Assembly: GCA_016839745.1 (NCBI GenBank)
Contig: JAEOTS010000080.1
Span: forward strand, 1-64,000
Source of the DNA: Promethearchaeota archaeon
Lineage (GTDB): Archaea > Asgardarchaeota > Lokiarchaeia > Sigyniarchaeales > SOKP01
Direction: 5' to 3'
Length of the DNA: 64,000 nucleotides
Under the pieces are notes generated by a model. It did no database searches. It saw only the letters and a list, made by a program, of their open reading frames with translations, and was not told the DNA's origin. Below are positions 1-64,000 of the stretch, piece after piece. The stretch's first letter is position 1. Each line of letters starts with the position of its first letter. The translations under genes and the position numbers were made by a program.

Positions 1-1304
1 AAAATACGGTTTTCAACTTCTGTTTTGAATTCATCATACCAAGAAGCTTCTTGGACCTTTTTAAATAAATCGAATTCAAAAAGCATGCTAATTATCAGGC
101 CGGTTTTTCCTTTTGGAGCTAGAGAGGAATCTCGAAGCGCAGGAATTGAAATTTCATAAGTATTCAATTTGCAAAACCTATCTAACCACTGTAGAATTTC
201 TTCTTTTGAGGTATTTTCAAAATTTTCGATTAATGATTTTAGTTCCGAACGATTAATTTCTCCAAGACCTCTTTTCGATGGAGTGTAAAAGAAGTGTCCG
301 TGTGAAATAGATTTATATTTTTCTATTGGTTCATCAACTCCGATGAACAAACTAAATACCGAATCTCCACCACGATGGGAAATAAATTTTTCTTTTTGAT
401 CTTTAATTTTGCGAGAAATTTTATCATCTAAATTGTCGGTATTAACTCTCTTGTATAATGTCTTTAGATCCGCGCCCCAAATGAGATAATCATAGGGATA
501 TAAATTGCCATTGATATCGATTACTTGATTCATTGAAGGAATAATTTTGGAGATTTCTGTTTCAGTTTGGATTTTCCCTCCCCATTCGATAATCTTTTGT
601 TCAATAGCTCTAGGTATTTGACCTGTACCACCCATTGGGTAAATATAATCAAGATAAACGTAAAAATAGCCCATAGCAAAAGATGTAGGAGTATTTTTAA
701 AAAAATGTTGGCCAATTATATCAGTAAGAGGTCTGTATGACGACATTTTTTCTAAAAATTCTTCAACGGGTTCATCTAGGCGATTCATACGCCGGACCGT
801 TAACAAGAATTTTCCCAAATATGGAAGTAGTTCTTTAAATAGAAATTTTCTATCTTTCTTGAGGTCTTTTAAAAGGGGGTTGTCTATCCCATATAAAACG
901 GCCATATCTTTCATCATTTTTTCTATAAATGAGAAAATTCTTTGGATATCTTCTATCTTTTCAGGATACAATTTTTCTAGTAAGATCTTATAGTCAACCA
1001 AACTATCTTCCGAATGGATATTAATAACATCGCTTTCAATCCCAACAGAGATAGGACTGTTAATAATCTCTAGTTTAATTCCTAGATCATTTAAAAAAGG
1101 TTTAATAATACCAGAATTTTCTATCGATCTTGCAGCTGTATCGAAGAAAAATCCATCTCGTTCAATTGTATTAACTAGACCTCCAATTTCTTTATTTTTT
1201 TCAATTAAAAGGACATCATACTTTGCCCTCGATAAATAGGCAGCAGCGGTTAAACCTGCCATACCTGCCCCGACTATAACTATTTTTTTATCTTTATCAT
1301 TCAT
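1..1304 (-). CDS. FAD-dependent oxidoreductase, phytoene desaturase/retinol saturase family (3' end runs off the window; not in ORF track)
   Basis: Manual translation from ATG at 1304: MNDKDKKIVIVGAGMAGLTAAAYLSRAKYDVLLIEKNKEIGG (GxGxxG dinucleotide-binding motif), later YPMGGTGQI. ATGA overlap with the upstream SDR stop. Confidence 0.8.
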   Translation of the reverse strand, partial: MNDKDKKIVIVGAGMAGLTAAAYLSRAKYDVLLIEKNKEIGGLVNTIERDGFFFDTAARSIENSGIIKPFLNDLGIKLEIINSPISVGIESDVINIHSEDSLVDYKILLEKLYPEKIEDIQRIFSFIEKMMKDMAVLYGIDNPLLKDLKKDRKFLFKELLPYLGKFLLTVRRMNRLDEPVEEFLEKMSSYRPLTDIIGQHFFKNTPTSFAMGYFYVYLDYIYPMGGTGQIPRAIEQKIIEWGGKIQTETEISKIIPSMNQVIDINGNLYPYDYLIWGADLKTLYKRVNTDNLDDKISRKIKDQKEKFISHRGGDSVFSLFIGVDEPIEKYKSISHGHFFYTPSKRGLGEINRSELKSLIENFENTSKEEILQWLDRFCKLNTYEISIPALRDSSLAPKGKTGLIISMLFEFDLFKKVQEASWYDEFKTEVENRI

Positions 1305-2248
1305 TCAAGACCACCTAATTTGATGCTTAAACTCCAGAGCTCATCTGCGACCTCCCTATCCAATGCAGGAGGTGCTGGTTCTTCTTCTGAAGTAAGACGG
1401 AAAAACTTACCGCTCACTCCATTAATTTCATTTGACACGCCGAGATAATATAAAGCTTGAGCGGATATCTCAGGTGATTTTGCAGCTCGATCAACAAAAT
1501 GATGTTTAAAAAATCGATAAATTTTTCCGTTATTTTCTCCCATGTTTGTTTTCACACTTCCAGGATGCATTGCATTTATTGATACTTCGCTATCTTTGAA
1601 ATAATCGTCAAATGAAATCATTGAAAGAAGTTGAGCTGTTTTTGCTTTCCCATAACTACGCAAGCCTGAATAATGATGATCCTCCCAATCAAGATCATCT
1701 AAACTCAATCCAAGAATAGCAAAACGGTGACCTTCAGAATTTACAAGTATAATCCTTGTATTACCTTGGGTTTTTAGTTTATCCTTTAATATATAATTTA
1801 GAATAAATGACCCGAGATAATCTACTTGAAAAACAAGTTCGATATTGTCTTCAGTAAATATCTTTTTAGTAGAATAAACGCCTGCATTATGGATAAGTAT
1901 ATCTATTTTTATATCAGAATCTAAAAGTTCGTATCCTACTTTCTGTACATCAGAGATGCGGGTAAAATCTGCAATTTTATATTCACATTCTATACCAAAA
2001 TCTTGACGAATTTCTTCGCAAATCGTAAATGATTTTTCTTCATTTCGATTTATCAGTATAAGATTAGCACCATGCAAAGCATATTTTCTTGCAGTATAAT
2101 AACCAATTCCAGATGTTGCCCCCGTGATAACTACTAATTTTTCTTTAAAGTCTTCATCACATTCTTTTATCTCCGCCTTTTTATTCCTCCGCATAGCCCA
2201 CATTTGGGATAACTTATATTCTTTCCAGTACTTATTCACGCGAATCAT
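1301..2248 (-). CDS. Short-chain dehydrogenase/reductase, retinol dehydrogenase/WWOX-like
   Basis: TGATSGIG, NAG, YGKAK (YxxxK) and HPGSVKT motifs. Confidence 0.9.
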   Translation of the reverse strand: MIRVNKYWKEYKLSQMWAMRRNKKAEIKECDEDFKEKLVVITGATSGIGYYTARKYALHGANLILINRNEEKSFTICEEIRQDFGIECEYKIADFTRISDVQKVGYELLDSDIKIDILIHNAGVYSTKKIFTEDNIELVFQVDYLGSFILNYILKDKLKTQGNTRIILVNSEGHRFAILGLSLDDLDWEDHHYSGLRSYGKAKTAQLLSMISFDDYFKDSEVSINAMHPGSVKTNMGENNGKIYRFFKHHFVDRAAKSPEISAQALYYLGVSNEINGVSGKFFRLTSEEEPAPPALDREVADELWSLSIKLGGLE

Positions 2249-2685
2249 CCGAATCTTTTCTTTATAAATTTCCTATATCTATCTGCAAGGAAGGGAATGT
2301 TATCGATTATATCACCCCAAAGATCGTAATAATCCCTTTGTTCAATGATTTTACCATCTTCATTTAAAGTTAATCTGCTTGCTCCGAATAATGTCGAATT
2401 AGGATACCTCTTAAAACTTAATGACATTTCCCATTCAAAAAAAATAATATTTCCTTCAAACAGAATGTGGACAATTTTCATTTTCAAATCTTTAGATCGC
2501 TCAGTTAATCGTTCGGTCATTGGTTTAAATTCTTTCATGCCCTGGATTTCTTGAATCGTATCGCGAAAATAGATATTATCGTCATAATATGGGAGGATAT
2601 GTGACCAATCAGGCTTGCCATTAGTATTGTAAATATTAGTCCATAGTTCGACAAATTGGTCCTTACTTTCAATTCTGATACTCAT
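2245..2685 (-). CDS. NTF2/SnoaL-like family protein
   Basis: 146 aa; YDDNIYFRD..., EDGKIIEQRDYYD pattern typical of SnoaL-like proteins. Confidence 0.8.
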   Translation of the reverse strand: MSIRIESKDQFVELWTNIYNTNGKPDWSHILPYYDDNIYFRDTIQEIQGMKEFKPMTERLTERSKDLKMKIVHILFEGNIIFFEWEMSLSFKRYPNSTLFGASRLTLNEDGKIIEQRDYYDLWGDIIDNIPFLADRYRKFIKKRFG

Positions 2686-2973
2686 TAGAACCTTTCATAA
2701 TTTTGTAATTAAGAATTTATATTCAATTAAAATAAAAATTAACCATTTAAATACAATTCATTAATAAATCATAATATCACCTTATTTGAATAAAAATGTT
2801 AAAAGATAATTTGCCTAAATATTCTGGATTAAGCAAAACAAGTAATTATAAAATCAAGAAATATGATATAAAAAAAATAGGATTTAACATTAAAAAAACA
2901 AACAATCAAGTTCATGATCGTTCTATCCATACCAGCTAAAAGTTAATTCCATTTTCCTATTTTCTTTGATGAT

Positions 2974-3807
2974 TTAAGGTTTTAGTAACTCCTTAATTTT
3001 TTCTAATCTTTTTTCTCTTGAAAGATTATCATTTATGGGATTTAAATCGCCATAAAGACTTTTATGGTATACCCCCCTTGCTTCTTGATGAAAAATCCCT
3101 ATAGTGAATCGATGTGCTTTCCTTGCGATCTGTAATGCTTCTTCTTTTGATCTGGGTTTTTTATCTAAGTATTCAATTTTATCTTTGTATTCTTCCCACT
3201 TGTGGTAGGGCATTGCGGGTTGCAGAACTTCGATAAAGGAGAATCCCTTATGCTCTATAGCTGTAACTAAAGTTTCAGTCAGATGTTTGATATCTCCTGC
3301 ATAGCATCTTGCCACAAATGTTGCACCAACCTCAATAAGTAATGAAATAGGATTGAGGGGAATCTCAAAACTTCCCTTTGGAGTTGATGGTCCTTTCCAT
3401 CCTGGTTCTGTTAAACTTGAGAATTGTCCAGTAGTTAATGCATAAACACTATTATTATGCAAAACTAGTGTAATATCTTGATTTCTTTTAGCGGCATAAA
3501 GCGTATGAGCTAAACCCTCCCCCAAACCGTTTCCATCGCCAGAAAATGTGATAATTCTTAGTTCTGGATTAGCGATCTTTATTCCTTCTGCGTTTGAACT
3601 GTTTCTACCATGCAATCCATAAATCCCACTCAAATTTACATAATCAAATATTTTTGCATGGCAACCTATTCCTGAAGAAATTACAATTTCTTCCCTCTTT
3701 ACACCCTTCCTCTCTAATTCAAGAACTGCATTTTGGAACGCAGTACGAATACCATAATTTCCACATCCAGGACACCATGTAATTTCAGCGTTGGTTTCAA
3801 AACCCAT
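2974..3807 (-). CDS. korB: 2-oxoacid:ferredoxin oxidoreductase beta subunit
   Basis: WCPGCG, GIGC, HGR, GDG...NN TPP-binding motif. Confidence 0.9.
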   Translation of the reverse strand: MGFETNAEITWCPGCGNYGIRTAFQNAVLELERKGVKREEIVISSGIGCHAKIFDYVNLSGIYGLHGRNSSNAEGIKIANPELRIITFSGDGNGLGEGLAHTLYAAKRNQDITLVLHNNSVYALTTGQFSSLTEPGWKGPSTPKGSFEIPLNPISLLIEVGATFVARCYAGDIKHLTETLVTAIEHKGFSFIEVLQPAMPYHKWEEYKDKIEYLDKKPRSKEEALQIARKAHRFTIGIFHQEARGVYHKSLYGDLNPINDNLSREKRLEKIKELLKP

Positions 3808-3808
3808 T

Positions 3809-5470
3809 CTATTTCAGCACCTCTCGAATTTGTGTTGATAATTCAATCGGATCAAATGGACGACCATCATAACGCTTTATTGTTGTTCTCACTTTTATAC
3901 CCGTCTTTTCTACTAAAAGCTGAGTAAATTGTCCAGAGATATTTTGCTCAACTACTATGTTGTCTTGATCTTTGAATTCTTCTAACTCCCAAGTTGGTAA
4001 TGGACTTAAGTATATAGGTTGAATTGTAGTTGGATTTAGTTTACCATACCTAAGAGCTTCTAAAACGCTCATATAGGTTGAGCCAAAACAAAAAATATTA
4101 GTTGGATGCTCCCCGCGGATAATGTTTACAGTCTCTTTATCTTTCAGATAATTTAATAGCGCACTCACTTTTCGATTTCTTTTTTCGTGCATTTTAGCAA
4201 TTAGTTTGGCATCCTCAGTAGTAATTCCATACTCGTCATGCTCATAACTATTCCATTTTATAACCTCATTAGAAGGTGGAAAGAGCATTGGTGAGATACC
4301 GTTGTCTGTATCGAGATACCTACTATATTTACCATTATTGTGAAGACTAGCGGCAGCCCATTTTGCTTTTGCTGGGTCAATCTCGACTGTCATTGCACTC
4401 TCTGATAGATGCTTTTCAGTTAGTAATATACCTGGTGTTTGAAATTTCCAAACGAGATCTAACATTTCAGCAGTTAAATAAAACGCGTCCTCGACCGTTG
4501 CGGGAGACGCTACAATTCTTAAAAAGTCCCCATGTCCAGCAGTGAGGGCAAATGAAAGGTCAGCTTGCTCAGTATAAGTTGGTACGCCAGTCGCAGGTCC
4601 AGGCCTTTGAGACAATACTATTAGAACTGGAGCCTCAGTAATTCCTGCTAAGGAATAACCTTCTACCATAAGAGCAAAACCTCCTCCACTTGTACCAACC
4701 ATCGTTTTTGCTCCTGTAAAGGTAGATCCTACAGCCAAATTTATAACTGCAATTTCACTCTCGGCGTGAACTACTGCCAGTCCAAAATTTTCTGCTTGTC
4801 TTGCGATAAAATGCAGAATTGTAGAAGCAGGAGTCATTGGATAACCATAATATATATTTAATCCTCCAGCAATCGCTCCAAGGCTAATAGATTCATTTCC
4901 TGTTATAATCTTTCTCTCTTTATCACCCCGTTCTAATGGGAATTTGCTTTCACAGTCTTCTTTTACCATATCATAGATACTACCAGCAAACCTAATATTA
5001 TCCTCAATGCCTCGGGGGTATTGCTCACTAATTATCTGATTCATTTGCTCTTTACTAAAACCAATAGTGCTTGATAAAACAGCTACTGCCCCCACACCAT
5101 ACATAAGTTTTTTCATTGGATATTTATCTGCCTCAGAACTTAAAGGAATACCAATTCCATTAATATTACCTAATTCATCCGAATTATATACCATTATACC
5201 ATTATCTGCGAGATCATTCAAATGAGTCTCACAGCTCCTCTTATCAAAGTTGACAACTAGGTTAGATTTCATATAATGACTTGTAAGCCATCTTGTTGAA
5301 GTGCTCACTACAGAAAAGTTATGTCCTCCTCGAATTAGGCTCATATAATCATCCATTTGAAAAACATGACGGTTCAAACTAGAAAAGATATGAGCAGCCA
5401 CTGAACCGGCCTTTTTTACACCTTCCCCAGCTTTCCCTCCAATTAAAAATGTGAAAACATCTTTTGACAT
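3809..5470 (-). CDS. korA: 2-oxoacid:ferredoxin oxidoreductase alpha subunit (gamma-alpha fusion)
   Basis: GGKAGEG, IRGGHN, YPMTP, ESE, TSGGG, QRPGPATGVPT motifs; adjacent to the beta subunit. Confidence 0.9.
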   Translation of the reverse strand: MSKDVFTFLIGGKAGEGVKKAGSVAAHIFSSLNRHVFQMDDYMSLIRGGHNFSVVSTSTRWLTSHYMKSNLVVNFDKRSCETHLNDLADNGIMVYNSDELGNINGIGIPLSSEADKYPMKKLMYGVGAVAVLSSTIGFSKEQMNQIISEQYPRGIEDNIRFAGSIYDMVKEDCESKFPLERGDKERKIITGNESISLGAIAGGLNIYYGYPMTPASTILHFIARQAENFGLAVVHAESEIAVINLAVGSTFTGAKTMVGTSGGGFALMVEGYSLAGITEAPVLIVLSQRPGPATGVPTYTEQADLSFALTAGHGDFLRIVASPATVEDAFYLTAEMLDLVWKFQTPGILLTEKHLSESAMTVEIDPAKAKWAAASLHNNGKYSRYLDTDNGISPMLFPPSNEVIKWNSYEHDEYGITTEDAKLIAKMHEKRNRKVSALLNYLKDKETVNIIRGEHPTNIFCFGSTYMSVLEALRYGKLNPTTIQPIYLSPLPTWELEEFKDQDNIVVEQNISGQFTQLLVEKTGIKVRTTIKRYDGRPFDPIELSTQIREVLK

Positions 5471-5609
5471 GATAGATATAACCTCTTTTAATTTAAGAAA
5501 TGATAATTTATCGATAATTAATTAAAAAACAGTTTTCTAATAGTATATAAATCTATTGCTTATATTCACTCAACTCTGCATTAAATAAAGATAAGTTAAG
5601 GTTTAAGAT

Positions 5610-6839
5610 TCACTTTGTAAGCATGTCAAATAAATCTAGATATCTTTCCACATGCTTAATTAATAGGAATTCATTTTTTATTTTGAGATGGCCAGCTTCC
5701 CCTATTTCTCTTGCTTTGTCTGGATTTTTTAGAATATAAGTTATTTTTTCAGCAGTCTCTTCAATGGTGTCAACTAAGAACCCATTTTCTCCATCATCAA
5801 TTTGAAGTTTAATTCCCCCGACATTTCCCCCGATAACCGGGATTTTTTTCCACATCCCTTCAGTTACTGTAAGACCAAAACCTTCTTTAATCGATTTTTG
5901 AAGAATCACCTGAGATAATCGTTGGAATGCATTAACTTCAATATCACCTACGCCATCCAAATTGCTTAGTATGATAATATCGGGATCGTTTTTAGCATAA
6001 TCCTTTACTTTTTCCAGCCATTCTACACCTTCTGGATCGTCGTGAGCTAAGCTTCCTATTAAAACTAGGCGAATAGGATGCTTTTCTTTAACGATTCTGT
6101 ATGCGTCAATAACTCCTAGAGGATCTTTCCAAGGATCAAATCGAGAAACTTGCGTAACTAACGGAAGGTCTAAAGGTACAAACTTTTCTACGATTTTTTG
6201 AGCCTGAACCTCTGGAATGTCTTTATTTTTAACAGAGAAAGGATCAATCGATGGTGGAATTTGGTATATGAGATTGTGGCTTTTTTTTCTGGCATATTCC
6301 ATTTTAGTAAAGACCAAAGCATCATATAAAGACAAATAATCTGATATCATACCCCAAGCTTGAGGATTTGGGTTTGCAGTGTCGATGTGACAACGCCAAA
6401 TCCATTTCCCTTTTTTATCTTCTGCGAAATTAATAAGCGGACAAGGTTGAGGATCATGAATGATATTAAAATCAGAATCGGGACGAATTTGATCGTAGGT
6501 AGATTTAGCTTGTTCGATATAGTCGTTTACTTCTTTGTCACTAAAAAATATTTCCATATTTCCTTGCAATGCATTATGCATTTTTTTGGAAATGTCGAAA
6601 AAACTTTCTGGTGCGGTAAATACCTCCCAGCTACCCTCAATTCCTAGTTCGTTCATTAAGGGAATCATATTTTGTAGAATTTCTGCAACACCACCACCAT
6701 ATTTTGTAGCATTTACATGTAAAACAGTTTTACCTTTGAATTTGTGAGCCTTTTCCTTTAATTCATTAATAGTTTTTGCGCCTAAAAGTAGAGCATATGC
6801 TTCTAATATTGATTCAGAATTCTTTTTCATAAATTTCAC
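5610..6839 (-). CDS. treT: GT-B glycosyltransferase, trehalose synthase TreT
   Basis: HVNATKYGGGVAEIL, IHDPQP, WRCHID, VSRFDPWKDP, EGFGLTVTE motifs; divergent from a sugar ABC operon. Confidence 0.85.
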   Translation of the reverse strand: MKFMKKNSESILEAYALLLGAKTINELKEKAHKFKGKTVLHVNATKYGGGVAEILQNMIPLMNELGIEGSWEVFTAPESFFDISKKMHNALQGNMEIFFSDKEVNDYIEQAKSTYDQIRPDSDFNIIHDPQPCPLINFAEDKKGKWIWRCHIDTANPNPQAWGMISDYLSLYDALVFTKMEYARKKSHNLIYQIPPSIDPFSVKNKDIPEVQAQKIVEKFVPLDLPLVTQVSRFDPWKDPLGVIDAYRIVKEKHPIRLVLIGSLAHDDPEGVEWLEKVKDYAKNDPDIIILSNLDGVGDIEVNAFQRLSQVILQKSIKEGFGLTVTEGMWKKIPVIGGNVGGIKLQIDDGENGFLVDTIEETAEKITYILKNPDKAREIGEAGHLKIKNEFLLIKHVERYLDLFDMLTK

Positions 6840-7099
6840 TATTTTAACTTTTAAGTAATATTTATTATTGTCATGAATAAAAAGTTTAGTTATGGACTCT
6901 ATTGTCTAATTTCTATGAGTTAAGATTATACTTAGTACAGGCTTACCTTAAGCATTTTTTATTTTTGATTTATGAAAAGATAGGATAAGATTTAAAAGAT
7001 TATTTATCGTATTTTTTCTCTGTCTTACTAATTTTTAAGTATCGACAAAATTATAAAAAAAAAGTAATAAAAAAAAAATCCAAAAAAGTGAAAATATAC

Positions 7100-8563
7100 A
7101 TGACAAAATACAACAAAAAAGCACTTATTGTGCTTGCAAGTCTCGTATTTTTAATGACATCAACATTTTTTCTCTTTCCAATAAAGGTACAAGCAAAACC
7201 AGTTAGTTCTCAAGTACCCATGTTGACTATTTATGTTACTGATCAACAAATGGCTGGTGTCGAATTTGTCAAAGCCGATTTTCTTGCGTCACCTCTCGGT
7301 AGTGGCGTAACAGATGTAACTGTTACATCTACAGGAACTACTGCCAATGACCAGTTAGCTTTTCTACAGACCTTAATGGGGGGTGGAACTGCTACAGCGG
7401 CAGTAATTGGTTTAGATGTAGTTTGGACTGCATTATTTGCTAGTAATGGTTGGATTATTAATCTTGACTCATATTTAGATCCCAATGAAATGGACGATTA
7501 TGTAGCGGGATTAGTTGACGCTGGAACCTGGAACGGTCACTTATACGCGTATCCGTATTTTAATAACTTAGGTATCTTGTTCTATAGAACTGATTTATTA
7601 AATCTACATATGCCAGGTTGGACAGAAGCCGATTTTGATACGTGGGAGGAGTTAAATGCAACAGCTAATTATATTCTTAACAACCAAAGTGGCTTATTGA
7701 CTGCAGCTGATGCTGATTTAGTAGGATACATTGGACAACTCGACGCTTATGAAGGTGGTGTAGTCAACTTCTTTGAGATTATTGGAAGCAACGGTGTTCT
7801 TGACGCAGTCACTAGTGCTGGTGATGTAAATGTAAATACTCAAGATGTAAAAGACGCAATGACCTTCTTTAAAGCGTTAGTACCTCCTCAATATACTGGG
7901 GTTCAAGGTAATCAATACATTATCCCACGCTATGGCCTTGTTCATGACGAAGGATCATCAGTGGGTAAATGGTTAGCAAATGAATCGATATTTATGAGAC
8001 AATGGCCGTTTGCATACGGATTATCGGAAGACAATAACATGGACTTTGGTCTAGCACCATTACCTCATTTTGCTGGTGCAACAGGTTACAGAACTTCAGC
8101 GGTAGGAGGCGCAATTTTAGCAGTTCCAGCTGCAACAACAGGTACTGCAAGAGAAGCTGCCGTTAATCTTACTAAATTCCTTGGAGATCAATTAGCTCAA
8201 GAAGCAGAACTTACAGAAGTTTCAAATTTCCCTGCTCTTACATCAGTTTATGCTAGCCCCCCTACGGGACAGGAATGGATTATGAATTTCACGGATCAGT
8301 TACCCTTAACTTTATCACGACCTGTACATGAAGATTATCCTCTCATTTCAAATGTGATAGCTGATTACTTCAGTGATTTATTAAGTTGTCAAAAGAGTGT
8401 TGACGATGCATTATTGGAAATGGATCGCGATATAAAAGAAATAATTGGAGAAGCACCTGTTCTTCCTGGACTTGAAATTCCAGGATATAGCATTGCGATA
8501 CTAGTTATGACGACTGCCTTTTCTATTGGATTAATTGTAGTATTAAGAAGAAGACATAGGTAA
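7100..8563 (+). CDS. Sugar (trehalose/maltose-type) ABC transporter substrate-binding protein with C-terminal IPGY membrane anchor
   Basis: N-terminal signal, LDVVWTALFA, LFYRTDLL, YEG, FMRQWPFAY; C-terminal EIPGY + TM + RRRHR. ATG at 7100 preferred over GTG at 7088. Confidence 0.85.
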   Translation: MTKYNKKALIVLASLVFLMTSTFFLFPIKVQAKPVSSQVPMLTIYVTDQQMAGVEFVKADFLASPLGSGVTDVTVTSTGTTANDQLAFLQTLMGGGTATAAVIGLDVVWTALFASNGWIINLDSYLDPNEMDDYVAGLVDAGTWNGHLYAYPYFNNLGILFYRTDLLNLHMPGWTEADFDTWEELNATANYILNNQSGLLTAADADLVGYIGQLDAYEGGVVNFFEIIGSNGVLDAVTSAGDVNVNTQDVKDAMTFFKALVPPQYTGVQGNQYIIPRYGLVHDEGSSVGKWLANESIFMRQWPFAYGLSEDNNMDFGLAPLPHFAGATGYRTSAVGGAILAVPAATTGTAREAAVNLTKFLGDQLAQEAELTEVSNFPALTSVYASPPTGQEWIMNFTDQLPLTLSRPVHEDYPLISNVIADYFSDLLSCQKSVDDALLEMDRDIKEIIGEAPVLPGLEIPGYSIAILVMTTAFSIGLIVVLRRRHR

Positions 8564-8643
8564 GAGAATAATTTAATACATCTAAATTTTAATTTTTTTT
8601 TTTAATTATAAAATATATTTTAAAAAAAAGGAGATTTTTAAAC

Positions 8644-10836
8644 ATGGAAACTGTTTCAGTTGAAAAATATGAATTAGTGAAAGAATTCGAAAAACCTCCT
8701 AAAGATACAAGATTTGTTGTATCATTATTAATCCCAGGAATAATAATTTTTGCTTTAGCCATATTGTTTCCTATTATTACAGGGATTTTCATCAGTTTTA
8801 CTGATGCTAGCCCATCTACGGGATTATTTGGAAAATATCTAACATTAGATAATTATTTTAAACTTTTAATACAAGGAGAATTCCATACACGCTACTTTTG
8901 GCAATACACATATCAAACATTGTTTTTTTCGATTTTTTCCCTTTCAATAGAGTTTTTCTTAGGTTTAATATTTGCTCTAATTCTAAACAAAAAATTTAAA
9001 GGTAGAGGCATCGCGAGAGCTACAATTTTAATACCGTGGGCAATTCCTACTGTAGCATCTGCTACAATATATAGGTTTGAAATTTTTAATACTGCTGATG
9101 AAAACGGATTAATTAATAGCCTTATTGTTTTCTTTGGAGGTCGTCCAATTGATTTCTTTGGACCTGATGCAGAAATATTTAGTCTTGGGAATATATTAAT
9201 AATAATAATTATCGTTTTAATAATCGTCCTGGTAATAATTGGAGCTCTCGCTATAGTAAGAAGAAGTATAAAGGCATCTATTAAGAAAATACTTATTATC
9301 GTATCGATAATTCTACTGTTAGCTTTATTGTCTTTTGTATCTTTTGCGACACGGGGAGATCCAACATCTTTAGTAGATCTGGAAGTTACAATGACGATGT
9401 TCACATCAATTTTCATTGATGTTTGGAAAACGACGCCTTTTATCACATTATTAATTTTAGCATCTTTACAAATTGTACCGAAGGATTTATATAAAGCAGG
9501 CGATATAGCTGGAGCATCTGGTTGGCAAAAATTTAGGTATATAACATGGCCTTTAATTAAACCAGGAGTAGGAATTGCGTTAATTTTTCGAATGATGCAA
9601 GCTCTTAGAGTGTATGACGCTATAGTAGTGTTTAATGATGACAGCGTTAATTCCATGACTTCCCATTCAGTTCTTTTGTGGTTAAGCGGTGATTATGGAA
9701 AGGCTTCAGCAGTTTCAGTTTTATTATTAGGTTTTATAGCAGTATTTGCATTAGGTATAACGATATTGACAAGGAAAAAGAAGAGAAGCAAATCATCAAA
9801 GAATACTTCTTTTTTACCCAACGTAGAAGCTAATGATGTGTTAAAATCAGAAGTTAATCCTTTGACTGGTGAGTTGAAAAAGGAAAATATAATTAATGAC
9901 GCCAATTTTGAGACGAAAATTGAACCAATATCCGAGTCCACAGTTAAATGGTATATACGGAAGAGACATATTAAAAAAGGATTTTTTATCTTTTTAGCAG
10001 TGTTTATGTGTCTCTTCTGCGCGGGTCCTTTTATTTGGATAGTATTAAGATCTTTTAGAGACCCTTACATTGTACAAACAGAGTTTGAATTATTTCCAAA
10101 ATACCTTTCATTTGGAGCGTACGAAGTAATATTTCAAAGTGCCGAAGTGACTGGTGTCGCATTTGAGAGAGCGCTTTTAAATGGATTAATATTGTCAGGA
10201 ACAACAGTTGTAACAGTAATTATTGTTGGTTCATTTATTGCTTACGCTATAGCAAAATTTGACTTTAAATTTAAAAAAGGTCTAAATAGTTTTATATTCT
10301 CAATGAACAGCTTACCACCTCTTATTATAATAATACCTTTCTATATTCAGATTATTAGTATAGCGACTATATTCCCATTCTTTGACTTACGGGATAATTT
10401 ATTAGGATTGGTTTTACCTTATGCTGCAATCAACCTGCCATTGGCTATATTCATTCTAGTCGCGTTTTTTAGGGAAATTCCTGAAGATTTGTGGAAAGCT
10501 GCAAAAGTTGATGGTGCTTCGAACTTTCAAATTTTTAGAAAAATTATCTTTCCATTAACTATACCTGGTATTTTTACAAGTGCGATCTTAGTATTTATTG
10601 CTTCTTGGAATGAATTGCTATTCGCTCAAATATTTTTAACAGATCCTTTAAATCACACGGTACCACGTGCTATTTTAAGATATACAAGGAACCTTCAGAG
10701 TTTAACAGCAACATGGGATACTGACATCGCTTTATTAGCAGCAACAACTATAGCAACAATACCGTTGGTAATAGTCGTTTTAATATTTCAGAAGAAAATT
10801 GTAAGTGGTTTAACGAGAGGTGCCGTGAAAGGTTAA
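8644..10836 (+). CDS. Fused MalF-MalG sugar ABC permease
   Basis: Two EAA-loop permease domains (DLYKAGDIAGASGWQKF; DLWKAAKVDGASNFQIF) joined in one ORF by a hydrophilic linker. Confidence 0.9.
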   Translation: METVSVEKYELVKEFEKPPKDTRFVVSLLIPGIIIFALAILFPIITGIFISFTDASPSTGLFGKYLTLDNYFKLLIQGEFHTRYFWQYTYQTLFFSIFSLSIEFFLGLIFALILNKKFKGRGIARATILIPWAIPTVASATIYRFEIFNTADENGLINSLIVFFGGRPIDFFGPDAEIFSLGNILIIIIIVLIIVLVIIGALAIVRRSIKASIKKILIIVSIILLLALLSFVSFATRGDPTSLVDLEVTMTMFTSIFIDVWKTTPFITLLILASLQIVPKDLYKAGDIAGASGWQKFRYITWPLIKPGVGIALIFRMMQALRVYDAIVVFNDDSVNSMTSHSVLLWLSGDYGKASAVSVLLLGFIAVFALGITILTRKKKRSKSSKNTSFLPNVEANDVLKSEVNPLTGELKKENIINDANFETKIEPISESTVKWYIRKRHIKKGFFIFLAVFMCLFCAGPFIWIVLRSFRDPYIVQTEFELFPKYLSFGAYEVIFQSAEVTGVAFERALLNGLILSGTTVVTVIIVGSFIAYAIAKFDFKFKKGLNSFIFSMNSLPPLIIIIPFYIQIISIATIFPFFDLRDNLLGLVLPYAAINLPLAIFILVAFFREIPEDLWKAAKVDGASNFQIFRKIIFPLTIPGIFTSAILVFIASWNELLFAQIFLTDPLNHTVPRAILRYTRNLQSLTATWDTDIALLAATTIATIPLVIVVLIFQKKIVSGLTRGAVKG

Positions 10837-10857
10837 AAAAATAAAGGTGAAAATTAG

Positions 10858-11958
10858 ATGGTCGTTATTAAATTAGAAAAAGTAAATAAAAAATTTGCTC
10901 CTGATGTTCATGTTTTAAAAGACATTGATCTCGAAATTAAGGATAAGGAATTCATGGTACTTGTTGGACCTTCGGGTTGTGGGAAATCTACCTGTTTAAA
11001 TGTAATTGCAGGGTTAGAATATGTGACAGATGGTCGCGTATTTTTCGATGATGTGGAGGTTACTCATGTACCTCCAAAAGAGAGGAGGGTTGCCATGGTT
11101 TTTCAAAGTTATGCTTTATATCCTCACATGAATGTTAGAGAAAATATGGGATTCGCTTTAAAAATAGATAAAATGGATAAAGAAGAGATCACTCGAAGAG
11201 TTAAAAGTGCCGCTGAATTATTAGGCATAGGAGAATTACTGGATCGAAAACCTGGTGAGCTTAGTGGGGGTCAACGCCAACGAGTAGCTCTGGGTAGATC
11301 TATTGTTCGTAATCCAACGGTGTTTCTCTTTGATGAGCCATTAAGCAATTTAGATGCAAAATTGAGAATCCAAATGCGTGGTGAAATAATTAAATTACAG
11401 AAGCAACTTAAAATCACCCAAGTCTATGTTACTCATGATCAAGTAGAAGCTATGTCCATGGCTGATCGAATAGCGATTTTAAATGATGGTAAATTTCAGC
11501 AAATAGGAACGCCTACAGAAGTATATAACACACCTAATAACCTTTTTGTTGCAGGATTCATCGGATCACCTACAATGAATTTCATTGATGTGAGACTTAA
11601 TGAGAGGACCGGAGATACGGTTGAATTTGCAGATTTTACTTTTGAGCTAACAAATCAACTTGCTGAAAAAATTAAAAATTCCCCCTCAACTCAGCTAGTA
11701 CTAGGTATTCGACCAGAACATATTAAAATCACACCAGAACCTCATGAAAAATCATTTGAAGTAGATTTGAGTGTTGTAGAATATCTTGGACCAGAAACTT
11801 TGGTAAGGTTTGAACTTTCAGAAAACATCGTTGCTTTAGCGGCACCAACAGGCTATTATCCAGTAAAAATGGGTGAGAAATCTTTTGTTTCTTTTCCGAA
11901 GGAGAAAATTTACATATTTAATAAAGATACAACGCAAAATATATTATATGAAGCATAA
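10858..11958 (+). CDS. malK: Sugar ABC transporter ATP-binding protein
   Basis: GPSGCGKST, VFQSYALYPHM, LSGGQRQRVA, DEPLSNLDAKLR, C-terminal GIRPEH regulatory domain. Confidence 0.9.
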   Translation: MVVIKLEKVNKKFAPDVHVLKDIDLEIKDKEFMVLVGPSGCGKSTCLNVIAGLEYVTDGRVFFDDVEVTHVPPKERRVAMVFQSYALYPHMNVRENMGFALKIDKMDKEEITRRVKSAAELLGIGELLDRKPGELSGGQRQRVALGRSIVRNPTVFLFDEPLSNLDAKLRIQMRGEIIKLQKQLKITQVYVTHDQVEAMSMADRIAILNDGKFQQIGTPTEVYNTPNNLFVAGFIGSPTMNFIDVRLNERTGDTVEFADFTFELTNQLAEKIKNSPSTQLVLGIRPEHIKITPEPHEKSFEVDLSVVEYLGPETLVRFELSENIVALAAPTGYYPVKMGEKSFVSFPKEKIYIFNKDTTQNILYEA

Positions 11959-11983
11959 CTATTAAACAAACATATAGAAAACT

Positions 11984-12469
11984 GTGAGTATCATTCCATT
12001 TATAGCCAATCTTTACGATAAAGCAAAAGAAAATAATGTACTCTCCGGAATAATAATATTCGACATTATTGCATTTCTATCTTATGTTGTAAATCCTTTT
12101 AGTTTTTTTTATGCTGGCGATATCGATCTGATCTTTGGAGGGATAGTAGCTTTACTTTTTGCTCTTAAAAATAGAAAAGAACATCAATCTACGTTAAAAA
12201 CGGGTTTATATGTAGGTTTTTTCGGTGCTATCCTTTCAGCGGTTTCAATTGCTGTCTTTGAATGGGTTTTTTTTATCGTGGTTATAGGATTCAGTTTTGT
12301 TTACTTTTTATCATTACTAGTAACATTTCTACTCATAGCAATCCCTATTGGATTGGTTCTTGGATTGGTAATAGGATATATTTACTATCGTAAGAATCTC
12401 AAGTCTAGTAAATCTAAATCAAATTCTAAGTATACTGATGAATATCTTGAAAATATGTTAAAAAAGTAA
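11984..12469 (+). CDS. Hypothetical membrane protein (~4 TM)
   Basis: 161-aa ORF with several hydrophobic helices and a basic tail. Confidence 0.65.
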   Translation: MSIIPFIANLYDKAKENNVLSGIIIFDIIAFLSYVVNPFSFFYAGDIDLIFGGIVALLFALKNRKEHQSTLKTGLYVGFFGAILSAVSIAVFEWVFFIVVIGFSFVYFLSLLVTFLLIAIPIGLVLGLVIGYIYYRKNLKSSKSKSNSKYTDEYLENMLKK

Positions 12470-12488
12470 ATATTATTTTTTTTTAAAA

Positions 12489-12707
12489 TTATCGAGCTTT
12501 ACTAACTCCTAGAATTTTTCGACAATGTGGACAAAAGAAGACAGTTGTCATAAAAGCCACTGGTGCTAATGTAACTTTAATTGTACTTACTTTTTGATGC
12601 ATACCAGATCCCCCTTCTAATAAATCTTCAATATCGATTTCTTCTTCACAATATGGACAAATTGGATTTAATTCGCTCTTAAATTCGAACTTCTTTGTAA
12701 AGGACAT
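12489..12707 (-). CDS. Small zinc-ribbon protein
   Basis: CPYC...CPHC; ATG at 12707 (MSFTKK), track start 12722. Confidence 0.65.
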   Translation of the reverse strand: MSFTKKFEFKSELNPICPYCEEEIDIEDLLEGGSGMHQKVSTIKVTLAPVAFMTTVFFCPHCRKILGVSKAR

Positions 12708-12986
12708 AGTAATTAATTCCACTAATGTATATTTAAAATTATGCTTTGTCGCTTTGAAGTTTTAGAAATCTATTATCATTTGTTTCACGAGCTTTTAAAA
12801 TCTTATACTAAATTTTTTAAAACACAATTCCTTCTAAGAAGTAAGTTTATATCATAATTGTTATAATAATACTAATACAAAATACTAATTTAACGTAAAA
12901 TTTATAATTACGATTAGCATTTACCGAATCTGCTAATGAATTAAAAGAATTAGGAATTAACTCTATTAAATAGGGATAATAAAACC

Positions 12987-13244
12987 ATGCAAATCTACGA
13001 ATTAAAAATAAATAAAAACACATGCACTGGATGCAACGCGTGTGTCGTGAGTTGCCCTATAAATTTCAATGAATTAAGAAAAATGAGCTATTTAAACGAA
13101 AGTAACGCTGTTATACTAGTTAAAAACGGAATAGCGGTACCTATTTATATCGAGGAGAGAGAGGTTAATTGCGACGGTTGCGGTGTATGTGTTAAAATGT
13201 GTCCTCAAGTTGCAATCAGAATTGAAAATGTGGAGAAAGATTAA
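12987..13244 (+). CDS. fwdG: Formylmethanofuran dehydrogenase subunit G-like 2x[4Fe-4S] ferredoxin
   Basis: CTGCNACVVSCPIN and CDGCGVCVKMCP; 85 aa; first gene of the fwd operon. Confidence 0.75.
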   Translation: MQIYELKINKNTCTGCNACVVSCPINFNELRKMSYLNESNAVILVKNGIAVPIYIEEREVNCDGCGVCVKMCPQVAIRIENVEKD

Positions 13245-13246
13245 AA

Positions 13247-13963
13247 ATGTCGTTTCCTAAAATTTCTAGAACAATTACAAAAGAAATGGAACATATTAAA
13301 GTTCAGTTCCTTACTGAAAATTTAGAGCTTATCTTAAATCGAGAGAAATGTGTTGGATGCGGAACTTGCGCTCGTGTTTGTCCCAAGGATGCAATTTCTC
13401 GTGGACCAGTAGGTATGTCGCGCCGTTTCCCCACAACAGAAGATATAATACCAGAACTTTACGATCCTAAGCTTTGTGTCTTCTGTGGAACTTGCGTTTA
13501 TTGCTGTCCTTTTGGAGCTTTAACCATGAAAAAGGATGGCGAAATTATTAATTTAGCCGATATCCCACTTGTAGCTCAAAAAGTAATGCCAACCCTAGAG
13601 TTTGAAACTAAAAAATTATTGAACGATAGAATCGCAAAACAATGGGCTAAAGCCAAAGTGAAAATCATTGACGAGGAATGCGCTAAAGGATGTGGTTCCT
13701 GCGCTGAAGTTTGTCCATCAGGTTCGATTGAAATTGCTAAAAGAGCCGAGCATGGCTGGGAAATGTCGAAGAATGTGGAGGTTGTAGACGAGGACGCGTG
13801 CGTAGCTTGTGGAGCCTGTGATAACGCTTGCCCAACAGGAGCGTTGGTTCTTGAAATAACCGATATTCATACTTCGGGAGAATTTGAAGAACGCTATTGG
13901 CCGCCTTTAATAGAAAGATTGAAAACTTTAAGATGGAGTACAAAGGAGGAAGCCGAAAAATGA
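13247..13963 (+). CDS. fwdF: Formylmethanofuran dehydrogenase subunit F-like polyferredoxin (4 clusters)
   Basis: Four ferredoxin-type Cys motifs; CVGCGTCARVCPKDAISRGP resembles FwdF. Confidence 0.75.
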   Translation: MSFPKISRTITKEMEHIKVQFLTENLELILNREKCVGCGTCARVCPKDAISRGPVGMSRRFPTTEDIIPELYDPKLCVFCGTCVYCCPFGALTMKKDGEIINLADIPLVAQKVMPTLEFETKKLLNDRIAKQWAKAKVKIIDEECAKGCGSCAEVCPSGSIEIAKRAEHGWEMSKNVEVVDEDACVACGACDNACPTGALVLEITDIHTSGEFEERYWPPLIERLKTLRWSTKEEAEK

Positions 13964-14355
13964 GTTTAGATACCTTAATTCTTTTAACTGGACGCACTAT
14001 AAGTCAAGGAGTAGCTCTTGAAGGCGGAAAAGCATCAAGAGAGAATGTTCGAGCTGCAGGTATTTGCACATTTGATGCTGATGACTTTAAAAAACTCGAT
14101 TGTATTGTTGGGACTCCAGTTAAAGTTATAACAGATTATGGAGAAGTTACAGTATATTCTACAATAACAGAAGAAGGACCTCATCCCGGTATTATTTTTA
14201 TTCCGATGGGCCCTTGGGCAAATCAACTTGTAAATCCTAGTTCTCAAGGATGTGGTACTCCCACTTATAAAGGGATTAAAGCAAAAGTGGAAGTTGTAAA
14301 AAATGGAAAAGTATTGGGTGCCCTTGAGTTAATAGGAAAATTAAAAGAAGCTTAG
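13960..14355 (+). CDS. fwdD: Formylmethanofuran dehydrogenase subunit D
   Basis: LLTGRTISQG, IFIPMGPWAN, GTPTYKG; likely ATG 13960 overlapping the fwdF stop. Confidence 0.9.
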   Translation: MSLDTLILLTGRTISQGVALEGGKASRENVRAAGICTFDADDFKKLDCIVGTPVKVITDYGEVTVYSTITEEGPHPGIIFIPMGPWANQLVNPSSQGCGTPTYKGIKAKVEVVKNGKVLGALELIGKLKEA

Positions 14356-14366
14356 AGGAGAAAAAA

Positions 14367-15692
14367 ATGGTTGAAAAAGTAAAAACGATTGTAGATGTTT
14401 GTTGTCCATTTTGTGGTACTCTCTGCGATGATCTCGAGGTAGACGTTGATCTAAAAACCGATCAGGTGGTAGAAGTAAGAAATGGTTGCCAAATTGGCAC
14501 TAAAAAATATTTTTCATCTAATCCAAGCGATCATCGATATACAAAACCTTTAATTAGAAAAAATGGAGAACATGTAGAAGTCTCGTGGGACGAAGCAATT
14601 GATAAAGCCGCTGATATTCTGGTAAAGGCTCAAAGACCGCTGCTTTATGGATTTTCCAGCACCGAATGCGATGCTCAAAGTAGAGGCGTTGAGTTAGCAG
14701 AGATGTTAAACGCGATATTGGATAATACGGCTTCAGTTTGTCACGGTCCAAGTTTGCTAGCAATTCAAGATGTCGGAGCTTCCCTAGCTACTTTGGGGGA
14801 AATTAAAAATAGAGCAGATACAATTATTTTTTGGGGATCAAATCCAGTTCATGCTCATCCAAGGCACTTAAGTCGATATAGCGATTTCATTAGAGGTTAT
14901 TTTAGAACTGATGGAAGAAACGATAGATATATTGTGGTTGTTGACCCACGATATACTCACACAGCACAAATTGCTGATAAATATATTAAAATAAACCCTA
15001 GTGAAGATTACGAACTAGTTCAAGCAATAAGAGCAGTGTTAAGAGGATCTGATTTAGATGTAAAAGAGATTTCTGGCGTCCCTATAGAAGATATTAAGGA
15101 ATTAGTAGAGATTTTAAAATCAAGTAATTTCGGAGTAGTTTTCTTTGGCATGGGCTTAACCCAGAGTTTAGCGCATCATCGTAATGTAGATACCGCCATA
15201 CGCTTAGTTACTGAATTAAACGATTATACTAAATTCCTTTTAATTCCAATGCGGGGACACTATAACGTTGCAGGAGCAAATCAAGTGTTTGCGTGGAATA
15301 CGGGCTACGCCTATTCGATCGACTTTTCACGAGGCTATCCTCGCTATAATCCAGGAGAATTTTCTTCCGTTGATCTTCTAATGCGGGACGAAGTGGATGC
15401 TTCTTTAATTGTTGCATCTGATCCTGGAAGTAATTTTCCCGCAGCTTCAGTAAAAAACTTATTTAAACATCCTCTAATTGCAATCGAACCACATAAAACA
15501 CCAACTTCAGCATTTGCTGACGTTGTATTACCCGCAGCTATCGCTGGAATCGAATGTGAAGGAACTGCGTACCGAATGGACAAAGTTCCTTTAAGGTTGA
15601 GGAAAGTAAAAGAAGCACCAGGAGAGAGTTTATCTGATAAAGAGATTTTAGAAAGATTAATTGAAAAAGTGAAAGAGAAGTTGGGTGAATAA
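14367..15692 (+). CDS. fwdB: Formylmethanofuran dehydrogenase subunit B (W/Mo-pterin, Cys ligand)
   Basis: CPFCGTLCDD, ASVCHGPS, KNRAD, NPVHAHPRH, PMRGHYNVAG, GTAYRMD. Confidence 0.95.
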   Translation: MVEKVKTIVDVCCPFCGTLCDDLEVDVDLKTDQVVEVRNGCQIGTKKYFSSNPSDHRYTKPLIRKNGEHVEVSWDEAIDKAADILVKAQRPLLYGFSSTECDAQSRGVELAEMLNAILDNTASVCHGPSLLAIQDVGASLATLGEIKNRADTIIFWGSNPVHAHPRHLSRYSDFIRGYFRTDGRNDRYIVVVDPRYTHTAQIADKYIKINPSEDYELVQAIRAVLRGSDLDVKEISGVPIEDIKELVEILKSSNFGVVFFGMGLTQSLAHHRNVDTAIRLVTELNDYTKFLLIPMRGHYNVAGANQVFAWNTGYAYSIDFSRGYPRYNPGEFSSVDLLMRDEVDASLIVASDPGSNFPAASVKNLFKHPLIAIEPHKTPTSAFADVVLPAAIAGIECEGTAYRMDKVPLRLRKVKEAPGESLSDKEILERLIEKVKEKLGE

Positions 15693-16505
15693 ATGGTGGA
15701 TGAGATTAAATTAAAAATAAAGAAAAAACTTGAATTTCCTTTAGAAGCAGATAGTATTACCCCAGATAACTTTGCAGGGAAAACTGCAGCTGAGATAAAA
15801 AAATTACCCTTATACTATGCAACAAAAAAGGTAAAAATAGGAGACTTTTTTGATATATCTGGAAAATCAACTGAGGTTGCTAATACTAAGATCATCATGG
15901 ATGGTGATTTATCTAACGTTAAACGAATTGGTGAAAAAATGACGGGTGGAGAAATAGAGATAAATAGCGATGTGGGTATGCACATCGGAAACAATATGTC
16001 TGGTGGAAAAATAGTAGTTCACGGAAATGCTGACGATTGGGCTGGTGCTATGCTTCAAGGAGGTGAACTCGAAATTAATGGAGACGCTGGACATTACGTT
16101 GGATCCGCTTATAGAGGATTTTGGCAAGGTATGAAAAACGGTATTATCAAAGTTAAGGGAAAAGTAGGAGTGGAGGCCATGCTTTGGGCAAAGAGTTCAA
16201 AACCCGCAAACAAATGGCCAACATTATATTGTGGTAGCGCAGATTCTTTTTTGGGAATTCATAATCATGGCGGTACTATAGTTGTTGAAGGAAATGTGGA
16301 TCGCTGTGCCGGAGCAGACCAAGCGTGGGGGAGCATTGTAATCAAAGGAAAAGTTTCTAGACTTCTACCTTCATATAAGAAAGTCGGAGAAGTCAAAGAG
16401 GTTCAACTTCCAAACGGAGAAGTGATTAAAGGAAAATTTATTGAGTATAGTGGAGATCACACCATTAAGAAAGAAACTAACGGCAGATTATACGTTGCTG
16501 CTTAA
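15693..16505 (+). CDS. fwdC: Formylmethanofuran dehydrogenase subunit C
   Basis: PLEADSITPD, GxxMxGG beta-helix repeats, VGSAYRG. Confidence 0.9.
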   Translation: MVDEIKLKIKKKLEFPLEADSITPDNFAGKTAAEIKKLPLYYATKKVKIGDFFDISGKSTEVANTKIIMDGDLSNVKRIGEKMTGGEIEINSDVGMHIGNNMSGGKIVVHGNADDWAGAMLQGGELEINGDAGHYVGSAYRGFWQGMKNGIIKVKGKVGVEAMLWAKSSKPANKWPTLYCGSADSFLGIHNHGGTIVVEGNVDRCAGADQAWGSIVIKGKVSRLLPSYKKVGEVKEVQLPNGEVIKGKFIEYSGDHTIKKETNGRLYVAA

Positions 16506-16697
16506 TCTTCTTTAGTAACCGTTTTTATTTTAGACTATTTCTGTTAAAAATATTATTTTAACAATATTTGCTAACATAGTATTTAGACGACAAAATTTTC
16601 GTGTTGTTTAGATAATTAAAAAGACAAAATTAATATTGCTAAATTACTTAAATTCTTCTTAAATAGAAATTCGTTTATAAAAATCAGTGTTTATTTA

Positions 16698-19600
16698 ATG
16701 AAAAAATTAAATATTAGGAACAAAGAAGTTCATATACTAGTCTTATTTGGCTTACTTGCTTTACTGTTCGTTTCCGTGAACCTTGCGAAAAACTATTTTC
16801 CTCAAGGAAACTACATTTTTGACGATGAATTACCAAGATCAGCAGCAATTTCAATTAATATAGTCTCACCCACTGCTAACGATAATTTTAGTTCTACACC
16901 ACCTGATTTTGTAGTTGAGATAGACGATGCCGTTAATCCTATAGATACGATGTGGTATACAATCGATGGAGGTGCAACGAATATTACCTTCCTAACGAAT
17001 GGAACTATCGATCAAAACAATTGGACAGCTCTTGCCGATGGTCCAGTAACTTTAACTTTTTACGCTAACAATAGTATTTCTGAAATTGATTCCGCGTCAA
17101 GAAGCATTAACAAAGATACTGGCGCTCCAGTAGTCACCGTTACTTCGCCTACGGGAGGAGACTATTTTGACGCAACAGCACCAGCTTACATTGTGGAAAT
17201 AAGCGATACTGATAGCTCTATAGATACAATGTGGTATACGATCGATGGAGGTATAACGAATATTACCTTCATAACAAATGGAACTATCGATCAAAACAAC
17301 TGGACTGCTCTCGGAGATGGTCCTGTTACAATTATGTTCTATGCAAACGATTCTGCCGGAAATCTAGACTCGGATTCAGTAATAATAAATAAAGATGCAA
17401 CCGATCCAACAGTTTCTATTACTTCCCCGACAGGAGGAGAATATTACGACGCTTCAGCACCTAGTTTTACAGTTGAGATTGTAGAAGTCAATCTTGATAC
17501 GATGTGGTATACGATCAATGGAGGTGTCACGAATATTACATTCCTAACAAACGGAACTATCGATCAAAACAACTGGACTGCTCTCGGGGATGGCCCTGTT
17601 ACGATCGCGTTCTATGCGAACGATTCTGCGGGTAATATAGGATCAGATAGTAAGATTGTAAATAAAGACACTGGCAATCCAATAGTCACCATCTCGTCGC
17701 CAACTGGTGGAGAGTATTTTGACGCGACAGCACCAGCTTACATTGTAGAAATAAGCGATACTGGTAGTCCTATAGATACGATGTGGTATACGATCGATGG
17801 AGGCGTAACGAATATTACCTTCCTAACAAATGGAACTATAAATCAAGTTGAATGGACTGCTCTCGGGGATGGCCCTGTTACGATCGCGTTCTATGCGAAC
17901 GATTCTATTGGTAATATAGGATCAGATAGTAAGATTGTAAATAAAGATACAGGGGATCCAACAGTGTCTATTACTTCACCAACTGGTGGAGAGTATTTTG
18001 ACGCGACAGCACCAGCTTACATTGTAGAAATAAGCGATACTGGTAGTCCTATAGATACGATGTGGTATACGATCGATGGAGGCGTAACGAATATTACCTT
18101 CCTAGCAAACGGAACTATCGATCAGAACAACTGGACAGCTCTCGTTGACGGAATTATAACAATGGTTTTCTATGCGAACGATTCTGCTGGAAATGTTAAT
18201 TCTAATACAGTAATCGTGAATAAAGATGCAACCGATCCAACCGTTTTTATTACTTCGCCAACGGGGGGACAATATTTTGACGCTACAGCACCTAGTTTTA
18301 CTGTTGAGATAACTGACGACAATCTTGATAAGATGTGGTATACGATCGATGGAGGAGCGAACATTATGTTTACATTAAATGGATCTATCGATCAGAACAA
18401 CTGGACACTTCTTGCTGACGGTTCTGTAACGATAATATTTTATGCTAACGATTCTGCAGGTAATGTTAACTCTGATACAGTAAATGTGAATAAAGATACT
18501 ACTGCTCCAACGCTCAATATTGTTTCTCCGCTCCTTGGTCAAACATTTGGTGCAGCAGCACCAAATTTTATCGTAGAGATTGACGATGATATCCTTGATA
18601 CAATGTGGTATACGATCGATGGAGGTGTAACGAATATTACATTCCTAACAAATGGAACTATAGATCAAGTTGAATGGACAGCCCTCGCTAATGGCCCAGT
18701 GATCATAACTTTTTATGCAAATGACAGCTTTGGTCACATGAATTTTGCTTCAAGAAATTTTAATAAAAACGCTGAAGCACCAAATATTAACGTAGTATCA
18801 CCAACCTCAGATTCTTATTTCGGAATATCGGCTCCAAATTTTATTGTTGAGATAACCGATGGCGATCTTGACACGATGTGGTATACAATTGATGGAGGTG
18901 TAACGAATATTACCTTTACTGTTAATGGAACTATCGATCAGAATAATTGGACTGCGCACATTGACGGTGCTGTGACATTAATTTTCTACGCAAACGACTC
19001 GGTAGGTAATTTTGCTTCTGAACTCGTTCTCATCAATAAAGATACGGTTGCTCCGACGGTTAATATAATATCTCCGTCATTGCTTCAGCTACTGGGCATT
19101 AATTCACCAAGTTTTATAGTTGAAATTGATGACCCTATTTTAGACGCAATGTGGTATTCTCTTGATATGGGATTGACTAACTATACATTTATGGCTAATG
19201 GAACCTTTAATCCATCAGCTTGGGGTTCTGTTGCCAATGGAACAGTGACGATCTATTTCTATGCAAATGATTTAGTTGGTAACGAAGCATTTGATTCAGT
19301 TGTTGTAAGAGTAGACAAAATAATTCCGACGATAACAGTTAATCTGCCATTAGATGGTAGCGTGATAGGAACTCGACCTATTATTAATATTACTGTAAAC
19401 GATACAAACGTAGATTCGATTTGGTACAGCGTAGACTCAAATATTATGGCATTAGCTAATAATTCTGACCAGTTATTGAACCTATTGATCTGGAATGCTT
19501 TACCAGAAGGTCCGTTCACAATTGAGTTATATGCTAATGATACAGCAGGAAACCTAAATAATTTCTACACGATAAATCTTATTAAAGATATTTCTGCACC

Positions 19601-20336
19601 TATAGTTAGTATTGTACATCCTCTACCTAATGCAACATATAGCAGCAACTCTCCACAGATCACATTAACTATTAACGATGCGACACTCGATACTACTTGG
19701 TATTCAATTGTAGCAACTAGTTATACATTCGAATTTACAGCCACCATCGGAACCAATGTTATAACCATTAACCAAGCAGCGTGGAATTCTCTTTTAAATG
19801 GGCCAGTTACGATTGAATTCTATGCCAACGATAGCCTTGGAAGAATCTCATCTGATAATATTACGGTAATTAGGAACGCACCATTAATTACTATTGAACT
19901 TCCTCTACCTGATGCAACATATGGTAGTAGCGCTCCACAGATCACATTAACTATTAACGATGCGACACTCGATACTACTTGGTATTCAATTGTAGGAACT
20001 AATTATACATTCGTATTTACAGCCAACAACGGAACCAATGTTATAACTATTAACCAAACAGCGTGGGATTCTCTTTCAAATGGGCCAGTTACGATTGTAT
20101 TCTATGCCAACGATAGCCTTGGAAGAATCTCATCTGATAGTATTGCGTTAAATAAAGAAGTAACAGAGGTTTTTGACCTCTGGTCAGAGCTTATTGCGTT
20201 CCTATTAAGCCCAATAGGACTTACAATTATTGGTTCTGTTATAGCAATTGTAGTAATAGCAATTATACTTAAAAGACGGAAAACTCATAGAACCAGTGAT
20301 AAGGAAGTACGAAAAATCGAAAGTTTATGGGACTAA
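16698..20336 (+). CDS. Large cell-surface glycoprotein with 12 tandem Ig-like repeats and a C-terminal TM anchor
   Basis: N-terminal hydrophobic segment; 12 repeats of about 92 aa (P..V.I.SP...D.MWYTIDGG...FYANDS.GN); many NxS/T sequons; C-terminal TM + KRRK tail. Confidence 0.85.
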   Translation: MKKLNIRNKEVHILVLFGLLALLFVSVNLAKNYFPQGNYIFDDELPRSAAISINIVSPTANDNFSSTPPDFVVEIDDAVNPIDTMWYTIDGGATNITFLTNGTIDQNNWTALADGPVTLTFYANNSISEIDSASRSINKDTGAPVVTVTSPTGGDYFDATAPAYIVEISDTDSSIDTMWYTIDGGITNITFITNGTIDQNNWTALGDGPVTIMFYANDSAGNLDSDSVIINKDATDPTVSITSPTGGEYYDASAPSFTVEIVEVNLDTMWYTINGGVTNITFLTNGTIDQNNWTALGDGPVTIAFYANDSAGNIGSDSKIVNKDTGNPIVTISSPTGGEYFDATAPAYIVEISDTGSPIDTMWYTIDGGVTNITFLTNGTINQVEWTALGDGPVTIAFYANDSIGNIGSDSKIVNKDTGDPTVSITSPTGGEYFDATAPAYIVEISDTGSPIDTMWYTIDGGVTNITFLANGTIDQNNWTALVDGIITMVFYANDSAGNVNSNTVIVNKDATDPTVFITSPTGGQYFDATAPSFTVEITDDNLDKMWYTIDGGANIMFTLNGSIDQNNWTLLADGSVTIIFYANDSAGNVNSDTVNVNKDTTAPTLNIVSPLLGQTFGAAAPNFIVEIDDDILDTMWYTIDGGVTNITFLTNGTIDQVEWTALANGPVIITFYANDSFGHMNFASRNFNKNAEAPNINVVSPTSDSYFGISAPNFIVEITDGDLDTMWYTIDGGVTNITFTVNGTIDQNNWTAHIDGAVTLIFYANDSVGNFASELVLINKDTVAPTVNIISPSLLQLLGINSPSFIVEIDDPILDAMWYSLDMGLTNYTFMANGTFNPSAWGSVANGTVTIYFYANDLVGNEAFDSVVVRVDKIIPTITVNLPLDGSVIGTRPIINITVNDTNVDSIWYSVDSNIMALANNSDQLLNLLIWNALPEGPFTIELYANDTAGNLNNFYTINLIKDISAPIVSIVHPLPNATYSSNSPQITLTINDATLDTTWYSIVATSYTFEFTATIGTNVITINQAAWNSLLNGPVTIEFYANDSLGRISSDNITVIRNAPLITIELPLPDATYGSSAPQITLTINDATLDTTWYSIVGTNYTFVFTANNGTNVITINQTAWDSLSNGPVTIVFYANDSLGRISSDSIALNKEVTEVFDLWSELIAFLLSPIGLTIIGSVIAIVVIAIILKRRKTHRTSDKEVRKIESLWD
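16850..20155 (+). repeat. Intragenic tandem repeats of about 270-282 bp
   Basis: Near-identical block caactggtggagagtattttgacgcgacagcaccagc at 17701 and 17980 (279-bp spacing); last two units (about 19620 and 19900) are also near-identical. Confidence 0.9.
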
Positions 20337-20483
20337 ATCTATTACACACTTTTTTTTTATTTTTCAGTTTTATTTCTTTGTTAATTTGATTATAATGAAT
20401 AAAAGTTGATTTTATTGGTTATGAGATCAATATTTATTTAAGAAGTCTTGATTATCTACCTCAATTAAGAAAAGGTCAGTATC

Positions 20484-21293
20484 ATGTTTCAAAAAAAAGT
20501 TAAAATTACGAGAATTTTCAAAGAAGAAAGAAAGGAAGAACTGGACACCGTTTTACTAGAAAGCCCGATTGATTTTTTTATCAATTCGAAACCGTTGGTG
20601 AATATAATCTGTCTGAATAAAGATTTAAAGGAATTAACGGTAGGTTTCTTGTTTTCTATCGGGATTATAAATGATATGAACGATATCAGTATAATAAAAA
20701 TTGATAACATAGAAGGCCGGGTTTACGTCGAGTTGGTAGACTCTATAGATTTTAATTTGGAAAAGATGGAGCTTACCCCAATCAGCAGAATTATTGATAC
20801 TACTTGTGGAATTCCTTCTCCTTGGCGTAATTTGATTAAAGAGAAATTAATTGAGACTGACAACATACTAAATTTGGACACAGAATTTACAGTGAGCTCA
20901 GAACTCATTTTTTCATCAATAATAGAGATGCAAAAAAATACGCTCTTATTTAGAGAAACGGGAGGTTGTCATGGGGCTGCGATATTCGATCTTTATGGTT
21001 CTCTTATAACAGTTAAAGAAGACATAGGAAGACATAACGCTATAGACAAAGTAATTGGCGCGTTACTATTGAAAAAAGAGCCTTTTGACAATAAAATTCT
21101 TACTTCAACAGGGAGGTTAACTGGGGATTCAGTTCTTAAAGCAGTAAGAGCACAAATTCCAATTGTAGCTTCTTTATCCGCAGCTATTGAATCAGGTATA
21201 AGACTGGCTGATTCTTATGGGATTACTTTAATTGGATTTGCTCGAGGCAAGAAGATGAATATTTACACACACTCTAAAAGAATAAAGCTTTAA
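20484..21293 (+). CDS. fdhD: Formate dehydrogenase accessory sulfurtransferase FdhD
   Basis: TTCG, FRETGGCHGAA, EDIGRHNAIDKVIG, TGR, LIGFARG. Confidence 0.92.
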   Translation: MFQKKVKITRIFKEERKEELDTVLLESPIDFFINSKPLVNIICLNKDLKELTVGFLFSIGIINDMNDISIIKIDNIEGRVYVELVDSIDFNLEKMELTPISRIIDTTCGIPSPWRNLIKEKLIETDNILNLDTEFTVSSELIFSSIIEMQKNTLLFRETGGCHGAAIFDLYGSLITVKEDIGRHNAIDKVIGALLLKKEPFDNKILTSTGRLTGDSVLKAVRAQIPIVASLSAAIESGIRLADSYGITLIGFARGKKMNIYTHSKRIKL

Positions 21294-21437
21294 CTATACA
21301 ATTATTGTTAAACAGCTTCAAGACTATAATCTTTTTTTATTTTTAATTTACCCAATATTAGCAAGTTAGAATAGAATTAAAAACTTTAATTTCTATATTA
21401 TCATATCTAGCTTAATGTAATTTACTTATAATATTAA

Positions 21438-22052
21438 ATGGGAGAAAAAAAAATGAAAATAAAATATCTTTGGATTTTGGTAATAATTGGTGGCGCGATT
21501 TTAATGATCGTTGGCAGTGCAGTCGGAAGCCAGTTTTACACAAAACTTCTAGAACAGTTAATTCTTGCTGGTTTCATTGGTCCAGAATTCATACCACTCG
21601 TCTCATCAATAATGATCGTCTTAGGATACATAGCTTTATTTGGAGGATATTCGGTTCTTGTGGCTGTATTCTTGATATTAATTAAAATGGGTAGAGTGGG
21701 AAGAATAATCATAACGATTGCGACTGGCTTTGGAATTTTGGGATTAATCATTTACGGTGTTTCGTGGGCAGTAGGATATTATGGTATTGCCCTCAATCCT
21801 ACTTGGCAAACGATTCTAGATCAAGTTCATGGTCTTTTTACTTTCGATTCGGGTTTGGCTTTAGCAGGGACTGCAATTGTAGTTGTGGGTACGTTTTTAT
21901 TAAAAAGAGCTGAGAAAGCTGACAAAGAAGAAGCAAAAGATGACAAAAAATCTTCATCTAATAGTCCAGGAAGCAAGCATTGTCCTAATTGTGGTGCAAA
22001 ATTACCCGCTTATGCGAACTTTTGCAACAAATGTGGAAAAAGTTTCGATTAA
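21438..22052 (+). CDS. Membrane protein with C-terminal zinc ribbon
   Basis: About 4 TM helices followed by CPNCG...ANFCNKCG. Confidence 0.75.
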   Translation: MGEKKMKIKYLWILVIIGGAILMIVGSAVGSQFYTKLLEQLILAGFIGPEFIPLVSSIMIVLGYIALFGGYSVLVAVFLILIKMGRVGRIIITIATGFGILGLIIYGVSWAVGYYGIALNPTWQTILDQVHGLFTFDSGLALAGTAIVVVGTFLLKRAEKADKEEAKDDKKSSSNSPGSKHCPNCGAKLPAYANFCNKCGKSFD

Positions 22053-22232
22053 ACAACTCTTTCTTTTCTTTTTTATTAGCTTATTGATAAATTAAATAAG
22101 TATTTTCAGTTAAATTAAGAGGAAATCTAAAATATAATGTCATACACTCAAATAGTAAAGTTTTATATCTCAAATCTTATATAATAAGATCTAGGGTTAA
22201 TATAATCTAAAATAATTAGCCTTCTTGGAAGG

Positions 22233-23825
22233 ATGAAAATGAATATTGAGATTTTTGGCGGTGTTGGAGAAATTGGAGGGAATAAAATATTTGTCAACAT
22301 TGGTGATAAGAAATTCCTTTTTGATTTTGGACTTTCTTTTAGTGAGAACCAAAAATACTTCTCAGAATTCCTCAATCCTCGTAAATTAAACGGGATAATT
22401 GATTATTTATATTTAGGACTCTTACCTCCGATAAATAAGCTATATAGAAATGATTTAATCACCCCCTTTTCAGAAGTATTGAATTCTGATCCATATAATA
22501 TTATAACCACTGACGAAAATATCGTTGATGCTTTTTTTCTCACTCATGCTCACCTCGATCACTATAAGTTTGTAGGTTTTCTCAAACAAAATACACCAAT
22601 ATACATGAACTGGATCTCAAATACGATATTAGAACATCTTATTAATACTTCTAAAGATACTCTCTTACCCGAGGTTTTGAATTTCTACGAATCTTTTAAA
22701 ATGGTTCCCAAAAAGAGGCAAAGTGGTAATGAAGAAATCGAATATAAAAGAGCAACAAAACCTGATTTCAAGCCATCAGACATCAAGAGACCAATAAGAA
22801 TCATGAAAGAGGGGACGCCTTCAAGGTTTAAATCCTCTCAAGGCGAGATAAACATTACTCAGTTTCAGACAGACCATTCAATTCCAGGTGCGTGCTCCTA
22901 TATAATTGAAAACGACGGGAGAAGTATAATTTATACTGGTGATTTTAGAAGACACGGATTTCATAGCGAATGGGTTGACGATTTCATTAAACTAGCTCAC
23001 GACGCTAATCCTGTATCGATTATAACTGAAGGTACAAGAGTTCCTTCCGTTGAAATCTTTAATAAAGGCTCTTATCGTGACGATGAGCAATCTGAAAGCG
23101 AGGTTAAAAACAAGTCGAGTACTATTATAAAAAATCATCCAGGACTAATTCTTGTGAGGTGTCCTTCTAGAAACCTCGATAGGATATTGTTATATTATTC
23201 CCTCGCGAAAAAGTTCAATAGAAGATTCGCAATTACTCCAAAGTTATTTCATTTAATAGATAGTTTTCGAACGAAATTTGATGATATGGAAGAAAGTCGC
23301 ATAAAATATTATTATAAAACTTATAATCTTCCAGATTATAGCGATAAAAACTTTGTAGTGTATTTACCACGTAAGGGTTGGGGCAAATTTGAAGCAGCAG
23401 ATTATAGAGAAGCTTTCCAAAATGATATTTTTAAGATTGACAACTATATTACATATAAGGATGTGAAAAAAGAACCTGAAAAATATTTGCTTTACCTCGA
23501 TTATTTTATGTTAAACGAATTAATTGATATCGATCAGAAACCGAATAGTACCATATTCTTAAACTCAACTACAGACCCATTTAGTGAAGAAATGAATATT
23601 CAAGAGGAGAAGCTAAATGCGTGGTTAGAAAGATTTAATATATCAAAAACAGAAACGATCCATTCTTCTGGACATTGTAACGTCGACGAATTAATAGATT
23701 TTCTGCAGAAGTTCGACGCTGATAATATCATTCCTATACATACAGAACATCCCGAAACTTTTCAAGAATTTGGATTATCTGGAAAAGTTATTTTGCCTGA
23801 AAAAGGAAAAAATATACTCTTTTAA
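22233..23825 (+). CDS. Metallo-beta-lactamase/beta-CASP hydrolase, RNase J-like
   Basis: GGVGEIGGN, THAHLDH, DHSIPG, YTGDFR, HSSGH, PIHTEH. Confidence 0.85.
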   Translation: MKMNIEIFGGVGEIGGNKIFVNIGDKKFLFDFGLSFSENQKYFSEFLNPRKLNGIIDYLYLGLLPPINKLYRNDLITPFSEVLNSDPYNIITTDENIVDAFFLTHAHLDHYKFVGFLKQNTPIYMNWISNTILEHLINTSKDTLLPEVLNFYESFKMVPKKRQSGNEEIEYKRATKPDFKPSDIKRPIRIMKEGTPSRFKSSQGEINITQFQTDHSIPGACSYIIENDGRSIIYTGDFRRHGFHSEWVDDFIKLAHDANPVSIITEGTRVPSVEIFNKGSYRDDEQSESEVKNKSSTIIKNHPGLILVRCPSRNLDRILLYYSLAKKFNRRFAITPKLFHLIDSFRTKFDDMEESRIKYYYKTYNLPDYSDKNFVVYLPRKGWGKFEAADYREAFQNDIFKIDNYITYKDVKKEPEKYLLYLDYFMLNELIDIDQKPNSTIFLNSTTDPFSEEMNIQEEKLNAWLERFNISKTETIHSSGHCNVDELIDFLQKFDADNIIPIHTEHPETFQEFGLSGKVILPEKGKNILF

Positions 23826-23890
23826 TAATAATTAAAAAATACTTTAACACCTAATAGGTGTTAACTTTCATTTGTTTGACTCTTGAATTT

Positions 23891-25261
23891 TTATCCAGAT
23901 TCACGAATTATTTGGCGTCTTATAACAAAAATTAAATAGATTACGCTGATTCCAAGGAATATCAAAAAAATACTACCAAATGGAATTTCTTCTCCAAGTG
24001 GCTCCACCACATCTATTACTATAAATGTAACGCTGTCAATTACGAAATTTCCGTAGTCGTCTGTGAAATTTACAATATAAACATACGATCCTACATCAAA
24101 TCCATTGGGGATGTTGTAGTTAATTGTGTTTCCGCTTGTCCATGCATTTGGGCCAGCAACATTTCCCGTTCCCTGTAGATCGATAGTATAAGTGCCTGGA
24201 TTTGTATCAGTTGCTGTCCAAGATATATTTCGCCCCATGTATCCGATTTCAAGGGTAAAATCGCTCGGAGCGTTTGATATTATCGGATCCTCCATATCAA
24301 CCGTTTCTCGAACTTGAATTACAGCCAGACCATTATCGCTATCTGCCACATAGGCATAATCGCCACTCACATAAACTCCATATGCAACTCCATCGGTATC
24401 TTCGTATATGGGCATTCCAGGGTTTGTCGGGTCGGAAACATTGATAATCGCTAAACCTGATGTATAATCTGCCACATATGCATAATCTCCGCTCACATAA
24501 ACTCCTTGGGCCTCTCCAGTTGTATTTTCGTAGACTGGCGTTCCTGGATTTGTAGGGTCGAAAATATCGATCACTGCCAAGCCGGAAGCACCATCCGCTA
24601 AATAAACATAATCTCCGCTAACAAAAACGCCTACTGTATATCCAGTTGTGGATTTGTAGATGGGTAATCCAGGATTTGTCGGGTCGGAAATGTCGATGAC
24701 AGCTAAACCAGTATCTTGAGTCGCTACATAAGCGTAATCTCCACTCACGAAAACATCGAGTGCATACGATGTCGTGTGTTCATAGACGGGTGCTCCCGGG
24801 TCTGTTGGGTCGGAAATGTTGAAAACCGCCAAACCGGAAAGACCATTTGCTATATAGGTATAATCTCCGCTCACATAAACACCTTGAGCAATCCCAGACG
24901 TGGGTTTGTAGACGGGCATCCCCGGATCAGTTGGGTTGGAAATATCGAAAATTGCCAAGCCAGAAGTACCACCCGCAACATAGGCGTAATCTCCACTCAC
25001 ATGCACATCAAACGCATAATCGCTCGTGGGTTCGTAGACGGGCGTTCCCGGGTTTTTAGGGTCAGTAATATCGATAACTGCCAAACCTGAACTACCATGA
25101 GCCAAATAAGCGTAATCACCGCTCACATAAACGTTACTTGCCCCTCCGGTCGTGTCTACATAGTAAACGGAAGAGTCATGGGGTGATAGTGCATTAATAA
25201 TTTCGTCAGTATTCTTTCCTTCTATTGGAGTTTTGATATTTCTCTGTACACCTTTTAACAA
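23891..25261 (-). CDS. LVIVD-repeat (7-blade beta-propeller) surface protein with an Ig-like domain and IPFG C-terminal anchor; true start uncertain
   Basis: Seven 43-aa repeats (V.VSGDYAYVA....GLAVIDISDPTNPG); C-terminal EIPFG + TM + RR. The frame stays open upstream to 25345, encoding a signal-like peptide with no canonical start. Confidence 0.85.
   Translation of the reverse strand: MLKGVQRNIKTPIEGKNTDEIINALSPHDSSVYYVDTTGGASNVYVSGDYAYLAHGSSGLAVIDITDPKNPGTPVYEPTSDYAFDVHVSGDYAYVAGGTSGLAIFDISNPTDPGMPVYKPTSGIAQGVYVSGDYTYIANGLSGLAVFNISDPTDPGAPVYEHTTSYALDVFVSGDYAYVATQDTGLAVIDISDPTNPGLPIYKSTTGYTVGVFVSGDYVYLADGASGLAVIDIFDPTNPGTPVYENTTGEAQGVYVSGDYAYVADYTSGLAIINVSDPTNPGMPIYEDTDGVAYGVYVSGDYAYVADSDNGLAVIQVRETVDMEDPIISNAPSDFTLEIGYMGRNISWTATDTNPGTYTIDLQGTGNVAGPNAWTSGNTINYNIPNGFDVGSYVYIVNFTDDYGNFVIDSVTFIVIDVVEPLGEEIPFGSIFLIFLGISVIYLIFVIRRQIIRESG
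24310..25175 (-). repeat. Intragenic 129-bp tandem repeats (LVIVD)
   Basis: Motif ccgctcacataaac and variants recur at about 129-bp spacing. Confidence 0.85.
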
Positions 25262-25558
25262 ATTTGGAATTGCAATAGAAGATGAAATGTATAGAATAAT
25301 CAGGAAGAAAATAATTTTTCTTGATTTCTGCGTTGATTTACACCACTATCTTTGATTATCTTAAAAATTTATTTTAGGATTTTTAATTGATCTTTTTTAT
25401 ATTCTAAGATATTATTCTTTATATATTCTTCAAATCTATCAGTTTTACCAAATTGAATTCACAAAATTTTTAATTAAATTTAGTATTAGAATAATTATTA
25501 TTGTTCCAAAAGTTGAAGCACTAAAGAAATAATTTAATATTTGAAAAGAGGATTAATT

Positions 25559-26455
25559 ATGGCAAAAGTTGATGAATTTAAAATGTTCGCGGGTTGCACA
25601 ATCGGGAACCGGATTCCTTTTATAGAAGCTAGCTCCCGTAAAGTGTTTGATAAACTTGGTATAAAAACTTCTGACGCGGCTTTTGCGTGCTGTCCTGATC
25701 CAGTTGGATTTCACGCAATTGATCATACAAGCTGGTTAGCTATGGGAGCTCGTAATCTTGTTCTTGCTGAAGCTGAAGGAAAAGACATTATATCGCTATG
25801 CAATGGTTGTTTTCAAACTTTAAAGCTTGTGAACTCAGAGTTAAATCACGATGATCACGAGAAAGAAAAGATAAACAAAATTTTGGGCAAAATAGGAAAG
25901 GAATTTAAAGGTTCCATTAATGTTAAACATTTTGTTGAAGTTTTACACGACTACGGTCCTGAAAAAATTAAAGAATTCGTCACTCACGACTTTTCAGGGG
26001 TTAAAATCGCATGTCATACAGGATGCCACTATAATAGACCATCTGAGATTGTTCAAACTGACGATCCTATGGAGCCTAAAAAGTTAAGGGAACTAGTAGC
26101 AGCTACAGGAGCAACACCAGTTGAATATGACGAAGAGTTTATATGTTGTGGAACAGGAGTTGGAAACGCTGAACCAGAAGTATCAATGCAAATGCTAGCA
26201 AATAAGTTATCCAGTGCTATCAAAGCTGGAGCTGACGCTTTTGTCGTTATTTGCCCTGCTTGCTTTCAACAATTAGATACCAATCAAAAAAAGGCAGGAA
26301 CTCAATCTAATAATACGTTTGATATTCCCATTTTATACTTAACGGAATTGTACGCTTTAGCTTTCGGATTTAATTCCGACGATCTTGGTTTGAAATTCCA
26401 TCGGGCTCGTTTATCCAGCTTTCTTGAAAAGTTTGGGCTTAAAAAGAAAGAATAA
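25559..26455 (+). CDS. hdrB: Heterodisulfide reductase subunit B-like protein (two CCG domains)
   Basis: FAGC, ACCPDP, ARNL, LCNGCF, HTGCH, CCG, CPACFQQLD; ATG at 25559. Confidence 0.9.
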   Translation: MAKVDEFKMFAGCTIGNRIPFIEASSRKVFDKLGIKTSDAAFACCPDPVGFHAIDHTSWLAMGARNLVLAEAEGKDIISLCNGCFQTLKLVNSELNHDDHEKEKINKILGKIGKEFKGSINVKHFVEVLHDYGPEKIKEFVTHDFSGVKIACHTGCHYNRPSEIVQTDDPMEPKKLRELVAATGATPVEYDEEFICCGTGVGNAEPEVSMQMLANKLSSAIKAGADAFVVICPACFQQLDTNQKKAGTQSNNTFDIPILYLTELYALAFGFNSDDLGLKFHRARLSSFLEKFGLKKKE

Positions 26456-26511
26456 CCAAATCTTTTTCTTTACTATTTTTTTTATATACAAAGAAAAATT
26501 AAGTTTATTTG

Positions 26512-27408
26512 ATGAACATATTAAGAACTCCTGATGAGAGATTTAATACCATTCTAAATTTTCGATACACACCTTGTTTTACTGAAACTCTAAATGGTTA
26601 TGAATATGTAAGAATGCATTATATTGATGAAGGGCCAAGAAATGCAAAATATACCTTTCTATGCCTGCACGGTCAACCAACTTGGTGCTATCTATATAGA
26701 AAAATGATTCCTATTTTTTTAAATGCCGGTTATAGAGTAGTTGCTCCAGATTATTTTGGATTTGGAAGATCAGATAAACCAGTTGAGGACGAAGTCTATA
26801 CATTTGATTTTCATCGAAATTCTATAATTGAATTCATAAACCATTTACAATTAAAAAATATCATTTTAGTAGTTCAAGATTGGGGAGGATTAATTGGACT
26901 TACTTTACCTATGGAAATGCCAGATACATTTTCAAAGTTAATTTTAATGAATACCGCTTTAGGAACGGGCGAGGGCGTACCGTCCCCTGGCTTTAAAGCC
27001 TTTCGAGGTTGGGTAAACAAAACTCCAGATATGGATGTTGGTCGATTGATGCTTAGAGGTGCACCAATTTTAACCCCTGAAGAAATGAGAGCCTATGACG
27101 CGCCTTTTCCCGATATTACGTACAAAGCAGGGATACGAAGATTCCCCAATTTATTCCCGACTACGTACGATGCTCCTGGTGCGGAAATCTCTAGAAGGGC
27201 TCGAGATTGGTTTCAAAAAGAATGGTCTGGAGAATCCTTCATGGCCGTTGGAATGCAAGATCCTGTTCTTGGCCCTTCAGTTATGCGAAATCTGAGAGCA
27301 ATAATTCCTGGATGTCCTAAACCGTTAAGATTAAAAGAAGCAGGACATTTTGTGCAAGAATGGGGAGATGTTGTAGCTATAAAAGCGTTAGAAACTTTTA
27401 ATTTATAG
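26512..27408 (+). CDS. Haloalkane dehalogenase (DhlA-like alpha/beta hydrolase)
   Basis: LRTPDERF, HGQPTW, GFGRSDKP, QDWGG nucleophile, AYDAPFP, AGHFVQE. Confidence 0.88.
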   Translation: MNILRTPDERFNTILNFRYTPCFTETLNGYEYVRMHYIDEGPRNAKYTFLCLHGQPTWCYLYRKMIPIFLNAGYRVVAPDYFGFGRSDKPVEDEVYTFDFHRNSIIEFINHLQLKNIILVVQDWGGLIGLTLPMEMPDTFSKLILMNTALGTGEGVPSPGFKAFRGWVNKTPDMDVGRLMLRGAPILTPEEMRAYDAPFPDITYKAGIRRFPNLFPTTYDAPGAEISRRARDWFQKEWSGESFMAVGMQDPVLGPSVMRNLRAIIPGCPKPLRLKEAGHFVQEWGDVVAIKALETFNL

Positions 27409-27445
27409 ATGATACGATAAAATAATATTCTAGATTTCATCCATT

Positions 27446-28012
27446 ATGCCTTTTAATTTTAAAAATCCATCGAAATCATTTGCTTGGTTCTATTCGTTAT
27501 TTTGCCCAATTTATGGGAGAAAATTCTATAAGGAGTTATTACCAGCATTAAAATTAAATGGAACAGAATCAATTTTAGATTTTGGTAGTGGAACTGGCGT
27601 TTTAGCAAAAAAGATTATCAAAGAATTATCAAATGGCGGAACCCTAAGTTGTTTAGATTTATCAGAGGCTTTTCTGAATAGGGTTCGTAAAAAACTACGT
27701 AAATATACAAATGTGAACTACATATTAGGAGATATACAAGAGATGAATATGTCATCTAATACGTTCGATAAAATCGTCATTACCTGGGTAATTCACCATA
27801 TAGAAGATGAGGTTAGGCTTGGTTTATTACAAAGCATAGTTAGTACTTTAAAACCAAATGGAGAAATCTATGTAATAGAATTCTTAGCACCCCCTCATGG
27901 GATTCCTGAAATAGCTTTAATTGAGCTTTTTAACGGAATTGGGTTATCTGGAAGAATAGAATATAGAAAGAAGAATACAGGATTATTTGAATTCAAGAGA
28001 AAGCAAAATTAA
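27446..28012 (+). CDS. Class I SAM-dependent methyltransferase
   Basis: ILDFGSGTG motif I, LDLS, GDI, LKPNG. Confidence 0.88.
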   Translation: MPFNFKNPSKSFAWFYSLFCPIYGRKFYKELLPALKLNGTESILDFGSGTGVLAKKIIKELSNGGTLSCLDLSEAFLNRVRKKLRKYTNVNYILGDIQEMNMSSNTFDKIVITWVIHHIEDEVRLGLLQSIVSTLKPNGEIYVIEFLAPPHGIPEIALIELFNGIGLSGRIEYRKKNTGLFEFKRKQN

Positions 28013-28058
28013 GAGAACTAAGAAAAATAGTTCCTAAAATAGAAAAAATTTGGTTTAT

Positions 28059-29372
28059 TTAAATCAATTCAGCGAATAGATTAAATCCGTTCACCTCGTA
28101 AATTCGAACATTTACAAAGGATCCATAGATTCCTTTAAAATTCTCAATAAATATATTTTTATAAGCGTAATTTCGACCAAAAGCTTGATTTATTCTAAAC
28201 CCGTCGTGTAAGACTAACATCTCACCTTCCCAGTTCTTCCAGGTAGTATTTATATCGTCCAAGGATTCGCGGAAGACCTTAGAAAGTATTTTTGACCGTT
28301 TTTTTATAATTTTGCTATTTACTTGTTCCATACTTTTAGCTTTTGTTCCAGGTCGAGGTGTAAACTTAGAAATATTAAGAATTTCGGGGTTTAACCATTT
28401 AATTAAATTTATAGTTTGATTGAAATCTTCTTCGGATTCTCCGGGAAAGCCGCAAATTATATCTGTTGATATAGTGAGCGATGGAAACTCCTTTCTAAGG
28501 ATTTTTAATTTATCTGTTATATCTGAGATACGGTAATAACGGTTCATGCGCTTAAGAATTGAATCGCTTCCAGATTGAATAGGGATATGCAAAAATTGAT
28601 ATACTTTTTTTAGTTTGAAAATCGAAAGTAACTGCTCAAATTCGTCAACTAAAAATTTAGGATTAAGCATACCTACTCTCAGGAAAAATTCATAATCTAA
28701 TTCCACAATCTTAGTAATTAAATCAATTAGTTTTACATTTTGATATTCGTACGTGCTACAATCTTGGGATGTCAAATAGATTTGCTTAATTCCTTGCTTT
28801 AATTGATGTTTTACGTTTTCTACAATATTTTGAGGTTCGTAGCAATTTAGACGACCTCGAGCATTTTTAACGCAGCAATATGTACAAGCACCCAAACAAC
28901 CTTCAGATATTGGAACTATTCCAGTGATTTTATTTTTAGGGTATTCAATTAGAAACCTTGATTTATCAATTACAGCTTTGGATTTAATAACGAGATTTTT
29001 TTTCCCTGATTTTATTTCTCGGAGAATAAAAGGTATTTCGTCTAAATTATCTAAATCAATAATAGCTGAGAAATTTGGGATAATCTTTTTAATCACATCA
29101 ATGTAATTATCCTCAATATGTGGTAAGCAACCCGCTATTACGAAATATTTGGTTACTTCTTCTTTATACCTTTCGTACAATTCTTTTAAACGGGATTTGA
29201 TTTTGTTTTCTGTTTGTTGCTTCACAGCACATGTATTTATAAACACAAATTCAGCGTCTCTAAGGTTTTTTTGAGAATACCCCGCTTTATTTAAAACACT
29301 TGAGATAATGTAAGAATCTGCTTTATTTGAAGTACACCCGTACGTTTCTATATAGTAAGAATTCTTTTCCAT
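28059..29372 (-). CDS. Radical SAM tRNA methylthiotransferase (MiaB/MtaB family, archaeal/CDKAL1-type)
   Basis: UPF0004 ETYGCTSN...NTCAVK...GCLP; GCLGACTYC radical SAM motif; HIPIQSGSD; TDIICGFPGE; TRAM-like tail; likely ATG 29372. Confidence 0.9.
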   Translation of the reverse strand: MEKNSYYIETYGCTSNKADSYIISSVLNKAGYSQKNLRDAEFVFINTCAVKQQTENKIKSRLKELYERYKEEVTKYFVIAGCLPHIEDNYIDVIKKIIPNFSAIIDLDNLDEIPFILREIKSGKKNLVIKSKAVIDKSRFLIEYPKNKITGIVPISEGCLGACTYCCVKNARGRLNCYEPQNIVENVKHQLKQGIKQIYLTSQDCSTYEYQNVKLIDLITKIVELDYEFFLRVGMLNPKFLVDEFEQLLSIFKLKKVYQFLHIPIQSGSDSILKRMNRYYRISDITDKLKILRKEFPSLTISTDIICGFPGESEEDFNQTINLIKWLNPEILNISKFTPRPGTKAKSMEQVNSKIIKKRSKILSKVFRESLDDINTTWKNWEGEMLVLHDGFRINQAFGRNYAYKNIFIENFKGIYGSFVNVRIYEVNGFNLFAELI

Positions 29373-29522
29373 GCGTGAGTAAAATGCTTTTGAGTTAGTA
29401 CTTAATAAAATGAAGTGCAAGTAAAAAATTTTTAAGAATAGAAGACAAAAAAGAGATGAAATAATGAAAATTTTTTTAATAAAACCTTCTATTATAAGAA
29501 TTAATTAGTTTGAATAATTAAG

Positions 29523-29969
29523 TTGAGTAATATGACAAAATATGCTTACTGTAAAGTTTGTGATAAAGAGGTTGATCAACCCGTAAGAAAACCAATGGAA
29601 ACTTTTCATAAAATCATATGGGTTATTATTTCCATTGCCACAGTAGGTATTGGGGCAATTATTTTCGCGATTATCTACACAAATAGGAAGAAGGTATATT
29701 GTGAAAAGTGTCGAACAAAAGTAGAGTTTTCAAGTGAACCCCATAAAAAACCGGAAGAAGATGGAGAACCCTTAACACAAAGAGAAAGAATATTAAAAAA
29801 AGCTGGAAAGGCAAAGGAGAAGAAAGCCAAAGAAGAAAAAGAACCTCCTTCGGAAATTACTGACGAAGAAGAAAAAGAGCAAACTTTCTGCCCCTATTGT
29901 GGTGAGGATATTGAAGCAGGGATTAGTCGGTGTCCATACTGTCATTCATCCCTAAAGACATCATATTAA
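29523..29969 (+). CDS. LITAF-like zinc/membrane-anchor protein with a C-terminal zinc ribbon
   Basis: CKVC - hydrophobic stretch - YCEKC, charged linker, then CPYC...CPYC. Confidence 0.7.
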   Translation: MSNMTKYAYCKVCDKEVDQPVRKPMETFHKIIWVIISIATVGIGAIIFAIIYTNRKKVYCEKCRTKVEFSSEPHKKPEEDGEPLTQRERILKKAGKAKEKKAKEEKEPPSEITDEEEKEQTFCPYCGEDIEAGISRCPYCHSSLKTSY

Positions 29970-30089
29970 AATCACTTCTACCAATTTTATCAATCACACA
30001 ATATTTAAATAGGAAAATAATTCAAATAAACTAAAATAACATCATAATAATATAAATATGAAAATCTAATATAATTAGAGGAAATTAAA

Positions 30090-30860
30090 ATGCCACGCAA
30101 ATCGCGAAAAGCACCAACGAGAGATGCTGATCCTTTAGATCAGTATAGTACCTGGGATTTACGCATTGCTAAAACCATATATTATTCTATAATTATTGCC
30201 TCAGCAGTTACAATTCTTGGTATCTGGTTAACAATTATAGGATGGCTTGTTGAATCAGGTAGATGGGAAATAGTGGTGGGTTGGGGACCAGGCGCTGGTG
30301 CTCTTATTATTGTTGGGATTGTAGTACTCCATCTATTCTTGCTAGTTCTTTTCTATGTGTTATTTAGAGGTGGAATATTAAGGCTTTGCCAAAGATTATT
30401 CAAAGACAGAGTATTGGCGAAAAAATACGAAGACTACACTACGCTCAGGCTTTTAATAGCTGTTACATTGATAAGCGTCTACATTTTTCTTATAACCCTC
30501 GTAGTCGTTATTTTACCTTCGTTTTTCTGGGAAATAGTAGCAAATTTCTGGATTAATATTGTATTTAAGTTTAATCCTGGCGAATGGGTTCTCTTTATTG
30601 GGATAGTCTTATTTGTAATAGTAATGCTGATTTATATAGGGATTGTACTTTGGAACCATGGAGTGTTCGCTGTACTTAAACGCGTCAAACGAATAGAAGA
30701 AGAAATGGAAGTCGAAGATGAAATAAAACGAGAAGAACTGAAAGGAGCGGACGACGAAACACTTCAGAAAATATACGAAAAACAAACGGGTAAACAAGCA
30801 ATCTATCGGGGAAAAGAGACGAAAGGATTTAGATCTTGGAAAAAAAGCATGCTATCGTAA
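30090..30860 (+). CDS. Hypothetical 4-TM membrane protein
   Basis: 256-aa ORF with upstream GAGG; two similar TM hairpins; charged C-terminal domain. Confidence 0.75.
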   Translation: MPRKSRKAPTRDADPLDQYSTWDLRIAKTIYYSIIIASAVTILGIWLTIIGWLVESGRWEIVVGWGPGAGALIIVGIVVLHLFLLVLFYVLFRGGILRLCQRLFKDRVLAKKYEDYTTLRLLIAVTLISVYIFLITLVVVILPSFFWEIVANFWINIVFKFNPGEWVLFIGIVLFVIVMLIYIGIVLWNHGVFAVLKRVKRIEEEMEVEDEIKREELKGADDETLQKIYEKQTGKQAIYRGKETKGFRSWKKSMLS

Positions 30861-31071
30861 AAAATTAAGAAATAAAAAAATTTTATTTATTTTATTATTT
30901 ATTTATTTTTCCGAACAGTTTTCATACGAGTTCTCCTAAATTCTTTAGTTTTGTGATACTCTTAAGGAGGGATTTTAAACTTTTTTTTTTATTAAAAAGG
31001 TTTAAAATTTTTAAGATTCTAAGATTTTCCATGCTTTCTGAAAGGAGTTCTAAGTGAATGAATGAATTTTT

Positions 31072-31368
31072 TTAAAACCATTCTTTATTTTGTTCTATCC
31101 AAGTTTTAATTAAATTAACCATTCTTGAGTAGTCGAACGCATCAACTTGGTCATCTGAATAATCGTCCCTTAAGACAAGGTTCGCGTTGTAGGTTCCAGA
31201 GATACTCTTCCCGAACCTTGAGTCGTTATATTGCCCTTCAATTTCGTCGAGTAGATAATCATAGTTTAGCATAATATCTAACGGATCTTTTGCTTCCCTG
31301 ATTTTATGTATCAAATCAAGGATTTTACTACCTTTTTGGGGGGTTTGATTTATTTTCATTCCTGACAT
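31072..31368 (-). CDS. Hypothetical protein
   Basis: 98-aa ORF with normal composition, fills the intergenic space. Confidence 0.6.
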   Translation of the reverse strand: MSGMKINQTPQKGSKILDLIHKIREAKDPLDIMLNYDYLLDEIEGQYNDSRFGKSISGTYNANLVLRDDYSDDQVDAFDYSRMVNLIKTWIEQNKEWF

Positions 31369-31516
31369 TTTAAAGCTTATTATTTTTTCTTCAAACCCTA
31401 TTTCAAATAGTTCTTAATAAATGAAAAATAGTAAAAAAAAAAAATTAAGAGTAAAGGATACAAAACATAAAAAATTAAGAAATAAAAAAATTATATTTAT
31501 TTTATTATTTTTACTT

Positions 31517-32440
31517 TTACCTTCTCATCATACGTGGATTTCTAAACAAATCCAATTCAGTTTTGGGAATTTTGTAATCCGAGGTACCGGTTGCTTTCAT
31601 CTTTTTGAACAGTCTTTTGACTACTTTTCTTGCCTCGTCCATGAAATTACATGCTAATCCAAACAATATCATATATCTCAAAAATGTCTTGTCTTTTGCG
31701 TAAGTTTCGTCGAAAACTTCTATTCCGTATTCTTTTTTTATTGGTTTTCCATCTACACGTGCAATCAATTTTTTCCCGATATACAACTTATAATTCCTAC
31801 CGGGACCAACTACTCCTTTTGCTAAGACCATTTGGAGTTTATCATCCTTTTGTTCAGGAAGGAGTGGGAAAGTCCAACGAGTGCCGATGAATCTCCATCC
31901 CCTTACGAAACGAATTAAGCTTTTCACACCAGGGATTTGTGCGTAGAACACGGGTGCGGCGTGTTTAATCTCAAAACTTTGAATGATGGAATGAGCAACG
32001 CTTAACTCAACACCACCCTTAAAATTACCTCCCTTAGCCTTAGAATCCATTGTCTCTTCCATTATGGTGAAATATCTACAAACAAGCCTTTTCTCCTCGA
32101 TTGGGCTTTCTTCCCACTGTTCTTTGTTAAAGGCAATAATGCTCTTCTTTTCGTCATCTATTGAAATGACGCCTTCAATGTCGAAGTTTTTTGAAAACCA
32201 ACGCGTTTTCGCAGTATATTTTAATTGTTGGTGAACTCCTAACTCTTCGTCGTGTAATCGCGTCCTCCAAAAATTAACGTCTATCTTTTTGTAGACTATT
32301 TTTTTAGAAGGAGCTTTAGGAGCTTCGGGTATTTTAGCGTCAGGTGCTTTCGTTGCTGCTTTTTTCTTCTTTACGGGAGTCGTTCTTGCTTTTTCTCGCT
32401 CTTTCCTTACTTTTTTATCTTCTTCTGGATCTTGTTCCAT
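31517..32440 (-). CDS. Hypothetical protein with tubby C-terminal/LURP-one/scramblase-like pattern
   Basis: K/A/P-rich N-terminus; beta-rich core ending GRNYKLYIGKKLIARVDGK...YGIEVFD followed by hydrophobic helix FLRYMILFGLACNFM. Confidence 0.6.
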   Translation of the reverse strand: MEQDPEEDKKVRKEREKARTTPVKKKKAATKAPDAKIPEAPKAPSKKIVYKKIDVNFWRTRLHDEELGVHQQLKYTAKTRWFSKNFDIEGVISIDDEKKSIIAFNKEQWEESPIEEKRLVCRYFTIMEETMDSKAKGGNFKGGVELSVAHSIIQSFEIKHAAPVFYAQIPGVKSLIRFVRGWRFIGTRWTFPLLPEQKDDKLQMVLAKGVVGPGRNYKLYIGKKLIARVDGKPIKKEYGIEVFDETYAKDKTFLRYMILFGLACNFMDEARKVVKRLFKKMKATGTSDYKIPKTELDLFRNPRMMRR

Positions 32441-32585
32441 GAATAATCACTTTTCTGTTTTCTGTTACTTATTAATTTTAAAAATAAATTTCTTAGTAAT
32501 AATAATATGATCTGCGGTTAAAAATTTTATTCACATAATTCTATTAAATTGAGTTGCGAAAAGAAAAATTTAAAAAAAGGTGGAG

Positions 32586-34826
32586 TTAAGGTTCGAAAGT
32601 TATTTCACATCTATCGGAGTCACAAAATTTCTCCCCTATCGCCCTATCCTTTGTCTCATCCAAGAACAATGGTTTAATATTAGTTGTCAATTCTTCATAT
32701 CTCTCTTTAGTAATTTCTTCGTAGGGTGCTTGCTTATAACCGTGCTCTTTTATTGGCAAGAAGCTCGCGCTTTTTAACTTATCTTCAAAACACTCAAGAA
32801 CATGCTTTATTTGATTTGCCTCTTCTTTCGTAAAAGTAATGGTAATAGAAACCTGGTTGTCGGACCAATATTTTTGATAATCTGCGGCATTTTCAGCTTG
32901 CTCCCATATTGAAACTTCGTTTTTAGAGCGCTCAAAATATTTTTCATGGACTGGAAATTCGACTACAACGGTGTTAGGAGAATATGAATCGTCTTCAACG
33001 AAGTAACCCGCTTTTTTAATTAATTCTATTAAGTCAGAATTTTTTGAAATACGGATTCTTCTAATGTAATACTCAGAATGAGGGTAATGAATTCCAGGAG
33101 GGACGCCGGGGAGCAAACTAACGGTCCCACTAGGCTTAACAGTGGTTATTTTAATGCTCTTTGGGATACAGAGCCAACCAGAATATTGCTCGTCTAATTT
33201 TTTTAAATACTTATATCCCTTCTCGCACCATTCCAACATAGTCCTCCTCCCATTTTTTACGAAAGCTTCTATAATTCCAGTCTGAGAAACTCCCATCCGC
33301 CTGTTTTTGAGCATAACAGCGTTAGTTTCTTGCCAATGTGTGTTTACAAGGGTTACAGATTTGGAGTATAAATAAGCAAACTTTAAAGTCTCTTGAAACT
33401 CCTCGTACGAATCGTGCCTAGAGGGGAAAGTTTCCACAAGACAACAAAGTTCGAATGATTCTAATGTCTGTTCTCCACAAGGATTGATGCCAGCAGCTTT
33501 CTTATCTTTATAATCGGGTTTGTCTCCCATTCTAGAATATGCTTTTGCGTTATCTAACCAAAAGATTCCAGGCTCTCCATTTACGGCAATTTGATCGGCA
33601 ATAAATGTATAATCTAATCCCTTAAAAGCAAAAACACTGTTATTACTGGCCCACCTATGGGAATAAAGTTTTTCTTCGTCTTGTTTAGAAGTAATAAAAT
33701 CAAAATCCGTAGCTTCTCCTAAAGCAATTTCAGCACTTCGTCTAACGTTTCCTGCAACAACGCATTTTCCTATTAGATTCATTACATCTAAGATATCAAT
33801 TGACGATATTTTTTGACCAATTCGAGCTTCTAATATTTTCTGAATATCTTTTAGCATATCTTTTAAAGGTCCTGGACCACTAGCAATTCCTCCAAATCCT
33901 CTGATAGGTTCTCCAGCTTTTCTTATTAAACTGAAATCGAATTCTGGAAGAGGCTTTCCTAAGAAGAATGCTTCTAAGTCAATTCTTAGAGCTTCTACCC
34001 ACCCTTCCCTACTATCAGGTATCTGAAATGTAAGTGATTCCTCTTTCGGTTTTTTTATAGTTATTTTATCTGCGCCTTTTGTGTCAAATCCTACGCCTAC
34101 ACCTAACATAAGCGCGTCCATAACGAACTCAAAGGATTTTGATAATTTTAAGTCGATATCTTCGGTAGATGCAAACCCACAGTTATTTAAAGACATGGAT
34201 CCATGACGTGCGATGAACTCCGTACCCATCATCCATAAGCCACGTCCAGGAGGAAGAAATTTAAAATTCCATATTTTAGTAAACATTTTTTGTGCGGATC
34301 GTTGAGCTTTAGAATCGCTCCAGGGCAAACTCAGCTTTATACAATGTTCTTTTTGAATTGAATAGCAACCTTCCACAACTCTTCTGATGGTCTCCCAAAA
34401 CTCTTCTTTTCTTCCCTCTTCTTCAATCATTCTCGCGTACGTTCGTTTGTACGTGATGTGTCCCAAAGGACCAAAGTCTGGTTGCTTTCCTTTAAAATTG
34501 TCCATAAAATCCTCGTCCAGCTTGAAGGATATGTTTTCCAGATTAATAGCTCGCGCAAATAAGTTTCGATATTTATTTAATCCACGCTGCGTTAACTCAA
34601 CGCATACCAATTCTCTAATGTAGTTCGTGGTGATTTCTTCGTATCCTAGCCCTATTATTATTCGAAGGACATCTTCAGTTACTTTTTCTGCGATGTTAAT
34701 GTCAAGTCCCGTCTCTTTGTTCAATACTTTGGCTATACTGGATACATCGAACTCTTTCTTTTCACCCTTTGAGTTGATAACATATTTAGGATACAAATCT
34801 ACTAACGAAAACGAATTATCAGTCAT
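32586..34826 (-). CDS. nrdJ: Adenosylcobalamin-dependent (class II, monomeric RTPR-type) ribonucleotide reductase with N-terminal ATP-cone
   Basis: TYKRTYAR, PPGRGLW, LNNC, PDSREGWV, GNVRRSAEI, NPCGEQ, TTVKPSGT, C-terminal CDSDRC. Confidence 0.95.
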   Translation of the reverse strand: MTDNSFSLVDLYPKYVINSKGEKKEFDVSSIAKVLNKETGLDINIAEKVTEDVLRIIIGLGYEEITTNYIRELVCVELTQRGLNKYRNLFARAINLENISFKLDEDFMDNFKGKQPDFGPLGHITYKRTYARMIEEEGRKEEFWETIRRVVEGCYSIQKEHCIKLSLPWSDSKAQRSAQKMFTKIWNFKFLPPGRGLWMMGTEFIARHGSMSLNNCGFASTEDIDLKLSKSFEFVMDALMLGVGVGFDTKGADKITIKKPKEESLTFQIPDSREGWVEALRIDLEAFFLGKPLPEFDFSLIRKAGEPIRGFGGIASGPGPLKDMLKDIQKILEARIGQKISSIDILDVMNLIGKCVVAGNVRRSAEIALGEATDFDFITSKQDEEKLYSHRWASNNSVFAFKGLDYTFIADQIAVNGEPGIFWLDNAKAYSRMGDKPDYKDKKAAGINPCGEQTLESFELCCLVETFPSRHDSYEEFQETLKFAYLYSKSVTLVNTHWQETNAVMLKNRRMGVSQTGIIEAFVKNGRRTMLEWCEKGYKYLKKLDEQYSGWLCIPKSIKITTVKPSGTVSLLPGVPPGIHYPHSEYYIRRIRISKNSDLIELIKKAGYFVEDDSYSPNTVVVEFPVHEKYFERSKNEVSIWEQAENAADYQKYWSDNQVSITITFTKEEANQIKHVLECFEDKLKSASFLPIKEHGYKQAPYEEITKERYEELTTNIKPLFLDETKDRAIGEKFCDSDRCEITFEP

Positions 34827-35353
34827 TTTTTTACCCGTTATTTGCCATAAAGATTAACACAATAATTTTATCGGCGTTATTAATAAAAACCAAAATTAAA
34901 CTGCCTTAACCTAATTTTTAATTTAAGATTCAATCTAATATAAAGATATTTATTGAAATATATTAAGCTATTGATGAACATCGTAGTTTTAACCGTTAGG
35001 TTAATTTGCTAAATCTATGTACCAATTGGTAATTCACGCATTAATTTTTACCGCTCTATTTGTTTAATTATTTTTTCTGATTAAGTCGAAATTACGTCGA
35101 TATTGTTATGTTAATAATTAGTGGATGATTTTTAAATAAAAATTGATGGCTCGATTTATGATTTTTTACCTCGACATAAATATGTTATTAGGTGCCATTG
35201 AAGATTATAAAAAAGGATATAATGTGAAAACTATAAACGTTAACTGTAACAATATTCTAAATCTTAAAGTTATAGAATTTAACTATTTTCAATGAGTCTA
35301 TCAAAAGATATAAATAACAAACCATAATCATTACTCTTAAATCCATAAATTTA

Positions 35354-37885
35354 ATGGTGAAAAAAATGGACAAAAATGTTAAAATATTAACAGTTTTCTT
35401 ACTGTTAGGATGTACTCTGGCATTGTCCAGTATATTAGGTAGAGAATTTTGTAAATATCAAGAGAATCCTAATAAAGAATGGGATTTTTTTAATGAAATA
35501 AATCCTTTTCCTGAAGTATCAGCACCACCAACGACCCAATCACTTGTGGTTGGTACAAATGCTGGCCCTTTTGAATTAGATCCTCACTATTCTTGGGATA
35601 GCGCTTCATTTGATGTAATTGAACAAGTTTGTGAAGGTTTATACACATTTGATTTATCAGATGAGGCGGGTGGCTATCCTCCAGTACCGAATTTAGCATC
35701 TGCAATGCCTATAATTTCATCTAATTCATTAGAATACACTATTGCTCTCAGACAGAACGTAAATTTTACAGATGGTACCAAATTTAACGCGTCCTCTGTT
35801 GAATATAACTTCTATAGATTATTGCACTTTATGAATTGGTCTGGAAATTCTTGGTTACCACAAAACACTACAATGTGGAAACAAGATTTAGGATTTAACC
35901 GCCCATTACCCGCAACGACCGCATTAACTCAAATACGCGTTATATATCAAACATCCATCGGAGCACCTATCATTAATAATATTACTATTATTGATGAATA
36001 TACGATAAAAATGGGTTTAAGAGAACCGAAAGCATCCTGGCTATCGATGCTTTGTTTTGTGGGATCAAGCATTATGTCCCCTACTTATCTTCAAAGTCTT
36101 GACGATCCAGGTACATTAACAGTCAATGAGGCAATGGATGTGTATCTCAGCGACATTTTCGGAGCAAGTATAATAGGAACTGGACCATTTATTTATGATA
36201 CATATATAGCTGATGTCGAAGTAGGATTCGAACCTAATCCAAATTACTGGCAGGGAGCTCCTAAGCTCACAAATTTAACTTTTGCAATCATTCAAGATGA
36301 TACGACCCGAAACCAAGCGTTGTTATCTGGCGATATTGATATGTTGGGGGCTGGTGTTCTTCCCGCATTTTTGGATCAATTCGAAGCAGATCCTAATATT
36401 GACCTTATTAATGGTGGCGGTACGTTAAACACCCTATGGATAACATTCAAATATACGATTCCAAAAGTCGTAAGACAAGCGATCTCGTGGTGCTATGACT
36501 ATTCCTGGGTGATTGATGTAATTTACGATCGTCAATCAGTCAGGATGTTATCTCCTATTCCAGCGGGTCTTGTACATTCAAATTACAACTATGATTGTCC
36601 TACCTACGATCTTGCCAAGGCAAGGAATTACCTCCTTACTGATCCAACCTACGGACCTATTCTTAGTGGAGCGGGTATAACCGCAGCCAGTCCAGATTCA
36701 GCATGGATAAACCTTGCAGCTACAACTCCTCTTGAAAGTTATAACTTTACGTGGAATGCCGAAACTTCACGAAGAGGAGACGTTGGGTTTAGATTGAAGT
36801 ACAATATGGAAAGAATAGGAATGTTTTTGGATGTGGTAAGTGTATCTTGGGGCGAATTTATTGACAGATTAATATTCGACAGAGATAAGTTGGAAATATA
36901 TGTCATGGGTTGGCGACCAGATTATAATGATCCTGAAAATTTCATTCTACCAATATGGGACGAAGTTATTAATGGTGGAAACTATTATGAACCTGATTTG
37001 CACGGCCCTGGCGGTTTGTTCGATCAAATGCTTACAGAAACAAATTTCGCTGCAAGAGATGCTATTTTCCAAGAGATTCAACAAAAAATGATCGAAAGAG
37101 ATTTTCCTGGTATGTATCTCCTCACATCTATCAACTGGAATGCCCTTCAAACATATGTCAATGGATGGATCCCTAACCCTCTTCGTAGAGCATGGTTTTA
37201 TCCTGTATATCTCGGACTCGACGATTTAACACCACCAGATATTAATATACTTTTACCGGTATCCGATCAGATTTTTGGAATTGATGCTCCTACATTTATT
37301 ACAACTTTTATTGATGAATCCCCATTAGATTCTACATGGTATACTATAGATGGAGGATTAACAAATTATACCTATTCAGGATTAAGTGGAACTGTGGACC
37401 AAACCGCATGGAATGATGCGGGGACCAGTTTAATAAGCCTAACTTTTTATGCAAATGACACGCTGGGGAATGTCGGATCTGAGACTGTCAATATTTATAA
37501 GGATATAGTAGCACCAGATATTACTATACATTCACCGGTATCCGATCAGATTTTTGGAATTGATGCTCCTACATTTATTATAACTATTACTGATGATTCC
37601 CCATTAGATTCTCCATGGTATACTATAGATGGAGGATTAACAAATTATACTTTTTCTGGACTCACAGGAGCTATTATTCAAACTGTATGGGATAGCGCTT
37701 CTCAGGGAAATATCTTAATCACATTCTATGCGGAAGATGATGCTGGTAATATAGGAACGAGTAGTGTTACTGTAAAAAAAAGCATTTTATCTGAACCAAC
37801 TATTCCTGGATACGATGTATTTTTGATATTTGGAGTGATTTCCCTTGTAGCAATAATTTTAATCAAAAAAATAAAAAGCAAATAA
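35354..37885 (+). CDS. Family 5 (peptide/nickel) ABC substrate-binding protein fused to two Ig-like repeats and an IPGY anchor
   Basis: LDPH, EGLY, LRQNVNFTDGTKFNASSV, IGTGPF, NPNYW, GWRPDYNDP; two WYTIDGGLTN repeats; TIPGY + TM + KK. Confidence 0.88.
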   Translation: MVKKMDKNVKILTVFLLLGCTLALSSILGREFCKYQENPNKEWDFFNEINPFPEVSAPPTTQSLVVGTNAGPFELDPHYSWDSASFDVIEQVCEGLYTFDLSDEAGGYPPVPNLASAMPIISSNSLEYTIALRQNVNFTDGTKFNASSVEYNFYRLLHFMNWSGNSWLPQNTTMWKQDLGFNRPLPATTALTQIRVIYQTSIGAPIINNITIIDEYTIKMGLREPKASWLSMLCFVGSSIMSPTYLQSLDDPGTLTVNEAMDVYLSDIFGASIIGTGPFIYDTYIADVEVGFEPNPNYWQGAPKLTNLTFAIIQDDTTRNQALLSGDIDMLGAGVLPAFLDQFEADPNIDLINGGGTLNTLWITFKYTIPKVVRQAISWCYDYSWVIDVIYDRQSVRMLSPIPAGLVHSNYNYDCPTYDLAKARNYLLTDPTYGPILSGAGITAASPDSAWINLAATTPLESYNFTWNAETSRRGDVGFRLKYNMERIGMFLDVVSVSWGEFIDRLIFDRDKLEIYVMGWRPDYNDPENFILPIWDEVINGGNYYEPDLHGPGGLFDQMLTETNFAARDAIFQEIQQKMIERDFPGMYLLTSINWNALQTYVNGWIPNPLRRAWFYPVYLGLDDLTPPDINILLPVSDQIFGIDAPTFITTFIDESPLDSTWYTIDGGLTNYTYSGLSGTVDQTAWNDAGTSLISLTFYANDTLGNVGSETVNIYKDIVAPDITIHSPVSDQIFGIDAPTFIITITDDSPLDSPWYTIDGGLTNYTFSGLTGAIIQTVWDSASQGNILITFYAEDDAGNIGTSSVTVKKSILSEPTIPGYDVFLIFGVISLVAIILIKKIKSK

Positions 37886-37887
37886 CC

Positions 37888-37897
37888 TTTTTTTTTT
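37888..37897 (+). terminator. Oligo-T tract, probable archaeal terminator
   Basis: T10 run 2 nt after the stop of the substrate-binding protein, between convergent genes. Confidence 0.4.
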
Positions 37898-37899
37898 AT

Positions 37900-38916
37900 T
37901 TAAAGAAAGTCTGTGGAATTATCAGAAATCGTTTGATTGTTAATATTCCATAATGTCTCGAATTCTTCCATTAATAATTTATAAAGGTATGAATTTTCTC
38001 CCGCCTTCCATAACGGTATATAACCACCCTTTTGAGAATAAAGGTGAGGCATGTATAAAGCAAAATAATCGTTAAATACAGCAGTACATTTTATGGTTCC
38101 ATATAAAACGCGTTTAACTTCGATATTATCGCTTTTCTCTGCTATTTCCGAGAATGTTTTAAAATTAAATTTTATATCACTTCTGACTTTTTCCACAGAT
38201 ACTCCAGTTTTTTCATATATCATTTGTAATAACGCAGGATTTTCCTCGTGCATCATTAACATCTTAATTTTTAAACCATTACTAGCTTTATCTATCATGT
38301 GTTTTTCAAAGTCTTTACCACGCCTCCAAGCATCTAAAGTAATACCCATTAAATAGAATTTTTCTTCAGTACTTTTATAGATATCACTCCAATCGTCATG
38401 ACTTCCGAAAGTTTGCGTTTGCCCAAGAAAATCAAGAGCAATATCCTTTTCCTCAAGAGGTTTAAAGCCTGGAATACTTGGCTCTACTTTATAGTCATTA
38501 TCTTCCAAATTCTTAATAATTTCAATAATTGCATTAATATATTTTTTCTCTACATATGATCTCGCTTTTAAATCGTAAAATACGCTTCTTTCGTCTTTAA
38601 TATCAAAAGGAAGCTTATGACCCTCTTCAATTAGGATAACTACTGGTCGTACAGCGCATTGGGCAACAGCAAGTTCATAAAATACGTTTGGATTATCAAA
38701 TGAGAGGACAACGATGCATAAATCGGAAGTTCGTATTGAATTATATATTTGGCTAGAGATTTTACCAGTTTCAGGAATCTTATCAGACCTAATAAGTTCT
38801 ATGTTGAAAACTTTTAACGCAGGCTCAATAATAAAATCAAATACATCATCAGCGTGCTGCCTTATTTCTGAACCTTCTTCCCCTATTGGACTTATAACAA
38901 ATGCTTTTCTCATCAC
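37900..38916 (-). CDS. Nucleoside 2-deoxyribosyltransferase/TIR-like domain fused to a PLD-like (DUF5919-type) domain
   Basis: N-terminal AFVISPIG..., SDLCIVVLS..NPNVFYELAVA..., LPFDI; C-terminal FYLMGITL..., IKMLMMHE..., EEFETLW without HKD. Confidence 0.7.
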   Translation of the reverse strand: MMRKAFVISPIGEEGSEIRQHADDVFDFIIEPALKVFNIELIRSDKIPETGKISSQIYNSIRTSDLCIVVLSFDNPNVFYELAVAQCAVRPVVILIEEGHKLPFDIKDERSVFYDLKARSYVEKKYINAIIEIIKNLEDNDYKVEPSIPGFKPLEEKDIALDFLGQTQTFGSHDDWSDIYKSTEEKFYLMGITLDAWRRGKDFEKHMIDKASNGLKIKMLMMHEENPALLQMIYEKTGVSVEKVRSDIKFNFKTFSEIAEKSDNIEVKRVLYGTIKCTAVFNDYFALYMPHLYSQKGGYIPLWKAGENSYLYKLLMEEFETLWNINNQTISDNSTDFL

Positions 38917-39158
38917 TCTCCCTCGATTTTACTATTTTAAACTATTATAGTAACCTATTTATAAATGATTAGAAGAGAGATTAGAATTTAAGCTTTTTTT
39001 TTATCCTACTAAAGTTAGACCGAAGTTCCATGATTTTGACTTCTTGCCTAATGACTGCAACTTACCATTGAATATACAACTTATTTTTTAAAACTTAAAT
39101 TAATCTCTGAACTCCAATAAGTTTATAGAATTTGGTCGTAACAATCTTAATTATATTA

Positions 39159-39566
39159 TTATTTGAATTGGATTTTGCTTAATATATTTTTTATATCTTC
39201 CGGTTCATATCCTCTTTCTATTAATAATTTTTGTATACTCGTTGAATCAAGACCATAAAAAATATCTTCTTGATTTAGTTTTGAAAGTTCAATTCCAAGA
39301 TCATTTGGTAAAGATTTGTCAGTATCAAGTACATCTTTAATTTCATATAATCGCGGTAATAATATGTTTTCCAATCGTTCACGTAAATTTCTTGGAATTG
39401 GATATGCCGCTACAGTAAGATCGACGCATTCAACTATTCCTTTTAGTTGATGTTTATTCATTCTTGCCACCACATACAGCATCCCTTCTATTTTTTGGTC
39501 TTTAGTGATAAAGAAGATATCTCCTTCGTAATAATTATATTTAAGATTTTTAAGACTCATCTGCAT
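39159..39566 (-). CDS. Hypothetical protein
   Basis: 135-aa ORF, no motif recognised. Confidence 0.6.
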   Translation of the reverse strand: MQMSLKNLKYNYYEGDIFFITKDQKIEGMLYVVARMNKHQLKGIVECVDLTVAAYPIPRNLRERLENILLPRLYEIKDVLDTDKSLPNDLGIELSKLNQEDIFYGLDSTSIQKLLIERGYEPEDIKNILSKIQFK

Positions 39567-39749
39567 AATTTCTTTATTGAATTTCTTATTCTTTTAAAAA
39601 TAACAAGGATATAAATATTTAAGTAAAATAATGGTATATCAATTGTCTACGCTTATTATTTTCATTTAAAATGTAATTCTGACATAAAGATTAAATACGA
39701 ATTTATCAGATTTAATACTATTCAATAATTATTTTGCGGGATCGAATTA

Positions 39750-41624
39750 ATGAAACTTACAAATCTTACAATTAGAGATTTAATTACACCAGATTCGAAG
39801 TTAACATTCCTTGCTGGAGCGGGTTGTTCCATTGATCCTCCCTCTTGTCAGCCAGCAGGACGTGCTATGATGGATGCGATAATCGATTATACATGTGCTG
39901 AATCAGAAATTGAAGGAATTAAAAAGCTAGAAAAACTTCGATTTGAGGCACTTGTGGAGATAGTCCGAGAACAATTAGATAAGGAGTTAAAAATCATTGA
40001 TTATTATGGACTATGTGATAAACCGAATACTCAGCATTTATTTCTGGCTGACATGATCAATAAAGGGAGTTTTGTAATAACTACTAATTTTGACTTTTTA
40101 ATAGAATACGCATTAAAACAATTGGGAGTTCCAGATGATGATATTATTCCTGTTATAACGCGGGAAGATTTTGAAGAATTTCAAGATCCATATGAACAAC
40201 TAAAAAAAGGAAAGAAAACTGTGTATAAAATTCATGGTTCCACTAAAAACATTATTACAGAGAAATCTACGCGAGACTCGTTAATTGCAACAATTAAAGC
40301 ATTCGGTTCGAATAAAGAAGGAGAGAATGTTTTTCAACTTGAATCCTTTAAACAACCAGCATTCGCAAACATCACGGAGAATCGCTCTTTAGTGATAGTG
40401 GGCTATTCTGGCAGCGATGATTTTGATATTGTTCCAACTTTGCAAGTCTTGAAAAATCTCAACAATATTATTTGGATTAATTATGTTCACGATGATGAGG
40501 GGAAAGAGTTAATTTATGAAATTACTTCTTCTGAGCCAGAAGAATTTGACAAAGTTGATCAAATTTTAGTGGAAATTAAGCGAATGAATAATAAAGTTCC
40601 TGTATACAAAGTTAATGCGAATACACATAGAATAGTAAACGAGATTTTAGATTTCAAACCTAAATTAAGCTCAGAAAAATTCTCTGTTAATGCACTGGAT
40701 TGGTTAAAAGAAATAATTATAATACCAAGTGAAATGATGAAGTATTTTATATCTTATAAAATATATTGGAGTTTTGATATTTATAATAAAGCAATGACAT
40801 GTTCAGAAAACATTTTGAGAATTGCTAAAGAATTAGGAGATTTGAGGGGAAAAGCTATTGCTCTTAACAACATCGGGACAATTCATTATGCACAAGGTAA
40901 CTATCCAGAAGCATTGAAGCGGTACGAAGAGGTACTACAAATCGATGAGCAATTAGGAGATTTGAGCGGGAAAGGTAAAGATATTAATAACATTGGAGGG
41001 ATTTATGAAGCACAAGGTAATTATCCAGAAGCATTGAAGCAGTACGAAGAGGCACTACAAATCGACGAACAATTAGGAGATTTGAGCGGAAAAGCTATTG
41101 CTCTTAACAACATCGGAATGATTCATTATGCACAAGGGAACTATCCAGAAGCATTGAAACGGTACGAAGAGGCACTACAAATCGACGAACAATTAGGAGA
41201 TTTGAGCGGAAAAGCTATTCATCTTAACAACATCGGGGGGATTCATTATGCACAAGGAAACTATCCAGAGGCATTGAAACGGCAGGAAGAGGCACTACAA
41301 ATCGACGAGCAATTAGGAAATTTGGCACATAAAGCTGAATGTCTTAACAACATCGGGACATTTCATCATGTACAAGGGAACTATCCAAAGGCATTGAGGC
41401 GATATGAAGAGGCACTACAAATCGACGAGCAACTAGGAAATTTGAGGGGAAAAGCTATTCGTCTTAACAACATTGGAGAGATTTATGATGCACAAGGGAG
41501 CTATCCAGAGGCATTGAGGCGGTACGAGGAGGCATTACAAACTCTCATTGTAAAAGGATTAAGCGAATCACAAAATGCTAAGATTATTAAAGAAAATATT
41601 GAAAATTTAAAGAGTAAAAATTAG
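39750..41624 (+). CDS. SIR2-family (SIR2_2) domain protein with C-terminal TPR repeats
   Basis: FLAGAGCS, ITTNFD, YKIHGS, IVGYSGSDDFDI; six 40-aa TPR repeats. Confidence 0.9.
   Translation: MKLTNLTIRDLITPDSKLTFLAGAGCSIDPPSCQPAGRAMMDAIIDYTCAESEIEGIKKLEKLRFEALVEIVREQLDKELKIIDYYGLCDKPNTQHLFLADMINKGSFVITTNFDFLIEYALKQLGVPDDDIIPVITREDFEEFQDPYEQLKKGKKTVYKIHGSTKNIITEKSTRDSLIATIKAFGSNKEGENVFQLESFKQPAFANITENRSLVIVGYSGSDDFDIVPTLQVLKNLNNIIWINYVHDDEGKELIYEITSSEPEEFDKVDQILVEIKRMNNKVPVYKVNANTHRIVNEILDFKPKLSSEKFSVNALDWLKEIIIIPSEMMKYFISYKIYWSFDIYNKAMTCSENILRIAKELGDLRGKAIALNNIGTIHYAQGNYPEALKRYEEVLQIDEQLGDLSGKGKDINNIGGIYEAQGNYPEALKQYEEALQIDEQLGDLSGKAIALNNIGMIHYAQGNYPEALKRYEEALQIDEQLGDLSGKAIHLNNIGGIHYAQGNYPEALKRQEEALQIDEQLGNLAHKAECLNNIGTFHHVQGNYPKALRRYEEALQIDEQLGNLRGKAIRLNNIGEIYDAQGSYPEALRRYEEALQTLIVKGLSESQNAKIIKENIENLKSKN
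40831..41545 (+). repeat. Six 120-bp near-identical tandem repeats encoding TPRs
   Basis: Unit register aaag(ct/gt) at 40851, 40971, 41091, 41211, 41331, 41451. Confidence 0.95.
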
Positions 41625-41662
41625 ATTAGGTCAGTATTCAGTGTGATGTAAGGATCAAAATC

Positions 41663-42034
41663 TCAAGACTGTTGTAGAAAATCCCAAGTACCAAGCGCCC
41701 CACCAGCTATAATCAAAAAAAAAGGAATCAAAAAATTAAAAGGTAGAATGGAAAAGGTTCCACTCATTGAAATCCTTGCTATCATCACGGCAAATATAAT
41801 TCCTATAACTCCTAAAATTAAACAAATAACACTTCCAGCTATTAGACTCTTGAATTCAATTAGCGCCCCCAATATAGCAAACAAACCGACTCCTCCAATA
41901 TAATATAGATACCCACACTGAGTGGGTGTGCCAATCCACCCAAGATTACACAAAAACAGCATGAAGAAACTTAAAAGGACGACCAAGAATCCCCCAAATA
42001 CACTTAACACAATACTCAATTTTTTTGTAGACAT
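41663..42034 (-). CDS. Small hypothetical membrane protein (4 TM)
   Basis: 123 aa, Gly-rich hydrophobic helices. Confidence 0.65.
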   Translation of the reverse strand: MSTKKLSIVLSVFGGFLVVLLSFFMLFLCNLGWIGTPTQCGYLYYIGGVGLFAILGALIEFKSLIAGSVICLILGVIGIIFAVMIARISMSGTFSILPFNFLIPFFLIIAGGALGTWDFLQQS

Positions 42035-42235
42035 TATTTCATGTTTTGAAAGTTAGTTTTCTACGATTTACATTGGATTGCATATCAGTAATAAAAAGTT
42101 ATATTTAAGTCATTGCATGATTCAAAACACTGAAATTAAGTATCGAATTATATATATTAATTAATTCAAACTTGATCTAGTAAGCTTAATAAGCTGACCT
42201 AACTGGAATCAATTATAAAAGAAAGGTAAATAAAT

Positions 42236-43138
42236 GTGCTAGATGAAATTGAAGTGTCTGATACGAGCAATTCTGGTGCGGATGTTTCAAAGGAAAAGAT
42301 TAATCTCCAATTTCATTGGTACTTAAGCATTTTCTTTATTATTTACTATTTGTCTTATGTGATCTCTGGAATCATTTTTATGACCTACATAATAAATGTT
42401 TTTATTCCGTATGTCTTATTAATAGACAATCTCATTGTCATTTTTACCAACATTTATTCGTTTCTGGCTTTAATTGCTTTACCATTAGTCATTATTGTTA
42501 GTTATTTATCCCGCTTATTAATTATAGGTTTAATAACTCGTTTTTTCTGGAGATTAACTGAGAAAAGGAGTCCAACTCGGGATGGCATAATCCCGCGAAA
42601 TATTCCTTCCAAAACCGCAAATTATTACCACATTCGATCTTTTATGATAAAATACGGAAAAAACGCTTTCATGAAAGGTGTTTTTCCGTGGTTATCTAAT
42701 TGGTACTTTAATTTTGTGGGAACCGGCATCATTAAAAAAGGCTCTACGTTAGAAGAATCAGTTGTCACAGATAAACACATGAATGTTGGAAGGAATTGCT
42801 ATGTCGGCGTTAATTCAGCACTATCATCTCATTTTGTAGAAGGAACATTTGGCAATATTGTCTATTTTGAAATCAAATTGGGAGAAAATACCACTCTTGG
42901 AGGATTTAACAACATTGCACCTGGATGTGAATTAAGCGATAACTCGTATTTGTTACCAATATCCGCAGCGACAAAACATAATAAGACTAAAGGGAATAAC
43001 TATTACTTTGGGATGCCCATACATAGAATATTCAAGAAAAAACTCATGAACTACTTAAAAGTGAGCGAACATGATTTAGAACGAGCTGAAGAATTAAGGA
43101 TCAGGCAAGAAAAAGAAAAATTAGAAAGAAATAAATGA
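42236..43138 (+). CDS. Membrane-anchored LbH acyltransferase-like protein, type A1 (Pls/PosA terminal-domain-like)
   Basis: 2 TM, DGIIPRN...YYHIR, hexapeptide repeats VGRNCYVGVNS, SSHFVEG, closing YFGMP. Confidence 0.75.
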   Translation: MLDEIEVSDTSNSGADVSKEKINLQFHWYLSIFFIIYYLSYVISGIIFMTYIINVFIPYVLLIDNLIVIFTNIYSFLALIALPLVIIVSYLSRLLIIGLITRFFWRLTEKRSPTRDGIIPRNIPSKTANYYHIRSFMIKYGKNAFMKGVFPWLSNWYFNFVGTGIIKKGSTLEESVVTDKHMNVGRNCYVGVNSALSSHFVEGTFGNIVYFEIKLGENTTLGGFNNIAPGCELSDNSYLLPISAATKHNKTKGNNYYFGMPIHRIFKKKLMNYLKVSEHDLERAEELRIRQEKEKLERNK

Positions 43139-43185
43139 GCGAATTGATAAAATTTTTAATAGACTTAAGAGGAAATTAATAGATT

Positions 43186-44106
43186 TTGATCGAAGATACA
43201 AGTGATTCTGGACCTGAACTCCAACGGGAAATTGTTCAATTTCAGTATCAGAAATATATGGCTTTCTTTTTTTTCATCTACATAGGTTCTTATTTAGCGC
43301 CAGTCATCGCTCTAATGTTTTACCTTTTCTTAGTTTTAAAACCTTTCTTTTTAGAAGTAGAAAATTTCATTGTTGTCCTAACTAGTTTTGATTCATTAAT
43401 TGTTTTTTTAACCCTTCCCCTTGTTGTAGTTGTCTTCTATTTATCCCACTTATATTTCTTAGGACTTTTTACGCGAATTTTATGGAGGTATACCGAAAAG
43501 AAAAGTTCTACACGGGATGGCATAATTCCTCGCAATATTAGGTCAAAGACAGTAGATTATTACCACTACCGAAGCTTTATGATTAAATACGGAAAGAATG
43601 CTTTCGTGAAAGGAATTTTCCCATGGCTGGCTAATTGGTTTTTTAATTTTGTAGGAGCAAGCGTTATTAATAAAGGCACAACTTTTGAGGAATCTGTTAG
43701 TAACGACCGAAATATTGAAGTGGGAAAAAATTGTTATATTGGAGTGAATTCGGCGTTAGCTTCTCACGTTGTTGAAGGTATTTTTGGTAACATCATCTAT
43801 TTTCAGGTAAAAGCAAGAGATAATGTTACGCTCGGAGGGTTTAATGTAGTGGGACCTGGAAGCGAGCTAAAAGAAAACTCTTATTTATTACCTATGGCTG
43901 CTGCGACTAAATTTAATACGACTAAAGGAGACAGCTATTATTATGGTATGCCATTACATCGCATATTTAAGAAAAAGCTCATGGGTTACTTAAAACTCAG
44001 TGAAGACGATTTAAACAGGGCAGAAGAACTAAGAATTAGGCAAGAAAACGCGAAACTCAACAGTTCAAAGAAAAAAGAAACAAACAATAAAGAAAAACAA
44101 AAATAA
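43186..44106 (+). CDS. Membrane-anchored LbH acyltransferase-like protein, type A2
   Basis: Tandem paralog of 42236..43138; VGKNCYIGVNS, ASHVVEG, YYGMP. Confidence 0.75.
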   Translation: MIEDTSDSGPELQREIVQFQYQKYMAFFFFIYIGSYLAPVIALMFYLFLVLKPFFLEVENFIVVLTSFDSLIVFLTLPLVVVVFYLSHLYFLGLFTRILWRYTEKKSSTRDGIIPRNIRSKTVDYYHYRSFMIKYGKNAFVKGIFPWLANWFFNFVGASVINKGTTFEESVSNDRNIEVGKNCYIGVNSALASHVVEGIFGNIIYFQVKARDNVTLGGFNVVGPGSELKENSYLLPMAAATKFNTTKGDSYYYGMPLHRIFKKKLMGYLKLSEDDLNRAEELRIRQENAKLNSSKKKETNNKEKQK

Positions 44107-44124
44107 AGACACGTGTTAAATAAA

Positions 44125-45039
44125 ATGACTGAAGAAGAAAATGATGAGCAAGAAGTTGTTAAGGAGGATAATGAAATAGATGATGATACAGAATTCATTA
44201 TAGACTTTACAACAAGCTCGGCAATAAATAGAGTTGGTTTGAAATTCTTAGTTGTGTATATCCCAATATTCTGGTTTAGCGGTCTTGCGGTTGCAACATT
44301 TTGGTATGGTTATACAATAAGTCCAGTACCTTGGATAATTAAATTGTTATTTTTACCTCTAATATTATTAGGTTTCAGTTTTCTATTTATCTTTAGTTGT
44401 TTCTTTTTTAGCAAACTTCTATTAATTTTCATAAACTTAATTCACTTTCCCAAAGAGGGAATATTCCGGGCTGAAAAGGGAAACATGGATTTTGAGTTTT
44501 GGATCCTCAGAACCGAGATAAAGAAGATAACGCTATGGTTAATACGAAATTGGCCTTTGCCGTGGATTGATGTTATCGCTTTTCGCTGGTTTGGTATAAA
44601 AATGGACTTTTCAAGCCATTTAAACGACGCGTGGTGTGATGCTGAATTCATTTCCTTTGGAAAACACGTTACCATTGGTCAAGGCGCTGTTATCATGAGT
44701 TCAATGGTAGTAGGCAATTACCTCATCATTAAAAAGATTAGATTTGACGATTATTCGCTCATCGGAGGTCAGAGTACTATCGCCCCTGGAACGCATTTTG
44801 GTGAAGATACAGTGCTGGGCGCGGTGTCTACGACAACATTAAATCAGGAATTAGAAGACGGATGGATTTATTCTGGAATCCCAGCAAGGAAATTAAAACT
44901 TAACAAATACGCTGAAATGCGGAGGGACATTATCCACAAAGTTGACGTTGACGAAGCAGAAAAAGTCGAAACCGAGCACGAAGTTAATATAGACGATGAT
45001 AAAAGACACCTTTTTAAAAAGAAGAGGGAGGATGATTGA
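44125..45039 (+). CDS. Membrane-anchored LbH protein, type B
   Basis: DFTTSSAI, 2 TM, PKEGIF...FEFW, FGKHVTIGQGAVI, IGGQSTIAPGT, YSGIPA; ATG 44125 (track GTG 44113). Confidence 0.75.
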   Translation: MTEEENDEQEVVKEDNEIDDDTEFIIDFTTSSAINRVGLKFLVVYIPIFWFSGLAVATFWYGYTISPVPWIIKLLFLPLILLGFSFLFIFSCFFFSKLLLIFINLIHFPKEGIFRAEKGNMDFEFWILRTEIKKITLWLIRNWPLPWIDVIAFRWFGIKMDFSSHLNDAWCDAEFISFGKHVTIGQGAVIMSSMVVGNYLIIKKIRFDDYSLIGGQSTIAPGTHFGEDTVLGAVSTTTLNQELEDGWIYSGIPARKLKLNKYAEMRRDIIHKVDVDEAEKVETEHEVNIDDDKRHLFKKKREDD

Positions 45040-45040
45040 A

Positions 45041-45937
45041 ATGAGCGTTCCTAATTCTATGCGTATTGGTCCTTTTTGTGCGACGGTCTTAGCTAAAAAA
45101 AAATACTTGATATTATATATATTTTTGATTTGGATAAGTCTATTTCCCGCTATTTTGGAAATATGGTGGTATTGGCAGATGTTATGGTACGAGCCTCGAC
45201 CACTCCACTTTTACGTGTTTTTGCCACTCTATTTGTTCGTTATCTATGTTACAACTGTTATTGCCGCCATCTTTTTCACGAAAATTGTGTTAATGATCAT
45301 TAACATTTTCCATAAACCTAAAGAAGGAGTGTTTCTTCGAGATCCTTCTGATAAGGATTACCGTTATTGGAGCCTTAGAAACACGATTAAGAAATGGCCC
45401 ACTTGGCTCGCACATAAATTTCCATTTCCCTTCTTAGATAATATATGTTTTAAAATGTTTGGGGTTAAAACAAAATTTTCTAACTCACTTTTTGAAGGTT
45501 GGGTAGATACGGAATTCATGGAATTCGGTAAAAATGTTGTTGTTGGACAGGGTGCTATAATTCAATCTTCGGTTATCATAGGAAACCTTTTGATTATTAG
45601 AAAAACAACTATTGAAGAAAATGTAAGGATTGGAGCACACGTAATAATTATGCCAGGAACTCATATAGGAAAAAATTGTATTTTGAATACTTGGTCGTCT
45701 ACCATGGTCGGACAAGAATTGGAAGAAGGTTGGATATATAATGGAGGTCCGGCAAAAAAATTTAAGAAAAATAGGTTTTTCGAGGACATCCCAATTGAAA
45801 AACTTACTAAAAGCATTGGAGATTTGGATGGATTATTAAGGAAATACGACGAACAACGGGTCGCTAGAGTAACTAAAGAGCGGAAATTCCTTAAAATAAA
45901 AGATAAAGAGGAACATACCACTGAAGAAAAGGAGTAA
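45041..45937 (+). CDS. Membrane-anchored LbH protein, type C
   Basis: MSVPNSMRIGP start matches paralog 53025; PKEGVF...DYRYW; FGKNVVVGQGAII; IGAHVIIMPGTHIG; YNGGPA. Confidence 0.75.
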   Translation: MSVPNSMRIGPFCATVLAKKKYLILYIFLIWISLFPAILEIWWYWQMLWYEPRPLHFYVFLPLYLFVIYVTTVIAAIFFTKIVLMIINIFHKPKEGVFLRDPSDKDYRYWSLRNTIKKWPTWLAHKFPFPFLDNICFKMFGVKTKFSNSLFEGWVDTEFMEFGKNVVVGQGAIIQSSVIIGNLLIIRKTTIEENVRIGAHVIIMPGTHIGKNCILNTWSSTMVGQELEEGWIYNGGPAKKFKKNRFFEDIPIEKLTKSIGDLDGLLRKYDEQRVARVTKERKFLKIKDKEEHTTEEKE

Positions 45938-45938
45938 C

Positions 45939-46727
45939 ATGAAAATCGGTTACGTACAAACTTCTCCAATTTTTGGAGAAATAACTCAAAACTTTGACCA
46001 AATTGAGAGTTTAGTGGGTAATTCTAAAGCAGACTTTATTGTTTTGCCCGAACTCTTCGCAACGGGATACACTTTCATATCTAAAGAAGAAGCGGCATCT
46101 ATGGCTGAAAATACTGAAGGAAAAACTTCCGAATTCTTAATGAGAATAGCTAAAAGAACGGGTGCTGTGGTTGTAGGTGGATTCATAGAAAAAGATGGTA
46201 ATCACATATTCAATTCGTCTATGATCGTATCTGATAGCGAAGTTCTTGGTACATATAGGAAACTCCACCTTTATTACAAAGAAAATAAGTGGTTTTCTCC
46301 GGGAAATAAACCTTTAGAAATATATAAAGTTAAAGATACAAGGGTGGGAATCATGATTTGTTTCGATTGGTTCTTTCCTGAGACTATCCGAAGTTTAACT
46401 CTTCTTGGAGCAGAAATTATCGCTCATCCCGCTAATTTAGTTCTTCCGTATTGCCAGAAAGCAATGATAACTCGATGTTTGATCAATCGCGTTTTCGCTA
46501 TAACTTCTAATAGAATTGGTAATGAAGCGAGAGGAGAGGATAATTTTACATTTACAGGGGGAAGCCAAATTACCTCTTTTAATGGTGAGGTACTATCAAC
46601 TGCGCCAAAGGATAAACCTTATATTGATTTTGTTGAAATAGAGATTACTCAAGCGAGAGATAAAAACCTTAACAAATATAATAATGTAATTAGTGATAGA
46701 AGAATTGAGTTTTATTCACTTGAGTAA
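45939..46727 (+). CDS. Nitrilase-superfamily carbon-nitrogen hydrolase (amidase)
   Basis: E-K-C triad: VLPELF, YRKLHL, MICFDW; SNRIG; starts 1 nt after the type C stop. Confidence 0.9.
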   Translation: MKIGYVQTSPIFGEITQNFDQIESLVGNSKADFIVLPELFATGYTFISKEEAASMAENTEGKTSEFLMRIAKRTGAVVVGGFIEKDGNHIFNSSMIVSDSEVLGTYRKLHLYYKENKWFSPGNKPLEIYKVKDTRVGIMICFDWFFPETIRSLTLLGAEIIAHPANLVLPYCQKAMITRCLINRVFAITSNRIGNEARGEDNFTFTGGSQITSFNGEVLSTAPKDKPYIDFVEIEITQARDKNLNKYNNVISDRRIEFYSLE

Positions 46728-46751
46728 ATTTACTATCAAATTTTAAAAAAA

Positions 46752-48392
46752 TTAAACTTCTACAACATAAAGCGGCCATTTTTTTAAAATGCCTTTCGGA
46801 CTCTTCCCGTTTTTAACTTTCTCTAATATTTCAGAGCGAGTCGATAAGAAGTCTACGGGATTATTCTTAATAAATTCTAGTTCAATCTCATTATTTAAAA
46901 TAGCTTCTTTAAATTTTTTATTTTTAATACATTCCAATAAGATTTGACTATAATTTGCTAAATTAGAGCAATTACTCTTCTCGTTTGAATATAGAAATAA
47001 TCTTAAACCATTATTTACAGATTTTTTAGAGATTATTAGTAATAGAGAATCAATATTTGGAATGCATTTCTCTTTTAAGCAATTTAAAAGAAATCTAGGA
47101 TTTTGAATTTCGAAATTAGGAAAAGTAAAGTAATCCCCAGCATAGACTCGATAATTAGATTGTACTTCTATCTTATTTGACAATTTTATAGGATAATTTA
47201 ATTGAAAACTTGAACGGAAAATTCTCCCGTCAATTTGGGGAAGTCCGTCTTGATATTTAATTGAAATAACATCACTTAAATCTATATTGATTAATGCTTC
47301 TGAGTTGTCAAGACGTGAAACATAAAGCCTACCAAATTTATTTTTGGTTCTTGAAATCAACTCTTTTTTTCCTCTGTAATCTATTACTGGAAGTGAAAGA
47401 GGAAAGATATGCATTCTATCTAAAGTAGAGATATCAAAACCAGCTCCACTTAAACTTGAAGCAAATGGTCCAATCTCAGAAGCTACATAAAGATTAGTGA
47501 ATTTTTCTTTCCCTTTTTCCCATTTCATAAATTTTCGAATTAAATTCCAGTCAGATTTTGAAAGTGAACTAATGCTAAATATTAAAGTTGCATTAGCTAG
47601 CTTTTCAGATAGATCATTTTGAATTTGTTTTGAAGCATTAAATAATCCATTCTTTTCAATTTTTAATAGAAGGTCTTCAACTTTTGGATTTTGAGTTTTA
47701 TCTATTGAATCAAGTGATCTTTTAATCCCATCCTGGAGTCTAACAATATCTGCCCAACCTAAGATTGTTATTGCTGGAGCAGAAATAACTGAGATATTAT
47801 CCATTGTTAAAATTTCAGATAAAATCTCTAAATTCCTTGAATTTTTATATTCATATAAAAGATACGATTTTGGTTTAATAACAGATAACATAATTCTTTG
47901 AGAAAATTCTGAAGAGTAAAGCGAAATATATTTCTTGTCTTTATATGTTCTAGTTCCATCAAATTTTAATCTAGAAGGAACAAAAACAATAGCGGAAGAA
48001 TTTGAATTTAAACCACTCGATTCAAAAATTGCTTGCATACCAGGAGCCCACTGCCTTTTAGCAATATCTTTTGTCATGTGAAACCATTTTATCATCGACA
48101 AATTACTATTTGTAGTCCCTGAAGTATGACAAAAAACTAATGGTTTCGAAATTTTATTAGTTTTTAGATAATCATCGATCTTTATCGAGAAACTTCTTGA
48201 ATCAGTCAATCCAGATTTTATCTTATTGAAAATATCCTCAACAGATGACAATCCCGAAAGTTTTAATGATAATTCTTCATATTCTTCTCTAGTCCTTATT
48301 TCAAGCCAAGATTTCCAATTTATTTTTTTTATATCAGAAAAGGACTCATTGAATTTTTTCTGAATCTTCTCATCAAAATCTAATGACTCCAA
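46752..48392 (-). CDS. GH3-like/ANL-superfamily adenylate-forming enzyme (divergent)
   Basis: P-loop-like HTSGTT; NLYVASEIG (YxxSE); NIDLSDVI (degenerate YRxGD); DGR. Confidence 0.6.
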   Translation of the reverse strand: MESLDFDEKIQKKFNESFSDIKKINWKSWLEIRTREEYEELSLKLSGLSSVEDIFNKIKSGLTDSRSFSIKIDDYLKTNKISKPLVFCHTSGTTNSNLSMIKWFHMTKDIAKRQWAPGMQAIFESSGLNSNSSAIVFVPSRLKFDGTRTYKDKKYISLYSSEFSQRIMLSVIKPKSYLLYEYKNSRNLEILSEILTMDNISVISAPAITILGWADIVRLQDGIKRSLDSIDKTQNPKVEDLLLKIEKNGLFNASKQIQNDLSEKLANATLIFSISSLSKSDWNLIRKFMKWEKGKEKFTNLYVASEIGPFASSLSGAGFDISTLDRMHIFPLSLPVIDYRGKKELISRTKNKFGRLYVSRLDNSEALINIDLSDVISIKYQDGLPQIDGRIFRSSFQLNYPIKLSNKIEVQSNYRVYAGDYFTFPNFEIQNPRFLLNCLKEKCIPNIDSLLLIISKKSVNNGLRLFLYSNEKSNCSNLANYSQILLECIKNKKFKEAILNNEIELEFIKNNPVDFLSTRSEILEKVKNGKSPKGILKKWPLYVVEV

Positions 48393-48415
48393 AATGCTCT
48401 CCGAGAATAAAATTT

Positions 48416-49405
48416 TTATTTAGTATATAATTCAATCAATTCTTGTCGTCGTTTCCTATAAAATACAATTGGAATATCTCCTTGAATGAGTTTTTCTTCC
48501 ATTTGTAATTCAGTTTTTATCGGTTGCTGGGTTATAACAACCCTTCGATCTTGGTGTAAAATCTTAATACTTGACTTTTTTCCAATCCAATTAACTAAAG
48601 TTTTCAAAAGTGGAATTCTTACTAATTTCTGATAAAATCTCATATAAAATAAAGTATTGTTTTCATCAACTGGAACAAACGCAATAAAAATGCGTGCTTT
48701 TGTTGCAAGATTGAGTTGCCATAAATGGGGGAATCTAAAGGTAAGATGAAACACTTTAAAATCTTCTGGAAATTCTTGAGGCGTAAAAGGTTTAGTTTTC
48801 CCATCATCTTTTACATTATATGTCCACGCAAGAAACCCTCGCTTATCCTCCATTTCTTCAACGAGAGGGCCATGTACTAGAGTCCGGTGCCCTCTTCCAA
48901 TTGTATTATAATGTACAAAAGGAAGATGTACTACATCTAATTGGTTTTCAATTGCTCTAGAGTAGTGAACTGGCCAAACTTCTGTATAGGTGGAATAACT
49001 AAATTTTTTATCAATATCTTCAAAGAAGGGAAGGGGAGGATATTCGCTCAAAGTATCTCCCCACCATATCCAGATAAAACCATGATCTTCTTCTGTGGGG
49101 TAAGAATGAACTTTAAAACGTTCAGGAACGGGTGAACTTTTTCCATTAGCGGGGATAATTGTAGTTCTACCTGAGGAGTCGTATTGAAGTCCATGAAATG
49201 GGCATTCTACAGTTTCACCATCTTGGCATATTTTACCTATACTCAGTGCTGCACCTCGATGTACACATTTATCTTTCAAGCATATAATTTCATTTTTCTT
49301 GTTACGCCAAAATACCATTTTTTCGCTTAAACGAGTTATTCCAATGAGTTTACCACGAGGAACTTCTTTTGATTCTAATACAGCATACCATTGATTTGGA
49401 ATCAT
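48416..49405 (-). CDS. Rieske non-heme iron oxygenase, alpha subunit (VanA/KshA-like)
   Basis: NQWY; CVH...CPFHG Rieske ligands; ENQLDVVHLPFVH iron site; C-terminal QD. Confidence 0.9.
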   Translation of the reverse strand: MIPNQWYAVLESKEVPRGKLIGITRLSEKMVFWRNKKNEIICLKDKCVHRGAALSIGKICQDGETVECPFHGLQYDSSGRTTIIPANGKSSPVPERFKVHSYPTEEDHGFIWIWWGDTLSEYPPLPFFEDIDKKFSYSTYTEVWPVHYSRAIENQLDVVHLPFVHYNTIGRGHRTLVHGPLVEEMEDKRGFLAWTYNVKDDGKTKPFTPQEFPEDFKVFHLTFRFPHLWQLNLATKARIFIAFVPVDENNTLFYMRFYQKLVRIPLLKTLVNWIGKKSSIKILHQDRRVVITQQPIKTELQMEEKLIQGDIPIVFYRKRRQELIELYTK

Positions 49406-49611
49406 AATTAAATTAACACTATAATCTCTTATTTTTATTTATTCTTCCTATAAACTAAAAACAATACGATTCAGTTTGAATGAAATTTCATTTCACTTCA
49501 AAGTAATACGAAAAGACAAACATAATAAGCTTATTTAAAATATAATTGTATTGAAGAAGAACGATCCGAACTTTAAGTGATTGATAAAATAAGTTAATAA
49601 ATGCATAGAAG

Positions 49612-50619
49612 ATGAGAGCTGCCGTATTTGATGGACAACAAATATCAGTTAAGGATGTACCAATACCAAAACTTGGAAATTCTCAAGTTTTAATTCAAAT
49701 TAAAGCGTCAGGAATATGTGGGACCGATATAGCCATAGTAAAAGGAGATTTGCCAACGCCATCTCCGCTTATTTTAGGACACGAGTTTGCAGGTGAAGTT
49801 ATAGAAGTCGGTAAGAAAGTTGACTCAAACTGGGAAGGAAAACATGTCACATCCGAAATTAATACCAACATCGATTTCAGCTGTTATTACTGTCAACGAA
49901 AAATTTTTTCCCAATGTCTATCACGCAAAGCCTTAGGTATAGATATTAACGGCTCCTTTGCTGAATACATAGTTCTTGAGCCATATTTGCTTCACGAAAT
50001 ACCGAGAAAGATTTCTTACAAGGAAGCAACGTTTATAGAACCTTTAGCAGCAGCGTATCAAACATTTGAAATGATGCCATTAGCTGATGACGACAAAGTT
50101 ATCGCAATCTATGGGCTTGGAAAATTAGGTTTATTGCTAACCCAAGTCGCCTTAGTTAAGGGATTGGATGTAATAGCAGTTGATGGTTCAGAAAAAAAGC
50201 TTTCTATGGCTGAACAGTATGGTGCAAAGCAATTAATTAACCGTCATGAGGTAGAAAATATAAGTGATGAGATCAAAAGTTCAACTGATAATCTTGGAGC
50301 AGATATTGTCGTAGATACTACAGGCAATCCAGAAGCTCTTATAGATATCGTTGCTTCGTGTAAAACACGAGGTAAAATCCACATTAAAAGTACTCATGGA
50401 TTAAGAACTCCAATCAATCTTACTGATATAGTAGTTCGAGAAATCACAATTTACAGCAGTAGGTGTGGTCCATTTGATAAAGCAATTGAGGGATTAAGCT
50501 CTGGAGATATTAAAGTTAAAAATTTAGTTTCCAAAATGTATGACTTAGAAAAAATTAGAGAAGCATTTGCTGCTTACGATGAAAATCCGGATTTTATAAA
50601 AGCAGTTATCATAATTTAG
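49612..50619 (+). CDS. Zinc-dependent alcohol dehydrogenase (MDR family)
   Basis: GICGTD, LGHEFAG, EPLAAA, GLGKLG, SRCGPF. Confidence 0.9.
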   Translation: MRAAVFDGQQISVKDVPIPKLGNSQVLIQIKASGICGTDIAIVKGDLPTPSPLILGHEFAGEVIEVGKKVDSNWEGKHVTSEINTNIDFSCYYCQRKIFSQCLSRKALGIDINGSFAEYIVLEPYLLHEIPRKISYKEATFIEPLAAAYQTFEMMPLADDDKVIAIYGLGKLGLLLTQVALVKGLDVIAVDGSEKKLSMAEQYGAKQLINRHEVENISDEIKSSTDNLGADIVVDTTGNPEALIDIVASCKTRGKIHIKSTHGLRTPINLTDIVVREITIYSSRCGPFDKAIEGLSSGDIKVKNLVSKMYDLEKIREAFAAYDENPDFIKAVIII

Positions 50620-51004
50620 TAAACAGTACCTGTTTTTCTAAAAATCTAACGATCTTTTTACATGTATTCATGTGAGATTGTTTATTTGGATAAAACATTT
50701 CAGGTCTCGGGCATTCTTGGTCTAAAACGCATATTTCTTTATCAGAATCGTATATTAAAGGATAAAAACGACATCCTTGTGGTCTCACTCTATAAACTTG
50801 ACATAATTTAGATGTAACATCAAAGAAAACGCAAAATCCATCTGCATTTTTTAATTGGAGCAATCCATCTGTTGTTTTTATTACAAAATCGTTTGTTCGC
50901 AAGTTCTTAGGATCAGAATTTTTAATTCGGTTAACATCCCGAGCAGAAAGAATCATTTCTGTTTCACGACAACAATTACCACAATCTACACATTTGTTTT
51001 TCAT
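50609..51004 (-). CDS. YkgJ family CxxCxxCC cysteine-cluster protein
   Basis: CVDCGNCC, CVFF, CQVYRVRPQGCRFYP. Confidence 0.85.
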   Translation of the reverse strand: MKNKCVDCGNCCRETEMILSARDVNRIKNSDPKNLRTNDFVIKTTDGLLQLKNADGFCVFFDVTSKLCQVYRVRPQGCRFYPLIYDSDKEICVLDQECPRPEMFYPNKQSHMNTCKKIVRFLEKQVLFTKL

Positions 51005-51130
51005 AGTTAGCTTATCTTTTCTACTATTTATTAATACTTAATAAGGAAAAAACAAATTTTTTTAAACTATAAAAGTAATCTTTTATCTTAATTATACTTT
51101 AATCGAGTATTTTTTTTGATTTGATAAATC

Positions 51131-53038
51131 ATGGCTGTTGAGGGTAAAGCAGAGGTGTCTACTGATTCTAAAGCCTCTGAAGATTCAGAAGAAGAACCCA
51201 TTATAGAAGAAGTGAGAATGCAATATACTCTCTATTTGATACTCTTTTTTATTATTTACTATATATCGTGGATCGGTCCCAGCTTTATTTTTATGACGTA
51301 TTTCATGATGGTTTTTCGAGAATATTTTTTAGAGGCTCCCACTTTTATCGCTATTTTTACGGAACTAAATCCGCTTTTAGCTTTACTTTTAATGCCTTTG
51401 ATTATAATTCTATGTTATTTAGTGCGCATTATTTTCATAGGGCTTACCACTAAGATTATTTGGGCAATAACTGAAAAAATATCGCCATCGAAAAATGGAA
51501 TAATACCCAGAAACATTAAATCTAAAGCAGCAGATTATTACCACATAAGATCCTTTATTTTAAAATACGGCAAAAATATATTTACAAAAGGAATCCTTCC
51601 TTGGCTTTCAAACTGGTTTTATAATTTTGTGAAAGCCAGCAAAATTGGAAAAGGTACGACAATAGAAGAATCTTTAGTAAATGATAAATTTATAACTGTC
51701 GGAAAAAACTGCTATATTGGAGTTAATTCAAGCCTCGCGACACATGTTGTTGAGGGAATTTTTGGCAATATCTCGTATTTTGAAGTTAAACTGAAAGATA
51801 ATGTTACTTTTGCAGCGATGAATCAGATCGGTCCTGGATCTGAAGTTTTCGAGGATAGTTTTTTATTACCCTTAGCATCAGCTCAAAAGCATGTGACAAT
51901 AGGGAAACAGGGAGGTAAAAATTTTGGGTATTACTTTGGACTTCCCGCTAGGAAAATTTTTAAAAAGAAATTAAAGGAATATATTGGCTTAAATCCTGAA
52001 GATTTAGAAAGAAATGAGAACTTAGAAGAGTACCTTTCTAAGAAAAACGAGACAAAGTCAAAAATTAAACAAAAGAGTATTGAAAAAATCGAAGCGGAAG
52101 ATCCTAACGAAACTAGTAACAATGATACTAAGGACCAAGTAAAGGAAAATCCTATTGATATCAATAGTTTAACTAAAGAAGATTTAGCCGTCGACTTTAC
52201 AACTAGCAGTGCTATTAGCAGAATAAATATAAAGTTTTTAGCTGTTTACATACCAATTTTTTGGTTAAGTGGATTAATGGCAGCAATATTTTGGTATGAA
52301 TATACCCGATTTTTTGGACTCTCAACAATATTATTTCTACCAATCGCTCTCTTTTTAATGATTTACATATTTATTATAGGAGTGCTGTTTTTTAGCAAGC
52401 TGCTGCTAATTTTTATCAATTTATTGCATAAACCCCGTGAGGGAGTTTTTTTAGCTGAAATTGGTGATAAAGACTACGAATTTTGGATGATGAGGACAGA
52501 ATTAAAAAAAATTGCCCTTTGGTTTCTTAGAAACGCTCCACTACCTTGGATAGATGTAATTGCGTTTAGGTGGTTTGGTATACGGATGGATTTCTCAAGT
52601 CATTTAAACGATGCGTGGTGTGATGCCGAGTTTGTAGATTTTGGTCGAAATGTATTAATAGGGCAAGGAGCTACAGTGATGTCCTCAATGATAATTGGTA
52701 AATATTTGATAATTAAAAGAGTAATATTTGAAGATTACGTTCTAGTAGGTGGACAAACAACCATCGCCCCCGGTACGATAATGAGACACGATGGTTTTAT
52801 TGGTGCTATAAGTACTACGACATACAATCAAGTTCTTGAGCCTAATTGGATATATTTCGGAATTCCAGCCATTAAGCTTAAAAAAAATAAATATGCCGCG
52901 ATAAGACGAGATATCATAACAAAACGCAGCGTTGATGATGAGACGAAAATCGAGGAGACTACAGATGTTTACGTCGATGATGATAAAAAACAATTAATAA
53001 ACACAGAAGAATCGGAGGATAATCATGTCAATTCCTAG
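51131..53038 (+). CDS. Fusion of type A and type B membrane-anchored LbH domains
   Basis: N-half homologous to 42236/43186 (GIIPRNI, ATHVVEG); C-half homologous to 44125 (DFTTSSAI, HLNDAWCDAEF); charged linker between. Confidence 0.8.
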   Translation: MAVEGKAEVSTDSKASEDSEEEPIIEEVRMQYTLYLILFFIIYYISWIGPSFIFMTYFMMVFREYFLEAPTFIAIFTELNPLLALLLMPLIIILCYLVRIIFIGLTTKIIWAITEKISPSKNGIIPRNIKSKAADYYHIRSFILKYGKNIFTKGILPWLSNWFYNFVKASKIGKGTTIEESLVNDKFITVGKNCYIGVNSSLATHVVEGIFGNISYFEVKLKDNVTFAAMNQIGPGSEVFEDSFLLPLASAQKHVTIGKQGGKNFGYYFGLPARKIFKKKLKEYIGLNPEDLERNENLEEYLSKKNETKSKIKQKSIEKIEAEDPNETSNNDTKDQVKENPIDINSLTKEDLAVDFTTSSAISRINIKFLAVYIPIFWLSGLMAAIFWYEYTRFFGLSTILFLPIALFLMIYIFIIGVLFFSKLLLIFINLLHKPREGVFLAEIGDKDYEFWMMRTELKKIALWFLRNAPLPWIDVIAFRWFGIRMDFSSHLNDAWCDAEFVDFGRNVLIGQGATVMSSMIIGKYLIIKRVIFEDYVLVGGQTTIAPGTIMRHDGFIGAISTTTYNQVLEPNWIYFGIPAIKLKKNKYAAIRRDIITKRSVDDETKIEETTDVYVDDDKKQLINTEESEDNHVNS

Positions 53039-53984
53039 TAGCATGCGTATTGGACCTCTAATACCAACTATTCTGATAAAAAAGAGCTACTTAATATTTT
53101 ACTTTATCATCGTGTGGTTCAGTTTTATTCCACTTTTCTTGGAATTATGGGTCTATTGGAAATTTTTGTGGAATTATACCCGACCGATTCATTTCTACAC
53201 TTTCCTACCTTTATTAATTATTCCCATGTACGTAACTCTTGTTTTTAGCGCAACTTTTATAGCTAAAATATTTCATTTAATAGTTAATGCAATCCACAAG
53301 CCTAGAACCGGCGTATTTCTAAGGCATCCAAGCGACAAAGATTACCGTTATTGGTGTATAAGGAATGTTATAAAAAGATGGCCGTTTTGGCTCAGTCATA
53401 GATTTCCCTTCCCTTTTTTGAATAATATCTGTTTTAAAGTATTTGGGGTCAAAACAAAATTTTCAAATTCTCTTTTTGAAGGCTGGGTAGATACAGAGTT
53501 CATAGAGTTCGGTAAAAATGTCGTCGTTGGTCAAGGAACTATAGTACAATCTTCCATGATAATCGGAAACCTTCTTATTATAAAGAAAACAATAATTGAA
53601 GACGATGTGAGGATTGGATCTCACGCAATTGTTATGCCGGGCACACACATCAAAAATAGAAGCGTATTAGCAAGTAATTCAGTCACTACAGTTGACCAAA
53701 AACTCGATGAGGGCTATATATACGTCGGAGTTCCGGCAAAGGAATTGAAGAGAAATTATTTCTTTGAAGATGGACTACAAGATAAACTCGGTCAAGTTGA
53801 AGACGTGGAAGCATTAAGAGAAAAATACGAAACAATGTATCTTAAGCGTGTCGACGAGAAACCCAAATACAAAGAACGAAAAGAACTGAAAAGAAAGACG
53901 AAAGCGCAAGAACAATATTGGTATGGGCTTGAAACTGAAGAAGGAGACGAGGACGATGTATATGACGACACGTTTACCATTTAA
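53025..53984 (+). CDS. Membrane-anchored LbH protein, type C (second copy)
   Basis: Paralog of 45041..45937 (SMRIGP, DKDYRYW, KTKFSNSLFEGWVDTEF); overlaps the upstream fusion by 14 bp. Confidence 0.8.
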   Translation: MSIPSSMRIGPLIPTILIKKSYLIFYFIIVWFSFIPLFLELWVYWKFLWNYTRPIHFYTFLPLLIIPMYVTLVFSATFIAKIFHLIVNAIHKPRTGVFLRHPSDKDYRYWCIRNVIKRWPFWLSHRFPFPFLNNICFKVFGVKTKFSNSLFEGWVDTEFIEFGKNVVVGQGTIVQSSMIIGNLLIIKKTIIEDDVRIGSHAIVMPGTHIKNRSVLASNSVTTVDQKLDEGYIYVGVPAKELKRNYFFEDGLQDKLGQVEDVEALREKYETMYLKRVDEKPKYKERKELKRKTKAQEQYWYGLETEEGDEDDVYDDTFTI

Positions 53985-54019
53985 ATAAAATAAAAAAAAA
54001 ATAATAGTTATTTTGCTTA

Positions 54020-54418
54020 CTATTTCTTTTCTTCTCTAAGATAAAAGAAGATATCGAAGACTAATATTACTATAATCACTATTGTGTCTAACCAATGGAA
54101 AATCAGATTAGTTGCCGAACGAGTTACATATATATTTGAGGTAAGATTGACTAAGGCTATTATAATAAGGAATACAATTGCAAATTGGAAAAGGATTTTG
54201 ATCTGATCCCATTCTCCGTTAAGGATTCCAAGCACAATTGCGATTCCAATAGCGATTAAAGCTCCACCAAAAAGGCGCCAAAAGTGAGGATCAAAATAGG
54301 GGGCATCGTTAAGAGAATAAACGCTCTCCGGAAGGAACACGTACATTATTCCATAGATAAATCCTACGATCATGTTAATAATTAACACGATTTTCATTTC
54401 TTTAGATATTTCTGCCAT
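54020..54418 (-). CDS. Hypothetical membrane protein (4 TM)
   Basis: 132 aa, four hydrophobic helices. Confidence 0.7.
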   Translation of the reverse strand: MAEISKEMKIVLIINMIVGFIYGIMYVFLPESVYSLNDAPYFDPHFWRLFGGALIAIGIAIVLGILNGEWDQIKILFQFAIVFLIIIALVNLTSNIYVTRSATNLIFHWLDTIVIIVILVFDIFFYLREEKK

Positions 54419-54593
54419 GACTTATATACCTTTAATGTAGTTTAATAGAAAAATTATGAATAATCATTAAAAATACTATGCGAGATGTCTATATAAGCTT
54501 TTACAAAAATGTGAATTACACTAAATCCTTTGCAAAATTACAAAAAGAAAAAGAAGATATATAGAATAGGAGGTAAATTGGTTTAGGTGTGGT

Positions 54594-54755
54594 TTAACGA
54601 GAAGCCATAAATCTAGCCTTTTTCCTCCGCTTTCTATATTTTTTATGGGATGTGAATCCCTGAACTACTGTTATAGTACCAAAAATTGAAATCAATAGTA
54701 GAGCCAATAATGTTATTTTAGGTATTATTTTTGATCTATTCATTTTTTTCATCAT
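54594..54755 (-). CDS. Possible small signal-peptide-like ORF (53 aa)
   Basis: Manual translation MMKKMNRSKIIPKITLLALLLISIFGTITVVQGFTSHKKYRKRRKKARFMASR. Confidence 0.35.
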   Translation of the reverse strand: MMKKMNRSKIIPKITLLALLLISIFGTITVVQGFTSHKKYRKRRKKARFMASR

Positions 54756-54979
54756 CGCTCTTTTTTTTAGATTTGTGTTAATTGGTATTTATCTCACGAT
54801 TTCATTTTTAGATTTACCTTCGAAACTTTCCACAAAGTCCGAATATTTACATTTTATTCCGTCGGTATACTAATATCAAAAGTCCAACAGCAATAACACA
54901 AAATCCACAGAATGAAAAAAAATCTAAAATAAAATAAGGAGAATTAAACATTTGTTCCCAGAAATTAAACCCAGTAAAA

Positions 54980-55687
54980 TTATTTGAGGACAAAATACAA
55001 TCTTCTATTGTTCTTTCCCTTATTTACCGTTTTAGTCATCTCAATTTCGCCGATTTCACTTAGACTATTAATGTGGGTTCCACCGTCCACTTGTTTATCG
55101 ATTTCCCCAATTTTAACTATGCGAAATTCCTGTAAATTTTTAGGTAAGCCGACTGCTAATCTTGCAAGCTCGGGTTCTTCTAAAACATCGGCTCGCGACA
55201 TCGTTTCGACGGTGATTGGAAGGTCCTGTTTGATTATTTCGTTAGATTCTTCAACAAAGGTCTGCAGTTTTTCTGGAGAATAATTCTCCATAGAAAAATC
55301 CATTCTTGCTTTATCCAATTCAATTTGATTACCAGTGATTTTAGCGTTCGCTCTGCGATACAATATATTTGAAACGAGATGGCAGGCAGTATGGTATCGC
55401 ATGTAAGTATATCGCCTCTCCCAATCGATTTCGCACGAAACTATATCTCCTTCTTTTAGTCCCGGTTTTTCTAATTCGTGGCTAATTTCTCCTGAAAATT
55501 TACCGACATAGACTACCTTGAATTTCTTACCATTCTTGATCATATAACCCTCGTCCCAAGGTTGACCGCCTCCTTTAGGGTAGAAGGCGGTTTTATCAAG
55601 AACCACATATTTATCGTCTTTTACGGATACAACCGTGGCATCCCATTTCTTTAAATAGGAATCACTCATGTATAAAGTATCAGTCAT
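54980..55687 (-). CDS. alaX: Alanyl-tRNA editing protein AlaX
   Basis: LYMSDSY, TAFYPKGGGQP, MRYHTACH (HxxxH), DGGTH. Confidence 0.92.
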   Translation of the reverse strand: MTDTLYMSDSYLKKWDATVVSVKDDKYVVLDKTAFYPKGGGQPWDEGYMIKNGKKFKVVYVGKFSGEISHELEKPGLKEGDIVSCEIDWERRYTYMRYHTACHLVSNILYRRANAKITGNQIELDKARMDFSMENYSPEKLQTFVEESNEIIKQDLPITVETMSRADVLEEPELARLAVGLPKNLQEFRIVKIGEIDKQVDGGTHINSLSEIGEIEMTKTVNKGKNNRRLYFVLK

Positions 55688-55739
55688 AAGGTTGAATAAA
55701 GAAGGATTTACTTAAAACATTAATGAATCTCGATTAAAA

Positions 55740-56600
55740 TTAACTAAATATTAATCTTAATGATGTTATAAGTATCCATAGCATAATATTTACGGTCAAT
55801 ATCCATTCTACCAAAGGATTAAATAGGGTGATAGCTAATAGAAGTAACTCAAGACCAGTTGCGTAGCCTATTATTATATGATACAACTTATATTCGTTGC
55901 TCTTCATCATCAAGAAGGTATAAAGGCATATGGTTGCAATAGATCCAAGAAAGCCGACTAAAGTAACAGTTCCGTGAAAGAGCATAAACACATCCGGGTA
56001 GTCTGGATCTGGTAAGATTCCAACTAAAGCAACGCTAACGGAGCTAATAACCGCCACCGTTGTAGCAATTCTTCGTACAAATTCGTTTATCCCAATCAAC
56101 GTTTTCTCAAGATAGAGAATGAAGGGAATGGTTAAACTTCCACTTGATACGAAGGCAATGCTGAAAAGAGTTTTGGCGATCCCGTTCCCCAATGAACTTA
56201 CCGTATCCTCTAAGGGATTATAACCAGGAGTAACAAGAGCGGCTAAGGTAATGAAGACAATTGCAAACGAAACTCCAATCAGTCCAAAGACGCATTCGAT
56301 CTTAGACAGATGAGCATCAACAATATGGCGTAACCGTTCGTTTGAAAGATCTTTACTCATCAGATCTCTAATAATCTCTGATTTAGGATTTATTTTTAGC
56401 TTGTTGACAATTCCTTTTACGCCCTTTACTGTTCTTGTAATTGTTACGATTCTAGCTTTCTGCCAAAAGGATATAATACTCCCTTCAATAGTTACTATTC
56501 CGTTGATCACTGAAGTTTTGATATTCGTTAATCCTAAAGATTTTTCTTTTGAAATTTTAGCTTCTACATTATCTTGGATTTCTTCATCTGAGTTTACCAT
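55740..56600 (-). CDS. BON domain fused to a DUF998-like membrane domain
   Basis: DEEIQDNVEAKI...NGIVTIEG...VKGVKGIVNKLKI (BON); PGYNPLEDTVSSLG plus TMs with conserved H (DUF998-like); ATG 56600, track start 56621. Confidence 0.75.
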   Translation of the reverse strand: MVNSDEEIQDNVEAKISKEKSLGLTNIKTSVINGIVTIEGSIISFWQKARIVTITRTVKGVKGIVNKLKINPKSEIIRDLMSKDLSNERLRHIVDAHLSKIECVFGLIGVSFAIVFITLAALVTPGYNPLEDTVSSLGNGIAKTLFSIAFVSSGSLTIPFILYLEKTLIGINEFVRRIATTVAVISSVSVALVGILPDPDYPDVFMLFHGTVTLVGFLGSIATICLYTFLMMKSNEYKLYHIIIGYATGLELLLLAITLFNPLVEWILTVNIMLWILITSLRLIFS

Positions 56601-56766
56601 TTTTACACCCTCATTTTTCACGATATCTGCTAATAAAGCTCTATTATTTGAAAAATAAAAGGTTTACGGCTAGTTAAAGTCAAATCCTTAATAATAATTT
56701 ATAAATAGAGTTAAGAGAATACCAATATCAAATTTAATATTTTTAATATTTTTTTAGCTTATTCTA

Positions 56767-56919
56767 TCAATCGTTCTCATAAAGTTCTCCAGGCTTAGCA
56801 CCGCAGAAAGCTTCGAGTTTCAAAAACTTCATTTCTTTGGAGCAATTGGGGCAAAAGTATTTGCCTGGTTCTTTAGCAGTAAACGAATACCCACATTCTT
56901 TACAAACTACAGCACTCAT
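56767..56919 (-). CDS. Zinc-finger microprotein (50 aa)
   Basis: Manual translation MSAVVCKECGYSFTAKEPGKYFCPNCSKEMKFLKLEAFCGAKPGELYEND. Confidence 0.7.
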   Translation of the reverse strand: MSAVVCKECGYSFTAKEPGKYFCPNCSKEMKFLKLEAFCGAKPGELYEND

Positions 56920-57147
56920 AATATTCTATTCTTGATTTAACATTTAAAATGTTCTTATTATAAATTAGAAATTAGCTAATCCTTAATTAAAGGAAAGATA
57001 AGACGAAATTAGGTTATTCAAATATTTCAAAAGTTTAAATTTTTCACCCTTTAACCGTTGGCGAGGTTGTCAACACACATCTAATTTTTTTATGTTTGTC
57101 TCATTCTTAAAAGGGTAAATCATTTTGATTTATGGTTATACTGTTTA

Positions 57148-57267
57148 TCATTTGAATCGCAGAGTAAAAAAGCGCGTAAACTTTTGACATACGTTACAAT
57201 AATAGAATCCTTCTTTCATGCCATCAATTTTAGTCCTACAATTTAAACAAAATATCATGCTAATCAT
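57148..57267 (-). CDS. Zinc-finger microprotein (36-39 aa)
   Basis: Manual translation MISMIFCLNCRTKIDGMKEGFYYCNVCQKFTRFFTLRFK; same CxxC-x13-CxxC spacing as its neighbour. Confidence 0.6.
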   Translation of the reverse strand: MISMIFCLNCRTKIDGMKEGFYYCNVCQKFTRFFTLRFK

Positions 57268-57440
57268 GCATAAAAGCTTACGGTTAGTATTAAAAGTTGA
57301 AATTATAAGATATAGGTAGACTCCGATATTGGGAAATATTAGAAAAATAATAGGAATTTAACGTAAAACTATATATTTTAAATAATTTATAATAATCCTT
57401 ATAGCCACCTATTAAAATTATATCTGAATTTTTATTTTAA

Positions 57441-58484
57441 GTGAACTATATGCCATCTTTTGAATACAAAGGCGAAAAATACGAAGTTAAGGATGGTTTT
57501 CTAGACCTTGGTCTTTTAGAAATTAGCGATATCTCTGAAATTAAAGGTCTAGATAAACTTAAGATAAAACATTTAGAACTGAGTTCCAACGAGATTGCCG
57601 AATTAGAAGGATTGGAACAGCTCAAGGATCTCGAAATCTTAAATTGCGGGAGTAATAACCTTTCTGAAATATCTGGACTTGAAACTCTCTCCAATTTGAA
57701 AATATTGCACCTAGCATCTAATCAAATTACAGAAATAAGAGGCCTTGACCAACTGACTGAACTAACAGAGCTATACTTAAGAGGGAATCAAATTCTACAA
57801 TTAGGCGGTTTGAATTCTTTAATTTCACTTCAAAAACTAGATTTGTCTTGGAACATGATTACAAAAATAGAAGGGTTCGATGCCTTACAAAACCTAGAAG
57901 TATTATGGTTAGCGGGAAATCAGCTCACAAAAATCCAAGGACTGAAAAACTTAAAAAATCTAAAAGTCCTGAATTTAGCTGGAAACCAAATATCTGAAAT
58001 CCAAGGGCTTGAGCATCTGAAGAATATAAATGAGATCTACCTTAACGATAACAAAATACGAGAAATTAAGGGATTAGAACATCTTTCCCAATTGGAAACG
58101 CTATGGATTACAGCAAATAATATCGAAAAGATTTCTAATCTAGATAAATGTAAAAACATACAAGTATTAAACTTAAAAGATAATGACATCAACGAAATTA
58201 GTGGTTTATACTCCTTGACTAAGTTAAATAAGTTATTTCTCTCTGGGAACAATGTTTCCTCAATTAAAGGCCTCGAGATCCTCCAAAATTTAGAAACTTT
58301 AGATTTAGGAAACAATCAGATTAAAACAATCAGAGGGTTAGAATCCTTGATGGCATTAAAGGATCTATGGATACAAGGAAATGATATTGACGAAAATTTG
58401 CTAAACCAATTAGGAGGACTTGACACAAGCGGTTGCGCCATAGAACCACTAAAATTTGTTGAATACTGCTTAATTAATTTGTAG
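57441..58484 (+). CDS. SDS22-like leucine-rich repeat protein
   Basis: About 13 repeats of 22 aa, LxxLxLxxNxIxxIxGL. Confidence 0.92.
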   Translation: MNYMPSFEYKGEKYEVKDGFLDLGLLEISDISEIKGLDKLKIKHLELSSNEIAELEGLEQLKDLEILNCGSNNLSEISGLETLSNLKILHLASNQITEIRGLDQLTELTELYLRGNQILQLGGLNSLISLQKLDLSWNMITKIEGFDALQNLEVLWLAGNQLTKIQGLKNLKNLKVLNLAGNQISEIQGLEHLKNINEIYLNDNKIREIKGLEHLSQLETLWITANNIEKISNLDKCKNIQVLNLKDNDINEISGLYSLTKLNKLFLSGNNVSSIKGLEILQNLETLDLGNNQIKTIRGLESLMALKDLWIQGNDIDENLLNQLGGLDTSGCAIEPLKFVEYCLINL

Positions 58485-58507
58485 ATGACCGTTTAATTGA
58501 GAGAATA

Positions 58508-59281
58508 TTAAATTTCTAAAATATTATTGATGGTTTCTTTTATTTTTTGAAAGCTTATAGAATTCTCAGAAATGTCAATAATAGGTTTACCCTCTAAATC
58601 AAATTTAGTTAGAAGTTCATCTTCAGGTATTAATGTGAGGACTGGTAATTCGTATTCTCCAAGCTTACCAAGAATATTTGCTATCTCACCTTTCACTCTA
58701 TTGATTATTATCCCTATTCTTTTATAATTTGTGAACTTTTTAGCGCTCTCACTGATTGATTTTGCCGTTTCTACGCTCCTTAAAGAAATATCGGTCACGA
58801 TTAGGAGTATATCGACAGAATGTATTACCATTCGATTAATTTGTTCAAGACCCGCTTCGCAATCTATCAAAACGACATCAAAATCGCTAGAAATCGACTC
58901 TATAACTTTTCGAAGCAACATATTTGAAGGACAGAAGCAGCCTGGGCCTTCGGGTTGACCAATTGAAAACAAGCTAAAATCTTTACTTTCTTTTATAGCA
59001 TTATAAACCTTGAAATCTATTGTCTCAGCTAATGATTGGAAATCTTCCTTTTTACTAATTGTGTTATCAATTAAATCAGCTCTTATTTTTTCGAGACTTA
59101 TCTCTGGGACTAATTTAACCATTTGACTAAGATGTGGATGGGTTGGATCAGCATCAATCAATAGTAGTTTATACTTACAGGATGTGGAAATGACCTTAGC
59201 AATAAGGGTAGTTACAATTGTTTTGCCTACGCCTCCTTTTCCGGCGATAGCGACTATAAGTGGGGTTTTTTTCAGCTCCAT
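58508..59281 (-). CDS. cooC: CooC/AcsF-type nickel-insertion ATPase
   Basis: AGKGGVGKT, IDADP, GPGCFCP, DCEAGLEQ. Confidence 0.88.
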   Translation of the reverse strand: MELKKTPLIVAIAGKGGVGKTIVTTLIAKVISTSCKYKLLLIDADPTHPHLSQMVKLVPEISLEKIRADLIDNTISKKEDFQSLAETIDFKVYNAIKESKDFSLFSIGQPEGPGCFCPSNMLLRKVIESISSDFDVVLIDCEAGLEQINRMVIHSVDILLIVTDISLRSVETAKSISESAKKFTNYKRIGIIINRVKGEIANILGKLGEYELPVLTLIPEDELLTKFDLEGKPIIDISENSISFQKIKETINNILEI

Positions 59282-59312
59282 TATATGATTCCATTTACAT
59301 ATTTTTTTAAAT

Positions 59313-60074
59313 TTAAATCTCTTCTCGAGAAACTAACACTTGTTTGACATTGTAGCATTCTTCTTGATATGGGCATATTTCACAACCCCAATCGTAGTCA
59401 CAATCAATTCTTTTTCTCCATTCGTCAATTTTTTTCTTCCATTTCTCCTTAACTTTAGATAATATATCTGAAGAGAGCACAACAAATTGTTCAATAGAAC
59501 TTGGATAAGAATTAATAAAGATAACTTCTACTGATTTAATTAAATCTTTGAATTTTTGTTTATACAAATTAATAATCACATTACCTAAGAACTCGAACGA
59601 AAACCCTTTCTGGAGTGCGGATGTACTTATTCTACACCAAAATCTACGAGGTATTGTTCGAATTGAAAACCCTTCGATTCCATTTGATATAAAATTCAAT
59701 TGTCTTAGTTCGTCTTCATTTATATGAGTATTATCTTGAATTCCTATTAATAATATAATCCCAAAATCAATAGCCGGCTCTTTAATCTTATTTACTTCCC
59801 TTCCTAATAACGAGATTTTTCCATGATTGATTAAATTAATCTCCTTAATTGGAATTACTATCGAAAATGATTTTTTATTCATGCCACCAAGCTCTAAACC
59901 AGTTTCCTCTTCAAGTATTATTTCCTTGTATTTATTCAATCCTATTTTGATTTTGAAATTAGTTAATGAATTGGTTTGGTTTAAGCGTGATGGATAGGAA
60001 AATAAAGTTTTACCACTTTTCTGTTCTTGTTCTAAGAAATCTCTTATCTTTTCAATATTAGTTTTATTTTCCAT
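59313..60074 (-). CDS. Stand-alone CdhC/AcsB (acetyl-CoA synthase beta) fragment-like protein with a C-terminal Cys cluster
   Basis: ELGG...SF, GKISLLG, EGFSIRT...WCRIS...KGFSFEFLG, VEVIF; C-terminal CDYDWGCEICPYQEEC. Confidence 0.65.
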   Translation of the reverse strand: MENKTNIEKIRDFLEQEQKSGKTLFSYPSRLNQTNSLTNFKIKIGLNKYKEIILEEETGLELGGMNKKSFSIVIPIKEINLINHGKISLLGREVNKIKEPAIDFGIILLIGIQDNTHINEDELRQLNFISNGIEGFSIRTIPRRFWCRISTSALQKGFSFEFLGNVIINLYKQKFKDLIKSVEVIFINSYPSSIEQFVVLSSDILSKVKEKWKKKIDEWRKRIDCDYDWGCEICPYQEECYNVKQVLVSREEI

Positions 60075-60272
60075 TAAATTGTTTACCTTATTTGGTATAA
60101 TCCAGTATTTTATTATAATGAACGGGTATTATTCTTTATTTAGGTTTTAACCGTTTTTTAAGATTTGTATTATTGATTTTGTCGTTAACCCACTATAAAG
60201 AAGAAGTCTTTTATAATCGAGAGTAGAATAAAAATTAATAGAAAACATAATTACTTGAAAAGATGATAAAAA

Positions 60273-60992
60273 ATGACTTTGCATTCTGAAGAGGAGGAAA
60301 AAAATCCAACCTGTCACCAATGTGATAGTTTTAAATATTGTGTTATTGGCAGAGTGAATAACAAAAAAGATAACTGTCCAATGAAGATTTCTCCAGAAAT
60401 TGAGAAAGAAGCTCTTGAATTGTACGAAAAAGATGATTTCGTAAAAAAATCGACTGGCGTAGCTTCTATTGTAGAAGCTAAAGGATATATTAAATGGCCG
60501 AGATTAAAAGATACAATTGAATACGCTAAAGGAATGGGTTATAGCAAATTAGGTTTAGCATTCTGTGTAGGATTACACGCTGAAGCAGAAGAAATTGCTA
60601 AGATTTTAATTGATTATGGTTTTAAGGTTGTATCGGTTTGCTGTAAAACAGGTAGCGTCCCAAAAACAAAAGTAGGCGTCCCTGAGGAATATACAATGTT
60701 TTCTAAGACGGGATACCCTATCGGAACGATTACTTGTAATCCTGCAGCCCAAGCATTGTTATTTAATAAGACTAAAACAGACCTAAATATTATAATCGGT
60801 TTATGCGTAGGACACGATATAACCTTTACTCATTTATCTAACGCACCAGTTACTACATTAATCGCAAAAGATAGATCCTCGCCTCATAATCCAGCCGCGT
60901 GTTTGCTCAATCACTATGGCAAAACTTTCTTTTCAATGGATCTTAGTGAGATGAAACGGGAAGAATTTGAAAAGAAGAAGAAAACTGGATAA
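60273..60992 (+). CDS. DUF1847 family metal-binding protein
   Basis: GLAFCVGL, SVCCKTG, CNPAAQA, GLCVGHD, KDR...HNP. Confidence 0.85.
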   Translation: MTLHSEEEEKNPTCHQCDSFKYCVIGRVNNKKDNCPMKISPEIEKEALELYEKDDFVKKSTGVASIVEAKGYIKWPRLKDTIEYAKGMGYSKLGLAFCVGLHAEAEEIAKILIDYGFKVVSVCCKTGSVPKTKVGVPEEYTMFSKTGYPIGTITCNPAAQALLFNKTKTDLNIIIGLCVGHDITFTHLSNAPVTTLIAKDRSSPHNPAACLLNHYGKTFFSMDLSEMKREEFEKKKKTG

Positions 60993-61032
60993 ATTTACAC
61001 TTAAGATTGCACATTTATGTCCTAATCATAAT

Positions 61033-61047
61033 AAAAAGGCTTATATA
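61033..61047 (+). promoter_or_regulatory. Candidate archaeal BRE/TATA promoter for the MFS gene
   Basis: aaaaaggCTTATATA about 60 nt upstream of ATG 61105; weak evidence in AT-rich DNA. Confidence 0.35.
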
Positions 61048-61104
61048 TTCGAAGGTAGAGATAGATATAAAAATTTAATTTGGATAATAAAGTGATAATT
61101 TGTA

Positions 61105-62559
61105 ATGAATGAAACTAGTACTTTTACTGAATCTCTCGAAACAAGACATTCAAGATGGACTTTTCTTTCCAACGCTTTCGGTCTACTTTGCTCTACATTA
61201 ATAGGTGCTATTCAAGGGTTTACGCTTTTCTATTATGAAGCTGTTGTTGGATTAAATGCAACACTAGTCGCTATCGCCATGTTTCTCTTTTTGGTGTATA
61301 ATGCAGTGAATGACCCTATTTTCGGTTTTTTAATCGATCGGAATTTGAGATTTACGAGAAAATGGGGAAGACGATTTCCGTGGATCGTCATAGGCATCGT
61401 CCCTTGGGTCTTTTCCGTCTTTCTTCTCTTTTCAGTCCCAAATACCATCGATGGTTCTACGAATCCTGGGGCTGCTTTTGGGTGGCTATTACTATCATTG
61501 GCTTTACTTGACACCTTTGGCACGCTTGTGAATATTAATTACAAGACAATTCAAATAGAAAAATTTCGGACAGAGTACGAGCGTAATAGGTTCACAAAAT
61601 ATTATGCACCTCTCGACATCTTAGCTATTATCCTTGGAATGTTATTACCTCCTCTTTTTACTGATATGATTCCTGGCGATGCAAGAGCCAGTTATAGCAT
61701 GATGGCAGCGATACTCGCCGTAATAGCTCTTATTTTCGGTATTTTGTCTCTTCCTGGTAACCGTGAGGACAAAATTATGATTGATAGGCATTATTCACCC
61801 GAGTCTGTGAAGCGAATGAATTTTTTTAAAGCCTTTAAAGAAGCTATAAAAACGAAGAGTTTCGTGGTATGGTTTATATTTGGAATATGTAATGGAATAT
61901 GGATAGCCCTTGTCGTAACAAACATGTTGTATATAACAACTTTTGTCTTACAGGTTGGTGGCGATATGTTTCTTGTTATTTTAGGTTTAAATCTCGTAGG
62001 TACTTTGATATCTATTCCTATTTGGCTCAGGTATATCAGGAAAACAAACAATAATAAGAAAGCGTTCGTGGTTGCGGGTCTCTTATCATGTGTTGCGACA
62101 TTTCCATTGACATTCTTTCAGGGCCTTATTGATATAATAATCATGGCATTCATTCTTGGTCTAGCCCAGGGAGGCTTAAACTCATACATATACACTATAG
62201 TCGGTCCGAGTGTGACTGAGGATGTTATTGTTAAGATGGGAAAAAATCAAAAAGGAGTTCTCTTAGGGATTTCTGCAATGCTTCTTCGGCTTGTTGCATA
62301 TATTGACGAGGTTATTATTGCGGTCGTTCATGATACCACTGGGTTTATAGCAGGCAATGATACTTATGCGGACATGTTAGCAGCAGTTACACTTGCTGGT
62401 GGTGATATAAATTTAGTACTTATAGGTATTCGCCTTATCCAAGGTGTCATTCCAGGTGTGGTTTTACTCATAGGAGTTCTGGTTTTTTGGAAATTCTTCC
62501 CTATAACTCAAGAAAAGTTATTAAGTAATAAAGCTAAGATGCTAGAACTCGGATTTTAA
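61105..62559 (+). CDS. MFS transporter, GPH (Na+/melibiose symporter-like) family
   Basis: YNAVNDPIFGFLIDR...WGRRFPW motif; about 12 TM. Confidence 0.9.
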   Translation: MNETSTFTESLETRHSRWTFLSNAFGLLCSTLIGAIQGFTLFYYEAVVGLNATLVAIAMFLFLVYNAVNDPIFGFLIDRNLRFTRKWGRRFPWIVIGIVPWVFSVFLLFSVPNTIDGSTNPGAAFGWLLLSLALLDTFGTLVNINYKTIQIEKFRTEYERNRFTKYYAPLDILAIILGMLLPPLFTDMIPGDARASYSMMAAILAVIALIFGILSLPGNREDKIMIDRHYSPESVKRMNFFKAFKEAIKTKSFVVWFIFGICNGIWIALVVTNMLYITTFVLQVGGDMFLVILGLNLVGTLISIPIWLRYIRKTNNNKKAFVVAGLLSCVATFPLTFFQGLIDIIIMAFILGLAQGGLNSYIYTIVGPSVTEDVIVKMGKNQKGVLLGISAMLLRLVAYIDEVIIAVVHDTTGFIAGNDTYADMLAAVTLAGGDINLVLIGIRLIQGVIPGVVLLIGVLVFWKFFPITQEKLLSNKAKMLELGF

Positions 62560-62570
62560 TAGTTTAAAAA

Positions 62571-62588
62571 TTTTTTTTTTTCTTTTTT
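62571..62588 (+). terminator. Oligo-T tract downstream of the MFS gene
   Basis: T11-c-T6 starting 12 nt after the stop. Confidence 0.4.
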
Positions 62589-62762
62589 AATAGGAACAAT
62601 CTTGTTTCTAAATCGTAATTACCAACGATCAATACAACTGACACGATACTCCCGACGATCTATTCCATTGGGGATTGGTAATTTTTTCGTTATCTTACTA
62701 GGTAGAACATGTATTTGCTAAAGAAATAAATTTTAATACTTCATACTATTTTATTTATTAAT

Positions 62763-62936
62763 TTTGATGGGATGGAAATGATTGATAACAAGGCTGTAGT
62801 GAACCAAGACAGCTGTCTTGGTTGTGGAAGGTGTATGGAAGCCTGCCCTAACGAGGGCATCACTATAACCATTACAGATCTTAGTTACATTGATAAACTG
62901 ATTAAAGATTTAGAAGCTCACATCGAAGTAAGCTGA
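62763..62936 (+). pseudogene. 3' remnant of a 4Fe-4S dicluster protein (or a 54-aa single-motif ferredoxin)
   Basis: FDGMEMIDNKAVVNQDSCLGCGRCMEACPNEGITITITDLSYIDKLIKDLEAHIEVS aligns with the C-terminus of the 63488..64000 protein, but the first Cys motif is missing. Confidence 0.6.
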
Positions 62937-62981
62937 TTTATAACGTTTAATCACAATAAAATATTTTTGAGGAAATGAAAA

Positions 62982-63431
62982 ATGCATGAATTTTCAATGG
63001 TGAATCAAATATTTAAGAGGTGTTTAGAAGTGGCAAGACAAAATAACGCCACCAAAATTAGCGAAATCAATATTGAAGTGGGAGATTTCGCATTAATTGT
63101 AGAAATATACGCTCAACAAGCTTTTGACATCTTAAAAAAAGGAAGTATTGCAGAAAATGCAATATTGGATATTAAACGAACACCTGGTGTGATTCATTGC
63201 AATTCCTGTCAACAAAATTCGAAAATTTGGTTCAGTAAAGAAAAAGAAAAAGCAGCAAATGAAGGAAGATTGGAGAAATATGAAAAGTACGAAAAAGAAG
63301 TTGCTGAAAAATCGTTGCTCGAAGCCGATCCTAATTTAGGAACGAATATTTTTCATTGCCGAAAATGTAACAGTTCTAATACTACTCTAATTGAAGGAAA
63401 AGGAATTGTAATAAAGGGTATTCGAACTTAA
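62982..63431 (+). CDS. hypA: Hydrogenase maturation nickel metallochaperone
   Basis: MHE start, CNSC...CRKC, GKGIVIKGI. Confidence 0.9.
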   Translation: MHEFSMVNQIFKRCLEVARQNNATKISEINIEVGDFALIVEIYAQQAFDILKKGSIAENAILDIKRTPGVIHCNSCQQNSKIWFSKEKEKAANEGRLEKYEKYEKEVAEKSLLEADPNLGTNIFHCRKCNSSNTTLIEGKGIVIKGIRT

Positions 63432-63487
63432 CAATAGAGATGATGAAAGAAGAATTATCTAAAAATATTTAGTTTTTTTTTCTATAA

Positions 63488-64000
63488 TTAAGATACATCT
63501 ACAGAACTTTCAATTCGCTTGATAAATTGATCTAATCTCTTAGGATCATCAAGATTTATATTAATAGCGCCATTTGGACAAACTCGTTCACAACGTCCGC
63601 ATCCTAAACACCTTTTCTGATCGATCACAGCCTTCCCGTTAATGATATTTCTGCCTACGAAGCAACACACATCAAGACAGATACCACATCCGATACACTT
63701 ATCTGAATCTACTTCCACAGTTAACCCCTCCATCCGTTTGAAACTCGTATAAAGCATCGCAGTAGAATTCTGCATTATTTTTCCGTTGATACAGCAGCAG
63801 GGACAACAGAAGCACATGGAAAGGAAATGCCCCGTATCCTCAACGCTAAGCGAAGTTGATTCATAAGCGAATCGACCAAAAGTTGGTACTAATCCACTTT
63901 CTATGGCTTTTTTAACATGTGTTTTTGCTTGTTCTCGAGTTATAAATCGGCCTTTTTCAGGAGCATGTTTTATATTCTTAACATCATCGCCTAAATACAT
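63488..64000 (-). CDS. 4Fe-4S dicluster domain protein (5' end probably outside the window)
   Basis: CFCCPCCC, CIGCGICLDVC, CLGCGRCERVCP. Confidence 0.85.
   Translation of the reverse strand: MYLGDDVKNIKHAPEKGRFITREQAKTHVKKAIESGLVPTFGRFAYESTSLSVEDTGHFLSMCFCCPCCCINGKIMQNSTAMLYTSFKRMEGLTVEVDSDKCIGCGICLDVCCFVGRNIINGKAVIDQKRCLGCGRCERVCPNGAININLDDPKRLDQFIKRIESSVDVS

Follow-up and report, generated by a model that had tools for sequence, protein, structure and literature searches.

What kind of enzyme is encoded by two neighbouring clusters of genes for membrane proteins with a left-handed beta-helix (LbH), each cluster combining three related types of protein in a set order? The question was raised by a 64,000-nt stretch of DNA (the whole of the sequence analysed, referred to here as the window), for which an earlier note had proposed an Asgard host and a similarity to the terminal module of the Pls/PosA synthetases. 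Close homologues of the proteins are named Lokiarchaeota or Promethearchaeota, consistent with the proposed host. No description of such a three-type (A/B/C) system was found in the literature searched, which fits the earlier statement that none was known. For the polylysine and polyornithine synthetases themselves, the structure of the polymerising end has not been solved and its mechanism has yet to be established (PMC10522769).

Gene organisation and unit types

Seven units, each consisting of two transmembrane (TM) helices, a linker and an LbH, were found to be encoded by six ORFs in the window, all on the + strand. In each unit the two hydrophobic helices are followed by a P-x-E/x-G turn behind TM2 and a basic/aromatic linker; the C-terminal part consists of hexapeptide repeats and finishes with Y-x-G-x-P. 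The first cluster, A1-A2-B-C, begins with A1 (42236..43138, + strand), a type-A unit that keeps a His residue in the motif SSHFVEG and is the first of two alternative putative catalytic subunits. The second is A2 (43186..44106, + strand), also of type A, which is 60% identical to A1 and carries the motif ASHVVEG. They are followed by B1 (44113..45039, + strand), a type-B unit and putative non-catalytic partner subunit in which Ser replaces the His (MSSMVVG), and by C1 (44996..45937, + strand), a type-C unit with the same replacement (QSSVIIG). The true start of C1 is likely to be the ATG at 45041, one base past the B1 stop and preceded by GGAGG. The second cluster, A::B-C, comprises A3::B2 (51131..53038, + strand), a natural fusion of a type-A unit with the His kept (residues ~1-330) to a type-B unit (residues ~331-635), and C2 (53025..53984, + strand), a type-C unit whose first 14 bases are shared with the end of the fusion gene, the start being preceded by GAGGA. 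The gene junctions look translationally coupled.

Identity within types was 52-60% for A units and 61% for both B and C units; between types it was ~40% for B and C, and 22-26% for A compared with either B or C. Unit-against-unit comparisons by BLAST and HMMER gave E-values of 1e-9 to 1e-120, a relatedness far beyond chance. The ORFs and identities confirmed the seven units of one architecture, the three types and the two cluster arrangements first described in the earlier note.

The His residue present in A1, A2, A3 and the single-unit relatives aligned exactly with His115 of the E. coli galactoside acetyltransferase (GAT), an enzyme in which the H115A mutation lowers conversion by ~90% (PMC12775004). 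Ser is found at this position in B and C. By type consensus, one conserved His is present in the beta-helix of A and none in that of B or C; among the 78 typed units, the catalytic His was missing from every B and C. Other residues might serve for catalysis in these two types.

Structural model and fold matches

The structure of P0129, a natural C::A::B fusion, was modelled with AF2 from an alignment of fusions only, the sole set tested that gave correct unit placement. The model (pLDDT 80.9, pTM 0.83) formed one compact body in which each unit had the element order TM-TM-strand-helix-helix-LbH, with LbH strands in all three units. The pTM value and the published PosA model together suggest that the three LbH domains would pack side by side. 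There were 0-2 Lys/Arg residues in the loop between the TM helices, compared with 4-7 in the 30 residues past TM2.

The nearest solved folds were those of the maltose and galactoside O-acetyltransferases (Foldseek E 3e-6, TM 0.55-0.63, ~185 columns). The best PDB profile match was GAT (1kqa, E 7e-18), and single-sequence searches of the PDB returned generic LbH matches only. These LacA/Maa enzymes provided the best structural match to the soluble part of the unit, with His115 aligned, but they are soluble, have no membrane hairpin and form homotrimers with three identical active sites, whereas the Asgard B and C units have lost the His. The top NCBIfam match of A1 and A2, and the second match of A3::B2 (E 8e-10, within the type-A portion), was NF058585, the YvoF-type heptaprenylglyceryl phosphate O-acetyltransferase; the scores were weak (14-38 bits, with a cut-off of 300). 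The archaeal-type prenyl-glycerol lipid substrate of the YvoF-type enzyme would fit a membrane-anchored archaeal enzyme, although that enzyme is soluble and homo-oligomeric.

Conservation of order and natural fusions

In one Lokiarchaeia family the A/B/C system is both universal and present in several copies: a search of 40 genomes found it in all 40, at about ten units per genome. Their cyclic order, A>B>C, was invariant in the 42 loci fetched from relatives and was kept in 34 of 34 clusters from the archaeon's own family among these loci, in forms that included A-B-C, A-A-B-C, A-A-A-B-C, A::B-C and C::A-B. The three types occurred together in each cluster of the family, so both the fixed order and the co-occurrence of types suggested previously held in every family cluster examined. 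Natural fusions of the forms A::B, C::A and C::A::B were found, the last as proteins of 797 and 805 aa in relatives; the fusions joined unlike types only, and no same-type fusion was seen. Together with the compact model of the triple fusion, these proteins back the earlier proposal of an obligate three-part complex. Phylogenetic analysis separated 148 units into three clean clades, indicating that whole sets were duplicated together. Two A::B genes had no C gene of their own directly behind them. An A::B fusion could in principle also form an (A::B)3 assembly with separate A3 and B3 trimers.

Elsewhere in the genome there were three units, a diverged pair on contig C20 and a single A-like gene on contig C27. 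The pair comprises two diverged units only, and in the sister family f2 type A is accompanied by a single B/C-like unit, which suggests that a three-type ring would not be the sole workable form. Single-unit relatives also are present in other Asgard families, where no shared pathway around them emerged from a neighbour scan. Their neighbours included UbiA and MFS genes once and an alpha/beta hydrolase gene once, and were otherwise housekeeping genes.

Relationship to the Pls/PosA synthetases

The Pls/PosA enzymes, which include the epsilon-poly-L-lysine and delta-poly-L-ornithine synthetases, have a C-terminal membrane domain, termed the polymerisation domain and described by NCBIfam TIGR02353, that is made up of TM1-6 with C1-C2-C3. 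The Asgard units resemble this domain in their repeating unit (a TM hairpin, one strand, two helices and an LbH) and in having three unlike units per enzyme, only one of which carries the equivalent of GAT His115. When a profile of 33 units was compared with proteins of 740-2110 aa, 98 matches were obtained; besides two triple fusions, nearly all were Pls/PosA-type A-T-LbH synthetases (best E 3e-57, 211 bits). In 69 Pls/PosA proteins there were three tandem unit matches each, of 50-85 bits and at profile positions ~16-240 of 269, spanning the hairpin, linker and helix of the unit. As a control, the generic LbH proteins of this genome scored no more than 32 bits and matched positions ~136-241, the helix, only. 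Judged by this reverse profile search and its control, and not by a weak match to TIGR02353, the units are genuinely and specifically related to the Pls/PosA terminal module, and the similarity noted previously reaches over the TM hairpin and linker.

TIGR02353 (NRPS_term_dom) was the top NCBIfam match for B and C. The window proteins scored 14-45 bits against this model, with no match for A2, and the natural fusions 54-67 bits, far under the cut-off of 423.1. Pfam Hexapep (PF00132) was above its cut-off in C1, C2 and the fusion, and under it in A1, A2 and B1. As evidence on its own, the weak TIGR02353 match was rejected as non-specific, since 14 of 14 control genomes also match weakly.

The His was confined to unit 3 in 68 of the 69 Pls/PosA proteins, and a His-x-x-Glu motif is common to type A and Pls unit 3. 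A tree branch separated all Pls units from all Asgard units (SH-aLRT 95), and a clade of A with Pls unit 3 was rejected (p-AU 0.029) in a test of modest power on remote sequences and 235 columns. The suggestion that the Asgard proteins are a Pls terminal module split into subunits was consequently set aside. Given the separate clades and the single-unit relatives in other Asgard families, the three-unit triplication looks independent of that in Pls, and the fusions look secondary. The arrangement also differs: the window units are separate genes or a two-unit fusion rather than a three-unit chain, and the His unit, which is last in Pls, is followed in the Asgard cyclic order by B and C. Unlike Pls/PosA, the Asgard proteins have no adenylation or thiolation domain; neither an AMP-binding nor a PP-binding domain was found in the six LbH proteins, and a search across the genome (89% complete) revealed neither a PP-binding domain nor a free carrier protein or PPTase.

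Neighbouring genes

One base past the C1 stop begins a gene for a C-N hydrolase of the nitrilase superfamily (45939..46727, + strand) with an intact E38-K108-C141 triad; in 7 loci such a gene trails an A-B-C cluster without fusions. The interval between the two LbH clusters also contains the gene for an orphan 546-aa protein (46752..48392, - strand) with a PaaK/GH3-type ANL adenylating fold. Its AF2 model (pLDDT 92, pTM 0.91) matched PaaK1, BT_0428 and GH3 over both domains (Foldseek E 4e-12 to 1e-8, ~530 columns), and the family consensus contains the ANL-like motifs CHTSGT, YVxSEIG, NIDTGDVI and PKGxLKKW, which provide the P-loop-like S/T-G-T motif and the conserved acidic and Lys motifs expected of an ANL enzyme. 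No match of the protein to a Pfam, NCBIfam or PDB entry was found at the sequence level, and the family is tiny, with 85 matches among 1.84 billion representatives. Its resemblance is to aryl/acyl-CoA ligases and to GH3 amide synthetases rather than to the A domains of NRPS enzymes. It is encoded within ~7 kb of LbH clusters in ~15 genomes and on other contigs in ~9, and was not found in 15 of 41 family genomes, all 15 of which have LbH sets. A candidate supplier of an activated acyl group, it is only a partial companion of the LbH system.

Two further genes complete the neighbourhood. A Zn-dependent alcohol/threonine-type dehydrogenase gene (49612..50619, + strand) lies between LbH clusters in 12 loci, and a gene for a small CxxCxxCC (PF03692) metal-binding protein (50609..51004, - strand) is found in 13 loci immediately upstream of the A::B fusion. 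All four neighbours are conserved in part of one family only and point to no known pathway.

Proposed enzyme and alternative explanations

We consider it probable that each cluster encodes a membrane-anchored ring of A, B and C subunits that carries out acyl transfer at one active site, probably with an acyl-CoA donor. Such a ring would contain a single unit of each type, the A and B units of the second cluster being joined in one chain. The two-helix hairpin of each unit would lie in the membrane, giving six helices per complex, and the linker helices (two per unit) and the LbH would be on the cytoplasmic side, the three LbH domains being packed as in trimeric hexapeptide acyltransferases. 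With the general-base His in A only, each complex would have a single active site, located where A meets a neighbour, and B and C would serve as scaffold and co-substrate surface. The extra A genes (A1/A2 here, and up to three elsewhere) and the extra A::B fusions may provide catalytic subunits that can replace one another on a common B and C. Since the genome yielded neither a carrier protein nor a PPTase, an acyl-CoA thioester is the likelier donor, perhaps supplied in some genomes by the PaaK/GH3-like enzyme. The acceptor would most likely be embedded in or close to the membrane, for example an isoprenoid lipid, a glycan carried on a lipid or a polymer that is being exported.

The homology to Pls/PosA across hairpin, linker and LbH also would suit a carrier-free polymerase of the Pls type, in which activated amino acids or other amino-acyl units are joined by the A/B/C ring and the polyamide is threaded through the six-helix bundle. 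The one-His-in-three pattern and the shared His-x-x-Glu motif agree with such an enzyme; the ANL protein encoded between the clusters could then stand in for the absent adenylation domain, and the C-N hydrolase of the same operon, with its intact triad, could be a trimming or self-protection amidase. However, that neither a thiolation domain nor a free carrier protein or PPTase was found speaks against such a polymerase, the ANL enzyme is unlike NRPS A domains and was not found in 15 of the 41 family genomes, the Asgard units do not appear to derive from Pls, and the His-keeping single-unit relatives look like ordinary acyltransferases. We therefore regard this explanation as unlikely.

LbH acyltransferases are usually homotrimers, and other Asgard families, like contig C27, contain solitary single-unit genes. 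The arrays might accordingly be paralogue expansions of independent, homotrimeric membrane-anchored acetyltransferases with different substrates. This reading is quite improbable, as the catalytic His is missing from B and C in all typed units, the A>B>C order is fixed with the three types together in each family cluster, fusions join unlike and never like types, and the triple fusion was modelled as one compact body. A ring that is not an acyltransferase, whether gamma-carbonic-anhydrase (gamma-CA)-like or a membrane module with a structural role only, as in the heterotrimeric gamma-CA domain in complex I of plants and protists, is very improbable: PDB sequence matches do include gamma-CA and gamma-CA-like subunits, and the CA/CAL domain of complex I is a precedent for a membrane-attached LbH heterotrimer of active-like and degenerate, in part inactive, paralogues, but gamma-CA hydrates CO2 with Zn, its three Zn-ligand His residues are not conserved in A, B or C, the best fold and profile matches are O-acetyltransferases, and no respiratory-complex genes were found in the neighbourhood.

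Significance

The separate A/B/C acyl-transfer ring that we favour, with its small subunits, one evident catalytic subunit and no carrier, would be easier to approach by structural biology and enzymology than Pls. The comparison with Pls/PosA shows a three-unit, one-His design that appears to have arisen twice. On a more speculative and unlikely reading, the ring would be a carrier-free counterpart of Pls polymerisation with exchangeable catalytic subunits, which either makes a polyamide or polyester for secretion or acylates isoprenoid membrane lipids; the acids would be activated as CoA esters or adenylates, in some genomes by the orphan PaaK/GH3-like enzyme. If this were true, carrier-free polymer formation or lipid acylation would be a Lokiarchaeia-specific membrane chemistry not yet known in archaea. 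Being universal and multi-copy in its family, the system would account for a sizeable share of membrane biochemistry in these archaea, the closest to eukaryotes.

Gene content and unit types

Open reading frames and their products confirmed that six forward-strand genes carry seven copies of one membrane left-handed beta-helix (LbH) architecture. These were A1 (42236-43138), A2 (43186-44106), B1 (44113-45039) and C1 (44996-45937) in a first cluster, and the A3::B2 gene fusion (51131-53038) and C2 (53025-53984) in a second. In each unit, two long hydrophobic helices lead through a Pro-x-Glu/x-Gly turn into a basic/aromatic linker and a hexapeptide-repeat beta-helix, which ends in Tyr-x-Gly-x-Pro. 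The three sequence types recognised in the earlier note were borne out by pairwise comparison; type A comprised A1, A2 and the first half of the 635-aa fusion (52-60% mutual identity), type B comprised B1 and the second half of the fusion (61%), and type C comprised C1 and C2 (61%). Identity was approximately 40% between B and C, and 22-26% between A and either of them. From their spacing, the gene junctions look translationally coupled: the likely start of C1 is an ATG at 45041, one base past the B1 stop and preceded by GGAGG; a carbon-nitrogen (C-N) hydrolase gene begins one base beyond the C1 stop; and the first 14 bases of C2 are also the last 14 of the fusion gene.

Distribution and cluster order

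Close homologues were named only as DapH/DapD/GlmU-related or hypothetical proteins, from Lokiarchaeota/Promethearchaeota. When 201 genomes of the phylum were searched for C1, all 40 from the window's family gave strong matches, as did the three sampled from a sister family belonging to the same order; four further families gave only single, weak matches. A total of 42 loci were fetched and 148 units typed by BLAST and by tree, in which A, B and C formed three clean clades, with B and C as sisters. The proposed fixed gene order also held, being cyclic (A>B>C) in all 34 clusters of the window's family. The arrangements were A-B-C (seven clusters and two more within combined A-B-C-A::B-C arrays), A-A-B-C (three), A-A-A-B-C (one), A::B-C (six, plus arrays of two or three A::B genes ahead of one C) and C::A-B (nine). 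Two A::B genes had no C of their own, yet lay beside another set. The sister family had A with one B/C-like unit, and more distant Asgard families had scattered single-unit genes that kept the family's conserved His (see below). The C::A-then-B arrangement represents a third locus type (loci L015 and L023-L030; for example, 8420-10814 of L030), shared by most genomes of the family, the window's own genus included; the 89%-complete genome of the window showed no such locus.

That genome (192 contigs totalling 3.5 Mb; 89% complete) encodes three further units: contig C20 has two, a divergent pair, and contig C27 has one that bears the His and stands alone. The C20 pair (locus L001, 7984-9597, reverse strand; 289 and 247 aa) was basal to the B+C clade, with the His present in the first unit and lost in the second, and was directly followed by a 531-aa double metallophosphoesterase. 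This pair may represent a form of the enzyme with just two unit types. The C27 unit (locus L002, 7043-7843, forward strand) was A-like, kept the His, adjoined an MFS transporter and was similar to genes encoding single units in other Asgard families.

Evidence for a proposed single complex

Natural fusions joined unlike types only and always in the same cyclic order, as A::B, C::A or C::A::B, the last in chains of 797 and 805 aa. The 797-aa triple fusion was modelled from 29 aligned natural fusions, after correct MAFFT row placement was checked, and gave a pLDDT of 80.9 and a pTM of 0.83; for a three-unit chain, this pTM indicates that the units are confidently positioned relative to one another. 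Each unit was modelled as two TM helices, a short strand, two helices and the beta-helix, in that order. The published model of PosA has three left-handed helices in approximately three-fold symmetric packing on six bent membrane helices (PMC10522769). From these strong comparative data we infer that A, B and C form a ring.

Relationship to Pls and PosA

The polylysine synthetase Pls consists of an A domain, a T domain, six TM helices and domains C1-C3 that are "related to acetyltransferases" (PMC8506220). For B, C and most of the fusions the top NCBIfam match was TIGR02353, the model of the Pls/PosA terminal module; the scores were 35-67 bits (cut-off 423), and such weak matches to this model also occurred in 14 of 14 control genomes. 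In the reverse direction, a profile built from 33 Asgard units was run against a database of 5.8 billion sequences, with targets limited to 740-2110 aa. There were 98 matches (best E 3e-57, 211 bits); two triple fusions aside, nearly all were A-T-LbH synthetases, many of them named Pls or PosA. All 69 complete matches contained three tandem unit matches of 50-85 bits each, which spanned profile positions ~16-240 of 269 and so covered hairpin, linker and helix. As a control, ordinary LbH proteins of the genome scored at most 32 bits, over the helix part only. Since the reverse matches extend across the whole unit and the control matches do not, the kinship is real and specific, and the proposed likeness to the Pls terminal module was upheld.

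The further proposal that the Pls module had been split into subunits was not sustained. Both FastTree and IQ-TREE (LG+C20+F+G4) trees placed all Pls units on one side of a branch and all Asgard units, single ones included, on the other (support 0.99, SH-aLRT 95). Grouping type A with Pls unit 3, both of which bear the His, cost 35.5 log-likelihood units and was rejected by the AU test (p-AU 0.029), a modest p value from remote sequences. For these reasons a Pls triplication separate from the Asgard one is favoured, not proven.

Pls-type terminal modules lacking an adenylation domain also occur outside the archaea (proteins P0214, P0218, P0219, P0224, P0208 and P0225). They include LbH-only proteins (819 and 1029 aa), carrier-LbH proteins (864 and 913 aa, one from Streptomyces), a fungal epimerase/dehydratase-LbH protein and one with a PKS-like front end. 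The literature searched described full-length A-T-C synthetases only, a few of them archaeal, and no split or carrier-free forms were found in it, in agreement with the earlier note, which knew of no description of such a system.

Predicted active site

E. coli galactoside acetyltransferase ranked first in a PDB profile search (E 7e-18), and the family's conserved His fell exactly on its His115, replacement of which abolishes approximately 90% of conversion (PMC12775004). The equivalent His was kept in type A (S-S/A-H-x-V-E-G) and in single-unit relatives; Ser occupied the position in B (M-S-S-M) and C (Q-S-S-x). Among the 69 Pls/PosA proteins, His was present at the same column in 68 third units (Q-T-H-L-F-E) and was rare in first (8/69) and second (1/69) units. 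The Asgard sets and Pls/PosA had therefore each reached one His-x-x-Glu unit and two degenerate units, an arrangement that would imply a single active site per ring. A and A::B occur in varying numbers beside a lone B and C, consistent with catalytic subunits that can be exchanged.

Topology, donor and acceptor

Lys/Arg counts were 0-2 in the hairpin loop as against 4-7 in the 30 residues past TM2, and the positive-inside rule would place the N-terminus and beta-helix in the cytoplasm. Neither a phosphopantetheine carrier domain nor a PPTase was found in the 89%-complete genome, which makes a Pls-like carrier-bound donor unlikely and leaves acyl-CoA as the default candidate. The nearest solved folds were sugar O-acetyltransferases, and the top curated match of A1 and A2, a weak one, was the heptaprenylglyceryl phosphate O-acetyltransferase family. 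A DUF1295 membrane protein (steroid 5-alpha-reductase/ICMT-like) directly adjoined the A-B-C set in four loci (L010 4459-5286, L019 16714-17547, L020 18699-19520 and L021 8291-9148), and a UbiA prenyltransferase adjoined single units in one distant genome. Together these matches and neighbours point loosely towards a lipid or lipid-linked acceptor.

Neighbouring genes

The two clusters share a super-locus conserved within the window's family, in the order A..B-C, C-N hydrolase, Zn-dehydrogenase, CxxCxxCC protein (opposite strand), A::B-C and AlaX-like protein (opposite strand). The C-N hydrolase (45939-46727, forward strand; nitrilase superfamily) retained an intact Glu-Lys-Cys triad and was closest to archaeal nitrilases, with a score below the cut-off. 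It followed the unfused A-B-C set in seven loci, looks translationally coupled to C1, and is a candidate either for an amidase acting on the product or for a supplier of the acceptor. Just upstream of the first cluster, a 624-aa protein (39750-41624, forward strand) joins a SIR2_2 domain to many TPR repeats and, at its C-terminus, an MIT domain; it has the look of an NAD-consuming sensor of defence type.

Between the clusters lies a gene for a 546-aa protein (46752-48392, reverse strand) with a predicted PaaK/GH3-type ANL fold and no sequence match in Pfam, NCBIfam or the PDB. Its family is tiny, 1.84 billion representatives yielding only 85 relatives, and has to date been seen in one Lokiarchaeia order only. 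A model from 32 sequences (pLDDT 92.1, pTM 0.91) matched PaaK1, the BT_0428 acyl-CoA ligase and GH3 amido synthetases in Foldseek over ~530 columns (E 4e-12 to 1e-8), and ANL-like motifs were conserved; on both grounds the protein is predicted to be a highly diverged adenylating enzyme of the PaaK/GH3 type. Of 41 genomes in the window's family 26 were found to carry the gene, as were all four from another family; none was found in the 14 sister-family genomes. Some 15 copies lay within ~7 kb of LbH clusters and ~9 elsewhere. The enzyme is not an obligate component, and may supply an activated acid to the LbH system in some genomes. Directly downstream on the same strand is a Rieske/VanA-type oxygenase gene (48416-49405, reverse strand), an O2-dependent enzyme unexpected in such an archaeon; at other loci a DUF6512 protein takes its place beside the ANL gene.

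Probable origin of the three-subunit system

The simplest history would begin in Asgard archaea with a membrane LbH enzyme of one unit, presumably a homotrimer; two unit types would then have arisen, followed by three within one Lokiarchaeia order, and finally by duplications of whole sets and fusions. The system is real and conserved, most likely a three-subunit membrane LbH enzyme, and a new variation on the Pls-type design.
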